Assembly: GCA_944358735.1 (NCBI GenBank)
Contig: CALVRT010000079.1
Location: 1 to 43,900, forward strand
Reading direction: 5' to 3'
Source of the DNA: an uncultured Bacilli bacterium
Lineage (GTDB): Bacteria > Bacillota_I > Bacilli_A > RF39 > UBA660
DNA length: 43,900 nt
Under the pieces are notes generated by a model. It saw only the letters and a program-made list of their open reading frames with translations. It was not told where the DNA came from and made no database searches. The translations under genes and the position numbers were made by a program. This document shows positions 1 to 43,900 of the stretch, piece after piece (position 1 is the first letter of the stretch; each line of letters begins with the position of its first letter).

Positions 1-24
1 AGAAAAAAAGAGCTATTTAAGCCC

Positions 25-897
25 TTAATTATTCATTTGTTTTGCTACTTCTTCAGCAAAGTTTTCTTCTCTTTTTTGCATTCCTTCGCCTACTTCAAGG
101 CGGTACATAGCTTTTATTTCGCCACCATTATTTTTAACAAATGTTTTAACATTTATGTCACCATCTTTAACAAATGGTTGTTCTTCAAGACAAATTTCTT
201 TATAGAATTTTTGAATTCTTCCTTGAACCATTTTTTCAGCGATTTCTGCTGGTTTACCTTCGTTAACCGCTTGTTCTTTTAAGATTTCTTTTTCTTTTTC
301 TACTTCAGCTTCTGGTACATCTGCAATTTTTACATATACTGGACGCATAGCAGCTGCATGCATTGCTACATCTTTAGCCACATTTTCATCAGTACCTGTT
401 AAAACTGTTAAAACGGCAATTTTACCACCCATATGGATGTACTCACCAAAAACTTCATTATCTTCTTTAACAACTCTTGAAAATCTTCTTAAGCTTAATT
501 TTTCGCCAATTTTAGCTGTTTTTTGAGTAATTAAATCAGCTACTGTACCTTCAGAAGTTTTTAATTCCATAGCTTCTTCTAAAGTGTTAGCATCACTATC
601 AACGATAACTTCTAAAAGTTCGTTTACTAATGATTTAAATTCATCGTTTTTAGCAACAAAATCAGTTTCAGAATTCACTTCTAAAATTACAGCATTATTA
701 TCTTTAATTAAGATAGCTGCAATTCCTTCAGCCGCAATTCTATCAGCTTTTTTAGCTGCTTTTGAAATACCTTTTTCACGAAGCCAATTGCTTGCTTCTT
801 CGATGTCACCATTAGTAGCTTCAAGAGCTTTTTTACAATCCATCATTCCAGCACCAGTTTTTTCTCTTAACTCTTTAACCAAACTTGCACTTATCAT
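25..897 (-). CDS. tsf: translation elongation factor Ts
   Basis: 290-aa ORF. The N-terminus MISASLVKELREKTGAGMMDCKKAL is the conserved EF-Ts UBA-like start. SD GAGGGAG lies upstream. Located just downstream of rpsB, the usual arrangement. Confidence 0.95.
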   Translation of the reverse strand: MISASLVKELREKTGAGMMDCKKALEATNGDIEEASNWLREKGISKAAKKADRIAAEGIAAILIKDNNAVILEVNSETDFVAKNDEFKSLVNELLEVIVDSDANTLEEAMELKTSEGTVADLITQKTAKIGEKLSLRRFSRVVKEDNEVFGEYIHMGGKIAVLTVLTGTDENVAKDVAMHAAAMRPVYVKIADVPEAEVEKEKEILKEQAVNEGKPAEIAEKMVQGRIQKFYKEICLEEQPFVKDGDINVKTFVKNNGGEIKAMYRLEVGEGMQKREENFAEEVAKQMNN

Positions 898-935
898 AAT
901 ATCTCCCTCTCTTTTATATATTTTTTTATAAATAA

Positions 936-954
936 AAGGTGATTAAATCACCTT
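936..954 (-). terminator. rpsB-tsf intergenic hairpin (possible attenuator)
   Basis: Inverted repeat AAGGTGATT / AATCACCTT overlaps the rpsB stop codon. T-rich sequence follows on the minus strand. Confidence 0.4.
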
Positions 955-2002
955 AATTTAACGCTTCAATAAGTTCTGCTTTTTTCATAGTTGAATAGCC
1001 TTTAACATTTTTTTCTTTAGCTAGTTCTCGAAGTTCAGCAACAGTTTTTGTAGATAAATCTACAGTGGCTTTTTTAGTTTCTTTTTTTGCTTCTTTAACC
1101 TCGGCTTTTTCTTCTTTAGCTTCAGTTTTTACTTCTTTTTGAACTTTTTCTTCTTTTTTAGGCTTTTCTACTTTTTTAGCTTCTTTTTTATCAGATGATT
1201 TACTATTCTTTTTTTCAAAACGTGGTTTTTTATCGTCTTTTTTCTTAACGGTTTCTAAAGCCTTTTTCATAATATCTTCTTTATCGTCTTTACGATTACC
1301 ATTAGTATAGTCAACAATTTGACCGCCATTAGCTTCAACAATAGCATTAGCCATAACACCAACGATTAATTTAACGGCTCTAATTGCATCATCATTACCA
1401 GGAATAACATAATCAACCATATCTGGGTCACAGTTAGTGTCAACAATACCAAATACTGGAATATTAAGTCTACGTGCTTCTCTAATTGCGATTTCTTCTT
1501 TTGAAGGGTCAACAATAAATAAAGCAGCTGGTAATTTATGCATATTTCTAATACCAGAAAGTAAGTTATTTAATTTAGCATATTCTTTTTTAATACCAAT
1601 AACTTCTTTTTTAGGTAATACTTCAAATAAACCGTCTTTTTCCATCTTTTCGATTTCTTCTAAACGTCTAACTCTTCTTCTAATTGTTCTGAAGTTAGTT
1701 AATGTACCACCTAACCATCTAGTATTTACATAGAATGAATCACTTCTTAAGGCTTCTTCTTTAATAGCTTCACTAGCTTGTTTTCTAGTTCCCACGAATA
1801 AAACTTTACCACCATTAGCGGCAATTTCTTTTAAAGCAGCATAAGCTTCTTCGATTTTTTTAGCTGTTTTTTGTAAATCAATAATATAAATATCATCTCT
1901 TGCGGTAAAAATATATTCTCTCATTTTGGGATTCCATCTTTTTGTTTGATGGCCGAAATGAACACCCGCTTCTAGTAAGTAGTTCATAGATACTACTGCC
2001 AT
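953..2002 (-). CDS. rpsB: 30S ribosomal protein S2 with about 100-aa Lys/Glu-rich C-terminal extension
   Basis: The ORF track extends to 2071. I place the start at ATG 2002 ([25 protein letters not shown]), which has AGGAGG 8 nt upstream and matches the conserved S2 N-terminus. Confidence 0.93.
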
Positions 2003-2150
2003 TTTATCTTCCTCCTTTTCGTTATAACCTCTAAATCTTTCAAAATTATGCCACCTATCGGCACTAGGCATAAAAATTCAGATTTATGTAATTTAAAAAA
2101 GCCAATAATATTATATCATAATTATATGAATGTGCAAGTAAAAAATTGTA

Positions 2151-2205
2151 AAAAATTTAAAAAGCACGGCCAACCTGAGAAAAGCGACAAATTAGGTTAG
2201 CCGTG
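2151..2205 (-). terminator. rho-independent terminator downstream of the 997-aa gene
   Basis: 12-bp stem CACGGC(C/T)AACCT (2165..2176 with 2194..2205, one mismatch). On the minus strand it is followed by CTTTTTAAATTTTT. Confidence 0.6.
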
Positions 2206-2312
2206 TGTTTATTATACTTATTAGATAGTATTTATTAATATATAGCATACTTATAGATACTATATACTAGTATATGTATATATAGCATTATATGTTCTAC
2301 TATATATAGGGA

Positions 2313-5306
2313 TTATATTGTTAATCGATATGGATTATTTTGCGAGCCATCACCTCCAGTGATTTTGACTGAAGATGATAATGTCACTACTGGTCTAGGA
2401 CGATAAGATTCATAATCTGCAACATTTAAATGAACATCTCCACTATCTCCCATAATTCTATAAACATATCCTGTATCACCTGACCGTTCTGCAGGTGTTA
2501 GAGTCCAAAAATCATATGCATCGTTAGGTGTAGTCATATAATTACTGTCAAGTTCAGAATAACAACTACTATTAGAATCATAAGCATACAACCCAGTGCA
2601 TAAAGGATTTGTGCTTGCTCTGACATATTCAGTTACATCTATTACACCAACTTTCCCTTTCCATTTTACCGAACTGGCTTGTTCGATATCCGTTTTTAAA
2701 GTTTGGGAGGAATCACTTTTAACCATTCCCACTTTAAAAATTCCTTCTGTTAACATTGACTTTGATTCAGCGCTAATATAAGTATTATAATATGTTGTAT
2801 TTAAATACGTATTTAAATATGCTTCTTCGGTAGGCAATCCATAACTATAACTATCATCCACACTTCTTGGTAAAGAAGTTATCGGCTGCATATTCACATT
2901 ATATAATGTACTTTTACTTCCCCAAATATTACATCCATACTCATTTGACGAACAATATCCTGTTCGTAAATACCTACCGCTTTCTGTATCATAAGGCTCT
3001 AAAAAATATATACTTGATGGGGCCATTATTTTAATGGTGTTCGTTTCAGTGTTTATGCTAATTATTTGCCATAAATTATTACTAAATCTAACATAATTAT
3101 TAGGATTACCACCTCGGTATATATATAAATCTTCTTCATAAGCATCTTTATATAACCCATCACCTATTTCAACAACTGGCAGATTAATGCCACCCATATT
3201 TACGCCAACTTCAATTGAATAACTAGCACTAGCTTCATTAGTTCCATCACTAACTCTGGCTACTAATGTACCACTTTCAGTAAATGAAACTTGTTGATTT
3301 TGCGTCGCTGTTTGCCAGCTTCCACCATCTTTTTGATATTCATATATTAAATCTTCGCCTTCAGGATATGTGATAGTTACAGTTTTACCATTATCGATTT
3401 CTACCTCACTAAAGGTTGGCTTATCTAACAAAGAAGTACTAATTCCATTTCCTAATTGAAATGGATTATCACTTGTACCTTCTCCACTTATAATTTTTAC
3501 ATAACTTTTTAAATACAAAACAGGTCTTACACCATAAGAACTTATAGCTGTGGTTCCAGCTCCAATTGCTCCTGTTGTAGTATTGATTCCCCACACATTT
3601 GTCCTACTTCCACCACGGCCATTTATAAATCTGGGACTATTACTAGAACTATCAAAAAGCCAATTATAATTTTGAGTATTGTTATAACAAGAACTATTAC
3701 TACTATAATCATTAGCTCTTGTACAGTTAGAATTAGTACTGGCTTTTACATAATCCGTAACATTTAAAAGCCCTATTTGACCTAACCATTTATACTTTTC
3801 TTCGCTTAACATATCGGTTTGCATATTGTCACTGCTACTAGCAGTTATTGTTCCAACATTAAAATAATGATTATCTATTTGCTGCTGGGCTAAAGAAGTT
3901 AGACTAGCATAATATTCTTCATTTAAATACTCATTCATACTAGAAACTTTATCTGGTAAAGCATAAGTTGTACTACTTGAATAAGTATCGCTTATTGAAC
4001 TTACTTGATTTTCATTAATATCGTAAGTAGTTATATTACTTCCCCAAGCATTACACCCATTCGAAGGACTATTACAATAATCACTACTACGATTATTAGC
4101 CACATCAAATACATGACTAGATAAAGCAGAACTTCTAATTATTTTCATAGTTCCATCATTTTCTAATGAAATTATTTGCCATAATTCATTATTAAACCTT
4201 ACATAATTATTTGGACTTGCTCCCTTATAAATATATCTTCCTTCTTCTGTAGTATCTTCATATAAACCGTCACCGCTAATAACAACATTATCTGTTAACT
4301 TTATTGAATCATCTAGTTCTGCTTCAGTAGTTAAATCTACTCCATTAGTCACTCTAACACTTATATCATAACCAGTTGACTGTGTTAACCCTGTAAATGT
4401 ATAACTATTACTAGTTCCATTATCTATCCAATCACCGTCATTTATTTTAAATTCATATTTGCTTATTCCACTTTCCAGGTCACTTGCTGTAACTACTACT
4501 GTTATAGAATTTGTTGTACTACTGGTGCTTACATTCTCAATAACTGGAGGAGTGTCATCAGGCTTTTTAAATATCGCATACAATGTTACATCTTCTGTGC
4601 CCATAGTAAGTTCTGTTAAACCTTCTTCTGCCTGACTATTTGTATTCCAGCCCACAAAGTCATAGCCTTCTCTTTCAGCTGTATAACTTAAATCTATACT
4701 TTCACCTTCTGATATATAAGCATTTTCCGCAGTAGTACTTTCTCCACCATTAGTAGTATAGTCATAGGTTACTAAATGGTCGGTAGTTGGTTCGATTGTT
4801 CCCCCGCTATTTTGAGTAAATTCTAAATCTACTGTACTTTCACCACTTGTTCCTGATGCATCTCCTTCATAATTAGAATTATACTCGATTCTTACTTTTA
4901 ATGTAGCTGTTGTTTCTTTATATAAAGTTTGACCTTTAGTAAGTCCTGTACTCGTTATTTTAACCGCTTCATTATTAGAATTAGTTATACCAAGTGTTTC
5001 TAGTTTAGCATCAAATGTCCCTGCATTTTCAACAATTATACTGTATTCTACATAATCGCCTTTTTCATATAAATTGGCCTCTAAATCAGCAGTTAAATCA
5101 GTATAATTATTTTTTACGTTTTCACCAGTTCCTCCGGTATCGGTCACATCAGCACTTATTATTTTAATATTCCAATCACTACTTATTTCACTTGTTCCAG
5201 TTATATTTAAACTAGTTTGAAAAGCGGCATAACCAACGCCCATTAAACAAATTATTCCTACTAATATCAGAATAATAATTTTATTGCGTCTCTTTTCTCT
5301 ATACAT
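2313..5306 (-). CDS. secreted modular surface/adhesin-like protein (997 aa)
   Basis: N-terminus has a basic n-region, a hydrophobic core and GYA/AF (SPase I-like). A beta-sandwich-like segment follows with KGDYVEYSIIVENAG (tentatively TasA/camelysin-like). Next come a Listeria-Bacteroides repeat (YDFVGWNT...VTLYAIF) and an FN3-like module. There are two roughly 280-aa repeats starting GDGLY..D....YIY.G..PNNYVRF...LWQIIS. Each has four Cys and ends G.G....NP(F/Y). SD GGAGGG lies upstream. Confidence 0.85.
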   Translation of the reverse strand: MYREKRRNKIIILILVGIICLMGVGYAAFQTSLNITGTSEISSDWNIKIISADVTDTGGTGENVKNNYTDLTADLEANLYEKGDYVEYSIIVENAGTFDAKLETLGITNSNNEAVKITSTGLTKGQTLYKETTATLKVRIEYNSNYEGDASGTSGESTVDLEFTQNSGGTIEPTTDHLVTYDYTTNGGESTTAENAYISEGESIDLSYTAEREGYDFVGWNTNSQAEEGLTELTMGTEDVTLYAIFKKPDDTPPVIENVSTSSTTNSITVVVTASDLESGISKYEFKINDGDWIDNGTSNSYTFTGLTQSTGYDISVRVTNGVDLTTEAELDDSIKLTDNVVISGDGLYEDTTEEGRYIYKGASPNNYVRFNNELWQIISLENDGTMKIIRSSALSSHVFDVANNRSSDYCNSPSNGCNAWGSNITTYDINENQVSSISDTYSSSTTYALPDKVSSMNEYLNEEYYASLTSLAQQQIDNHYFNVGTITASSSDNMQTDMLSEEKYKWLGQIGLLNVTDYVKASTNSNCTRANDYSSNSSCYNNTQNYNWLFDSSSNSPRFINGRGGSRTNVWGINTTTGAIGAGTTAISSYGVRPVLYLKSYVKIISGEGTSDNPFQLGNGISTSLLDKPTFSEVEIDNGKTVTITYPEGEDLIYEYQKDGGSWQTATQNQQVSFTESGTLVARVSDGTNEASASYSIEVGVNMGGINLPVVEIGDGLYKDAYEEDLYIYRGGNPNNYVRFSNNLWQIISINTETNTIKIMAPSSIYFLEPYDTESGRYLRTGYCSSNEYGCNIWGSKSTLYNVNMQPITSLPRSVDDSYSYGLPTEEAYLNTYLNTTYYNTYISAESKSMLTEGIFKVGMVKSDSSQTLKTDIEQASSVKWKGKVGVIDVTEYVRASTNPLCTGLYAYDSNSSCYSELDSNYMTTPNDAYDFWTLTPAERSGDTGYVYRIMGDSGDVHLNVADYESYRPRPVVTLSSSVKITGGDGSQNNPYRLTI

Positions 5307-5350
5307 ATAGTCCCTCCATAAAATTATTACTCACGTCGTCATCGCATTAT

Positions 5351-5406
5351 AATTATTACTTCAATAAATATTATAACACACTTCAAGTGAATTTGAAGTA
5401 ATAATT
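5351..5406. promoter_or_regulatory. inverted-repeat operator candidate in the divergent intergenic region
   Basis: 14-bp perfect inverted repeat AATTATTACTTCAA (5351..5364) / TTGAAGTAATAATT (5393..5406). A nested palindrome CTTCAAGTGAATTTGAAG (5381..5398) shares the right arm. Confidence 0.4.
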
Positions 5407-5445
5407 ATATAATTTTATTAGAAAAATTATGTGCGAGGTAAAATT

Positions 5446-5796
5446 ATGTCAAATAAAACAGAATCAACTATGAAAAATTTAAAGAAAATTGTTAAAGAAA
5501 AAAATAAAACCCTTACTTCTTTAGCTGTTGAATTAGGCGTTTCCCAAGAAGTTATTAGCCAGTATATTAGTGGAACAATTAAACCGAAAACTAGAACAAT
5601 TATTGAAATGGCAAAAATATTAAATACATCAACCGATTATTTACTTGATTTAACTGATAATCCAAATCCAGCTGATTTTAAGTTAAACACTAGTGAAAAT
5701 GTTTTAATCAATAATTACCGAAAGCTTACCAAAGAAGAACAAATTAAAGTTGATGCTTATATAAGAGCAATTATTGATATAAAAAATAATAAATAA
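5446..5796 (+). CDS. XRE-family helix-turn-helix transcriptional regulator
   Basis: HTH segment LTSLAVELGVSQEVISQYISG. I prefer ATG 5446 (GAGGT 8 nt upstream) over the GTG at 5431 given in the ORF track. Confidence 0.85.
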   Translation: MSNKTESTMKNLKKIVKEKNKTLTSLAVELGVSQEVISQYISGTIKPKTRTIIEMAKILNTSTDYLLDLTDNPNPADFKLNTSENVLINNYRKLTKEEQIKVDAYIRAIIDIKNNK

Positions 5797-5846
5797 AAAA
5801 ACTAATTCTTTGTGTAATAAAAATTACATTTGGGAATTAGTTTTTT
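5795..5846. terminator. bidirectional terminator between XRE gene and yqeY
   Basis: Outer stem AAACTAATTC (5799..5808) / GAATTAGTTT (5834..5843) with an inner TGTAAT/ATTACA stem. A/T runs lie on both sides. Confidence 0.55.
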
Positions 5847-6282
5847 AGTTTAGACGTTCTTTAATAATTGAGCTGGCTTTGCCCATATCATATTTACCTT
5901 TTAATTTTGGAGAAACTTCTTTCATTATTTTTCCCATGTCCCTAGGACTTTCTGGCTTTACAAGTTCAAAAGCCTCATCAATTATTTTACTTGCTTCTTC
6001 ATCAGTTAATTGTTCTGGTAAATAAGCTTTTAAAATTTCAATTTCCGCATTAGTTTTTTGAATTAAATCTTCCCGATTTCCTTTTTCAAATTCCTTAATA
6101 CTATCATTACGTGATTTAATTTCTTTTGTCACAACATTAATTACTTCATCATCCGTAAGTTCATGTTTTTTATTTAATTCTTCCATTTGCATAGACCCTT
6201 TAAGCATTCTAATTACTGATAACTTTTCTTTATCTTGGGCTTTCATTGCTTCTTTTAAATCATTTAATATTCTTTCTCTCAC
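5845..6282 (-). CDS. yqeY: GatB/YqeY domain protein
   Basis: RILNDLKEAMKAQDK is the typical YqeY N-terminus. I prefer GTG 6282 (AAAGGA upstream). The ORF-track start at 6312 lies inside the rpsU terminator-like hairpin. The rpsU-yqeY pairing is conserved in Bacillota. Confidence 0.85.
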   Translation of the reverse strand: MRERILNDLKEAMKAQDKEKLSVIRMLKGSMQMEELNKKHELTDDEVINVVTKEIKSRNDSIKEFEKGNREDLIQKTNAEIEILKAYLPEQLTDEEASKIIDEAFELVKPESPRDMGKIMKEVSPKLKGKYDMGKASSIIKERLN

Positions 6283-6314
6283 ATTATCATATCCTTTCAA
6301 AAAAGGCAGCACCT

Positions 6315-6521
6315 TTATGCTGCTCTATCGTATCGTCTTGACATTCTTTCTCGCCGGCGGGTATTTTTTATACCTTGTTCTTTTTTCTGTTTTCTCCGAA
6401 CGCCCGGTTTTGTATAATATTCTTTCTCACGAAGTTTTGCGCGGGAGCCATCTTTATCGTTTTTTAAACTTCTAAGTGCCATATCAATGTTACCATTGCG
6501 TACTACTACTTTAGTGCCCAT
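6315..6521 (-). CDS. rpsU: 30S ribosomal protein S21
   Basis: MGTKVVVRNGNIDMALRSLK plus a basic C-terminus. GGGAGG lies 7 nt upstream of ATG 6521. The ORF-track start at 6545 has no SD. Confidence 0.9.
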   Translation of the reverse strand: MGTKVVVRNGNIDMALRSLKNDKDGSRAKLREKEYYTKPGVRRKQKKEQGIKNTRRRERMSRRYDRAA

Positions 6522-6596
6522 AAACATACCTCCCTTCTTGTACAATTAATTATAACACTTTTTCCTTTATTTTTCAAACTTTTTTGTAATAAATAT

Positions 6597-6619
6597 GAAA
6601 AAAGCGAGAATTTCTCGCT
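6597..6619 (-). terminator. rho-independent terminator after the second leader-peptide gene
   Basis: 7-bp stem AGCGAGA/TCTCGCT (6603..6609 with 6613..6619), 3-nt loop, then a T-run on the minus strand. Confidence 0.65.
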
Positions 6620-6781
6620 TTATAAAGTACAGGTGGTTTTCGTAATTGCCCGTCTAATAGCTGAACCAACAGCTTGTCCAAGTTCAAATAAAACACTAAT
6701 ACCACGGGCTATCGCATTAATAAGTGAAGCTGTAACCGCCCCACCACTTATCATTTTAAGTTCATTATCCGTTAACTTCAT
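6620..6781 (-). CDS. double-glycine-leader peptide 2 (53 aa, bacteriocin-like)
   Basis: My translation: MKLTDNELKMISGG/AVTASLINAIARGISVLFELGQAVGSAIRRAITKTTCTL. Its ATG overlaps the peptide 1 stop (ATGA). It is absent from the ORF track because it is under 60 aa. Confidence 0.75.
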   Translation of the reverse strand: MKLTDNELKMISGGAVTASLINAIARGISVLFELGQAVGSAIRRAITKTTCTL

Positions 6782-6918
6782 TCGTTACACTTAAGCGGCC
6801 GTAAAAAGCCGTCAACAACTCCAATGATAAAAGTTGCGATACCACCTATAATGGCGCCAAGACTAAATCCACTAGCACTGCCACCAATAACAGTTAATAA
6901 TTCATTATCTGTTAACAT
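6778..6918 (-). CDS. double-glycine-leader peptide 1 (46 aa, bacteriocin-like)
   Basis: My translation: MLTDNELLTVIGG/SASGFSLGAIIGGIATFIIGVVDGFLRPLKCNE. AAGGAGGA lies 5 nt upstream. The ATG is 1 nt after the ABC exporter stop codon. Confidence 0.8.
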   Translation of the reverse strand: MLTDNELLTVIGGSASGFSLGAIIGGIATFIIGVVDGFLRPLKCNE

Positions 6919-6919
6919 T

Positions 6920-8971
6920 TTATTCCTCCTTTATAACATTAGTCTTAATTTGGCCGTTAGCTATTTCGATAAACCGGTCAAAAAGGTCTAAATTATCTAT
7001 CCGGTGAGAAACAACAATAATTGTTTTATCCTGATAAGCTTTTAAAAGATTTTTAACTATTCGACGCTCCATACTAACATCAACCTCACTAAAAACTTCA
7101 TCAATTAAAATGATTTCAAAGCCATGTAAAGCTCTAGCTAAAGCAATTCGTGCACGCTGCCCACCAGATAAATTAAAACCATTTTCTTCAATCAGGGCAT
7201 AATAACCCAAACTATTGTTACCAGCAATCTCGTTAACTAAAGTCAAATTAGCTGAATATTGATAATTATTATCACATAAAGTTAAATTTTCTAATAAAGT
7301 TCCGGTAAACAAAACCTCATTTTGTCCAACATAAACAATACTACTATCAATAGTTTGTTTATCATAATCATTAATATCGATACCATCAATTTTAACTTTA
7401 TCCTTTTCTACTTCATAAAATTTTTTAATTATTTTTAAAAGTGTACTTTTGCCACTACCGCTAGGACCGTAAATCATTATTTTTTCACCCTTATTAATCG
7501 TTAAACATATATCTCTTAATATTAAATGAACATCATCTATACTAAAGTTTAAATGATTAATTACAATATTTCCTTTTATTTTTTTGGTGATAAAATTAAT
7601 AGGCTTTTGATAATAGGTTAAATCTAAAATTCTTATTATCGCTTCTCTCGCCTCTTTTAAATCTAAATCCAAATCAATTAGCCTTCTAAAAGAACTAGAA
7701 AAAGCAAAAAATAAGATAATATAAGTCAAAAATTTTCCAATTGTTAGCACCTGATTACTAATTAAATTAATACCAACAACAAATAGTAAAAACTGACTAA
7801 AAACATTAATTAATTCTTTAAATAAGTAAAGTTTATTATAATAAATATCTAATTTATAAGTAGAAGTAACTTTCTTTTGATACTTATTACAAAAAGAAGT
7901 TATGATTTTATTTTCAATACCTAGCCCCTTTATTGTCTCAAATCCTCTAATCGCTTCCGTCATATATGAATTTATTTCTGCTTTCTGAAAATTTTCAAAA
8001 AAAACTAAATCATTTATCCGTTTTCGGATTAATAAAAAGAATAAAGTATATAATACTAAAGAAGTACTTGTAACAACAAATAAAATAGGATTTAAGAAAA
8101 ACAAAACAAAGGATAATAAAATCAATAATGGAGCGTCAATTAAAAAAATTACTAAACATTTACTAATCATGTTTTTAACAAAGCCTAAATCATTAATTCG
8201 ACTAATTACTTCACCAGCGGTCTTACCTTGATAATAATTATATGGAAGGTTTATTATGTCAGCAAATATCTTTAAAGTTAGTTCTTCATCAATTTTTTTA
8301 TTTAATTTTATCAGTATATATCCTTGCCATAACTCAATTAATATTTTACTAATCATTAAAAACAAAAATAGAGAAAAAAGTTTAGATAGGTTTTGATGAT
8401 TTATGTTATCTAATACCAGTTGTAAGAAAAAAGCAGTCAGAATAGAAAGAACAGTAACAAATAATGATAGAACAAAAATCAAAATTAGATATTTTTTATT
8501 AGAGATAACCATACTTTTAAAAAAATTATAAATACTTACATGTTTAAATCTTGGTGGTGGTTTTATCGGCCGCATTACGATAATCACACCACTATAGATG
8601 TTTGAAAATTCTGACAACTTCATTTTCATGATTTTTTTAGCTGGGTCAGCGATTAACAAATAATCATTATAAACTTCATAAACAACAATAAAATGCTTAT
8701 ATGATTTATTTATTAGCACATTAGCGATAAAAGGTGTAGAGTATTTTGATAAATCTTCTATTTCTACTTTATAACCATTAGCTTCAAAGTTGAGCTGGTT
8801 TAGGACTTTAACTAAATGATAAGCAGTAGTTCCATTTCGTGTTGTTTTAAGCATATCATTTAAGTGGTTTAAACCGATGTGGCCCCCATAATATTTAATA
8901 ATCATCGATAAAGAAGCTGCGGCACAGTCTTGAAGACCGGACTGCCTAACAAAAGGATATTTTTTTGTCAT
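6920..8971 (-). CDS. peptide-cleaving/exporting ABC transporter with N-terminal C39 peptidase domain
   Basis: C39 motifs QDCAAASLSMIIKYYGG, HFIVVYEV and IADP. Six-TM core. Walker A GPSGSGKST, signature LSGGQRARIALARAL, Walker B ILIDEV, H-loop VVSHR. Confidence 0.9.
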   Translation of the reverse strand: MTKKYPFVRQSGLQDCAAASLSMIIKYYGGHIGLNHLNDMLKTTRNGTTAYHLVKVLNQLNFEANGYKVEIEDLSKYSTPFIANVLINKSYKHFIVVYEVYNDYLLIADPAKKIMKMKLSEFSNIYSGVIIVMRPIKPPPRFKHVSIYNFFKSMVISNKKYLILIFVLSLFVTVLSILTAFFLQLVLDNINHQNLSKLFSLFLFLMISKILIELWQGYILIKLNKKIDEELTLKIFADIINLPYNYYQGKTAGEVISRINDLGFVKNMISKCLVIFLIDAPLLILLSFVLFFLNPILFVVTSTSLVLYTLFFLLIRKRINDLVFFENFQKAEINSYMTEAIRGFETIKGLGIENKIITSFCNKYQKKVTSTYKLDIYYNKLYLFKELINVFSQFLLFVVGINLISNQVLTIGKFLTYIILFFAFSSSFRRLIDLDLDLKEAREAIIRILDLTYYQKPINFITKKIKGNIVINHLNFSIDDVHLILRDICLTINKGEKIMIYGPSGSGKSTLLKIIKKFYEVEKDKVKIDGIDINDYDKQTIDSSIVYVGQNEVLFTGTLLENLTLCDNNYQYSANLTLVNEIAGNNSLGYYALIEENGFNLSGGQRARIALARALHGFEIILIDEVFSEVDVSMERRIVKNLLKAYQDKTIIVVSHRIDNLDLFDRFIEIANGQIKTNVIKEE

Positions 8972-9101
8972 AATTCACCCTCCTATTATATATCATAGGA
9001 GTTTTTTTTAAAAAATCCTGCAAGAAATCGAAAAAAAATGAAAAAATTTTAAATTTCTTCAAAATGAGATTTTAGAAATTTAATTTAAAGTACAAAAAAA
9101 G

Positions 9102-9623
9102 TTATTTTTGGAAAATTTTAATGTTTTTTCCGCCATAACTTTTATTTTTTATTAAATTATAAGGACAAATTATATTTTCTTTCTCATATTCACAAACTAA
9201 AAGACCATTATCTTTTAATAAATTATTTTTTATAATTAGTTCTATCGCTTTAGAAATTAAATTATCATCATAAGGAGGGTCTAAAAAAATAATATCAAAA
9301 TTTTTATTACATTTTTTTAAATAATTTATATAATCATCTTTTACTATAGTTATATCTTCTTTTATATTTTGAATGTTGTGTTTTAATGTTTTTATAACAA
9401 TAGGATTATTGTCAACCAACACTAATTCTTTTGCTCCATTACTAATAGCTTCTAAACCGAGTGAACCTGACCCTGCAAACAGGTCTAAACAGCTACTTTC
9501 ATCCAAATAAGGATTAAGCATAGCGAATAACGATTCTTTGATTCTTCCCATTGTCGGTCTTGTCCCTTTTATGTTATAACCATCTAATTTTTTTCCTTTA
9601 TATTTACCACTTATGATTTGCAT
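9102..9623 (-). CDS. rsmD: 16S rRNA (guanine966-N2)-methyltransferase
   Basis: 173 aa. GTRPTMGRIKESLF, the SAM motif DLFAGSGSLGLEA, and DPPY. Confidence 0.88.
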   Translation of the reverse strand: MQIISGKYKGKKLDGYNIKGTRPTMGRIKESLFAMLNPYLDESSCLDLFAGSGSLGLEAISNGAKELVLVDNNPIVIKTLKHNIQNIKEDITIVKDDYINYLKKCNKNFDIIFLDPPYDDNLISKAIELIIKNNLLKDNGLLVCEYEKENIICPYNLIKNKSYGGKNIKIFQK

Positions 9624-9671
9624 ATTTTCACCTCATATAATAAAAACCCTTTTAAAGGGTTAAAAGCATAA

Positions 9672-9747
9672 TGGTGCCGGAAACAGGACTCGAACCTGCG
9701 ACCTGCTGATTACGAGACAGCTGCTCTACCAACTGAGCTAATACGGC
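9672..9747 (-). tRNA. tRNA-Thr (anticodon CGU), imperfect stems
   Basis: 76-nt cloverleaf folded by hand with D-arm GCTC/GAGC, anticodon loop CTCGTAA, T-loop TTCGAGT and encoded CCA. The acceptor stem has two non-pairing positions as I fold it. Confidence 0.7.
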
Positions 9748-9816
9748 AACTGTATTCATTATACCTTAATTTTATTTATTTGTAAATAAATTATGAAACA
9801 AGGAAACTAGAATATA

Positions 9817-11328
9817 CTAATTTCCTTGTTTTAATATTATCATAGCAATAGTTGTAATCCCCTCACCAGCATTTGGCATTATTGTTGAAATAATAAAATC
9901 CATCGCAAATAAAGTAATTAAAATCGTACAAATAACTATTTTAACTAAATAAGGAATTTTTCGGTAAAGATTATCTAAAAGTGGAGCAATTAAATAAATA
10001 ACCGCACACCCTCCAAGACCAAATAAAATTAAAACTTCTAAACATATTCGGCCATCTATATTCATAAAGAAACCACTATAATCCCACCATTTTAAATGAT
10101 AAACAAATTCCAAATAAGCACTAACAAAATATTCAATAAAACCGCCAATCATTAATGATAAAAGGAAAACAAATAACGGTTTTTCTCTTATTTTATAAAG
10201 TAATATTAATATAGCGATCCCCCCGACTCCATAAATTGGAAGCCAAGGTCCAGTAAGCGTCCCTTTATTGACAAAATCACCAGTTCTAAATAAGTTTAAA
10301 GCAACTTCCCAGCACCACCCCATTATCGCAATTGTAAAGAAAATTAACACTAAACTTAAAACAGAATATTCCCGATTATAATCAATTTTTAACCATCTAC
10401 GGATATTTTTCTTAACTAAACCTTCAGGATAAATATCACCAGTTTCCATTAACTTCTTATCATTAAATAAATTACTTAAACTTTCATCATTAGCAAGTAA
10501 ATTTTCCCTTAAAGTTAAATATAAATTACCATAAGTCATTTGATAATATGGTTCAGTTATCAGTAAATTAGAAATATTTAAAGTAAGTAAACCAAGGATT
10601 TTCCAACCCAAAAATGATAAATCCAATTTAAAACAATTCCATTTTTGACCGTCCATCATTTGCCTTGATAATTTAAAGGCTTCTTTTTTACTTATACCAG
10701 GATTTTCAGCCAAAATATAAGGTATCATTAAATAAGAATAATATTTAATTACCCCACCAACAATCGTTAAACACCAAAGTAAAATATATAACTGTCTTAA
10801 AAACATTATTTTAACAACATTTAAAGTTTTTTTAACTCGGATAACAAAGAAAATTTTATCGATTGGGGTATTTTTATAATTAACTTTTTCAATAAAGAAA
10901 CGGTTGCGGCCAACTTCTATGGTACTACTGATAAATAACCAGAAAAAGAAACCAACAATAAGACCGGTAAAAATTATAATACCACTAGCTATTTGATTAT
11001 AAAAAAGTATTTGATTTAACCCATTTAACGTGCCAATAAAGAAAGAATTAGCCGAAGCAATATTATTAGCAAAAATAGCTAATATTCCTTTTGAGGCATT
11101 TGACGCATCAACATATGATTCAAAGCCGTTCAAAATGCTATCTAAAATATGAAAATTATTAATATAATTGGTAACTGTATTTTCTGCTTCCGTCCGAATA
11201 TTAAAAGATACTAAATCATAACCTTCATTAATTAAAACAAATGCAATAAAAGCGACAATAACTGCCCTAAAATAATTATGTTTTAAGTTTTTTCTCGCTT
11301 TTTGTTTTAATTTTTTTCTTTCAATCAT
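9817..11328 (-). CDS. polytopic membrane protein: DUF975-like N-half fused to CmpB/DUF1113-like C-half
   Basis: The N-terminus MIERKKLKQKARKNLKHNYFRAV is DUF975-like. The C-terminal LTGPWLPIYGVGG ... WWDYSGFFMNIDGRICLE matches the putative ABC-transporter type IV family pattern. Confidence 0.75.
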   Translation of the reverse strand: MIERKKLKQKARKNLKHNYFRAVIVAFIAFVLINEGYDLVSFNIRTEAENTVTNYINNFHILDSILNGFESYVDASNASKGILAIFANNIASANSFFIGTLNGLNQILFYNQIASGIIIFTGLIVGFFFWLFISSTIEVGRNRFFIEKVNYKNTPIDKIFFVIRVKKTLNVVKIMFLRQLYILLWCLTIVGGVIKYYSYLMIPYILAENPGISKKEAFKLSRQMMDGQKWNCFKLDLSFLGWKILGLLTLNISNLLITEPYYQMTYGNLYLTLRENLLANDESLSNLFNDKKLMETGDIYPEGLVKKNIRRWLKIDYNREYSVLSLVLIFFTIAIMGWCWEVALNLFRTGDFVNKGTLTGPWLPIYGVGGIAILILLYKIREKPLFVFLLSLMIGGFIEYFVSAYLEFVYHLKWWDYSGFFMNIDGRICLEVLILFGLGGCAVIYLIAPLLDNLYRKIPYLVKIVICTILITLFAMDFIISTIMPNAGEGITTIAMIILKQGN

Positions 11329-11388
11329 CGCAACCTACTTCCTATTCTCTTTTAAATTATAACATATTTCCTCAATTTTGACGAGTAC

Positions 11389-11417
11389 TTGACAAGCGAA
11401 AATAAATTCGCTATAAT
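11389..11417 (+). promoter_or_regulatory. sigma-A type promoter of the argS leader
   Basis: TTGACA (11389..11394), 17-nt spacer, TATAAT (11412..11417). Confidence 0.55.
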
Positions 11418-11439
11418 CTTAAATAGTTTATTAAACAAC

Positions 11440-11630
11440 GACGAAGGAATAGTAATAAAATCCCTTATCTATAGTGAGTCAGTGGTTAGTGGAAACTGAA
11501 GATAATATTTTATGAACGCGCCTTCCTAGTTTAAGCGTATTTCTGCGTTAAAGAACAAAGTGCATAGAACTTCTATGAAGTAAGGTGGTACCGCGAAAAT
11601 TCGTCCTTATTTTATAGAAGTTTTTATATT
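11440..11630 (+). promoter_or_regulatory. T-box riboswitch leader (Arg)
   Basis: Stem I base GAAGG/CCTTC with AATAGTA and helix ATAAAAT/ATTTTAT. Specifier loop GAA-CGC-G (CGC at 11517..11519). T-box motif AAGGTGGTACCGCG (11582..11595). Terminator AACTTCTAT (11568..11576) / ATAGAAGTT (11614..11622) plus a T-run. Confidence 0.85.
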
Positions 11631-11644
11631 TTAAGGAGGAGATT

Positions 11645-13312
11645 ATGGAAAAATTATTTAATGAAGTATTTAAAAAATTAGGTTATGATGTAAATGTTAA
11701 AATTGTTAAATCAAATAATGCTGATTTTCAGTGTGATGATTTATTTAAACTAGCTAAAACTTATCATAAAGCACCAATGCAAATTGGCGAAGAATTTGCA
11801 AAAGAAATCAAAGAAATAGACAATTTTAGCGACTATTTTAACGATGTCTTTATTTCTAAACCAGGATTTATCAATATTAATGTTAGTGACAAATATATTT
11901 GTAATAATTTAAAACAGTTGATGGAAAAACCTATTTTAGGAAGCACTAAAGAAGATAGTACTATTGTCATTGACTATGGTGGACCTAATGTTGCTAAACC
12001 ACTCCATGTTGGGCACTTAAGAGCAGCCATTATCGGCCAAGCCATTTACAATATTTTAAAATTTAAAGGTAATAACGTAATTGGAGACGTTCATTTAGGT
12101 GATATTGGTCTGCAAATTGGGCAAGTTATTTACGGAATTATGGAAGACTTTCCAAATACCGATTTCAAAGATATCGAGCTTGATTTAGACTATTTAAATG
12201 AAGCTTATCCAAGAATGAGTAAATTATGTAAAGAAAATGAAGACATAAAAAACAAGTGCGCTAAAATTACCAAAGACCTGCAAGATGGTGACCCTAATTA
12301 TCACATCTTATGGGAAAAGATTAGAAAAGTTTCAATTGATGACATTAGAAACATTTACAACTATTTAAATGTTCACTTTGACTATTGGTATGGTGAAAGT
12401 GATTCTCATAAAGAATTTCCAGAAATGATGAAATTTTTAGAAAAACAAGGTGTTGTTAAAGATGATGATGGTGCGAAAATTATTGAAGTTAAAGAGGATG
12501 ATGATAAATTTGATATGCCACCTTGTCTAATTCAAAAAAGTGATGGTGCTTATCTTTATGCAACTAGTGATTTAGGAACAATTTGGCAAAGAGCAAGAGA
12601 TTTTCATCCTGACAATATTATTTATGTTGTCGACGGCAGACAAGGTATGTACTTCAAGCAAATCTTTAGAGCTGTTAAGAAAAGCCATATGTATGATGGC
12701 ATCCTTGAACACTATGGTTTTGGCACAGTTAATGGTCCTGATAACAAACCATTTAAAACCAGAGCTGGTGGTAGTTTAAAATTAGTTGATTTAATTAAAG
12801 AAGTTAAGGATGAATTTACTAATATGCGTGAAGATAATAAAAGTATGGACTCCAAAGATATTGATAAAATTGTTGTCTCTATTTTAAAGTTTGCCGACTT
12901 ACAAAACGATTTAGAACGTAATTATATCTTTGATATTAAAAAATTCAGTGAAGTTAATGGTAAAACAGGTCCTTATATTTTATATACTTACTTAAGAATT
13001 AATAAAATTATCAATGAAAATAATGGTAATTTATCTGATAAAATTTATAACGAAAGCGACAGAGCTTTAAGACTTAAATTATTAGAAGTAAGTAATGTTA
13101 TTAATACAGCAGCTAAAGAAAGAAAACCGCATCATATTGCTACTTATTTATATGATTTATCAGTTTTAGCTAATAACTTCTATCAAAATAATCGCCTAGC
13201 TGATTTAGAAGGTCAAAATAAAGATGACTTTGAAATCGTTTTAAACTTCAATAACAAAGTAATTAAAACTTTACTTGACTTATTAGGTATTGAAATTCCT
13301 AAAAAAATGTAA
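11645..13312 (+). CDS. argS: arginine--tRNA ligase
   Basis: 555 aa. HIGH-type motif AKPLHVGHLR, class I ArgRS architecture, SD AAGGAGGAG upstream. Confidence 0.95.
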   Translation: MEKLFNEVFKKLGYDVNVKIVKSNNADFQCDDLFKLAKTYHKAPMQIGEEFAKEIKEIDNFSDYFNDVFISKPGFININVSDKYICNNLKQLMEKPILGSTKEDSTIVIDYGGPNVAKPLHVGHLRAAIIGQAIYNILKFKGNNVIGDVHLGDIGLQIGQVIYGIMEDFPNTDFKDIELDLDYLNEAYPRMSKLCKENEDIKNKCAKITKDLQDGDPNYHILWEKIRKVSIDDIRNIYNYLNVHFDYWYGESDSHKEFPEMMKFLEKQGVVKDDDGAKIIEVKEDDDKFDMPPCLIQKSDGAYLYATSDLGTIWQRARDFHPDNIIYVVDGRQGMYFKQIFRAVKKSHMYDGILEHYGFGTVNGPDNKPFKTRAGGSLKLVDLIKEVKDEFTNMREDNKSMDSKDIDKIVVSILKFADLQNDLERNYIFDIKKFSEVNGKTGPYILYTYLRINKIINENNGNLSDKIYNESDRALRLKLLEVSNVINTAAKERKPHHIATYLYDLSVLANNFYQNNRLADLEGQNKDDFEIVLNFNNKVIKTLLDLLGIEIPKKM

Positions 13313-13316
13313 CTTA

Positions 13317-13346
13317 AAAGCTATATGGGGTGTTCATATAGCTTTT
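13317..13346. terminator. bidirectional terminator between argS and the MerR-family gene
   Basis: 12-bp stem AAAAGCTATATG / CATATAGCTTTT with a 6-nt loop. Confidence 0.6.
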
Positions 13347-13705
13347 TATTTACTTTGTTTTTGACCGCTAAATAATTCTATTTTATAAGCTAATTTATCA
13401 TAAGCAGCCTGCATTGTTTTAATTTTTTCCATTATTTTAGTTTGTTCATTTTTTAATAGTGTTATCCGTCTATCAAGAGTTTCATCACCTATTTCTAGTA
13501 AATCTAAATATTCCTTTAAAGTTGATACCGGCATTTGCGCACTACGCATACATTTAACAAATTCAATTCTTTTTAAATCATCTTCACTATAATCCCGAAT
13601 ACCACTACTATTTTTAGCTATTGGACCAATTAAACCTTCTTTTTCATAATAACGAAGTGTATCATTTGATAACCCATATTTTTTTGCAACTTCTTTAATC
13701 TGCAT
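13346..13705 (-). CDS. MerR-family transcriptional regulator
   Basis: MQIKEVAKKYGLSNDTLRYYEKEGLI is the MerR HTH signature. GAGGTG lies 6 nt upstream of ATG 13705. Confidence 0.85.
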   Translation of the reverse strand: MQIKEVAKKYGLSNDTLRYYEKEGLIGPIAKNSSGIRDYSEDDLKRIEFVKCMRSAQMPVSTLKEYLDLLEIGDETLDRRITLLKNEQTKIMEKIKTMQAAYDKLAYKIELFSGQKQSK

Positions 13706-13754
13706 ACAAATCACCTCAAATAGATTATATACCTTAAAGTTTACTTCAAGTCAA

Positions 13755-14249
13755 TTATAAATCAATAATTTCATAATTATAATTTAAAGAATCAAAAAAC
13801 TTAAACATATCATTCATATTTATGAAAATGGTTTTCGTATTAACGTTTGGGTGAAAACTAATGCGTTCTTCATTTATTATTTCTTTATCAATATATATTT
13901 TAATATCCTGGTCTTTATTGTTTAAAAGGCCAAAAATTGAAACAACACCTGGTTCTAATCCCATTTTTTCTTCTAAAGAATCAGCCGAAGCAAACTGTAA
14001 TCTTTTTTCACCAGTTAAACTTGCAAGTTTTGTCATATCAACTGATTTCTTATCATCTAAAATTATTAAATAAAAATTTTTCTTTTTCTTATCTCTTAAA
14101 AATAAAGTTTTAGAGCGAACTCCGTCAACGCCTTCAATATACTTATCGGCAAATTCAGTGGTCGTTGCTGCCGGATGTGTTACAACTTCATAAGCTATTT
14201 TTAATTCATCTAAATAATTTAAAACTTCTATACTTAAATCCATAAACAT
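13755..14249 (-). CDS. YbaK/ProX-type aminoacyl-tRNA editing domain protein
   Basis: 164 aa. The pattern THPAATT ... KTLFLRDKKKK.FYLII ... GVVSIFGL ... ISFHPN is typical of prolyl-tRNA-synthetase-associated editing proteins. Confidence 0.8.
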   Translation of the reverse strand: MFMDLSIEVLNYLDELKIAYEVVTHPAATTTEFADKYIEGVDGVRSKTLFLRDKKKKNFYLIILDDKKSVDMTKLASLTGEKRLQFASADSLEEKMGLEPGVVSIFGLLNNKDQDIKIYIDKEIINEERISFHPNVNTKTIFINMNDMFKFFDSLNYNYEIIDL

Positions 14250-14256
14250 TTCTCCC

Positions 14257-15471
14257 TTAAACTGGATATTTTTCTGTCAAATTAATAATTTCCTTTTTTA
14301 TTTCTTCTAACATTTCTTGATTTTGATAATTTTTTAAGGTTTTAGCAATTAAATGCCCGATAGTGATAAAATATTCTTCCCCTAGCCCTCTAGTTGTCAT
14401 GGCCGCAGCACCTAACCGAATACCACTAGTTATAAATGGTTTCTCTAAATCGTTTGGTATCATATTTTTATTAACGGTAATATTTACTTTATCTAAAAGT
14501 TCTTCAGCAACCTTTCCCGTTAAATCAGAACCACTTTTCACATTTAGTAAAAACAAATGATTATCCGTACCACCAGAGACAATTTCAAAACCTTCTTTTT
14601 TTAAAGTGTCAGCTAAAACTTTAGTATTTTTAATAACTTTTCTCGCATATTCTTTAAATTCTGGTTGTAGTGCTTCATAAAAACACTGGGCTTTAGCCGC
14701 GATAACATGCATTAATGGGCCGCCTTGAATACCAGGAAAAACCATTTTATCAATTTTTTTAGCCAGTTCTGCACTATTAGTCATAATAATGCCACCTCTA
14801 GGTCCTCTTAATGTTTTATGCGTTGTCGAGGTAACTACATCAGCATAAGGCATCGGATTTGGATGCAAACCAGCAGCAACTAGTCCGGCAATATGCGCCA
14901 TATCAACCATTAAATAAGCCCCGCATTTATCAGCTATTTCTTTAAATTTTTTAAAGTCAATAATTCTAGAATAAGCCGAAGCCCCAGCAATAATCATTTT
15001 AGGCTTTTCTTTTAAAGCTAACTTCTCAACTTCTTCATAATTAATAAAACCATCAGCATCAACATCATAAGATACAATTTCATAATCTTGACCACTAAAA
15101 GACATTTTATGACCATGCGTCAAATGTCCACCATTAGCTAAACTCATGCCCATTACTTTATCCCCTGGTTTAAGTAAAGCTCTATAAACGGCCATATTAG
15201 CACTTGAGCCACTATGGGGCTGAACATTAGCATATTTACAACCAAAAAGTTCTTTTAAATATTTTTGAGCCTGACTTTCAAAAATATCAATATACTCACA
15301 GCCACCATAATAACGTTTACCAGGATAGCCTTCAGCATATTTATTAGTTAAGATACTTCCTTGTAAAACCAAAATATCTTTAGAAACATAATTTTCACTG
15401 GCAATTAATTCAATATTATTTCTTTGTCTATTTTTTTCTTTTTCTAAAGCATCTTTTAAAACTTTATCCAT
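14257..15471 (-). CDS. glyA: serine hydroxymethyltransferase
   Basis: 404 aa. [11 protein letters not shown], the PLP site [14 protein letters not shown], and typical length. Confidence 0.96.
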
Positions 15472-15769
15472 TTTTTCGCTCCTTTCCTAGAAACAAACCT
15501 AATATCATTATATCAAATTTTCCAAGAAAAAAGACACATTTATGTCTATTTTATATTATTTATAATTTCATTTTCTAAAACATAATTATTGTTAATTCTG
15601 TACCAAAAATTAAAAATAATCTTTTATTACTAAAGCTCATACTATACTATATGAATTTTTAATTACTGTAAGTCCTCAAAAATATAAAGCCTACCTTTTC
15701 TTTTTCATAAACTAATAACATTTGTGAGCCATATACTATTATATGATTTAAAAATATTAAATATAAAAA

Positions 15770-15846
15770 TGGCGTCCATGAGAGGGTTCGAACCTCCGAC
15801 CTATCGCTTAGGAGGCGATTGCTCTATCCAGCTGAGCTACATGGAC
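15770..15846 (-). tRNA. tRNA-Arg (anticodon CCU)
   Basis: 77 nt. Perfect acceptor GTCCATG/CATGGAC, anticodon stem ATCGC/GCGAT with loop CTCCTAA, T-loop TTCGAAC, encoded CCA. Confidence 0.92.
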
Positions 15847-15865
15847 ACAACTTAATTATATCACA

Positions 15866-15897
15866 AAAAAAATAAGACATAAAGTCTTATCCAAAAA
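15866..15897. repeat. 32-bp direct repeat, copy A (duplicate of ndk 3' end plus terminator)
   Basis: AAAAAAATAAGACATAAAGTCTTATCCAAAAA is identical to 17950..17981. Confidence 0.9.
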
Positions 15898-15989
15898 TTG
15901 AGGTATTTTTATATACAATTTTAACCATTATTATAGTATCATTAACACCACTTAAATTAGTATAATTTTCTTTATTTTTATCTTTCCAT

Positions 15990-16817
15990 TTAACTTAAAA
16001 GCTTATCAATTTCTTTTCTATTTAAACCTTCAATTATTATATGTTTACTATCATATTCTGTAATTTTAGATTTATCTATTTTAGACATAATTTGATTATA
16101 ATCACCAACATGATAAATATTTTCCCCTTCATTAATACAAATAACTAACTGTATTCTATCACATTTAAGTTCTTTTTTATCAGGATTTTTAGGAAAAATA
16201 CTTCTAACACTTTCAGTTAAAACATATGTGGCAGTAACTTTTTTACCGGTTTTGTTTAAAATGGCTTTAGCGTAATAAATATCAATATTTTGTTTATTAT
16301 GTAGCCATGAATCAAATTCTAAAGGCTTTTTATTAAACAATAACGCTTCTTTTTTACTAATTATAAGAGGCCAAAAAGCTGAATATAAAGTTAATTCTTC
16401 ATCTTCATTAGAAAGTACTTTTTCGCACATTTCCTTTAATACATCTTTATTAAAACTAATTACTTCATCATAATTATTTAAAAATTCTTCTAAAGACATA
16501 GCTTTATCATCAAAAACAATCTCACTATTCCAGTAATTTACAATTCTTTTAACCACATCAAATAAATCTTTTATTTCATTAACTGGTGCGGGACTAGGTA
16601 AATTCAAATTAATATAATTTTTATTGTAATCTACAGAAATACCTCTACCTATATGATTAGGATTATAAAGAACAAAGTTCTCATCTTCTATTTCGTCTAA
16701 TACTAAAATCATTGCTTCATCATAATATCCACAAGCCAAATCATCACCTAAAATAATTTCAATAGGTAATTTCTTTTTTAATAATCCTTTTTGATTTATT
16801 TGTACATTTAAAGCCAT
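15990..16817 (-). CDS. hypothetical protein (275 aa)
   Basis: Long ORF with no signal peptide and no catalytic motif I recognise. Its start overlaps the stop of the upstream ORF (ATGA at 16817). Confidence 0.7.
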   Translation of the reverse strand: MALNVQINQKGLLKKKLPIEIILGDDLACGYYDEAMILVLDEIEDENFVLYNPNHIGRGISVDYNKNYINLNLPSPAPVNEIKDLFDVVKRIVNYWNSEIVFDDKAMSLEEFLNNYDEVISFNKDVLKEMCEKVLSNEDEELTLYSAFWPLIISKKEALLFNKKPLEFDSWLHNKQNIDIYYAKAILNKTGKKVTATYVLTESVRSIFPKNPDKKELKCDRIQLVICINEGENIYHVGDYNQIMSKIDKSKITEYDSKHIIIEGLNRKEIDKLLS

Positions 16818-17524
16818 TATTTACCTTCTTTCTCTAATTTTCTTTTTATATACCTAATACCTTTTTCAGCTGCTCGCTTTACTTCTTTAACATCACTACT
16901 AGCATATTTTTCAAAAATTGGTAATAGTTTAGGTTCACGATATTTAGCTAAAGCATCTAAAACGCCTCGGGCATTATAATCTTCATCAATAATTGACAAA
17001 AGAGGTTCGATAAACTTTTCGTCTCTCATTTTCCCGCACGCTCTAATAATATTATGTTTTATTTGTCTAACTCTTTTATCATCTGATTTTAATAATTTAA
17101 TATATTCATCTACATATTTTTTATCATAAACATATTCCAGGAAAGTGCCGATCTGTGGTGGTACCGCATTATGTTCATCATCAATATATTTAAATTTATA
17201 TATTTCTTTTATAAAAAACGGTATCAAGTCTTTATTACGATTATCATCTTTATAATATAAACAACTTATTAAAAAATTTTGTTCATTATCATAAATAGCT
17301 TTCTTATAATATTTTAAAACTATTGGTCTTGTAATTTCGGGATTATTTCGGCAAACCCAGTAATCGTCATAATGCCGTTTAATCTCAAAACCCATTTTTT
17401 CTAATTCTTCATCAAAATTATTTAAAACACTACCCTTACGTGCGCGAAGTTTCCATTTATCTTCATCATCGGCAGTAATTTTATCAGCTACATAAAGCCA
17501 TATTTCATCAGGTACTTTACTCAT
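16817..17524 (-). CDS. hypothetical protein with HEAT/ARM-like C-terminal repeats (235 aa)
   Basis: C-terminal helical repeats: KRVRQIKHNIIRACGKMRDEKFIEPLLSII ... RGVLDALAKYREPKLLPIFEKYASSDVKEVKRAAEKGI. Confidence 0.7.
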   Translation of the reverse strand: MSKVPDEIWLYVADKITADDEDKWKLRARKGSVLNNFDEELEKMGFEIKRHYDDYWVCRNNPEITRPIVLKYYKKAIYDNEQNFLISCLYYKDDNRNKDLIPFFIKEIYKFKYIDDEHNAVPPQIGTFLEYVYDKKYVDEYIKLLKSDDKRVRQIKHNIIRACGKMRDEKFIEPLLSIIDEDYNARGVLDALAKYREPKLLPIFEKYASSDVKEVKRAAEKGIRYIKRKLEKEGK

Positions 17525-17821
17525 ATTATCATCTCTTTCTTTTATGGTCCAGCTTACGGATTTTAATACTTTTTTATCTTCTTCATCAAAGTTACAGGCA
17601 GATTACTTATACATAAACAAATTAATTATAACCAATTTAACCTTCGTTTGCTTCTTGGCATCTACATCAAATATAACTTTATCCCAAGCATCATAAGTAT
17701 AATAATTTTCTTTCAATAACTTTATTATATCATCTTATAAGTTATTTATAAAGTAATATTGTTTTTATATTTTAAAAGACCGATATTATCGTTATCGTAA
17801 GTATAATACATCACATAATAA

Positions 17822-17905
17822 AAAAGCACAGTTACAAGGTCTAAAACCAAGTAAGCTGTGCTTGAACCAATATTGGGCAGGTACCTGCAAGCAGGGTCCT
17901 TCCTT
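17822..17905 (-). ncRNA. candidate small RNA (about 85 nt)
   Basis: Minus-strand promoter: TTGAAT (17935..17940), 17-nt spacer, TGgTATATT (-10 at 17912..17917). Terminator: AGCACAG(C)TTAC / GTAACTGTGCT (17825..17862) plus a T-run. No ATG in between. Confidence 0.35.
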
Positions 17906-17949
17906 AAATAGAATATACCATATCCTGATAAATTATTCAAGATATTTAG

Positions 17950-17981
17950 AAAAAAATAAGACATAAAGTCTTATCCAAAAA
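17950..17981. repeat. 32-bp direct repeat, copy B (native ndk 3' end plus terminator hairpin)
   Basis: Covers the last ndk codons, the stop codon (17971..17973) and hairpin ATAAGAC/GTCTTAT (17956..17974). Confidence 0.9.
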
Positions 17982-18369
17982 ATCTTTTAATTTCAATTTC
18001 GGCATTTTCTACTGAATCAGAACCATGAACTAAATTTTCTGATTTATCTTTAGCATAATCGCCTCTAATAGTTCCTGCTGGCGCTTCTAGGCCATCAGTA
18101 GGTCCCATAATACTACGCATACCAGCAACAACATTATCACCCTGGACAATCATCCCAACCACAGGTCCAGAAGTCATATACTCTACGATTTCTGGGAAGA
18201 AAGGTTTATCAGCTAAATGAGCATAATGTTCTTTTAAAATTGCTTCATCTAAATTCATCATTTTCATATCAGTTATGTTATAACCTTTGTTTTCAATTCT
18301 TGTAATAATTTCTCCAATTAAACCTCTTTTATAAGCATCAGGTTTTGTCATAATATAAGTTCTTTCCAT
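17971..18369 (-). CDS. ndk: nucleoside-diphosphate kinase
   Basis: 132 aa. ERTYIMTKPDA ... NLVHGSDS (active-site His context). Confidence 0.95.
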   Translation of the reverse strand: MERTYIMTKPDAYKRGLIGEIITRIENKGYNITDMKMMNLDEAILKEHYAHLADKPFFPEIVEYMTSGPVVGMIVQGDNVVAGMRSIMGPTDGLEAPAGTIRGDYAKDKSENLVHGSDSVENAEIEIKRFFG

Positions 18370-18380
18370 AAATATTCCTC

Positions 18381-18893
18381 CTATTTAATAAAACCTATCA
18401 TTAATAATGCTAGCAAATTATAAGCATAACGATAAGCAAATCTTAATCTAAAGCCACATTTAACTGAAAATTCATTAAGGGCTACCCCCTTATCAACAAA
18501 ACTAACAATCCAGCTTTCTAAATATTTAGGAACTGTTAAATTGATTGGGAACATATGCGCCCTTATCATATCTTCTTCTTTTTTCGTTAAATTAAAATTA
18601 GATTTTGCAGTTTCAACTGCTTGCTTCGGATGAACAAACACCGAAACAAAACGTTCCTTTTTACTACGCTTTTCAGGACTTAAGAAAAAGTCGTGTAGAA
18701 GACCTCCTCTAGCGACTTCTTCATAATCAAGTCTTAAAGCTTTAGCTATCTTATATGAATAATAAGATACTTTAATTGAATGGTCATAGCGACTAATGCC
18801 ATGATGTTCAATTTTTTTTATTTTTAAAAATTCTTCATTTTCTAAAATATGTCCTACTAATTGTCTATATTGTAAGTCTTTTTGACCTTTCAT
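18381..18893 (-). CDS. HD-domain phosphohydrolase-like protein
   Basis: H..(SIKVSYYSY)...GLLHDFF is the HD motif. 170 aa. Confidence 0.8.
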   Translation of the reverse strand: MKGQKDLQYRQLVGHILENEEFLKIKKIEHHGISRYDHSIKVSYYSYKIAKALRLDYEEVARGGLLHDFFLSPEKRSKKERFVSVFVHPKQAVETAKSNFNLTKKEEDMIRAHMFPINLTVPKYLESWIVSFVDKGVALNEFSVKCGFRLRFAYRYAYNLLALLMIGFIK

Positions 18894-18949
18894 TCCTTTT
18901 CACCTCAAGTACTTTGCCATTATAGCACATTTTTATGATTTTTTCAAAT

Positions 18950-20005
18950 TTATTGTTCGTCAGTACTATTTTCTTCAGTACCTTCAATAGTTAAAGTTTC
19001 GCCTTCTGGCTGAATTTGAATAAAGGTATTACCATCATTTACCTTAATTTCTTTACCATTAGCATATTTATAAACCGTTTGGCTAGAGCGACTATCCTTC
19101 TCCCAAGTAATTGGTACAGCATAACCATCTGTTATATAATATCCTTCTCCTGTACCAATATTGTCAAGTTCTTGTCTGCCATAACTATCATAACTTTGAT
19201 TAGCCACACTAATAACAATTATATTTTTAACCGTATATTGGTCTCCAGTTTCCGCATCAACATGAGGCTCACCTGACATACTACGCAAATAAACTTTATT
19301 TTCTTTATCGTATTCATAAGAAGTATCCGTATAATAAGAATATCTTATATAAACACTATCAGCTTTTTCTGCATCTTCCCGCTTTTTAAGACTAATTTCA
19401 TCCACACTATAGTTTAAGAGTAAATCCTTGTTTGTGTCACGGTCATAGCCTTCTTCTTTGGCTTTTTCATTAATTAATTCCATGCTCGTAAATACCGTAT
19501 GTTCAGTAGCCTTATTTAAAGTCGTATCACGCCAAAACGTACTATCATCAGTTAAGCCATTGATATTATCAACACCTAAACTTTGAATATCAGCTTTAGC
19601 ATCCTCACTCCAACCATAATGAACATAAATCGCATCATTTTCTAAAGCATAATCCAAATAATATGGACGAGCACTTCTAACTGACCCAATTTTTTCGGTA
19701 TCTTGGTCTTTGAAAAGAGACATAATACGCGTAATACCACCTTCAGCAATAATTTCATAGCTTAAATAAGCATCCTGAAGTCCGGCATGCGGCCAAGCCT
19801 CATGATTATTATTAATCATAACGGCGATTGGTCTTGTTTTGGAATCCTCATCAACTATCTTTAATTTCTTTTCAGGTTCGATTATTTCTTCTACTTTATC
19901 TTGATTTAAATAAAAATAAACACCAACACCAATTAAAGCAATAATTAATAAAAATATAAAAATTTTAAGTCCTTTTCTCTTTTTCTTATGTCTAGCTTTT
20001 GCCAT
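18950..20005 (-). CDS. membrane-anchored DUF3048 (YerB-like) protein
   Basis: N-terminal TM. RPIAVMINNNHEAWPHAGLQDAYLSYEIIAEGGITRIMSLF is typical of the DUF3048 family. Confidence 0.75.
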   Translation of the reverse strand: MAKARHKKKRKGLKIFIFLLIIALIGVGVYFYLNQDKVEEIIEPEKKLKIVDEDSKTRPIAVMINNNHEAWPHAGLQDAYLSYEIIAEGGITRIMSLFKDQDTEKIGSVRSARPYYLDYALENDAIYVHYGWSEDAKADIQSLGVDNINGLTDDSTFWRDTTLNKATEHTVFTSMELINEKAKEEGYDRDTNKDLLLNYSVDEISLKKREDAEKADSVYIRYSYYTDTSYEYDKENKVYLRSMSGEPHVDAETGDQYTVKNIIVISVANQSYDSYGRQELDNIGTGEGYYITDGYAVPITWEKDSRSSQTVYKYANGKEIKVNDGNTFIQIQPEGETLTIEGTEENSTDEQ

Positions 20006-20099
20006 CTTTATCCCACCTTTACTATTACCTAAATTATATCAAATTTTTAGATTTGTGCAAGTGTTTAAACTACCACTACTGTCAAGTATATGTCCATAC

Positions 20100-21086
20100 T
20101 TACTTTTTTATGACAAATGAATAAACATTTTGGCCTTTTAAACTATAACTATTATTCAGCTCCCTAGCGTATAAAAAGCTTTCATCACCACCAGGCAAAT
20201 TAGCCGCATTATATGCTCCAAAACTAATTAAAAGATTAATAACATCGTTCATATCCGCGCCTTTTGAGCCAGTCAAAAAGTTAAAGTCTTGCAAGTGGAT
20301 AAGCAAAATAATGCCATCTTGTCTTTGGGCGATAATACTTTTAGCATTATTCGGCCAACCACCATTACCATAAACTTCGGCTATTTCACCATTAACTATT
20401 AAAAATGGTCCATAATCCGTACTAAAAGCTAATTTTTTAGCTTCTTCTTCGGAATATTTTCCTAATATCAAACGGCCAGCACTATCAATACCAATCGTCC
20501 CGCCACCAACGTTTTTCCTTGTATTATTCTCTATAATTTTCCCGTTATTAGTAATCAAACCACCGGAAGTAGCATTTAATGCTACTACATAATTATCTAA
20601 ATTACTAGCATTTACTTTAGCCAAACTTAAAATACCAGGATTATAAATAGCTACCATTTGCCCTTTAATTCCATTTTCATTTATTTCAATAACTTGATAA
20701 TCTTTGTCAGAATTATGATTTAAAATAAGCTCATCATATTTATTGGTAATCATTCCTTTATCAAAGGTAATTTTTGAACTATCTACATTAGCTAAAGGTT
20801 CTTTTAAATAATTGTTACTTAATTGATTATTAATCGTATAATCATTATACAAAAGCCCGGCTAATGATTTATTATTTGTAATTATATAATTACGAAAGCC
20901 CGGCCAAGACCCATATAAGGTAAAAGCAAAAAATAAACCTAAAACAATAATAATTAAAGCAATAACGATAAAAATCTTCTGACCTCTAGTAAAAATACCT
21001 TTTTTCTTCTCTTCAACTGTTAAAATTTCAACTTCATTTTTATCTTCAAAGCCCTCAATTTCTAATACTTCAACTTCTTCGTTCAC
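20100..21086 (-). CDS. phosphodiester glycosidase (DUF2233/NAGPA-like) family protein, membrane-anchored
   Basis: N-terminal TM. GPFLIVNGE ... AKSIIAQRQDGIILLIHLQ ... GADMNDVINLLISFGAYNAANLPGGDES resembles the NAGPA-domain pattern. Confidence 0.7.
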   Translation of the reverse strand: MNEEVEVLEIEGFEDKNEVEILTVEEKKKGIFTRGQKIFIVIALIIIVLGLFFAFTLYGSWPGFRNYIITNNKSLAGLLYNDYTINNQLSNNYLKEPLANVDSSKITFDKGMITNKYDELILNHNSDKDYQVIEINENGIKGQMVAIYNPGILSLAKVNASNLDNYVVALNATSGGLITNNGKIIENNTRKNVGGGTIGIDSAGRLILGKYSEEEAKKLAFSTDYGPFLIVNGEIAEVYGNGGWPNNAKSIIAQRQDGIILLIHLQDFNFLTGSKGADMNDVINLLISFGAYNAANLPGGDESFLYARELNNSYSLKGQNVYSFVIKK

Positions 21087-21538
21087 CCTTCATCACCTTT
21101 TCCAAAGTACTTTCCATCTTTATCGTAATCGATATAATCTTCATACTTCACAACGCTTAAATTCTTATGTTCAAGGGTATCGCTAATATAATAATTAGAA
21201 ATAGCTTCATAATTAGCTCTAAAAAGCAAACAAGTACTACTAGCTTTAGCGTCTTCGTAATCTTTATCACATAGTTTTTCAAGTGTCTCGCTTGCCTTGT
21301 ATAAGTCATTCATCGCGGTCATATAGTATTCATAGTCTTCTTTTGTTAAATTATGGTGATAGTTAAGGCTTTTATCGAAATTCACTTTAAAACTATCATA
21401 ACTTGTAATTATTTCTTGTTTATCAGCTGAAGATATTTCGTCTTTTACACTGAATAAACTAAAGAAACGATACAGTAAAAAGATTATGATAACTAAACAC
21501 ATTAAAATTATAATTATTATAAGTTTTTCCCTTTTCAT
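21083..21538 (-). CDS. hypothetical membrane-anchored protein (151 aa)
   Basis: N-terminal TM helix. 4-nt overlap with the downstream gene. No recognisable domain. Confidence 0.6.
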   Translation of the reverse strand: MKREKLIIIIILMCLVIIIFLLYRFFSLFSVKDEISSADKQEIITSYDSFKVNFDKSLNYHHNLTKEDYEYYMTAMNDLYKASETLEKLCDKDYEDAKASSTCLLFRANYEAISNYYISDTLEHKNLSVVKYEDYIDYDKDGKYFGKGDEG

Positions 21539-21596
21539 TCTGCCTACTCCTTACTATTAAATATACCAAATTATTCTCTATTTGTAAAGAAAAAGA

Positions 21597-22604
21597 TTAG
21601 CCTTCTAAATAGGCTAATGCTTCTTTAAATGTTTTAACAGGAACAAGCTTGATATCATAATTTTTTTCTTCTTTTACTTTTTTGGCCTCTTTATAATTTT
21701 CCCCCGCCGGAACGATAAACACATCTGCACCTTTTTTAACCGCACCAATTAATTTATATTTAATACCACTAATCTCCCCAACATTACCACTCGCATCAAT
21801 AGTTCCAGTTCCAACAATTTTTTTACCATCTGTTAAATCAATATTATTTAAATAGCTATATAAAGTAAGCGTTAACATTAAACCGCCAGATGACCCTGAT
21901 TCCGAGTTTTTAAAAGTTATTTCTATAGGATGGTCTGATTCAACATCAAAAGTTTCTGTAACTAATATACCGATTTTTGGCTCTCCTCCTGCATCAATTA
22001 AAGTGGCATGTCTTGTTTTTTCTTCATCATCATTTATAACTTTAAGGGTTATTTTATCACCAATATTTTTAGTAGACAATAAATCAAATATTTCTTGTTT
22101 ATCTTTTATTTTTTTACCGTCAACTTCAGTAATAATATCGCCCACCTCTAAATCGGTATCAGCTTCAGGATAAACAAAAGTTACATAATCTTTGGTATTT
22201 TCTTTACTATAATCGATATTGGAATTTTCATAAGCCACCATTAAAGCCGTACTATTAGCTTCTTTAAGCAATAATTCATTACGAAAACGCTGGTCCTCGA
22301 TACTTTCAACTCCGCCAGTTACTTCTTCAGTGCTTTCAATATCCCAGTTATTATTTACTAGGGCAATTAATAGAAGCGGGATAATCCCATCCATTTCCGT
22401 AACATAAGCCATATTTAAAGACCCCTTCATTTCCATATTTTCGGGCATTTCTACTCTATCAGATGTATCAATTAGCCCGCCAGGCGCGGATATATAATAA
22501 GGAAGTTTAAAAGTCATTAAAAAAATCAAGACGATAAAAAGAAGTAAGGTTTTATAATTTTCTTTTATAAATGTTTTTGTTTTTTCATATACTTTATTAA
22601 CCAT
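21597..22604 (-). CDS. YlbL/SepM-family PDZ-Lon-like serine protease
   Basis: N-terminal TM, PDZ segment (GDIITEVDGKKIKDKQEIFDLL), Lon-protease C-domain (SGSSGGLMLTLTLYS ... IGAVKKGADVFIVP). Confidence 0.85.
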   Translation of the reverse strand: MVNKVYEKTKTFIKENYKTLLLFIVLIFLMTFKLPYYISAPGGLIDTSDRVEMPENMEMKGSLNMAYVTEMDGIIPLLLIALVNNNWDIESTEEVTGGVESIEDQRFRNELLLKEANSTALMVAYENSNIDYSKENTKDYVTFVYPEADTDLEVGDIITEVDGKKIKDKQEIFDLLSTKNIGDKITLKVINDDEEKTRHATLIDAGGEPKIGILVTETFDVESDHPIEITFKNSESGSSGGLMLTLTLYSYLNNIDLTDGKKIVGTGTIDASGNVGEISGIKYKLIGAVKKGADVFIVPAGENYKEAKKVKEEKNYDIKLVPVKTFKEALAYLEG

Positions 22605-22651
22605 ATATTAGTCCTTTCTATATTTAAAGATATACTATTAAGGTGAAATTT

Positions 22652-23623
22652 ATGAAAATAATAAGTGTATTAATTATGACAATTTTAACATTTATATGTT
22701 TTGAAATATTAACAGCATCACAAAGTATTATCGATTCTGTTTCTTTTGCATTATATATTTTTAAAAATAATATTTTTCCGTCATTATTTCCTTTTTTTGT
22801 TCTATCACAGTTAATGATTAAATACGGTCTTCCCGAATTTATTGGCAATCTCCTAAAACCTCTAATGAGTTTATTTAAAATTAAAAGTAACTGCGCTTTT
22901 ATATTAGTTATGAGTATTATATCAGGAAATCCGGCTAATGCCAAATATACTAAAGAGCTTTTAGATAGCGGACACATTAATGCCCATGAAGCAACTAAAA
23001 TTCTTTGTTTTACTTGTTTTGCCAGTCCCCTTTTTATATTAGGTACTGTTTCTTTAATGTTTTTAAACAACAAAGAAGTTGGCCTTTTAATTCTTTTATG
23101 TCATTATTTGGGCAATTTCATTGTAGGTTTACTTATTAGAAATTATCACCCAAGTCCTAAAGAAAAAGAAAAAATTAGTTTAAGTCAAGCTATTTTAAGT
23201 ATGCACCAAAAAAGAATTAGCAACAAGGAAAATTTTGGCACCATTATTACTAACTCTTTAATTAGTAGTATTAATACCCTTCTTTTAATTTTAGGCGTTA
23301 TGACTATGTGTTTAGTTATCACAACTATTATTGACAATCATATTAATTTAAATAGTGTTTTACAAAGTATTTTAAATGGTTATATTGAAATGACGCAGGG
23401 AATTAAATATATAAGTATGGAAGATATTCCTTTAAAACTAAAATGTATTTTAAGTGTTATGATATTATCTTTTGGCGGTTTATCGGTACATATGCAAATA
23501 GTAAGCATTATCAGCGATACAAAAATTAAATATTTTCCCTTTTTAGTGTGCCGAATAATTCATAGTCTTATTTCTGGATTACTAATGTTTTTAACCTTTG
23601 ATTTATGGATAAATTTATTTTAA
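22652..23623 (+). CDS. ylbJ: YlbJ-like integral membrane protein (nucleoside-recognition/Gate domains)
   Basis: IFPSLFPFFVLSQLMIKYG ... ISGNPANAKYTKELL ... ASPLFILGTV resembles YlbJ. ATG 22652 has AAGGTGA upstream. Confidence 0.7.
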   Translation: MKIISVLIMTILTFICFEILTASQSIIDSVSFALYIFKNNIFPSLFPFFVLSQLMIKYGLPEFIGNLLKPLMSLFKIKSNCAFILVMSIISGNPANAKYTKELLDSGHINAHEATKILCFTCFASPLFILGTVSLMFLNNKEVGLLILLCHYLGNFIVGLLIRNYHPSPKEKEKISLSQAILSMHQKRISNKENFGTIITNSLISSINTLLLILGVMTMCLVITTIIDNHINLNSVLQSILNGYIEMTQGIKYISMEDIPLKLKCILSVMILSFGGLSVHMQIVSIISDTKIKYFPFLVCRIIHSLISGLLMFLTFDLWINLF

Positions 23624-24063
23624 TAGTTAAGTACTAAATTAAAGGGAATACCATCTCTAAAATCACTACTAACGACATTATAGTGAATAGCTAAAAAGCA
23701 GCTTCCATTAGAACAACTATTTTCAAATGGGTTTTCAGCACTAATAGAAGTATCATTCGGCATCTTAAACGTCCGGTTACCAACTCTTATAATATTATTA
23801 GCTGGGTCAACCACAATATCACCATTCGTTAAACGACAGGTTGTTCCGTCATAGTTATTAACCTGAACGCCATCAGCAAGTTGCTCGTTTATGGCTCTAG
23901 CAATTAAAGCATTTTCATTTTTAACGGTTGTTTCTAAAGAAGAAGAAACATAAATGTTTTTTAGTTCCATTACCACTTCAAAGAGAAATATTGTAACCAC
24001 CATCATTAATGAAAATGATGCCAAGAGTTCAACAACGGTAAAACCTTTATTATTTAATTTCAT
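23620..24063 (-). CDS. type IV pilin / pseudopilin (prepilin-type N-terminal cleavage-methylation motif)
   Basis: MKLNNKG/FTVVELLASFSLMMVV has G-F...E5 and a hydrophobic helix. AAAGGAGAAGG lies upstream of ATG 24063. Confidence 0.8.
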   Translation of the reverse strand: MKLNNKGFTVVELLASFSLMMVVTIFLFEVVMELKNIYVSSSLETTVKNENALIARAINEQLADGVQVNNYDGTTCRLTNGDIVVDPANNIIRVGNRTFKMPNDTSISAENPFENSCSNGSCFLAIHYNVVSSDFRDGIPFNLVLNY

Positions 24064-24077
24064 TTTCCTTCTCCTTT

Positions 24078-25412
24078 CTAACACTGACCTGTAGTAACTT
24101 CCGTGATTTTGCTACCATCAAATATATTAGCGTCCTCACTAACTTGCCACTTATCAGATACTTTAACAATATCTAAATTTTTCATATCACTAAAAATACC
24201 ATCTATTTTTTTAACTTTGTTTGTATCAAAAGAACATAAATCAAGAAGAGGAAGAGCCGTTCCATTAAACATATTTTCCATATTAATGACTTTACGTGTA
24301 TCAAAGCCATCGATATTTAATGTTTCAAGACCAGAGCACCCCGCAAACATCGAGTTCATAGTTGTTACATTTTCGGTAATAAAATTACTTAAATCTAAAT
24401 TACTTAAACCACTGCCAGCAAACATATAACTCATATCAGTTACTTTAGTAGTATTTAAACCACTTAAATCTAACGTTTCACTTGTTAAACTGGTACAATT
24501 TTGAAACATTTTACTAGTATTAGTAACTTTAGTTAATATTAAATCTTTTATTGTTTTTAATTTTGAGCAACCTTGAAACATGCCTTCCGCATTTATTACT
24601 AAATTAGTGTTAAGATTGTTAAAATCAACCGTCTCAAGGGCTGTAAACCCCGCAAACATATAAGATGAATTATAATTAGCGGTTACTCCACCATTACCAC
24701 CAATATGTAAAGTCGTATTATCGGTAATCCAATATAAAACACTTTTATCACCTTTTTCGGAAATATCTATAGCGTTATCAGGTGCACTAGTTACGTCATC
24801 TTCAAAAACAACACTAGTAATACTGCTTTTATCAGCATGAAAATCTTCATTAGAACTAGAACCCCAGCTTTTCATTATCCCACCACTTATTGGTGTAGCT
24901 ACATCATCATAAGTAATTGTTGCATAAGTACCATCTTCAAATTGACCGATTAACCGGTTATTACTCTCCTGTTTTTCTAATCTATTCAAAAAAGTTTTAT
25001 AACTAGTAGTAAATATGTTAGTATCACTGGTATCAATAGTTTTAGGGTCATCTACCGCATATATTAAAATTAAAGTTTTAAGGTTCATAGCATTAGCTAA
25101 ATCATCACAACCAGAAAGATTTACAGCATCAGCTATATTCGCATTACATGTACCATCTTGAAAAATCACCAAATAAGTACTATCACCTATTTTAGCTTGT
25201 AAAGCATTTGGGCTAGTTTCATTAGCTATAATATATTCTTTCATGGTATTTAAGTTATAAATACCTTCTACTGTATTATAATCATAACTATCTTCATAAC
25301 TATTAAAAAGGTTTTTAAATTGAACAAATAAAAAGACTAAAACTGTTAATACAAAAGTCGTAACGACTAATGATTCTACTAATAAAAACCCCTTATTATT
25401 CATTTTTTTCAT
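24078..25412 (-). CDS. prepilin-leader protein fused to BspA/DUF285-type leucine-rich repeats (444 aa)
   Basis: MKKMNNKG/FLLVESLVVTTFVLTVLVFLF is a prepilin motif. The C-terminal half has about 25-aa repeats MF.GC..L..L.L..F.T..V..M..MF. SD AAGGAGA upstream. Confidence 0.8.
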   Translation of the reverse strand: MKKMNNKGFLLVESLVVTTFVLTVLVFLFVQFKNLFNSYEDSYDYNTVEGIYNLNTMKEYIIANETSPNALQAKIGDSTYLVIFQDGTCNANIADAVNLSGCDDLANAMNLKTLILIYAVDDPKTIDTSDTNIFTTSYKTFLNRLEKQESNNRLIGQFEDGTYATITYDDVATPISGGIMKSWGSSSNEDFHADKSSITSVVFEDDVTSAPDNAIDISEKGDKSVLYWITDNTTLHIGGNGGVTANYNSSYMFAGFTALETVDFNNLNTNLVINAEGMFQGCSKLKTIKDLILTKVTNTSKMFQNCTSLTSETLDLSGLNTTKVTDMSYMFAGSGLSNLDLSNFITENVTTMNSMFAGCSGLETLNIDGFDTRKVINMENMFNGTALPLLDLCSFDTNKVKKIDGIFSDMKNLDIVKVSDKWQVSEDANIFDGSKITEVTTGQC

Positions 25413-25514
25413 ATTTTTTCTCCTTTTAAATTGTATTTATCCTAAATATATTATATAATAATATCAGGATAAAAGCTAGTCCTTAATCAAAAAAGAATAA
25501 AAGGAGTGAAATAA

Positions 25515-26837
25515 ATGATAAGAACTTTTGACTTTCAAAAAATGCCAATAGTTGATGTTGTAAATGAGATTTTAGTTGATGCTTCAAAACGAGGCGCGAG
25601 TGATATTCACTTTGACCCTAGGGAAGGACATATGATAATTCGTATTAGAGTTGATGGACAACTAATGGATTATGCGGATGTACCAAACGAAATACGTGAT
25701 TATCTAATTACTCGTATTAAAACAATATCAAAAATGAATATTACTGAAAGCCGGTTACCTCAAGATGGTTCAATAAAAGGAACTTTACAAGGTATTAACC
25801 TCGACCTTCGTGTATCATCACTACCGGTTAACAATGGTGAAAAAGTCGTTATTCGTATTTTGGATTACTCAATGAGTTTGGCTGGTCTCGAGCAACTAGA
25901 CTTTAGTCAAAAAAATTACAAAAAATTAATTGAAATGATTAACGTTCCTAATGGAATTATTTTAGTTACCGGAGCAACTGGTACTGGTAAATCAACTACG
26001 GTTTACTCTATTTTACAATATTTAAATAAAACTGAAACAAATATTATCACTGTTGAAGACCCAATTGAAATGGATATTGAAGGTATTAATCAAGTTCAAA
26101 CTAACAGTAAAATTGGATTAGATTTTGCCACGGCTTTAAGGTCTATTTTAAGACAAGACCCAAATATCATTATGATTGGGGAAATCCGTGACTCGGAAAC
26201 AGCTAAAATTGCCGTTAGAGCATCTATTACTGGGCATCTTGTTCTATCAACAGTCCATACTAATAATTCATTAAACACTATTGAAAGATTAATTGATATG
26301 GAAGTTCAAAAATATTTACTTGCTAGTGCTTTAGAAGGCGTTATCTCACAAAAATTAGCTAGAAGATTATGTCCTAAATGTAAAAGAAAAAGACCAACTA
26401 CTGATTATGAAAGAACAATATTTAAATCTGTTTTAAATAAAGATGTTGAAGAAATATATGATAATGAAGGTTGTGAAGAATGTAATGATGGCTTCCACGG
26501 TCGAATTGCCATTCAAGAAGTTTTAAGAATTAATCAAAGAATTAGAGATGCTTTAAGTGATAATGTTAGTAAAGAAGAACTTCGAAAACTTGTTTATAGT
26601 TCAGATGTTACTACCCTTCTTCAAGATGGGCTTGAAAAAGTTGTCAATGGTGATACAACCTTTGGTGAAATTCTTAAATTAATTGAACTTGATGATTCTG
26701 AAAATATTAGTGATAACGATGGCTTTGATTTAAAACAAGCTGTTAATATGTCAATTGAAGCTAATAACGCTAGAATGAATAATTATAAACCTGATACTAG
26801 TAGTATAAATAATAATCCTAATATTGAAGTATTATAA
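25515..26837 (+). CDS. GspE/PilB/ComGA-family type IV filament assembly ATPase
   Basis: Walker A GATGTGKSTT, IGEIRD, STVHTN, and tetracysteine CPKC...CEEC. 440 aa, with no long N-terminal domain. Confidence 0.9.
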   Translation: MIRTFDFQKMPIVDVVNEILVDASKRGASDIHFDPREGHMIIRIRVDGQLMDYADVPNEIRDYLITRIKTISKMNITESRLPQDGSIKGTLQGINLDLRVSSLPVNNGEKVVIRILDYSMSLAGLEQLDFSQKNYKKLIEMINVPNGIILVTGATGTGKSTTVYSILQYLNKTETNIITVEDPIEMDIEGINQVQTNSKIGLDFATALRSILRQDPNIIMIGEIRDSETAKIAVRASITGHLVLSTVHTNNSLNTIERLIDMEVQKYLLASALEGVISQKLARRLCPKCKRKRPTTDYERTIFKSVLNKDVEEIYDNEGCEECNDGFHGRIAIQEVLRINQRIRDALSDNVSKEELRKLVYSSDVTTLLQDGLEKVVNGDTTFGEILKLIELDDSENISDNDGFDLKQAVNMSIEANNARMNNYKPDTSSINNNPNIEVL

Positions 26838-26867
26838 AAACTTTAGACATTAAATCTAAAGTTTTTT
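26838..26867. terminator. terminator between ATPase gene and the adhesin paralogue
   Basis: 10-bp stem AAACTTTAGA / TCTAAAGTTT, 7-nt loop, T-run on the plus strand. Confidence 0.6.
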
Positions 26868-26878
26868 AGTATATAATT

Positions 26879-28147
26879 TTATTCGATTACATATGGACTA
26901 GCCTCTGTTCCTTCACCTGATAAAGTGATATCAGATGATAGATAGAGAGTTGGGGCGACGCCGTAGCTACTGTCGAGAGCGCTACTACCGAGCACGAGAT
27001 AACCTGCAGTGCTACTGCTACCGCAGACAAAGAAGACGTTGCTAGAGGCACTGGCATTCGGAGAAATTGTCCACATATAACCTCCGGAAGGTACTACACT
27101 ATACATCCAATTGGTTGTTAAACAGGTTTCTCTATTATTGTTATTTAATTCAACTGTTTCACATTATGCGGTATTCGTATTGGCTCTTAAATATTCGGAT
27201 GCAGTTATTAAACCTACTTTTCCGTTCCAAAGTGTTCCATTTTCTGAAGCTATTTGAGCTACTAAATCATTATTACCAGATGTTACTGCTCCGATACCAA
27301 AATTATGAGACACCACTTTATCATTATATGACAAACCTTCCAAATACTCCCCATTTAAATAGGTATTTAATGTTGCTGGTCTTGTCCAATTATTAGAACC
27401 TGTATCATCCCAAGTCATATTTCCAATACTCTCATTTCTCATTATTTTTATGGTATTATCTGATTCTACTGATATTATTCTCCAGGTTTCTCCGCTAAAA
27501 GTTATATAATTATTGGGATTTGCTCCTTTATAAAAATATCTTCCACTTTCATAGGTATCGGCATACAAACCATCACCCGATGTTGTTACTAGTTCTTTTA
27601 ATTGGTCGGAAGCTGTTTCAGTTTCTTCTGGTGGAGTAGCCCCACTAGCTTGTTCATAATTTAAAGTTACAGTTATATTACTTGTTGTATTTCCTGGTTG
27701 ACTAGTAACACTATCACTATAACTTACTTTTACTACTAATTCATCTTTTGCTTCTTGTAATAAATTATCTCCCTCACTCATTCCACTTGTTTCAAATACT
27801 ATAGCTGGATTATTACTATCACTTATTTCTATATCAATAAGTGTGGCATCTATATCTCCCCTGTTTTCAATCGTTACGGTATATAAAGCATAATCTCCGG
27901 GTTTTGATAACCCTGTATGAAAAGATGCATACATTCCGTTTGTATTATCATAACTTGGTGCTTCTAAATCTGTTGCTCCATTAAGTTCACTCTCAATATT
28001 AGTTATTCTAACATCCCAGTTACTGGTAATATTACTAGTACCAGTAATATTTAACTGACTATTAAAAGCAGCATATCCTATCCCCATTAAGACCAATACT
28101 GCACATAAACTAGCAATAATTATATTGTTTTTTCTTCTTTAACTCAT
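26879..28147 (-). pseudogene. paralogue of the 997-aa secreted protein interrupted by two in-frame TAA codons
   Basis: A single reading frame of 422 codons. MS*RRKNNIIIASLCAVLVLMGIGYAAFNSQLNITGT ... has TAA at 28139..28141. ... NTNTA*CETVELN ... SPYVIE has TAA at 27164..27166. The ORF-track pieces 27164..28096 and 26879..27106 are in the same frame. One GDGLY...PNNY...W.II module is homologous to the 997-aa protein. Confidence 0.75.
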
Positions 28148-28232
28148 AGTATCCCAACCTTTTTTATATTATTAACCATATTTTTTTAATTATTCTAATT
28201 AGATTTTAGCCTATAGTTTCACAAATGTCAAT

Positions 28233-28259
28233 ATAAAAAAGAGGACTTATAATCCTCTT
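28233..28259 (-). terminator. terminator downstream of truB
   Basis: Stem AAGAGGA / TCCTCTT (28239..28245 with 28253..28259), followed by a T-run on the minus strand. Confidence 0.5.
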
Positions 28260-28344
28260 ATGCCTATTTATCTTGTTTTTATTAGTAATTATATTATATA
28301 TATATTTACATTTTTTTACTTAATTTTTATATAAAATTCAGATA

Positions 28345-29187
28345 TTAATACAGCATTTTCTCTACTTTACCATCTTTATAAATAGCTAAAGCATTACCTT
28401 CTTTATCTAAATATAAGACTTTACCACTATTTTTAAGTTTCTGACCGTTAATTATTTTAAACTTTTCTTCATCATTAACAAATACTTTAGGAATATCTAA
28501 AACATCTTTAATATCTAGTAATTTATAATTATCATTTAAAAAGTCCTCTAAAGTAATAGCTTCTTCAATAGTAAATTTTCCTTGTTTTGTTCTAACTAAC
28601 TTACTCATAGCGCCTTCAGTATTTAAAGCATGTGCGATATCATTAATTAAAGCTCTAATATAAGTACCTTTACTAACTTCACATTTAAAGGAAAACACTG
28701 TTTTATCATAATATTTATAATCAGTAAGACTTATATTATAAATTCCCACTTCTTTTTTAGGCAGTTTTACAGGAATATTTTCTCTAGCATATTCATAAAG
28801 TTTTTTTCCATTAACTTTAACAGCTGAATAAAGAGGTACTTCTTGTAAATATTTCTTTTTAAAACTTTTTACAGTTTCGGCTAGTTTTTCTTTAGATATT
28901 TCTTGATAATTTTCTTCTAATACTTTACCAGTAATATCTAAAGTATCAGTTTTCAACCCCAAAATAACTTCCGCAATATAACCTTTTTTAGTACTAGTAA
29001 GTAGTTCACAAAGTTTAGTTGCCTTTCCTATACATATAACTAAAACACCAGAAGCAAGGGGGTCTAAAGTTCCAGTATGACCTACTTTTTTTGTTTTTAA
29101 CTTTTTAGATACAATATTAACAATATCTCTACTAGTATATCCAGCTGGTTTATTAATAACTAATAATCCATTATTTTCTGATTTCAA
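28345..29187 (-). CDS. truB: tRNA pseudouridine(55) synthase
   Basis: GLLVINKPAGYTSRDIVN ... GHTGTLDPLASGVLVICIG is the catalytic Asp motif. 280 aa. Confidence 0.92.
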   Translation of the reverse strand: MKSENNGLLVINKPAGYTSRDIVNIVSKKLKTKKVGHTGTLDPLASGVLVICIGKATKLCELLTSTKKGYIAEVILGLKTDTLDITGKVLEENYQEISKEKLAETVKSFKKKYLQEVPLYSAVKVNGKKLYEYARENIPVKLPKKEVGIYNISLTDYKYYDKTVFSFKCEVSKGTYIRALINDIAHALNTEGAMSKLVRTKQGKFTIEEAITLEDFLNDNYKLLDIKDVLDIPKVFVNDEEKFKIINGQKLKNSGKVLYLDKEGNALAIYKDGKVEKMLY

Positions 29188-30556
29188 ATGTCGTTCCTTC
29201 TCTCGTATCTTTAATAATAATGTTTTGTTCTTTTAATTCATCTCTTATTTTATCAGCTAAAGCATAGTCCTTATTTTCCTTAGCTTGACTTCTTTCTTGT
29301 ATTTTTTCATTTATAAAGTTAAGTAAATCACTATCAATATCATCATTTTTTAATAAATCTAAAGATAATACTTTATCAAATTCTTTAATTAAATATAGTT
29401 TACTTTTACCAGATAAATTAGATTTTAAAGTGTCATATAAAGTAGTTAAAGCAAGGGATGTATTTAAATCATCAGCTAAAGCTGCTTTAAATTTATCCAA
29501 ATATTCATCAGTATTTTCTATATTACCTTCATCTTTAATATTTCTAACTTTACCAAGTAATTTATTATAACTTTCCCTTGCATTATCTAAAATACTATAG
29601 TCAAATACTAACTGCCTTCTATAATGCGAAGATAAACACATAAAGCGAAAGATAAGCGGGCTGTAACCTTTTTCTTCAAGCGTACTAACCGTTAAAAACT
29701 CTCCTTTTGATTTACTCATTTTACCATTCTTATCGTTAAGATGCTCGGTATGAAACCAGTACTTGCACCATTTGTGACCTAAATAAGCTTCTGACTGGGC
29801 GATTTCATTAGTATGATGCGGAAAAATATTGTCAACCCCACCACAATGAATATCAAGATATTCACCTAAATATTTAATGGATATCGCACTACATTCAATA
29901 TGCCAACCCGGATAACCATAACCAAATGGACTATTCCATTTAAGTTCTTGGTCGTCAAATTTACTTTTCGTAAACCATAAAACAAAATCCCCTTGATTTT
30001 TCTTATTTTTATCTTCTTCAACACCTTCTCTTACGCCAACAACCATTTCATCTATTTTATGATTAGTTAAAGCATAATAATCATCTAATTTACTAATATC
30101 AAAATAAATATTACCATTAGATTCATAGGCATAGCCTGTTTCTAATAAACTTTCCGTCATTTTAATATATTCATCAATGCAGTTCGTAGCTGGAACAACA
30201 ATATCCGGCCAGCGAATATTTAATTTCTGACAATCTTCTTTAAAGGCATTCGTATATTTTTTCGCAATATCCAAAACAGTTGTATGCTCTCTTTTCGCTC
30301 CTTTAAGCATCTTATCGTCACCACTATCAGAATCACTAGTTAAATGTCCGACATCAGTAATATTCATACATCTTTTTACCTTATAACCTAAAAACTTTAA
30401 TGTTTTTTCTAAAATATCTTCGCTAATGTAGTTGCGCATATTACCGATATGAGCATAATGATAAACTGTTGGTCCACAAGTATATAAAGTTACTTCATCT
30501 TTGTTAAACGGAATAAATTCCTCTATATTATGCGTTAAAGTATTGTATAATTTCAT
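29171..30556 (-). CDS. cysS: cysteine--tRNA ligase
   Basis: 461 aa. TCGPTVYHYAHIGN (HIGH) and KMSKSKG (KMSKS). Overlaps the truB start by 17 nt. Confidence 0.95.
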   Translation of the reverse strand: MKLYNTLTHNIEEFIPFNKDEVTLYTCGPTVYHYAHIGNMRNYISEDILEKTLKFLGYKVKRCMNITDVGHLTSDSDSGDDKMLKGAKREHTTVLDIAKKYTNAFKEDCQKLNIRWPDIVVPATNCIDEYIKMTESLLETGYAYESNGNIYFDISKLDDYYALTNHKIDEMVVGVREGVEEDKNKKNQGDFVLWFTKSKFDDQELKWNSPFGYGYPGWHIECSAISIKYLGEYLDIHCGGVDNIFPHHTNEIAQSEAYLGHKWCKYWFHTEHLNDKNGKMSKSKGEFLTVSTLEEKGYSPLIFRFMCLSSHYRRQLVFDYSILDNARESYNKLLGKVRNIKDEGNIENTDEYLDKFKAALADDLNTSLALTTLYDTLKSNLSGKSKLYLIKEFDKVLSLDLLKNDDIDSDLLNFINEKIQERSQAKENKDYALADKIRDELKEQNIIIKDTREGTTFEIRK

Positions 30557-30619
30557 TTAATCACCTAATTTCTTCTAATACATTATATCATTTTAAAAGA
30601 AAAATATAAAGAAAAAGGC

Positions 30620-31402
30620 CTAATAAAAGCCTCTAATTTTTTTAAATTGTTTAGCCTTAACTTTTAAATCTTGATTACCTGGATTCTTACTAGCTAAATG
30701 ATTAATAAAGCCTCCTACAGCAAGTGGTTTACGGAAATCAAAGCTCCGGCGTCTTTTATTAGTTCCGGCCACAATAATAGGAAAATGAGAATTTTCTTCT
30801 AACTTAACTCTAATTCCTTTAAAATTAGCTTCACTATTTCTTTCAATAACACGTTTCCACTGTGTCGTTAAAAGAAAAGCCTGGGTATCTTGATGTAAGC
30901 ATTCATCTTGATTAAAACTTTTTTCAACTTCTGGTCTAATAATACTTTCAAACACTTCTTCAGATATTTCCGCATTAGGATTTAATTTCTTCGGATAATA
31001 TTCTTTCTCTCCGATAGCCACAAACATATCGCTCATCCACTCTTTATAAGATTTAAATTTATCTTTAGAAGCCTTAACACATTTAATTTCGCCTTCTTCA
31101 ATATAATCATTTAAATATCCAGTATTTTCCCGAAGTTTTATCCAAGAAGGATGATAACGAACAATATCATCAGAAATATGTTCGGGTAAATCGGATAATT
31201 TTTTAAAAGCCCTAGCTTTATCTCTAGCCTTCCTTATTTTTTCCGTATAACGAATAATTTGTTCTCCCATTTTATAAGGATTAGTAAACTTACGGTTATC
31301 AATTCTAATATACTCAATATTTCCATTTTCATCTAATTTAACTCTTGCGGTTTCCTCACTTAAATAACCCAAATTATGTAGAAAAGTTTCTAAATCTTTC
31401 AT
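30620..31402 (-). CDS. hypothetical protein (about 260 aa)
   Basis: Long ORF with no motif I recognise. The start is uncertain: the ORF track gives TTG 31417, and I prefer ATG 31402 with GGTGA 5 nt upstream. Confidence 0.6.
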   Translation of the reverse strand: MKDLETFLHNLGYLSEETARVKLDENGNIEYIRIDNRKFTNPYKMGEQIIRYTEKIRKARDKARAFKKLSDLPEHISDDIVRYHPSWIKLRENTGYLNDYIEEGEIKCVKASKDKFKSYKEWMSDMFVAIGEKEYYPKKLNPNAEISEEVFESIIRPEVEKSFNQDECLHQDTQAFLLTTQWKRVIERNSEANFKGIRVKLEENSHFPIIVAGTNKRRRSFDFRKPLAVGGFINHLASKNPGNQDLKVKAKQFKKIRGFY

Positions 31403-31419
31403 TTTCATCACCGTCAATT

Positions 31420-31447
31420 ATTATACTAAAAAAAGCGGGTTTGTCAA
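31420..31447 (-). promoter_or_regulatory. sigma-A type promoter of the hypothetical gene
   Basis: Minus strand: TTGACA (31442..31447), 16-nt spacer, TATAAT (31420..31425). Confidence 0.5.
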
Positions 31448-31465
31448 CCACCATTAATTCCTATG

Positions 31466-31586
31466 AAAAAAGCGCATTATTAAATACGCTTTTAACCTTC
31501 TTTGCACTTAATTTACGGTCTTCGAACTGATTATAATCCGAAGTTTGCAATCTAAACTAAGAAAGGAGAAGAAGGGACATATGTCC
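31466..31586 (-). ncRNA. candidate small RNA (about 120 nt)
   Basis: Minus-strand promoter: TTGTAC (31616..31621), 17-nt spacer, TGcTATTAT (-10 at 31593..31598). Terminator: GCGTATT-TAAT-AATGCGC plus T6 (31466..31493). Nested complementary segments lie in between. Confidence 0.35.
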
Positions 31587-31660
31587 ATAAACATAATAGC
31601 ACAAAACCACAAAAAGTACAATAACATACATAAAAATTTTCGGTTTTTTTTCAAAAGTTC

Positions 31661-31689
31661 TTGCATAAAATAAAGTAATATGTTATGAT
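31661..31689 (+). promoter_or_regulatory. sigma-A type promoter of the tRNA pair
   Basis: TTGCAT (31661..31666), 17-nt spacer, TGtTATGAT (-10 at 31684..31689), about 20 nt upstream of the first tRNA. Confidence 0.55.
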
Positions 31690-31709
31690 ATAGAAGTCAA
31701 AGAAATCCT

Positions 31710-31786
31710 GGACCCTTAGCTCAGTTGGTTAGAGCATCCGGCTCATAACCGGACGGTCGGTGGTTCGAGTCCACCAGGGTCCACCA
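31710..31786 (+). tRNA. tRNA with CAU anticodon, most like lysidine-type tRNA-Ile2 (alternatively elongator Met)
   Basis: 77 nt with a perfect cloverleaf. GGACCCTTAGCTCAGTTGGTTAGAGC ... CTCATAA ... AGGGTCCACCA resembles the Bacillus/E. coli tRNA-Ile(CAU) I remember. Confidence 0.9.
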
Positions 31787-31792
31787 AACTAT

Positions 31793-31877
31793 GCGTGTGT
31801 GGCGAAATTGGTAGACGCACTAGACTTAGGATCTAGCGCCTTACGGCATGGGGGTTCAAGTCCCTTCACACGCACCA
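31793..31877 (+). tRNA. tRNA-Leu (anticodon UAG)
   Basis: 85 nt, class II with a long variable arm. Acceptor GCGTGTG/CACACGC, anticodon loop CTTAGGA, encoded CCA. Confidence 0.92.
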
Positions 31878-31889
31878 ATAAGTAACTAA

Positions 31890-31912
31890 CCCTTGATGCA
31901 TCAAGGGTTTTT
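31890..31912 (+). terminator. rho-independent terminator after tRNA-Leu
   Basis: CCCTTGA-TGCA-TCAAGGG followed by TTTTT. Confidence 0.7.
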
Positions 31913-31953
31913 ATATATTTTTAAATAATTATTAGAAATGAGTGTGATATATA

Positions 31954-32489
31954 ATGAATAAAACATTAATGAAAAAAAACAAATACAAAAAATATCCGAA
32001 GGATGTAATAACTATAAATATGCGCATAATTCCAAACATCCTAAATTTTCATATTTAGGAAATTGGATAGAAAAAGAAAGCAATATTTTTAAAAATGAAG
32101 CTAATAAAAAGAACGGAAATAAACCCAACTTTAAAAGAGGTGAAATCATTCGTGTAGATTTTGGCATTAACATAGGCTCTGAATTATCAAATACGCACTT
32201 TGCGATTGTTTTAAATGACGATGATAATAATAATGTTGATAATATAACTGTTCTTCCTTTAACATCTAAACCCGGATACAAAAGATTATATGTTGGAGAT
32301 ATTTTAAAACCATTTAATAAAAATGGAAAATATAGTAACAAAGGATATGCACTAATAACACAAATCACAACAATTAGTAAAAAGAAAATATTTAAAGATA
32401 ACATTAATTGTTATTGTGATGGAACAACTTTAGAAAAAATAGATAAAGAAATCATTAAGTTTCTTACAAAAAAACTGGATATTACTTAA
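31954..32489 (+). pseudogene. MazF/PemK-family toxin-like ORF, frameshifted near the 5' end
   Basis: Open frame 31962..32489 reads ...YLGNWIEKE...FKRGEIIRVDFGINIGSELSNTHFAIVLN...ITVLPLTSKP..., but has no ATG/GTG/TTG in frame. ATG 31954 is in another frame and stops at 32056..32058. One extra A in the A8 run (31972..31979) would join them into a 178-codon ORF. Confidence 0.7.
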
Positions 32490-32500
32490 TTGTAATATCC

Positions 32501-32562
32501 ATACGACTGCAAGAGTCACAGTAATTCGGCCATCGCCGATACGACCGTAAAGGTCACAGTTA
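32501..32562 (+). repeat. two 24-nt imperfect direct repeats, 38-nt period, each a small hairpin
   Basis: ATACGACTGCAAGAGTCACAGTAA (32501..32524) and ATACGACCGTAAAGGTCACAGTTA (32539..32562). 19 of 24 positions are identical. Confidence 0.5.
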
Positions 32563-32867
32563 CGTACATTGTATAATGTACTTCAAAAGCATTTGCTTTT
32601 ATGAACAAATAATATCATAAAATATATTACTTGTCAAATTTATTTTATGCAGAAATATTAAAAATATGAACTATTACTAATAATATAATACAAAAATAGC
32701 ACTTAATTATAATATATATGGCTTTTCCTTGCCATAAATAATATAAAGTATCACATTTTTTATTAATAATCTATCAAAAATCACACATAATAAAAATATG
32801 CCACTATTAAGTAGTGATATTTGAATTTTTAAAGAATTTTATTGGTAAAATTATTGTGGTGATTTGA

Positions 32868-33080
32868 ATGAGACTTAATATCAAGAATTATACGCGAGGC
32901 GAAACAATGAAAATAATTAGAGAGTGGACAACGCTTACGCAAAAAGAATTTGCTAAACGTTTAGGCAAATCTAAAAGAACAATTGAACAGTATGAAGCTG
33001 GTACTGTCAATTATGGAATTGATATTCTTAAAAAAATATCTAAAGAATTTAATATCGATATTATTTTTGAAAAGAAATAA
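32868..33080 (+). CDS. small XRE-family helix-turn-helix protein
   Basis: LTQKEFAKRLGKSKRTIEQYEAG is an HTH_3-type motif. An alternative start is ATG 32907 (MKIIREW). Confidence 0.75.
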   Translation: MRLNIKNYTRGETMKIIREWTTLTQKEFAKRLGKSKRTIEQYEAGTVNYGIDILKKISKEFNIDIIFEKK

Positions 33081-33081
33081 C

Positions 33082-33510
33082 CTAATCATCTAAATAGTAA
33101 TTAAGTAAAATATCAAATATTGTATCAACTACATTAGTATTCATTGATGATGGGTATTTTTCTTTTAATGGTTTTAACAATGAAAACAAAGTTTTTTCAT
33201 TGTTTTTATTTTGGATACAATCCCGAACTAAAGCTAGGCATTCTATTAATACTTCCTCATTAGGCTCGTTAAGACAAAAAGTCCGGTAATTATAGATATA
33301 AGGCTCATTTTTAAAATTCTTTTTATCTTTACAAAATTTCCAAAATAATTTATCAATAATTTCATCTAAATATTCATAGCTTTCTTTTGGTAAAAAACTG
33401 GCGATTGTTTCAATATAAGTTGATGTAAAAGTAGCTTTTACTTCCGTTATAGCTACTAAATTATTATAAGCTTTCGTCACAGCTTCATTAATTATTTGTT
33501 CTTTATTCAT
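33082..33510 (-). CDS. hypothetical protein (142 aa)
   Basis: ORF with no recognisable motif. I prefer ATG 33510 (MNKEQIINE) over the ORF-track start at 33552. Confidence 0.55.
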   Translation of the reverse strand: MNKEQIINEAVTKAYNNLVAITEVKATFTSTYIETIASFLPKESYEYLDEIIDKLFWKFCKDKKNFKNEPYIYNYRTFCLNEPNEEVLIECLALVRDCIQNKNNEKTLFSLLKPLKEKYPSSMNTNVVDTIFDILLNYYLDD

Positions 33511-33560
33511 ATACTTCCCACTTTCTATATCACTACTACATAAGTATAACATAATTTTAG

Positions 33561-33593
33561 AAAAAAAACACTAAATCTTAATGATAAAGTGTT
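33561..33593 (-). terminator. terminator after atpC
   Basis: Stem AACACT/AGTGTT followed by T8 on the minus strand. Confidence 0.5.
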
Positions 33594-33599
33594 TTCTTT

Positions 33600-34007
33600 T
33601 TATCTTAAGCCAGATGTTTTTATTCTAGCTGAAGCTCTTTCAATTGAAACTTTAAGTTCAGTTTTTCTACTTGCATCTGCAGCTCCACTTTCAAGTTCTT
33701 CTTCAGCAATTCTTTTAGCTTTAATAGCTGCTTCCTCATCAATATCACTAGACCAATCAGCTAAATCAGTAACGATAGAAACTTTTTGAGGAGTTACTTC
33801 AATAAAGCCTTCACTAATAAAAGCATATTTTTGTTTTTTATCTTTTTCAATTGTTAAAGTACAAGGCTTTGTTGCTACTAAAACGGGCGCGTGGTCGGCT
33901 AAAATACCCATTTCACCGTTTTCGGCTTCAAACTTTATATAAGAAACATCGCCTTCATAAAATATACCAGTTGGCGTTACAACTTCAAACTTAAATGTTT
34001 TTTGCAC
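33600..34007 (-). CDS. atpC: F0F1 ATP synthase subunit epsilon
   Basis: 135 aa. Last gene of the atp operon. FEVVTP...G.......G.MGIL..H.P pattern. Confidence 0.93.
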   Translation of the reverse strand: MQKTFKFEVVTPTGIFYEGDVSYIKFEAENGEMGILADHAPVLVATKPCTLTIEKDKKQKYAFISEGFIEVTPQKVSIVTDLADWSSDIDEEAAIKAKRIAEEELESGAADASRKTELKVSIERASARIKTSGLR

Positions 34008-34017
34008 GCTTTCTCAC

Positions 34018-35415
<1,398 letters not shown>

Positions 35416-35424
35416 TCACCCTTT

Positions 35425-36288
35425 CTATTTAAGGTTCATAGCCCCACCAATTATTTCAGATATTTCTTGAGTTATAGCTTGTTGTCTAGCTCGGTTGTAA
35501 TCAAGTGTTAATTTTTTTGAGACTTTTTCAGCATTTGATGTAGCACTATCCATGGCATTCATCCGGGCAAAATGTTCACTAACAAACGACTCAACCATAC
35601 CACCATATAAAACACCTTGAAGATATTGATTAGTTAGTCTTTCAAAAACTACTTCAGCTGATGGTTCAAAATCTAAAACTTCACGCATTCCGGTTTCCAT
35701 AATTTTAAAATCTTTATTATCAAGTGGCAGTAATTTAATTGAATTTGGTACTAAATGCATAACTGACTGCATTTCGGTATAAACTATTTCAAGTTCATCT
35801 ATTTCACCATCTTTAAATAATTTAAGCATATGTTTAGCAATATCTGCCGCGGTTATTGTTGTAACAGTATACCGCCCAGGAATAAAATCAGTAACAACAT
35901 TATAGCCATTTTTAATCATATAATTTTTAATAACATTACCAATTGGAAAAACCACACCATTTTCTTTATCAATTACTTTAACAGCTTCTTTTATAACATT
36001 AGTATTATAACCACCGTTAAGTCCCGTATCAGATGAAATTACAATGTAACCTTTTTTGCGGTTTTCTTTTTTTTCCCGTTTATCAAAATAAACAAGTTTC
36101 ATATCGGGTGTACATTTCATAATATCAATCATAATTTCCCGTATATGTTTAAAGAAAGGTAATGTGCGTTCGTGCATTTCCCGCGCTTTTTTTAATTTAG
36201 AAGCCGCAATTAATTTCATAGCTTTAGTTATTTTTTTTGTACCTTCAACACCTTTAATTCGGCTTTTAATCTCTCTTGTGTTAGCCAC
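35425..36288 (-). CDS. atpG: F0F1 ATP synthase subunit gamma
   Basis: 287 aa. REIKSRIKGVEGTKKITKAMKLIAASKLKKA and C-terminal ITQEISEIIGGA. Confidence 0.95.
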   Translation of the reverse strand: MANTREIKSRIKGVEGTKKITKAMKLIAASKLKKAREMHERTLPFFKHIREIMIDIMKCTPDMKLVYFDKREKKENRKKGYIVISSDTGLNGGYNTNVIKEAVKVIDKENGVVFPIGNVIKNYMIKNGYNVVTDFIPGRYTVTTITAADIAKHMLKLFKDGEIDELEIVYTEMQSVMHLVPNSIKLLPLDNKDFKIMETGMREVLDFEPSAEVVFERLTNQYLQGVLYGGMVESFVSEHFARMNAMDSATSNAEKVSKKLTLDYNRARQQAITQEISEIIGGAMNLK

Positions 36289-36303
36289 GTAGTTTCACCT
36301 CAC

Positions 36304-37812
36304 TTACGCTTTAAATATTTTTTTATAATCATCAATATTTTTAATAATTTTGTCTTCAACCACTTTATCGAAATCTTTTTTAATACGAATTTCATCATAA
36401 ATTTCTTTAGCATTATTATTAATATGGTCTACTAAACCTTTACAGAAAGCTGAAACTTCGTTATTTTCAATATCAGCTAAATAACCATTAACAGCAGCAT
36501 AAAGAATAACGACTTGTCTTTCAACTGGTAGTGGCATATATTGTGGTTGTTTTAAAACTTCTAAAACCCTCTCACCTTGAATTAATTTATTTTGTGTAGC
36601 TTTATCAAGCTCTGAACCAAACTGGGCAAAAGAAGCAAGTTCCCGGTACTGCGCTAAATCAATACGAATACGTCCAGAAAGCCTTTTCATCGCTTTAATT
36701 TGCGCTGAACCACCAACACGTGATACTGAAAGTCCGGCATTAATAGCTGGTCTTTGACCGCTAAAGAATAATTCACTTTCCAAATATATTTGTCCATCAG
36801 TAATAGAAATAACATTAGTTGGTACATAAGCTGATACATCTCCAGCTAGTGTTTCAATAATTGGTAAAGCGGTAATTGACCCACCACCATGAGCTTGGTC
36901 TAATTTAGCAGCTCTTTCAAGTAATCTTGAATGTAAATAGAAAACATCTCCTGGATAAGCTTCACGGCCTGGTGACCGGCGAAGTAATAAAGACATTGCT
37001 CTATAACTTTGAGCATGTTTTGATAAATCGTCATAAACGATTAACACATCTTTACCTTTGTACATAAAGTATTCGGCAATGGCACAACCTGAATAAGGCG
37101 CTAAATACTGCACTGGTGCAGTATCACTAGCTGTTGCGGAAACAACAATAGTATAATCCATCGCACCATGTTTTTTCAAAGTTTCTACAACTCCGGCAAT
37201 TGATGAAGATTTTTGTCCAATTGCCACATAAATACAAATAACATCTTCACCTTTTTGATTGATAATTGTATCAACCGCAATCGCTGTCTTACCAGTTTGC
37301 CGGTCACCGATAATTAACTCACGCTGTCCGCGACCAATTGGTACCATGGAATCGATAGCTAAAATACCAGTTTGTAAAGGTTTATTAACTGATTCACGAA
37401 CCATAACATTAGGCGCTAAAAACTCAACATCACGATAAGCATCAATTTTATAAGCTTCGCGGCCATCTAATACTTCTCCTAAAGGATTAACAACCCGGCC
37501 AATAATTTCATCACTAACACCAATACTAACTGGGCGACCAGTTCTTTTAGCCATAGTTCCTTCTTTGATATTACTTTCGCCCCCTAAAAGTACGCAACCA
37601 ACACTTTCTTCTTCAAGGTTCATCGCCATACCATACACACCATCACCAAAATCGATAAGTTCACCAGCCATACAATTGTTAAGCCCATAAATTTGAACTA
37701 TTCCATCACCAGCATTGGTAACATAGCCGATTTCGTCGACTTTCATTTTTGAATCATAATCGCTGATTTTTTTTCTTATAATATCACTAATTTCTTCTGG
37801 TTTGATTAACAT
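36304..37812 (-). CDS. atpA: F0F1 ATP synthase subunit alpha
   Basis: 502 aa. P-loop [18 protein letters not shown]. Confidence 0.97.
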
Positions 37813-37827
37813 TTTTTTACCTCCTTA

Positions 37828-38343
37828 TCAGTTTCCAAAAAGTTCATCTAATTTTGTTTCTAAAGTACTATCGTAAACTTTATCAAATGCAATTACCTTA
37901 ACCCCACCAATAACTTGTTTATCAATTGTTACTTGATAAGCGACTTCTTTTGCTTGATACATTTTCTTAAATTTTTCGGCAATTTTTTTAATCTCTGCAT
38001 CAGATATCGGTATAGCGGTAATTATTTCAATATTTATTTTATTATTTAATTTATCAATTTCAGCTTGATATTTTTTATAAATATCACCAATATAGCCAAT
38101 TCTTTCTTCTTTTAATAGTTCATTAACAAAATTAGTCAAAACTTCATCAGGTTTTATAATGCTCTTGATAATATCAAGTTTATCTTGATTACTTATTTCA
38201 GGATTATCTACGACATTTTTAAATTCTAAATCATTAGTATATAATCCAGCTAAAGTTTTCAGTTTTTCTGTGTATAGTGATTGATTTTTTTCCGTAGTTA
38301 AACTCATCAGTGCCTTAACATAACGTATACTTACTGCGGCCAC
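37828..38343 (-). CDS. atpH: F0F1 ATP synthase subunit delta
   Basis: 171 aa, OSCP-like. Position between atpF and atpA. Confidence 0.9.
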   Translation of the reverse strand: MAAVSIRYVKALMSLTTEKNQSLYTEKLKTLAGLYTNDLEFKNVVDNPEISNQDKLDIIKSIIKPDEVLTNFVNELLKEERIGYIGDIYKKYQAEIDKLNNKINIEIITAIPISDAEIKKIAEKFKKMYQAKEVAYQVTIDKQVIGGVKVIAFDKVYDSTLETKLDELFGN

Positions 38344-38347
38344 TTTA

Positions 38348-38839
38348 TCACCTACCCTTATTTTCGTCTAAAAATTCAGCGATTAATTTTTTATTAGTTT
38401 TTTCATCAAGATTTTTATCCAAAACTTTTCTCGTCGCTTCAATTACTAAATCAGCTATTTCTTCTTTAACGCTATTTAATAATTGTTCTTTTTGGGTTTC
38501 TAACTCTTTCTGTGTATTTTCAATCATATTTTGAGCATCAATTTTTGCTTTTTCAATTATATCATTATATTCAGTTTCAGCTTTTTTCTTATAACTATCT
38601 AAAATCAAAACACCTTCAGCTTTAACTTCTTTTAATCTTTCTTTATTTTCTTCTTCAATAGCTTCAACTTTTTTCTTGGCTTCTCTAGCAAGTTCTAAAG
38701 CATCACTAATCTGTTTAGAACGATTGTCCATATATTTACCAACCGGTTTAAACAAAATTTTACGAAGAATGAAATATAAAATCAAGAGATTTAAAATTGT
38801 AAAAAATAGGGTTGTCCAAAACTCTTTATCAAATTCCAT
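38348..38839 (-). CDS. atpF: F0F1 ATP synthase subunit b
   Basis: 163 aa. Single N-terminal TM, then a long charged helix. Confidence 0.9.
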   Translation of the reverse strand: MEFDKEFWTTLFFTILNLLILYFILRKILFKPVGKYMDNRSKQISDALELAREAKKKVEAIEEENKERLKEVKAEGVLILDSYKKKAETEYNDIIEKAKIDAQNMIENTQKELETQKEQLLNSVKEEIADLVIEATRKVLDKNLDEKTNKKLIAEFLDENKGR

Positions 38840-38915
38840 AGCTTCACTCCATTTCTATATTTAATGACGATTAAAACTTCAAATTTAAGAAAACTTGAAG
38901 TTTTAGTCACAGGTT

Positions 38916-39137
38916 TTACATTTGTCCTAAAATCATAATTGCAATAACTAAACCATAGATAGCTGTTGCTTCGGCCAAAGCAGAACCTAATAATAAAACT
39001 GTTTGAATTTTTCCAGATGCTTCTGGTTGTCTAGCTACGGCTTCGGCTGATTTTCCAGTTGCGATACCAATACCAATTCCGGCACCAACACCAGTTAAAA
39101 CAGCGATACCAGCTGCGATTAATCCTATCATTTCCAT
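38916..39137 (-). CDS. atpE: F0F1 ATP synthase subunit c
   Basis: 73 aa. Two-helix hairpin with the ARQPE loop and a carboxylate in helix 2 ([10 protein letters not shown]). Confidence 0.93.
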
Positions 39138-39158
39138 ATTTTCACCACCATTTCAAAA

Positions 39159-39848
39159 TTATTCTTCTTCTGTATTCACTTCTTCAGAAATATAAAGCGA
39201 AGTCAGAAGGACAAAAACAAATGCTTGTAATCCTCCATCAAATAAATCAAAGTACATGCAGGCAATACTTGGAAAGCCATAAGGAAGATTGACAAATATT
39301 AGCTCCATCAAAATATAAGCTCCTAATATGTTACCAAATAGTCGCATACTTAGCGATAATGGTTTTGTGATAAATTCTAAGAGGTTAAAAGGGAATAAAA
39401 ACGGTAATGGTTTAAATAAGCTTTTGATAAATCCACCTAGTCCTTTTTTATAAATTCCCGCACCAATAGCAATAATAATTGTCATTAAAGCTAAAGCTAC
39501 TGGTACAGCTAATGACCTTGTTGGTGGCGCTACTAGTCCGCCAGTAAGTTCAGCCATAAATAAAGCCCCAAGTGTATTAGCTACTGCAAGAAATAATCCT
39601 AAAGTACCAATATAAGGTGCAAAATTTTTACCATCTTTACCAATGAAGCTACTGGCAAAATTAGTTACCATTTCAACGACAACTTCTGCCGTATTTTGTA
39701 ACCCTCTCGGTACTAGTCGCATTTTTCTTGTAGCCAAAAAAGCCCAGAGAATTATAACAATCATGGCAATCCATGACATTACAACTACATTGGTTACTGG
39801 TAAATTTAAATAAGGAATTTCAAAAACTACGTTAACATTATCATGCAT
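39159..39848 (-). CDS. atpB: F0F1 ATP synthase subunit a
   Basis: Polytopic, with the conserved LSLSMRLFGNILGA. I prefer ATG 39848 over the ORF-track GTG at 39860. Confidence 0.92.
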   Translation of the reverse strand: MHDNVNVVFEIPYLNLPVTNVVVMSWIAMIVIILWAFLATRKMRLVPRGLQNTAEVVVEMVTNFASSFIGKDGKNFAPYIGTLGLFLAVANTLGALFMAELTGGLVAPPTRSLAVPVALALMTIIIAIGAGIYKKGLGGFIKSLFKPLPFLFPFNLLEFITKPLSLSMRLFGNILGAYILMELIFVNLPYGFPSIACMYFDLFDGGLQAFVFVLLTSLYISEEVNTEEE

Positions 39849-39905
39849 ATCTCTCACCACATTTATCCCTTAAGTTTATCTGTGATTTTATCACCACACT
39901 TTTCC

Positions 39906-39934
39906 AGTATAACGAAAAACTTAAGAAAAATCAA
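39906..39934 (-). promoter_or_regulatory. candidate promoter of the atp operon
   Basis: Minus strand: TTGATT (39929..39934), 17-nt spacer, TATACT (39906..39911). Confidence 0.45.
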
Positions 39935-40005
39935 GTGTTTTTCACAATAAATACAAAAAACTTTCACATGAAAACAAACATAATAAAAATAAGATGAAAA
40001 TCACC

Positions 40006-40419
40006 TTATTTTTGAATCATATTAAGTAAGTTTATTTTAAACATATCTTTTTCTTTTTCTTCTTTCGATACCATAACACCTTTATAAGTTACAAGTTCTG
40101 ATTGATGACCTTCGCTCAAGATTTTTTCTGGGCTTAAACTTATTATAACAATTTTTTTGTTGTTAACATCAACTTTATAATGTAGTTTAACTTCTCCATG
40201 AACCTTAACAAACATCGCATCAGTTGGTAAATTTAAGTCGTAAAAGACAAACTGACCTTCTCTTTTTACTTCCTCACCTAAAATTTTACCAGCTTTTATT
40301 TTTGGATAATAATCAAAATAAAGCTTTTTAAAGGCGAGCATATTATATTTTTTCAAAGCACTTTCCAGTTTTTTAAATTCATTTTCATTTTCATATTCAA
40401 CAATGTATTTAGTATCCAT
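40006..40419 (-). CDS. hypothetical protein (137 aa)
   Basis: AAGGGAG lies 8 nt upstream of ATG 40419. No confident family assignment. Confidence 0.55.
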   Translation of the reverse strand: MDTKYIVEYENENEFKKLESALKKYNMLAFKKLYFDYYPKIKAGKILGEEVKREGQFVFYDLNLPTDAMFVKVHGEVKLHYKVDVNNKKIVIISLSPEKILSEGHQSELVTYKGVMVSKEEKEKDMFKINLLNMIQK

Positions 40420-40556
40420 AAGCTGCACTCCCTTTATTATAGTGTTCTAAAATTATAGTAACATATAAGGCGGCAAAAGTCAAAGCAATTCGCATTATTT
40501 TCTTTAATATGTACTTTTTTGTGTAAAAAAGACATTTTTTTCATCAAAAAAACCTC

Positions 40557-41513
40557 TTATGAGGCTTTTCGGTATCCACTTAAATTACTATTACAACTAG
40601 CCCATTTTACATCGGTATCATAATATGCTTTCCGGTCTTGGTAACGATAATATGTTACATTACTGTATACAGGGACTTCTTTATAAACATTAATATTTTT
40701 TCGGCAGATTACTTTTCTATCGTAACGACCAGCATTAGCATAATCACTTGAACAAGTATAAATTTTTTGGCCGTTAACAGTACTAACACTTGGATTTGCT
40801 CGAACTTCAGTTGTATAAACTTTTGTTTGACTACCAGTTTTCTCGTTTACAACTTTAGTTTGAACATTTCTAGTATTACTAGCGTTTACTTTAGTTTTAG
40901 TCCAACTAGACCAATTACCATAATTAGTATATTTAAGTACAGATTTTACAAATTTACAGTTATCATTAGAATTATTGGAAGATGTACTTGTATTTTCTGT
41001 AGCTGTCGTTTCAGGTTCAGTACTTTCTTCTGATTTTTCTTCATCATTCGTTAGATTTTTTTTTTCGCATATGTCCCCTACACAATAAGTATAGCTTCCC
41101 ATATGCGCACGTATATAATCAGTTTTATCATTACAAGATAAATTAATTTTCATTAAATATTCGGTTTCTTCTTTCGTAACTTCAACATATGACTTTTCCA
41201 AATCACAGCGTTCGTTATTACTATCAACTGGTTCAGTTATTAAATGTTTATCTATCATATCGTTTAAAGTCATTTTTTCCGTATCACCAGTATTTTGCGG
41301 TAATCTTTCATCAGTGTAATAGCCCATTGCCGCATCTTTAATTAATTCAATATTTTCACTAAAGGTTTTTGTCACTGAAGCACTTTCAGAATTATTGTTT
41401 AAATAACCTTTTGTTGGAAATAACCACATTAATATAAAGAAGATAACAACAAGTACTAAAATGGCTAAAATCACTTTTTTAACCGGGAAACCCGAACGGT
41501 TTTCTTCGTACAT
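40557..41513 (-). CDS. membrane-anchored Cys-containing extracellular protein (318 aa)
   Basis: AGAAGGGGGGA lies 4 nt upstream of ATG 41513 (MYEENRSGFPVKKVILAILVLVV...). One N-terminal TM, an acidic Ser/Thr-rich linker, nine Cys. Confidence 0.65.
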   Translation of the reverse strand: MYEENRSGFPVKKVILAILVLVVIFFILMWLFPTKGYLNNNSESASVTKTFSENIELIKDAAMGYYTDERLPQNTGDTEKMTLNDMIDKHLITEPVDSNNERCDLEKSYVEVTKEETEYLMKINLSCNDKTDYIRAHMGSYTYCVGDICEKKNLTNDEEKSEESTEPETTATENTSTSSNNSNDNCKFVKSVLKYTNYGNWSSWTKTKVNASNTRNVQTKVVNEKTGSQTKVYTTEVRANPSVSTVNGQKIYTCSSDYANAGRYDRKVICRKNINVYKEVPVYSNVTYYRYQDRKAYYDTDVKWASCNSNLSGYRKAS

Positions 41514-41540
41514 AGTATCCCCCCTTCTAATTACGCCGTT

Positions 41541-41569
41541 ATAATAGCACAAAGTGTATATTTTGTCAA
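41541..41569 (-). promoter_or_regulatory. sigma-A type promoter of the 318-aa gene
   Basis: Minus strand: TTGACA (41564..41569), 17-nt spacer, TGcTATTAT (-10 at 41541..41546). Confidence 0.5.
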
Positions 41570-41570
41570 A

Positions 41571-41595
41571 TAAAAACTAGATAAAAATATCTAGT
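41571..41595 (-). terminator. terminator after tRNA-Glu
   Basis: Stem ACTAGAT/ATCTAGT (41576..41582 with 41589..41595), followed by TTTTATTT on the minus strand. Confidence 0.55.
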
Positions 41596-41605
41596 AACTA
41601 TCAAT

Positions 41606-41681
41606 TGGTAGCCTGTACGGGACTTGAACCCGTGCATATATGCTTGAGAGGCATACGTGTTAACCACTTCACCAACAGGCC
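41606..41681 (-). tRNA. tRNA-Glu (anticodon CUC)
   Basis: 76 nt. GGCCTGTTGGTGAAGTGGTTAACAC ... anticodon stem TATGC/GCATA with loop CTCTCAA ... ACGGGTTCAAGTCCCGT ... CCA. Closely resembles the Bacillus tRNA-Glu scaffold. Confidence 0.85.
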
Positions 41682-41734
41682 AGTTAACACATTAATAATA
41701 GCACAGAAAATAAATTTTGGCAATAGAAAAGAGC

Positions 41735-43114
41735 CTAATCTAGGCTTCTTAAATAATCTTTAATAACTTGAACATGCTTTTTAACTGTTTCAGGCGCTGG
41801 CCCGCCGATAGCAGTTCTATCATTAACGGCTTTTTGTAAACTGGTCGCTGGATAAATATCTTCTGCAAATAATTGAGAAAATTTTTGATATTCTTCTAAC
41901 AATAAAGTGTCTAACGTTTTATCGTTATCAATACAATAAGCAACGATTGTTCCTGTTATTTTATAAGCTGTTCTAAAAGGAAGGCCCTTTTTCACTAAAT
42001 AATCGGCACAATCAGTAGCATTTATAAAACCACGTTTTGCAGCATTTAACATGTTTTCTTTAATAAAAGTAGTTGTTTCTAACATTGGAATAAAAGTTTC
42101 TAAACACATTTTAACATTATCTAAAGCATCAAATATAGCTTCTTTATCTTCCTGCATATCCTTATTATAAGCAAGTGGTAAAGATTTCATTGTCACAAGC
42201 AAGCTCATTAAATCTCCATAAACCCTTCCATTTTTACCTCTAATTAATTCAGTAATATCAGGATTTTTCTTTTGCGGCATTATTGAAGAACCAGTTGCAA
42301 AAGCATCATCTAATTCTAAAAATTTAAATTCATAACTACCCCACATAATAAACTCTTCACTAATTCTCGATAAATGCATCATAATAATTGATAAAGCTGA
42401 AGCGAATTCTATAACATAATCGCGGTCAGAAACACCATCTAAACTATTTAAAGTCGGTCCATTAAAGCCTAAAAGTTCACTTGTTAAATACCGGTCAATG
42501 TCATAAGTCGTTCCCGCTAAAGCACAAGAACCTAAAGGGTTTTCGTTCATCCTATCTTCAGCATTTTTTAGCCTTTCAATATCCCGTTTAAACATTTCAG
42601 TATAAGCCATAAAATAATGCGCTAAAGTGATAGGTTGCGCCCGCTGTAAATGCGTATAGCCTGGCATAATTGTCTCATAATTATCTTCAGCTTGCGTCAC
42701 TAAAACCCCAATAAGTTCTTTTAATAACTCTTTAATTTTTTTAACTTCCTTTTTCATATATAAACGAAGGTCTAAAGCAACTTGGTCATTGCGACTTCTA
42801 GCCGTATGTAAACGCTTTCCTGTATCACCAATTCTTTTTGTCAGTTCACTTTCAATAAACATATGCACATCTTCTGCTTCTAAATCAAATTCTAATTTAC
42901 CGGTTTCTAAATCATCTAAAATTTTTTTTAGTTCATTAACTATTGTTTCACTTTCTTTTTCACTAATAATATTACATTTGCCAAGCATCGTCGCATGGGC
43001 GATACTACCCGTAATATCTTCTTTATACATTCTTTTATCAAAACTAATTGAAGAATTAAAATCATTAGTTTGCTTATCAATTTCTTTTTTAAATCTACCT
43101 TCCCAAAGGGCCAT
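41735..43114 (-). CDS. argH: argininosuccinate lyase
   Basis: 459 aa. WEGRF start, GYTHLQRAQP, and the fumarate-lyase signature GSSIMPQKKNPD. Confidence 0.95.
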   Translation of the reverse strand: MALWEGRFKKEIDKQTNDFNSSISFDKRMYKEDITGSIAHATMLGKCNIISEKESETIVNELKKILDDLETGKLEFDLEAEDVHMFIESELTKRIGDTGKRLHTARSRNDQVALDLRLYMKKEVKKIKELLKELIGVLVTQAEDNYETIMPGYTHLQRAQPITLAHYFMAYTEMFKRDIERLKNAEDRMNENPLGSCALAGTTYDIDRYLTSELLGFNGPTLNSLDGVSDRDYVIEFASALSIIMMHLSRISEEFIMWGSYEFKFLELDDAFATGSSIMPQKKNPDITELIRGKNGRVYGDLMSLLVTMKSLPLAYNKDMQEDKEAIFDALDNVKMCLETFIPMLETTTFIKENMLNAAKRGFINATDCADYLVKKGLPFRTAYKITGTIVAYCIDNDKTLDTLLLEEYQKFSQLFAEDIYPATSLQKAVNDRTAIGGPAPETVKKHVQVIKDYLRSLD

Positions 43115-43252
43115 AATATCTCTCCTTCCAAATTTTATTTTAATAATATCTTAAATAATATTTAATGTCAACTTCAAGTAAAGTTCTAAAATTAGACTTT
43201 ATTTTTTGGTGTTTTTTTAGTACAATAATATTATTATAGGAGGAATGGTAAA

Positions 43253-43849
43253 ATGCGAAGTGTCGTTATAATTACTCTAGGCAATATTCTTTTAACCGGT
43301 GCTTATGCTTTTTTAACAGTTCCGAATAATATGATAGATGGTGGTGTTACTAGCACGTCACTTATTATTGCGCATCTTTTAGACGTAGACATCACTTATA
43401 TTACCACAACTATTGCGATTTTATTGTTACTATTTAGTTTAGCTTTTTTAGGAAAACAATTCTTTTTTAAAACCGCTTATAGTTGTTTATGCTACATCAT
43501 ATTTTTTGATTTATTTCATCTAACTAATATTGTATTAAATATGCCACCAATACTTTGTATTGTTTTAGCTGGCTTTTTAGTCGGTATCGGTCATTATCTT
43601 TGTTTAAGTCAAAATTCATCTGTTATGGGCTATGACGTTATTGCTTTATTCATTCATAAAAATAACGAAAAATGGGACTTTGCAATAGTTCTTAGAATTA
43701 TTTGCATAATGGTCTTAATAATTGGTGTTTATGTCTTTGGTTTACTCGCGGTTGTTTATGGTATTATCTTTATTATTATTCAAACGGAAGTTATCCACTT
43801 TCTAAATAAAAGAAAACCCGTTTGTGAAAAAGTTTTAGTTAAGAAATAA
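43253..43849 (+). CDS. YitT-family membrane protein (short form, no C-terminal DUF2179 part)
   Basis: ITLGNILLTGAYAFLTVPNNMIDGGVTSTSLII is typical of the YitT N-domain. 198 aa. Confidence 0.7.
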   Translation: MRSVVIITLGNILLTGAYAFLTVPNNMIDGGVTSTSLIIAHLLDVDITYITTTIAILLLLFSLAFLGKQFFFKTAYSCLCYIIFFDLFHLTNIVLNMPPILCIVLAGFLVGIGHYLCLSQNSSVMGYDVIALFIHKNNEKWDFAIVLRIICIMVLIIGVYVFGLLAVVYGIIFIIIQTEVIHFLNKRKPVCEKVLVKK

Positions 43850-43852
43850 GAA

Positions 43853-43897
43853 AAACATAATTACTTAAAGTTAATCTTTAAAATAATTATGTTTTTT
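43853..43897 (+). terminator. terminator after the YitT-family gene
   Basis: 11-bp stem AAACATAATTA / TAATTATGTTT with a 20-nt loop, followed by TTT. Confidence 0.5.
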
Positions 43898-43900
43898 ATT

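Follow-up and report, generated by a model that had tools for sequence, protein, structure and literature searches.

The minus-strand operon at positions 6620-8971 of the window, i.e., the whole 43.9-kb stretch of DNA that was analysed, encodes a C39-peptidase ABC exporter and two small peptides, here called PepA and PepB. With a probability of roughly 0.6 it makes a class IIb-like two-peptide membrane toxin, the products of which are predicted from sequence to be exported and to pair helix to helix. Both pepA and pepB are real genes under purifying selection.

Organisation of the transcription unit

On the minus strand the order is promoter, exporter gene, pepA, pepB and terminator, which makes a self-contained transcription unit. 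The features and the evidence for each, in the direction of transcription, are as follows.

9102..9623, minus strand: rsmD, the upstream syntenic flank, outside the unit (TIGR00095, 164.5 bits; synteny)
8989..9025, minus strand: conserved promoter region (AGGATTT box at 9019-9013, 14-nt spacer, CTATGATATA at 8998-8989)
8979..8984, minus strand: Shine-Dalgarno sequence AGGAGG of the exporter gene (sequence)
6920..8971, minus strand: exporter, a C39-peptidase ABC protein of PCAT type, 683 aa (Pfam; alignment to PCAT1 4RY2 and ComA; homologs)
6925..6930, minus strand: Shine-Dalgarno sequence AGGAGG of pepA, within the last exporter codons (sequence)
6778..6918, minus strand: pepA precursor, 46 aa (translation; orthologs; dN/dS; AF2)
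6778..6781, minus strand: pepA/pepB overlap ATGA (sequence)
6620..6781, minus strand: pepB precursor, 53 aa (translation; homologs; profile; AF2)
6601..6621, minus strand: intrinsic terminator closing the operon (stem of 9 bp, 4 of them GC, with a T-run after it)
6315..6545, minus strand: rpsU, downstream syntenic flank (own sigma-A-type promoter at 6577..6549)
5845..6312, minus strand: yqeY, downstream syntenic flank (synteny)

The exporter stop codon TAA (6922-6920) is followed by a single base and then by the pepA ATG at 6918. The coordinates and peptide sequences that a preliminary description of this DNA had given for pepA, pepB and the exporter all agree with the sequence, and the strong Shine-Dalgarno sequence it noted for pepA (AGGAGG at 6930-6925), the ATGA overlap of the peptide genes (6781-6778) and the clean terminator (hairpin and T-run at 6621..6601) were found as well. 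A hairpin and T-run also lie 3' of pepB in the related loci L001, L003-L006, L008, L009 and L010. Upstream of the exporter gene there is an inverted repeat, CTCCTAT-N8-ATAGGAG, the right arm of which holds the exporter's Shine-Dalgarno sequence; the hairpin that could sequester this sequence is marginal (RNA fold -11.2 kcal/mol, z -1.8). Genetic code 4, under which the entries P0134 and P0202 read the pepA TGA as Trp, was rejected in favour of code 11, because under code 11 the open reading frames take up 87% of the window and only 4 of the 44 end in TGA.

The coding status of both small reading frames, already proposed in the preliminary description, was checked by their substitution patterns. 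Between the window and the locus L001, the exporters of which are 79% identical, pepB has 18 synonymous changes and no non-synonymous ones. In six pairs the dN/dS of pepB ranges from 0 to 0.11, which is as low as for yqeY; for pepA it is 0.05-0.22. The same pair of reading frames lies 3' of the exporter in 26 further loci, orthologs of pepA being present in 26 loci, and pepA precedes pepB in every locus with sequence there. Close homologs of PepB number 12, and a profile search recovered 382 clusters (50% identity) among 1.84 billion representative proteins.

Exporter, leaders and mature peptides

The exporter has C39 (residues 4-135), transmembrane (162-427) and ATPase (485-626) domains, with Pfam scores of 126.5 bits for Peptidase_C39, 119.4 for ABC_membrane and 86.4 for ABC_tran, all above the cut-offs, and 400 homologs were found at E<=1e-20. 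Its best structural relative is PCAT1 of Clostridium thermocellum (PDB 4RY2, 6V9Z), with which it aligns over the full length (4RY2, E 6e-86); ComA is the second-best solved relative (E 8e-81). All catalytic residues align with those of PCAT1, i.e., Cys (QDCAAAS), His (YKHF) and Asp (IADP), as do Walker A (GPSGSGKST), the signature LSGGQ, Walker B (LIDE) and the H-loop of the ATPase. It therefore combines the features that define a PCAT: a C39 domain at the N-terminus with Cys, His and Asp, an ABC exporter transmembrane domain of the six-helix type and complete ATPase motifs. This bears out the earlier reading of an intact C39 exporter 1 nt before pepA. Judged by the NCBI threshold it falls outside the TIGR01193 subfamily model and counts as a divergent relative, with a score of 353.2 bits under the curated cut-off of 523.85.

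Both peptides carry the double-glycine leader noted in the preliminary description. The leader of PepA, MLTDNELLTVIGG, is encoded at 6918-6880 and that of PepB, MKLTDNELKMISGG, at 6781-6740; the consensus residues L-12, E-8, L-7, V/I-4, G-2 and G-1 are present. The leader of CtA, the peptide of PCAT1 (LTDEELMEMTGG), is nearly the same as that of PepA (LTDNELLTVIGG). The CtA chain in the PDB entries has about 90 aa and an unrelated cargo part, whereas here there are two short cargo peptides; we know of no function for CtA. The likeness of leaders and exporters supports the view that PepA and PepB are substrates of the adjacent exporter.

The mature peptides have the lengths given previously, 33 aa for PepA (6879-6781, hydrophobic) and 39 aa for PepB (6739-6623, cationic and amphipathic, net charge +3), and the GxxxG motifs noted at that time proved to be conserved family-wide. 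In PepA, G33xxxG37 is invariant in a 5-sequence alignment and the tail reads D-G-F-L-R-P-x-K-C. In PepB the motifs are LINA, LGxxxGSAIRR and a C-terminal Cys, and among 81 members G35 of G35xxxG39 is conserved in at least 90% and G39 in all. AF2 models both peptides as single helices with moderate confidence, at residues 4-13 and 18-43 in PepA and at 5-46 in PepB. Each mature part has one Cys, third from the C-terminus, and this is the sole Cys in 140 of 159 mature peptides of the PepB family and in 22/22 of PepA, so that the single near-terminal Cys of the preliminary description extends across both families.

Class IIb bacteriocins consist of two different peptides, the genes of which lie side by side in a single operon with a dedicated ABC transporter, and they contain GxxxG or the helix-helix motifs AxxxA or SxxxS (PMC2850506). 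In the window the two peptide genes overlap by ATGA and share a single promoter and terminator, and GxxxG is invariant or nearly so across the family in both peptides. As in lactococcin G, plantaricin EF/JK and enterocin 1071, the products are two different peptides of 30-40 aa with double-glycine leaders, a dedicated C39 ABC transporter and GxxxG, they are predicted to be helical, and one of them is cationic. The class IIb-like anatomy recognised earlier, with coupled genes, conserved GxxxG and two predicted helices, was thus upheld. On the other hand, the mature parts here have no sequence similarity to those bacteriocins, there is one invariant C-terminal Cys per peptide, the operon has neither an immunity gene nor an LcnD/ComB-type accessory gene, and the genes are fixed in the chromosome with long vertical inheritance. 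The leaders, of 13-14 aa, are slightly under the 15-30 aa quoted for class IIb (PMC2850506), which together with mature parts unlike any characterised bacteriocin counts against the toxin reading.

Matches of the pair to Pfam and NCBIfam models concern the leader only; the weak ones to class IIb models, driven by the leader, speak for the toxin reading. PepB exceeds the TIGR03949 (lactobin A/cerein 7B) cut-off of 21.5 with 21.7 bits, but over residues 2-31 only, i.e., the leader and the first 17 mature residues; at E<=0.01 the model matches 19/81 members of the PepB family, and it does not match PepA. A PepA relative (P0136) was named after this family by JGI. The mature region of TIGR03949 peptides, which we take to be glycine-rich, is unlike the LINA...LGxxxGSAIRR...C pattern of PepB. 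For the mature peptides, no family was found in Pfam and NCBIfam with 81 family members as queries, profile searches of the PDB gave chance or leader matches only, and full-text searches of the published literature found none of the motifs; no similarity to characterised bacteriocins or solved structures was found. Judged by these features, PepA and PepB make up a family that is new in sequence and of the class IIb type, with two peptides and double-glycine leaders.

In the toxin reading, the ATGA overlap of the two genes would lead to about equal amounts of the PepA and PepB precursors. The C39 domain would recognise the amphipathic leaders and cut after Gly-Gly, and the mature peptides would be pumped out. 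Outside the cell, the hydrophobic PepA and the cationic PepB would pair as helices via GxxxG, and their single C-terminal Cys residues may form a linking disulfide; such an inter-peptide bond is a reasonable idea because this Cys is conserved in both peptides. The pair would then permeabilise membranes of sensitive, probably related, bacteria. The producers appear, from record titles only, to be anaerobes of gut, rumen or digester, and extracellular disulfide formation is not assured there, a further weak point of the toxin reading.

The earlier suggestion that the peptides are exported signals fits poorly with the mature PepA, a transmembrane-like helix of 33 aa with mean Kyte-Doolittle hydropathy above 2 in 18-residue windows. 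If the two were pheromones with an unlinked receptor, no immunity gene would be needed, and double-glycine leaders and C39 exporters do also serve pheromones of the ComC/BlpC type; ComAB/ComC and BlpAB/BlpC share the ComA-like exporter and the leader type with the window. However, the weak matches to ComC, EntF and VP1 pheromone models cover the leader only. ComC and BlpC are single short variable pheromones, whereas the cargo here is a conserved hydrophobic pair; pheromones usually diversify into pherotypes, and the mature parts of PepA and PepB are conserved. We know of no pheromones that are translationally coupled pairs with a conserved GxxxG. There is also no ComB-like partner, and neither in the window nor among the genes tabulated for the related loci (about 27) do the peptide genes come with a kinase or a response regulator. 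Signalling is therefore very unlikely.

Immunity, genomic site and inheritance

No immunity-like, accessory (LcnD/ComB-type) or kinase/regulator gene occurs in the unit, the terminator lying directly 3' of pepB, and none was recognised across the 43.9-kb window; the same holds for Abi/CAAX and small multi-pass proteins in the window. This counts against the toxin reading, as class IIb operons are said always to include an immunity gene (PMC2850506). More distant relatives have two extra genes at the same site, one for a single-pass membrane protein of about 150 aa and one, pepC, for a small PepB paralog that is anchored in the membrane and shares its Cys. Neither protein matched a Pfam or NCBIfam family, and no reading frame like either was found in the window or in the sequenced parts of the clade loci. 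The pepC gene sits just after pepB, a position typical of class IIb immunity genes, and PepC could be a candidate immunity protein in those relatives, acting by mimicry. In the window's clade, protection may come from a gene at another site or from absence of the target. The preliminary statement that immunity and accessory genes are absent thus stands for the window's clade but does not extend to the more distant relatives.

The order rsmD-exporter-pepA-pepB-rpsU-yqeY recurs in relatives with exporters only 34-79% identical, and synteny at the rsmD/rpsU site extends to at least 20 loci. The carriers are uncultured low-GC Bacilli and Mollicutes-like bacteria. Within the window's clade the divergence of the exporter tracks that of RsmD and YqeY (rho 0.91). 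Over all 14 loci the congruence is not significant (rho 0.15-0.22), a probable effect of saturation, as exporter identity levels off near 40%. PepB diverges more slowly than the exporter. Copies of the module on plasmids, phages or viral contigs were looked for and not found, and a recent insertion or mobile island was rejected on these three grounds, i.e., synteny, clade congruence and the lack of such copies. By this comparison the locus is long resident at the rsmD/rpsU site and vertically inherited within the window's clade, and the odd insertion among housekeeping genes that had been suspected turned out to be a conserved site with vertical descent. Bacteriocin loci are usually patchy, mobile and diversifying. 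The long vertical retention, the strong purifying selection on the mature peptides and an exporter that evolves faster than PepB are further points against the toxin reading.

Such conservation, like that of core genes, and the fixed site among translation genes might suggest that the peptides stay in the producer's membrane as subunits of a small housekeeping envelope complex, which in relatives would also include PepC and the 150-aa protein; PepC is itself a membrane-anchored PepB paralog with the same Cys, and an immunity gene would be unnecessary. However, in an unbiased sample the module is absent beside rsmD in 42 of 54 related loci and is therefore dispensable, and a universal core gene was likewise rejected, as only 12 of the 54 RsmD-sampled loci have the module adjoining rsmD. 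Moreover, the window's clade keeps the pair without PepC or the 150-aa protein, and we know of no precedent for PCAT-exported structural subunits. We consider the envelope complex highly improbable.

Promoter box and possible developmental control

A box of the form AGG[AGT][ATG][AT] precedes the exporter start by 46-51 nt in 22/22 loci, whereas among shuffled sequences on average 1.3 and at most 6 had it. It is shared across the 22 loci in the form AGGAWWT, including L012, where the module lies at another genomic site. With a weight matrix from the training of which the window and L004 were left out, the best match in the whole window was the exporter promoter box (score 17.2). The sigma-H consensus is RNAGGAWWW at -35 and RNNGAATWW at -10 (PMC8510167), and GCAGGATTT of the window fits the -35 element. 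At the -10 position the window has CTAT(GAT) and most other loci xTAT, an exact GAAT after the 14-nt spacer occurring in 4/22 loci (L018, L023, L045 and L061). The box may thus be a non-sigma-A promoter that resembles the sigma-H -35 element, and control of the operon by a sigma-H-like factor can be put forward tentatively, at somewhat less than even odds. The relaxed sigma-H pattern is too frequent in AT-rich DNA to inform. No sigma-factor gene was recognised in the 43.9-kb window, the region upstream of spoVG in the relative L015 is sigma-A-like and has no AGGAWWT motif, and the sigma factor adjoining the module in L017, considered as a SigH, was not recognisably one. That no regulator is encoded in the unit or the window, as described earlier, is correct, but the conserved box perhaps serves in place of a local regulator and may account for its absence.

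The pair might also be a conserved developmental effector, directed at self or kin (fratricide, cannibalism or DNA release) and not an inter-species weapon, under an alternative sigma factor, as pneumococcal CibAB is under ComX, and with immunity timed or encoded elsewhere. It would act at the onset of stationary phase or competence. The long vertical retention under purifying selection and the absence of plasmid or phage copies agree with this, as does a conserved box unlike sigma-A and close to the sigma-H -35 element. Competence machinery is hinted at by a ComGA-type ATPase encoded in the window and by pilin-like genes of relatives. The precedent is cibABC, a two-peptide bacteriocin unit without a local two-component regulator, driven by the alternative sigma factor ComX; no transporter gene is listed within it (PMC5295010), and in our reading it has none of its own. 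However, cibABC includes the immunity gene cibC and the window's clade has none, ComX control is known for cibABC and sigma-factor control of the window operon would be by analogy, and the T2SSE gene showed no such box in its upstream region. The proposal also overlaps in mechanism with the favoured one, the pair still being a membrane toxin. We regard it as unlikely.

A combined version, in which a sigma-controlled disulfide heterodimer, lineage-wide in a large group of uncultured low-GC Bacilli, is exported when cells enter stationary phase or competence and acts on siblings or on the producer's own membrane and PepC is a decoy immunity protein lost in the window's clade, is speculative and receives low credence as well. 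If true, a membrane-anchored toxin paralog serving as decoy would be a new principle of self-protection.

Returning to the class IIb-like toxin, PepA and PepB represent a large family of peptide pairs, with 382 clusters, that has no Pfam or NCBIfam model, and in one entire clade the putative toxin genes persist under strong selection although no immunity gene is linked to them. The invariant Cys of both peptides points to a possible covalent heterodimer within the unmodified two-peptide bacteriocins. Being short and unmodified, the mature peptides can be made by direct synthesis. To our knowledge, almost nothing is known about competition among these uncultured bacteria, and a promoter unlike that of sigma-A could tie production of the pair to a global developmental switch and not to a local quorum-sensing pair.

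The exporter and its two peptides

The unit lies between rsmD and rpsU-yqeY, in a window of ~30% GC that is 87% coding with code 11 and in which TGA is a rare stop. Its features are as follows.

8971..6920, minus strand: exporter ORF, 683 aa
6918..6778, minus strand: pepA ORF, 46 aa, starting one base past the exporter stop
6781..6620, minus strand: pepB ORF, 53 aa, with an ATGA overlap with pepA
6621..6601, minus strand: terminator hairpin (9-bp stem and T-run) directly after pepB

The ORF sequences of the preliminary description matched those in the window exactly, and AGGAGG is located 6 nt ahead of pepA. Peptidase_C39, ABC_membrane and ABC_tran each scored above the Pfam threshold in the exporter, which aligned at full length with the C39 ABC exporter PCAT1 (4RY2, E 6e-86) and with ComA. 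In the PCAT1 alignment, the catalytic Cys/His/Asp is kept, as are the ATPase motifs (Walker A, signature, Walker B and H-loop), in agreement with the intact motifs reported earlier. Its score of 353 bits against TIGR01193 (cut-off 524) makes the exporter a divergent representative of the peptide cleavage and export group.

Both small ORFs were present beside exporter homologs of 79%, 72% and 55% identity. Their conservation as coding sequence, the first point on which the earlier proposal had been made to depend, was evident: relative to L001, the locus with the 79% identical exporter, pepB showed 18 synonymous and 0 non-synonymous differences, and pepA 11.5 and 2.5, respectively. In six pairs, dN/dS of pepB was 0-0.11, as low as that of yqeY, with higher values in the exporter (0.13-0.34). 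In public calls of two database proteins (P0134 and P0202), the pepA TGA stop (window 6778-6780) is read as Trp (…CHEWN), and one call joins pepA and pepB into a single protein; evidently, genetic code 4 is applied to these Mollicutes-like contigs in some pipelines. This reading is a gene-calling artefact; the window uses code 11.

Both leaders fit the double-glycine pattern, as had been proposed, and that of pepA is nearly equal to the leader of CtA, the substrate of PCAT1. Mature pepA (33 aa) is neutral and very hydrophobic with a conserved tail, I-G-V-x-D-G-(F/Y)-x-R-P-x-x-C; mature pepB (39 aa, net charge +3) is amphipathic and conserves L-I-N-A, L-G-x-x-x-G-S-A-I-R-R and a C-terminal Cys. 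Each is predicted to form one helix and has a GxxxG that is invariant or nearly so across relatives. A single Cys was found 0-3 residues from the C-terminus in 140 of 159 pepB-family mature peptides, and 1-4 residues from the end in all 22 of pepA. Since this residue is conserved in both families, a thiol-dependent function is likely, which in its simplest form may be an A-B disulfide.

A large peptide family and the question of immunity

The pepA/pepB peptides form a large family that had not been described. Word-indexed searches returned few close relatives (12 for pepB, 4 for pepA); the pepB profile, searched against 1.84 billion representatives, matched 382 clusters at E<=1e-3, of which 101 reached E<=1e-10. 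Almost all of them measure 49-57 aa and show motifs as in pepB. Pfam and NCBIfam detect the leader alone in the pepB family: PF10439 matched 8 of 81 members and TIGR03949 19 of 81, and the window pepB scored 21.7 against TIGR03949 (cut-off 21.5) over residues 2-31. The mature motifs had no match among solved structures or in the paper texts searched.

By the criteria of Nissen-Meyer et al. (PMC2850506), the unit resembles class IIb bacteriocins in that its peptide genes adjoin within a single operon, together with a dedicated C39 ABC transporter gene, and that both peptides have GxxxG motifs. Their leaders are of the double-glycine type, although at 13-14 aa they fall just short of the 15-30 aa given for the class. 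The unit differs in having no immunity gene in the operon. The two-peptide bacteriocin interpretation was reasonable. Judged from gene anatomy, the unit probably works like a class IIb bacteriocin (probability about 0.6), but it is not filed as an established member.

The preliminary description had found no immunity, accessory or regulatory gene. This was upheld within the window, where no ORF like those listed below was present and the other ORFs of at least 100 aa included no histidine kinase, response regulator, Abi/CAAX protein or sigma factor (several had no Pfam match), but for immunity and accessory genes it may not extend to wider relatives. The missing kinase and the transmembrane-like character of pepA make a pheromone role for the peptides quite improbable. 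Two additional genes occur in loci with exporters 37-43% identical to that of the window.

Gene for a ~128-153-aa protein between exporter and pepA: L015:10027-10482, L017:2190-2630, L018:10060-10497, L027:8614-9075, L067:6356-6805
pepC, a 48-59-aa ORF overlapping the pepB stop: L015:10771-10926, L017:2945-3112, L018:10791-10964, L026:4648-4827, L027:9377-9541, L061:7795-7941, L067:7117-7281

The longer gene overlaps or abuts the exporter stop. Its product has a single membrane helix, at the N-terminus, and could serve as a miniature accessory protein. pepC, found in most of these loci, has a basic N-terminus and one membrane helix followed by E-I-I-F-K-L-G-x-I-I-G-x-x-I-R-x-x-x-C; it resembles a pepB core without the GG leader, with a pepB-like LGxxxGxxIRxxxxC tail, and its profile matches pepB sequences at E ~1e-3. 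No Pfam or NCBIfam family matched either protein. By position and topology, pepC is a candidate decoy-type immunity protein that would act by mimicry of pepB. The bare three-gene form occurs in the window, its clade, L012, L022 and L031; L040 lacks both genes and has a 117-aa ORF after its pepB. In L004 (exporter 72% identical), ~2.3 kb is inserted between pepB and rpsU (10267-12383), including a 281-aa membrane protein and a 245-aa ABC ATPase resembling an ABC-2-type exporter pair, which could be unrelated or an acquired immunity-type transporter.

Genomic site and descent

A pepB profile scan of 185,579 species genomes yielded eight loci, each in a MAG of an uncultured member of the Bacilli, Mollicutes or Firmicutes; two of the records carry the label Muribaculaceae. 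On every contig that extends to the flank, the order is rsmD (upstream), exporter-pepA-pepB, rpsU-yqeY (downstream), with exporter identity to the window down to 34%. Within the seven-lineage clade around the window, exporter divergence correlated with that of RsmD and YqeY (Spearman rho 0.91 for both; exact Mantel p 0.0012 and 0.0004, respectively). The correlation was not significant across all 14 loci, and vertical descent, as read from these divergences, is therefore claimed for the window's clade only. No family member was found on the plasmid, phage or viral contigs searched. The synteny, the clade correlation and the lack of copies on these contigs speak against an island. The context, previously called unusual among housekeeping genes, is better described as that of a resident and conserved locus, vertically inherited within the clade, which is a minimal version of a module that has five genes in more distant relatives.

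In an unbiased sample of 54 metagenomic loci obtained via RsmD with at least 1.5 kb downstream, the module adjoins rsmD in 12, the others having pilin-like or different genes there. It is thus clade-restricted and dispensable, not a universal gene at rsmD, and this dispensability makes a structural membrane complex a very improbable role. In a 25%-GC spore-former the three genes lie elsewhere, between spoIIIAH and cca-dnaD. The main rival to the class IIb-like reading is a kin- or self-directed developmental effector with the same chemistry and another target; it is unlikely overall and would fit the long vertical retention better than an arms-race weapon would.

Several other features were observed in the window and its relatives.

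953-2071, minus strand: ribosomal protein S2, 372 aa, an unusual fusion (normal S2 domain, residues 32-246, then a C-terminal extension with a Rho_N-type domain at its end, residues 338-371, E 4e-11)
2313-5306, minus strand: 997-aa surface-type protein with Listeria-Bacteroides repeat, fn3 and DUF6273
11429-11611, plus strand: T-box leader (116.6 bits, over the gathering score) ahead of argS (11645-13312)
24078-25412, minus strand: DUF285 ("Mycoplasma") protein
25515-26837, plus strand: adjoining ComGA/PilB-type T2SSE ATPase
Paralogous gene starts sharing the N-terminus of the 997-aa protein, near the module in several relatives: L003:1672-2172, L005:3926-4414 and 6106-6597, L008:11012-11524, L009:6031-6516

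The recurrence of the ~170-aa N-terminus of the 997-aa protein suggests a variable surface-protein family around the locus. Among the relatives sampled through RsmD, many carry prepilin-like genes immediately after rsmD, at the position taken by the module in the window; together with the T2SSE ATPase, these genes hint that the lineage has a competence or pseudopilus apparatus.

A conserved promoter

An AGGAWWT box was found 46-51 nt before the exporter start in all 22 loci with upstream region, including the locus at the other site (shuffled controls: mean 1.3 of 22, maximum 6). It is followed by a 14-nt spacer, xTATGAT or GAATxAT, and a Shine-Dalgarno sequence. A weight matrix whose training set excluded the window and the relative closest to it had its best match in the whole window at the promoter position (9025..8989). 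The B. subtilis spoVG sigma-H promoter presumably has the same spacing. The box fits the -35 element of the Bacillus sigma-H consensus (-35 RNAGGAWWW, -10 GAAT; PMC8510167), and four of the 22 loci also have the -10 GAAT. No independent support was found upstream of one relative's spoVG or the window's ComGA-type gene, and control by a sigma-H-like factor is therefore put forward tentatively, at somewhat less than even odds. The conserved promoter, too, would fit a developmental effector better than an arms-race weapon.

A perfect inverted repeat, CTCCTAT-N8-ATAGGAG (8979-9001, minus strand), covers the -10-like element and the exporter Shine-Dalgarno sequence, and could mask the latter in rsmD read-through transcripts; its fold is marginally better than shuffles (z -1.8). 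Many relatives also have a pyrimidine-rich CTC(C/T) element just ahead of the -10 region. Directly after the module in L017 lies a gene for a 218-aa sigma-70-family factor (3223-3879), whose best matches are sporulation-type, all far below cut-offs, and which is not recognisably SigH; its adjacency could be a coincidence or a functional link with the promoter.

If true, sigma-H-like control would account for the missing local regulator, and the class IIb-like unit would then have a parallel in cibABC, the ComX-driven two-peptide fratricide locus of pneumococcus (PMC5295010).
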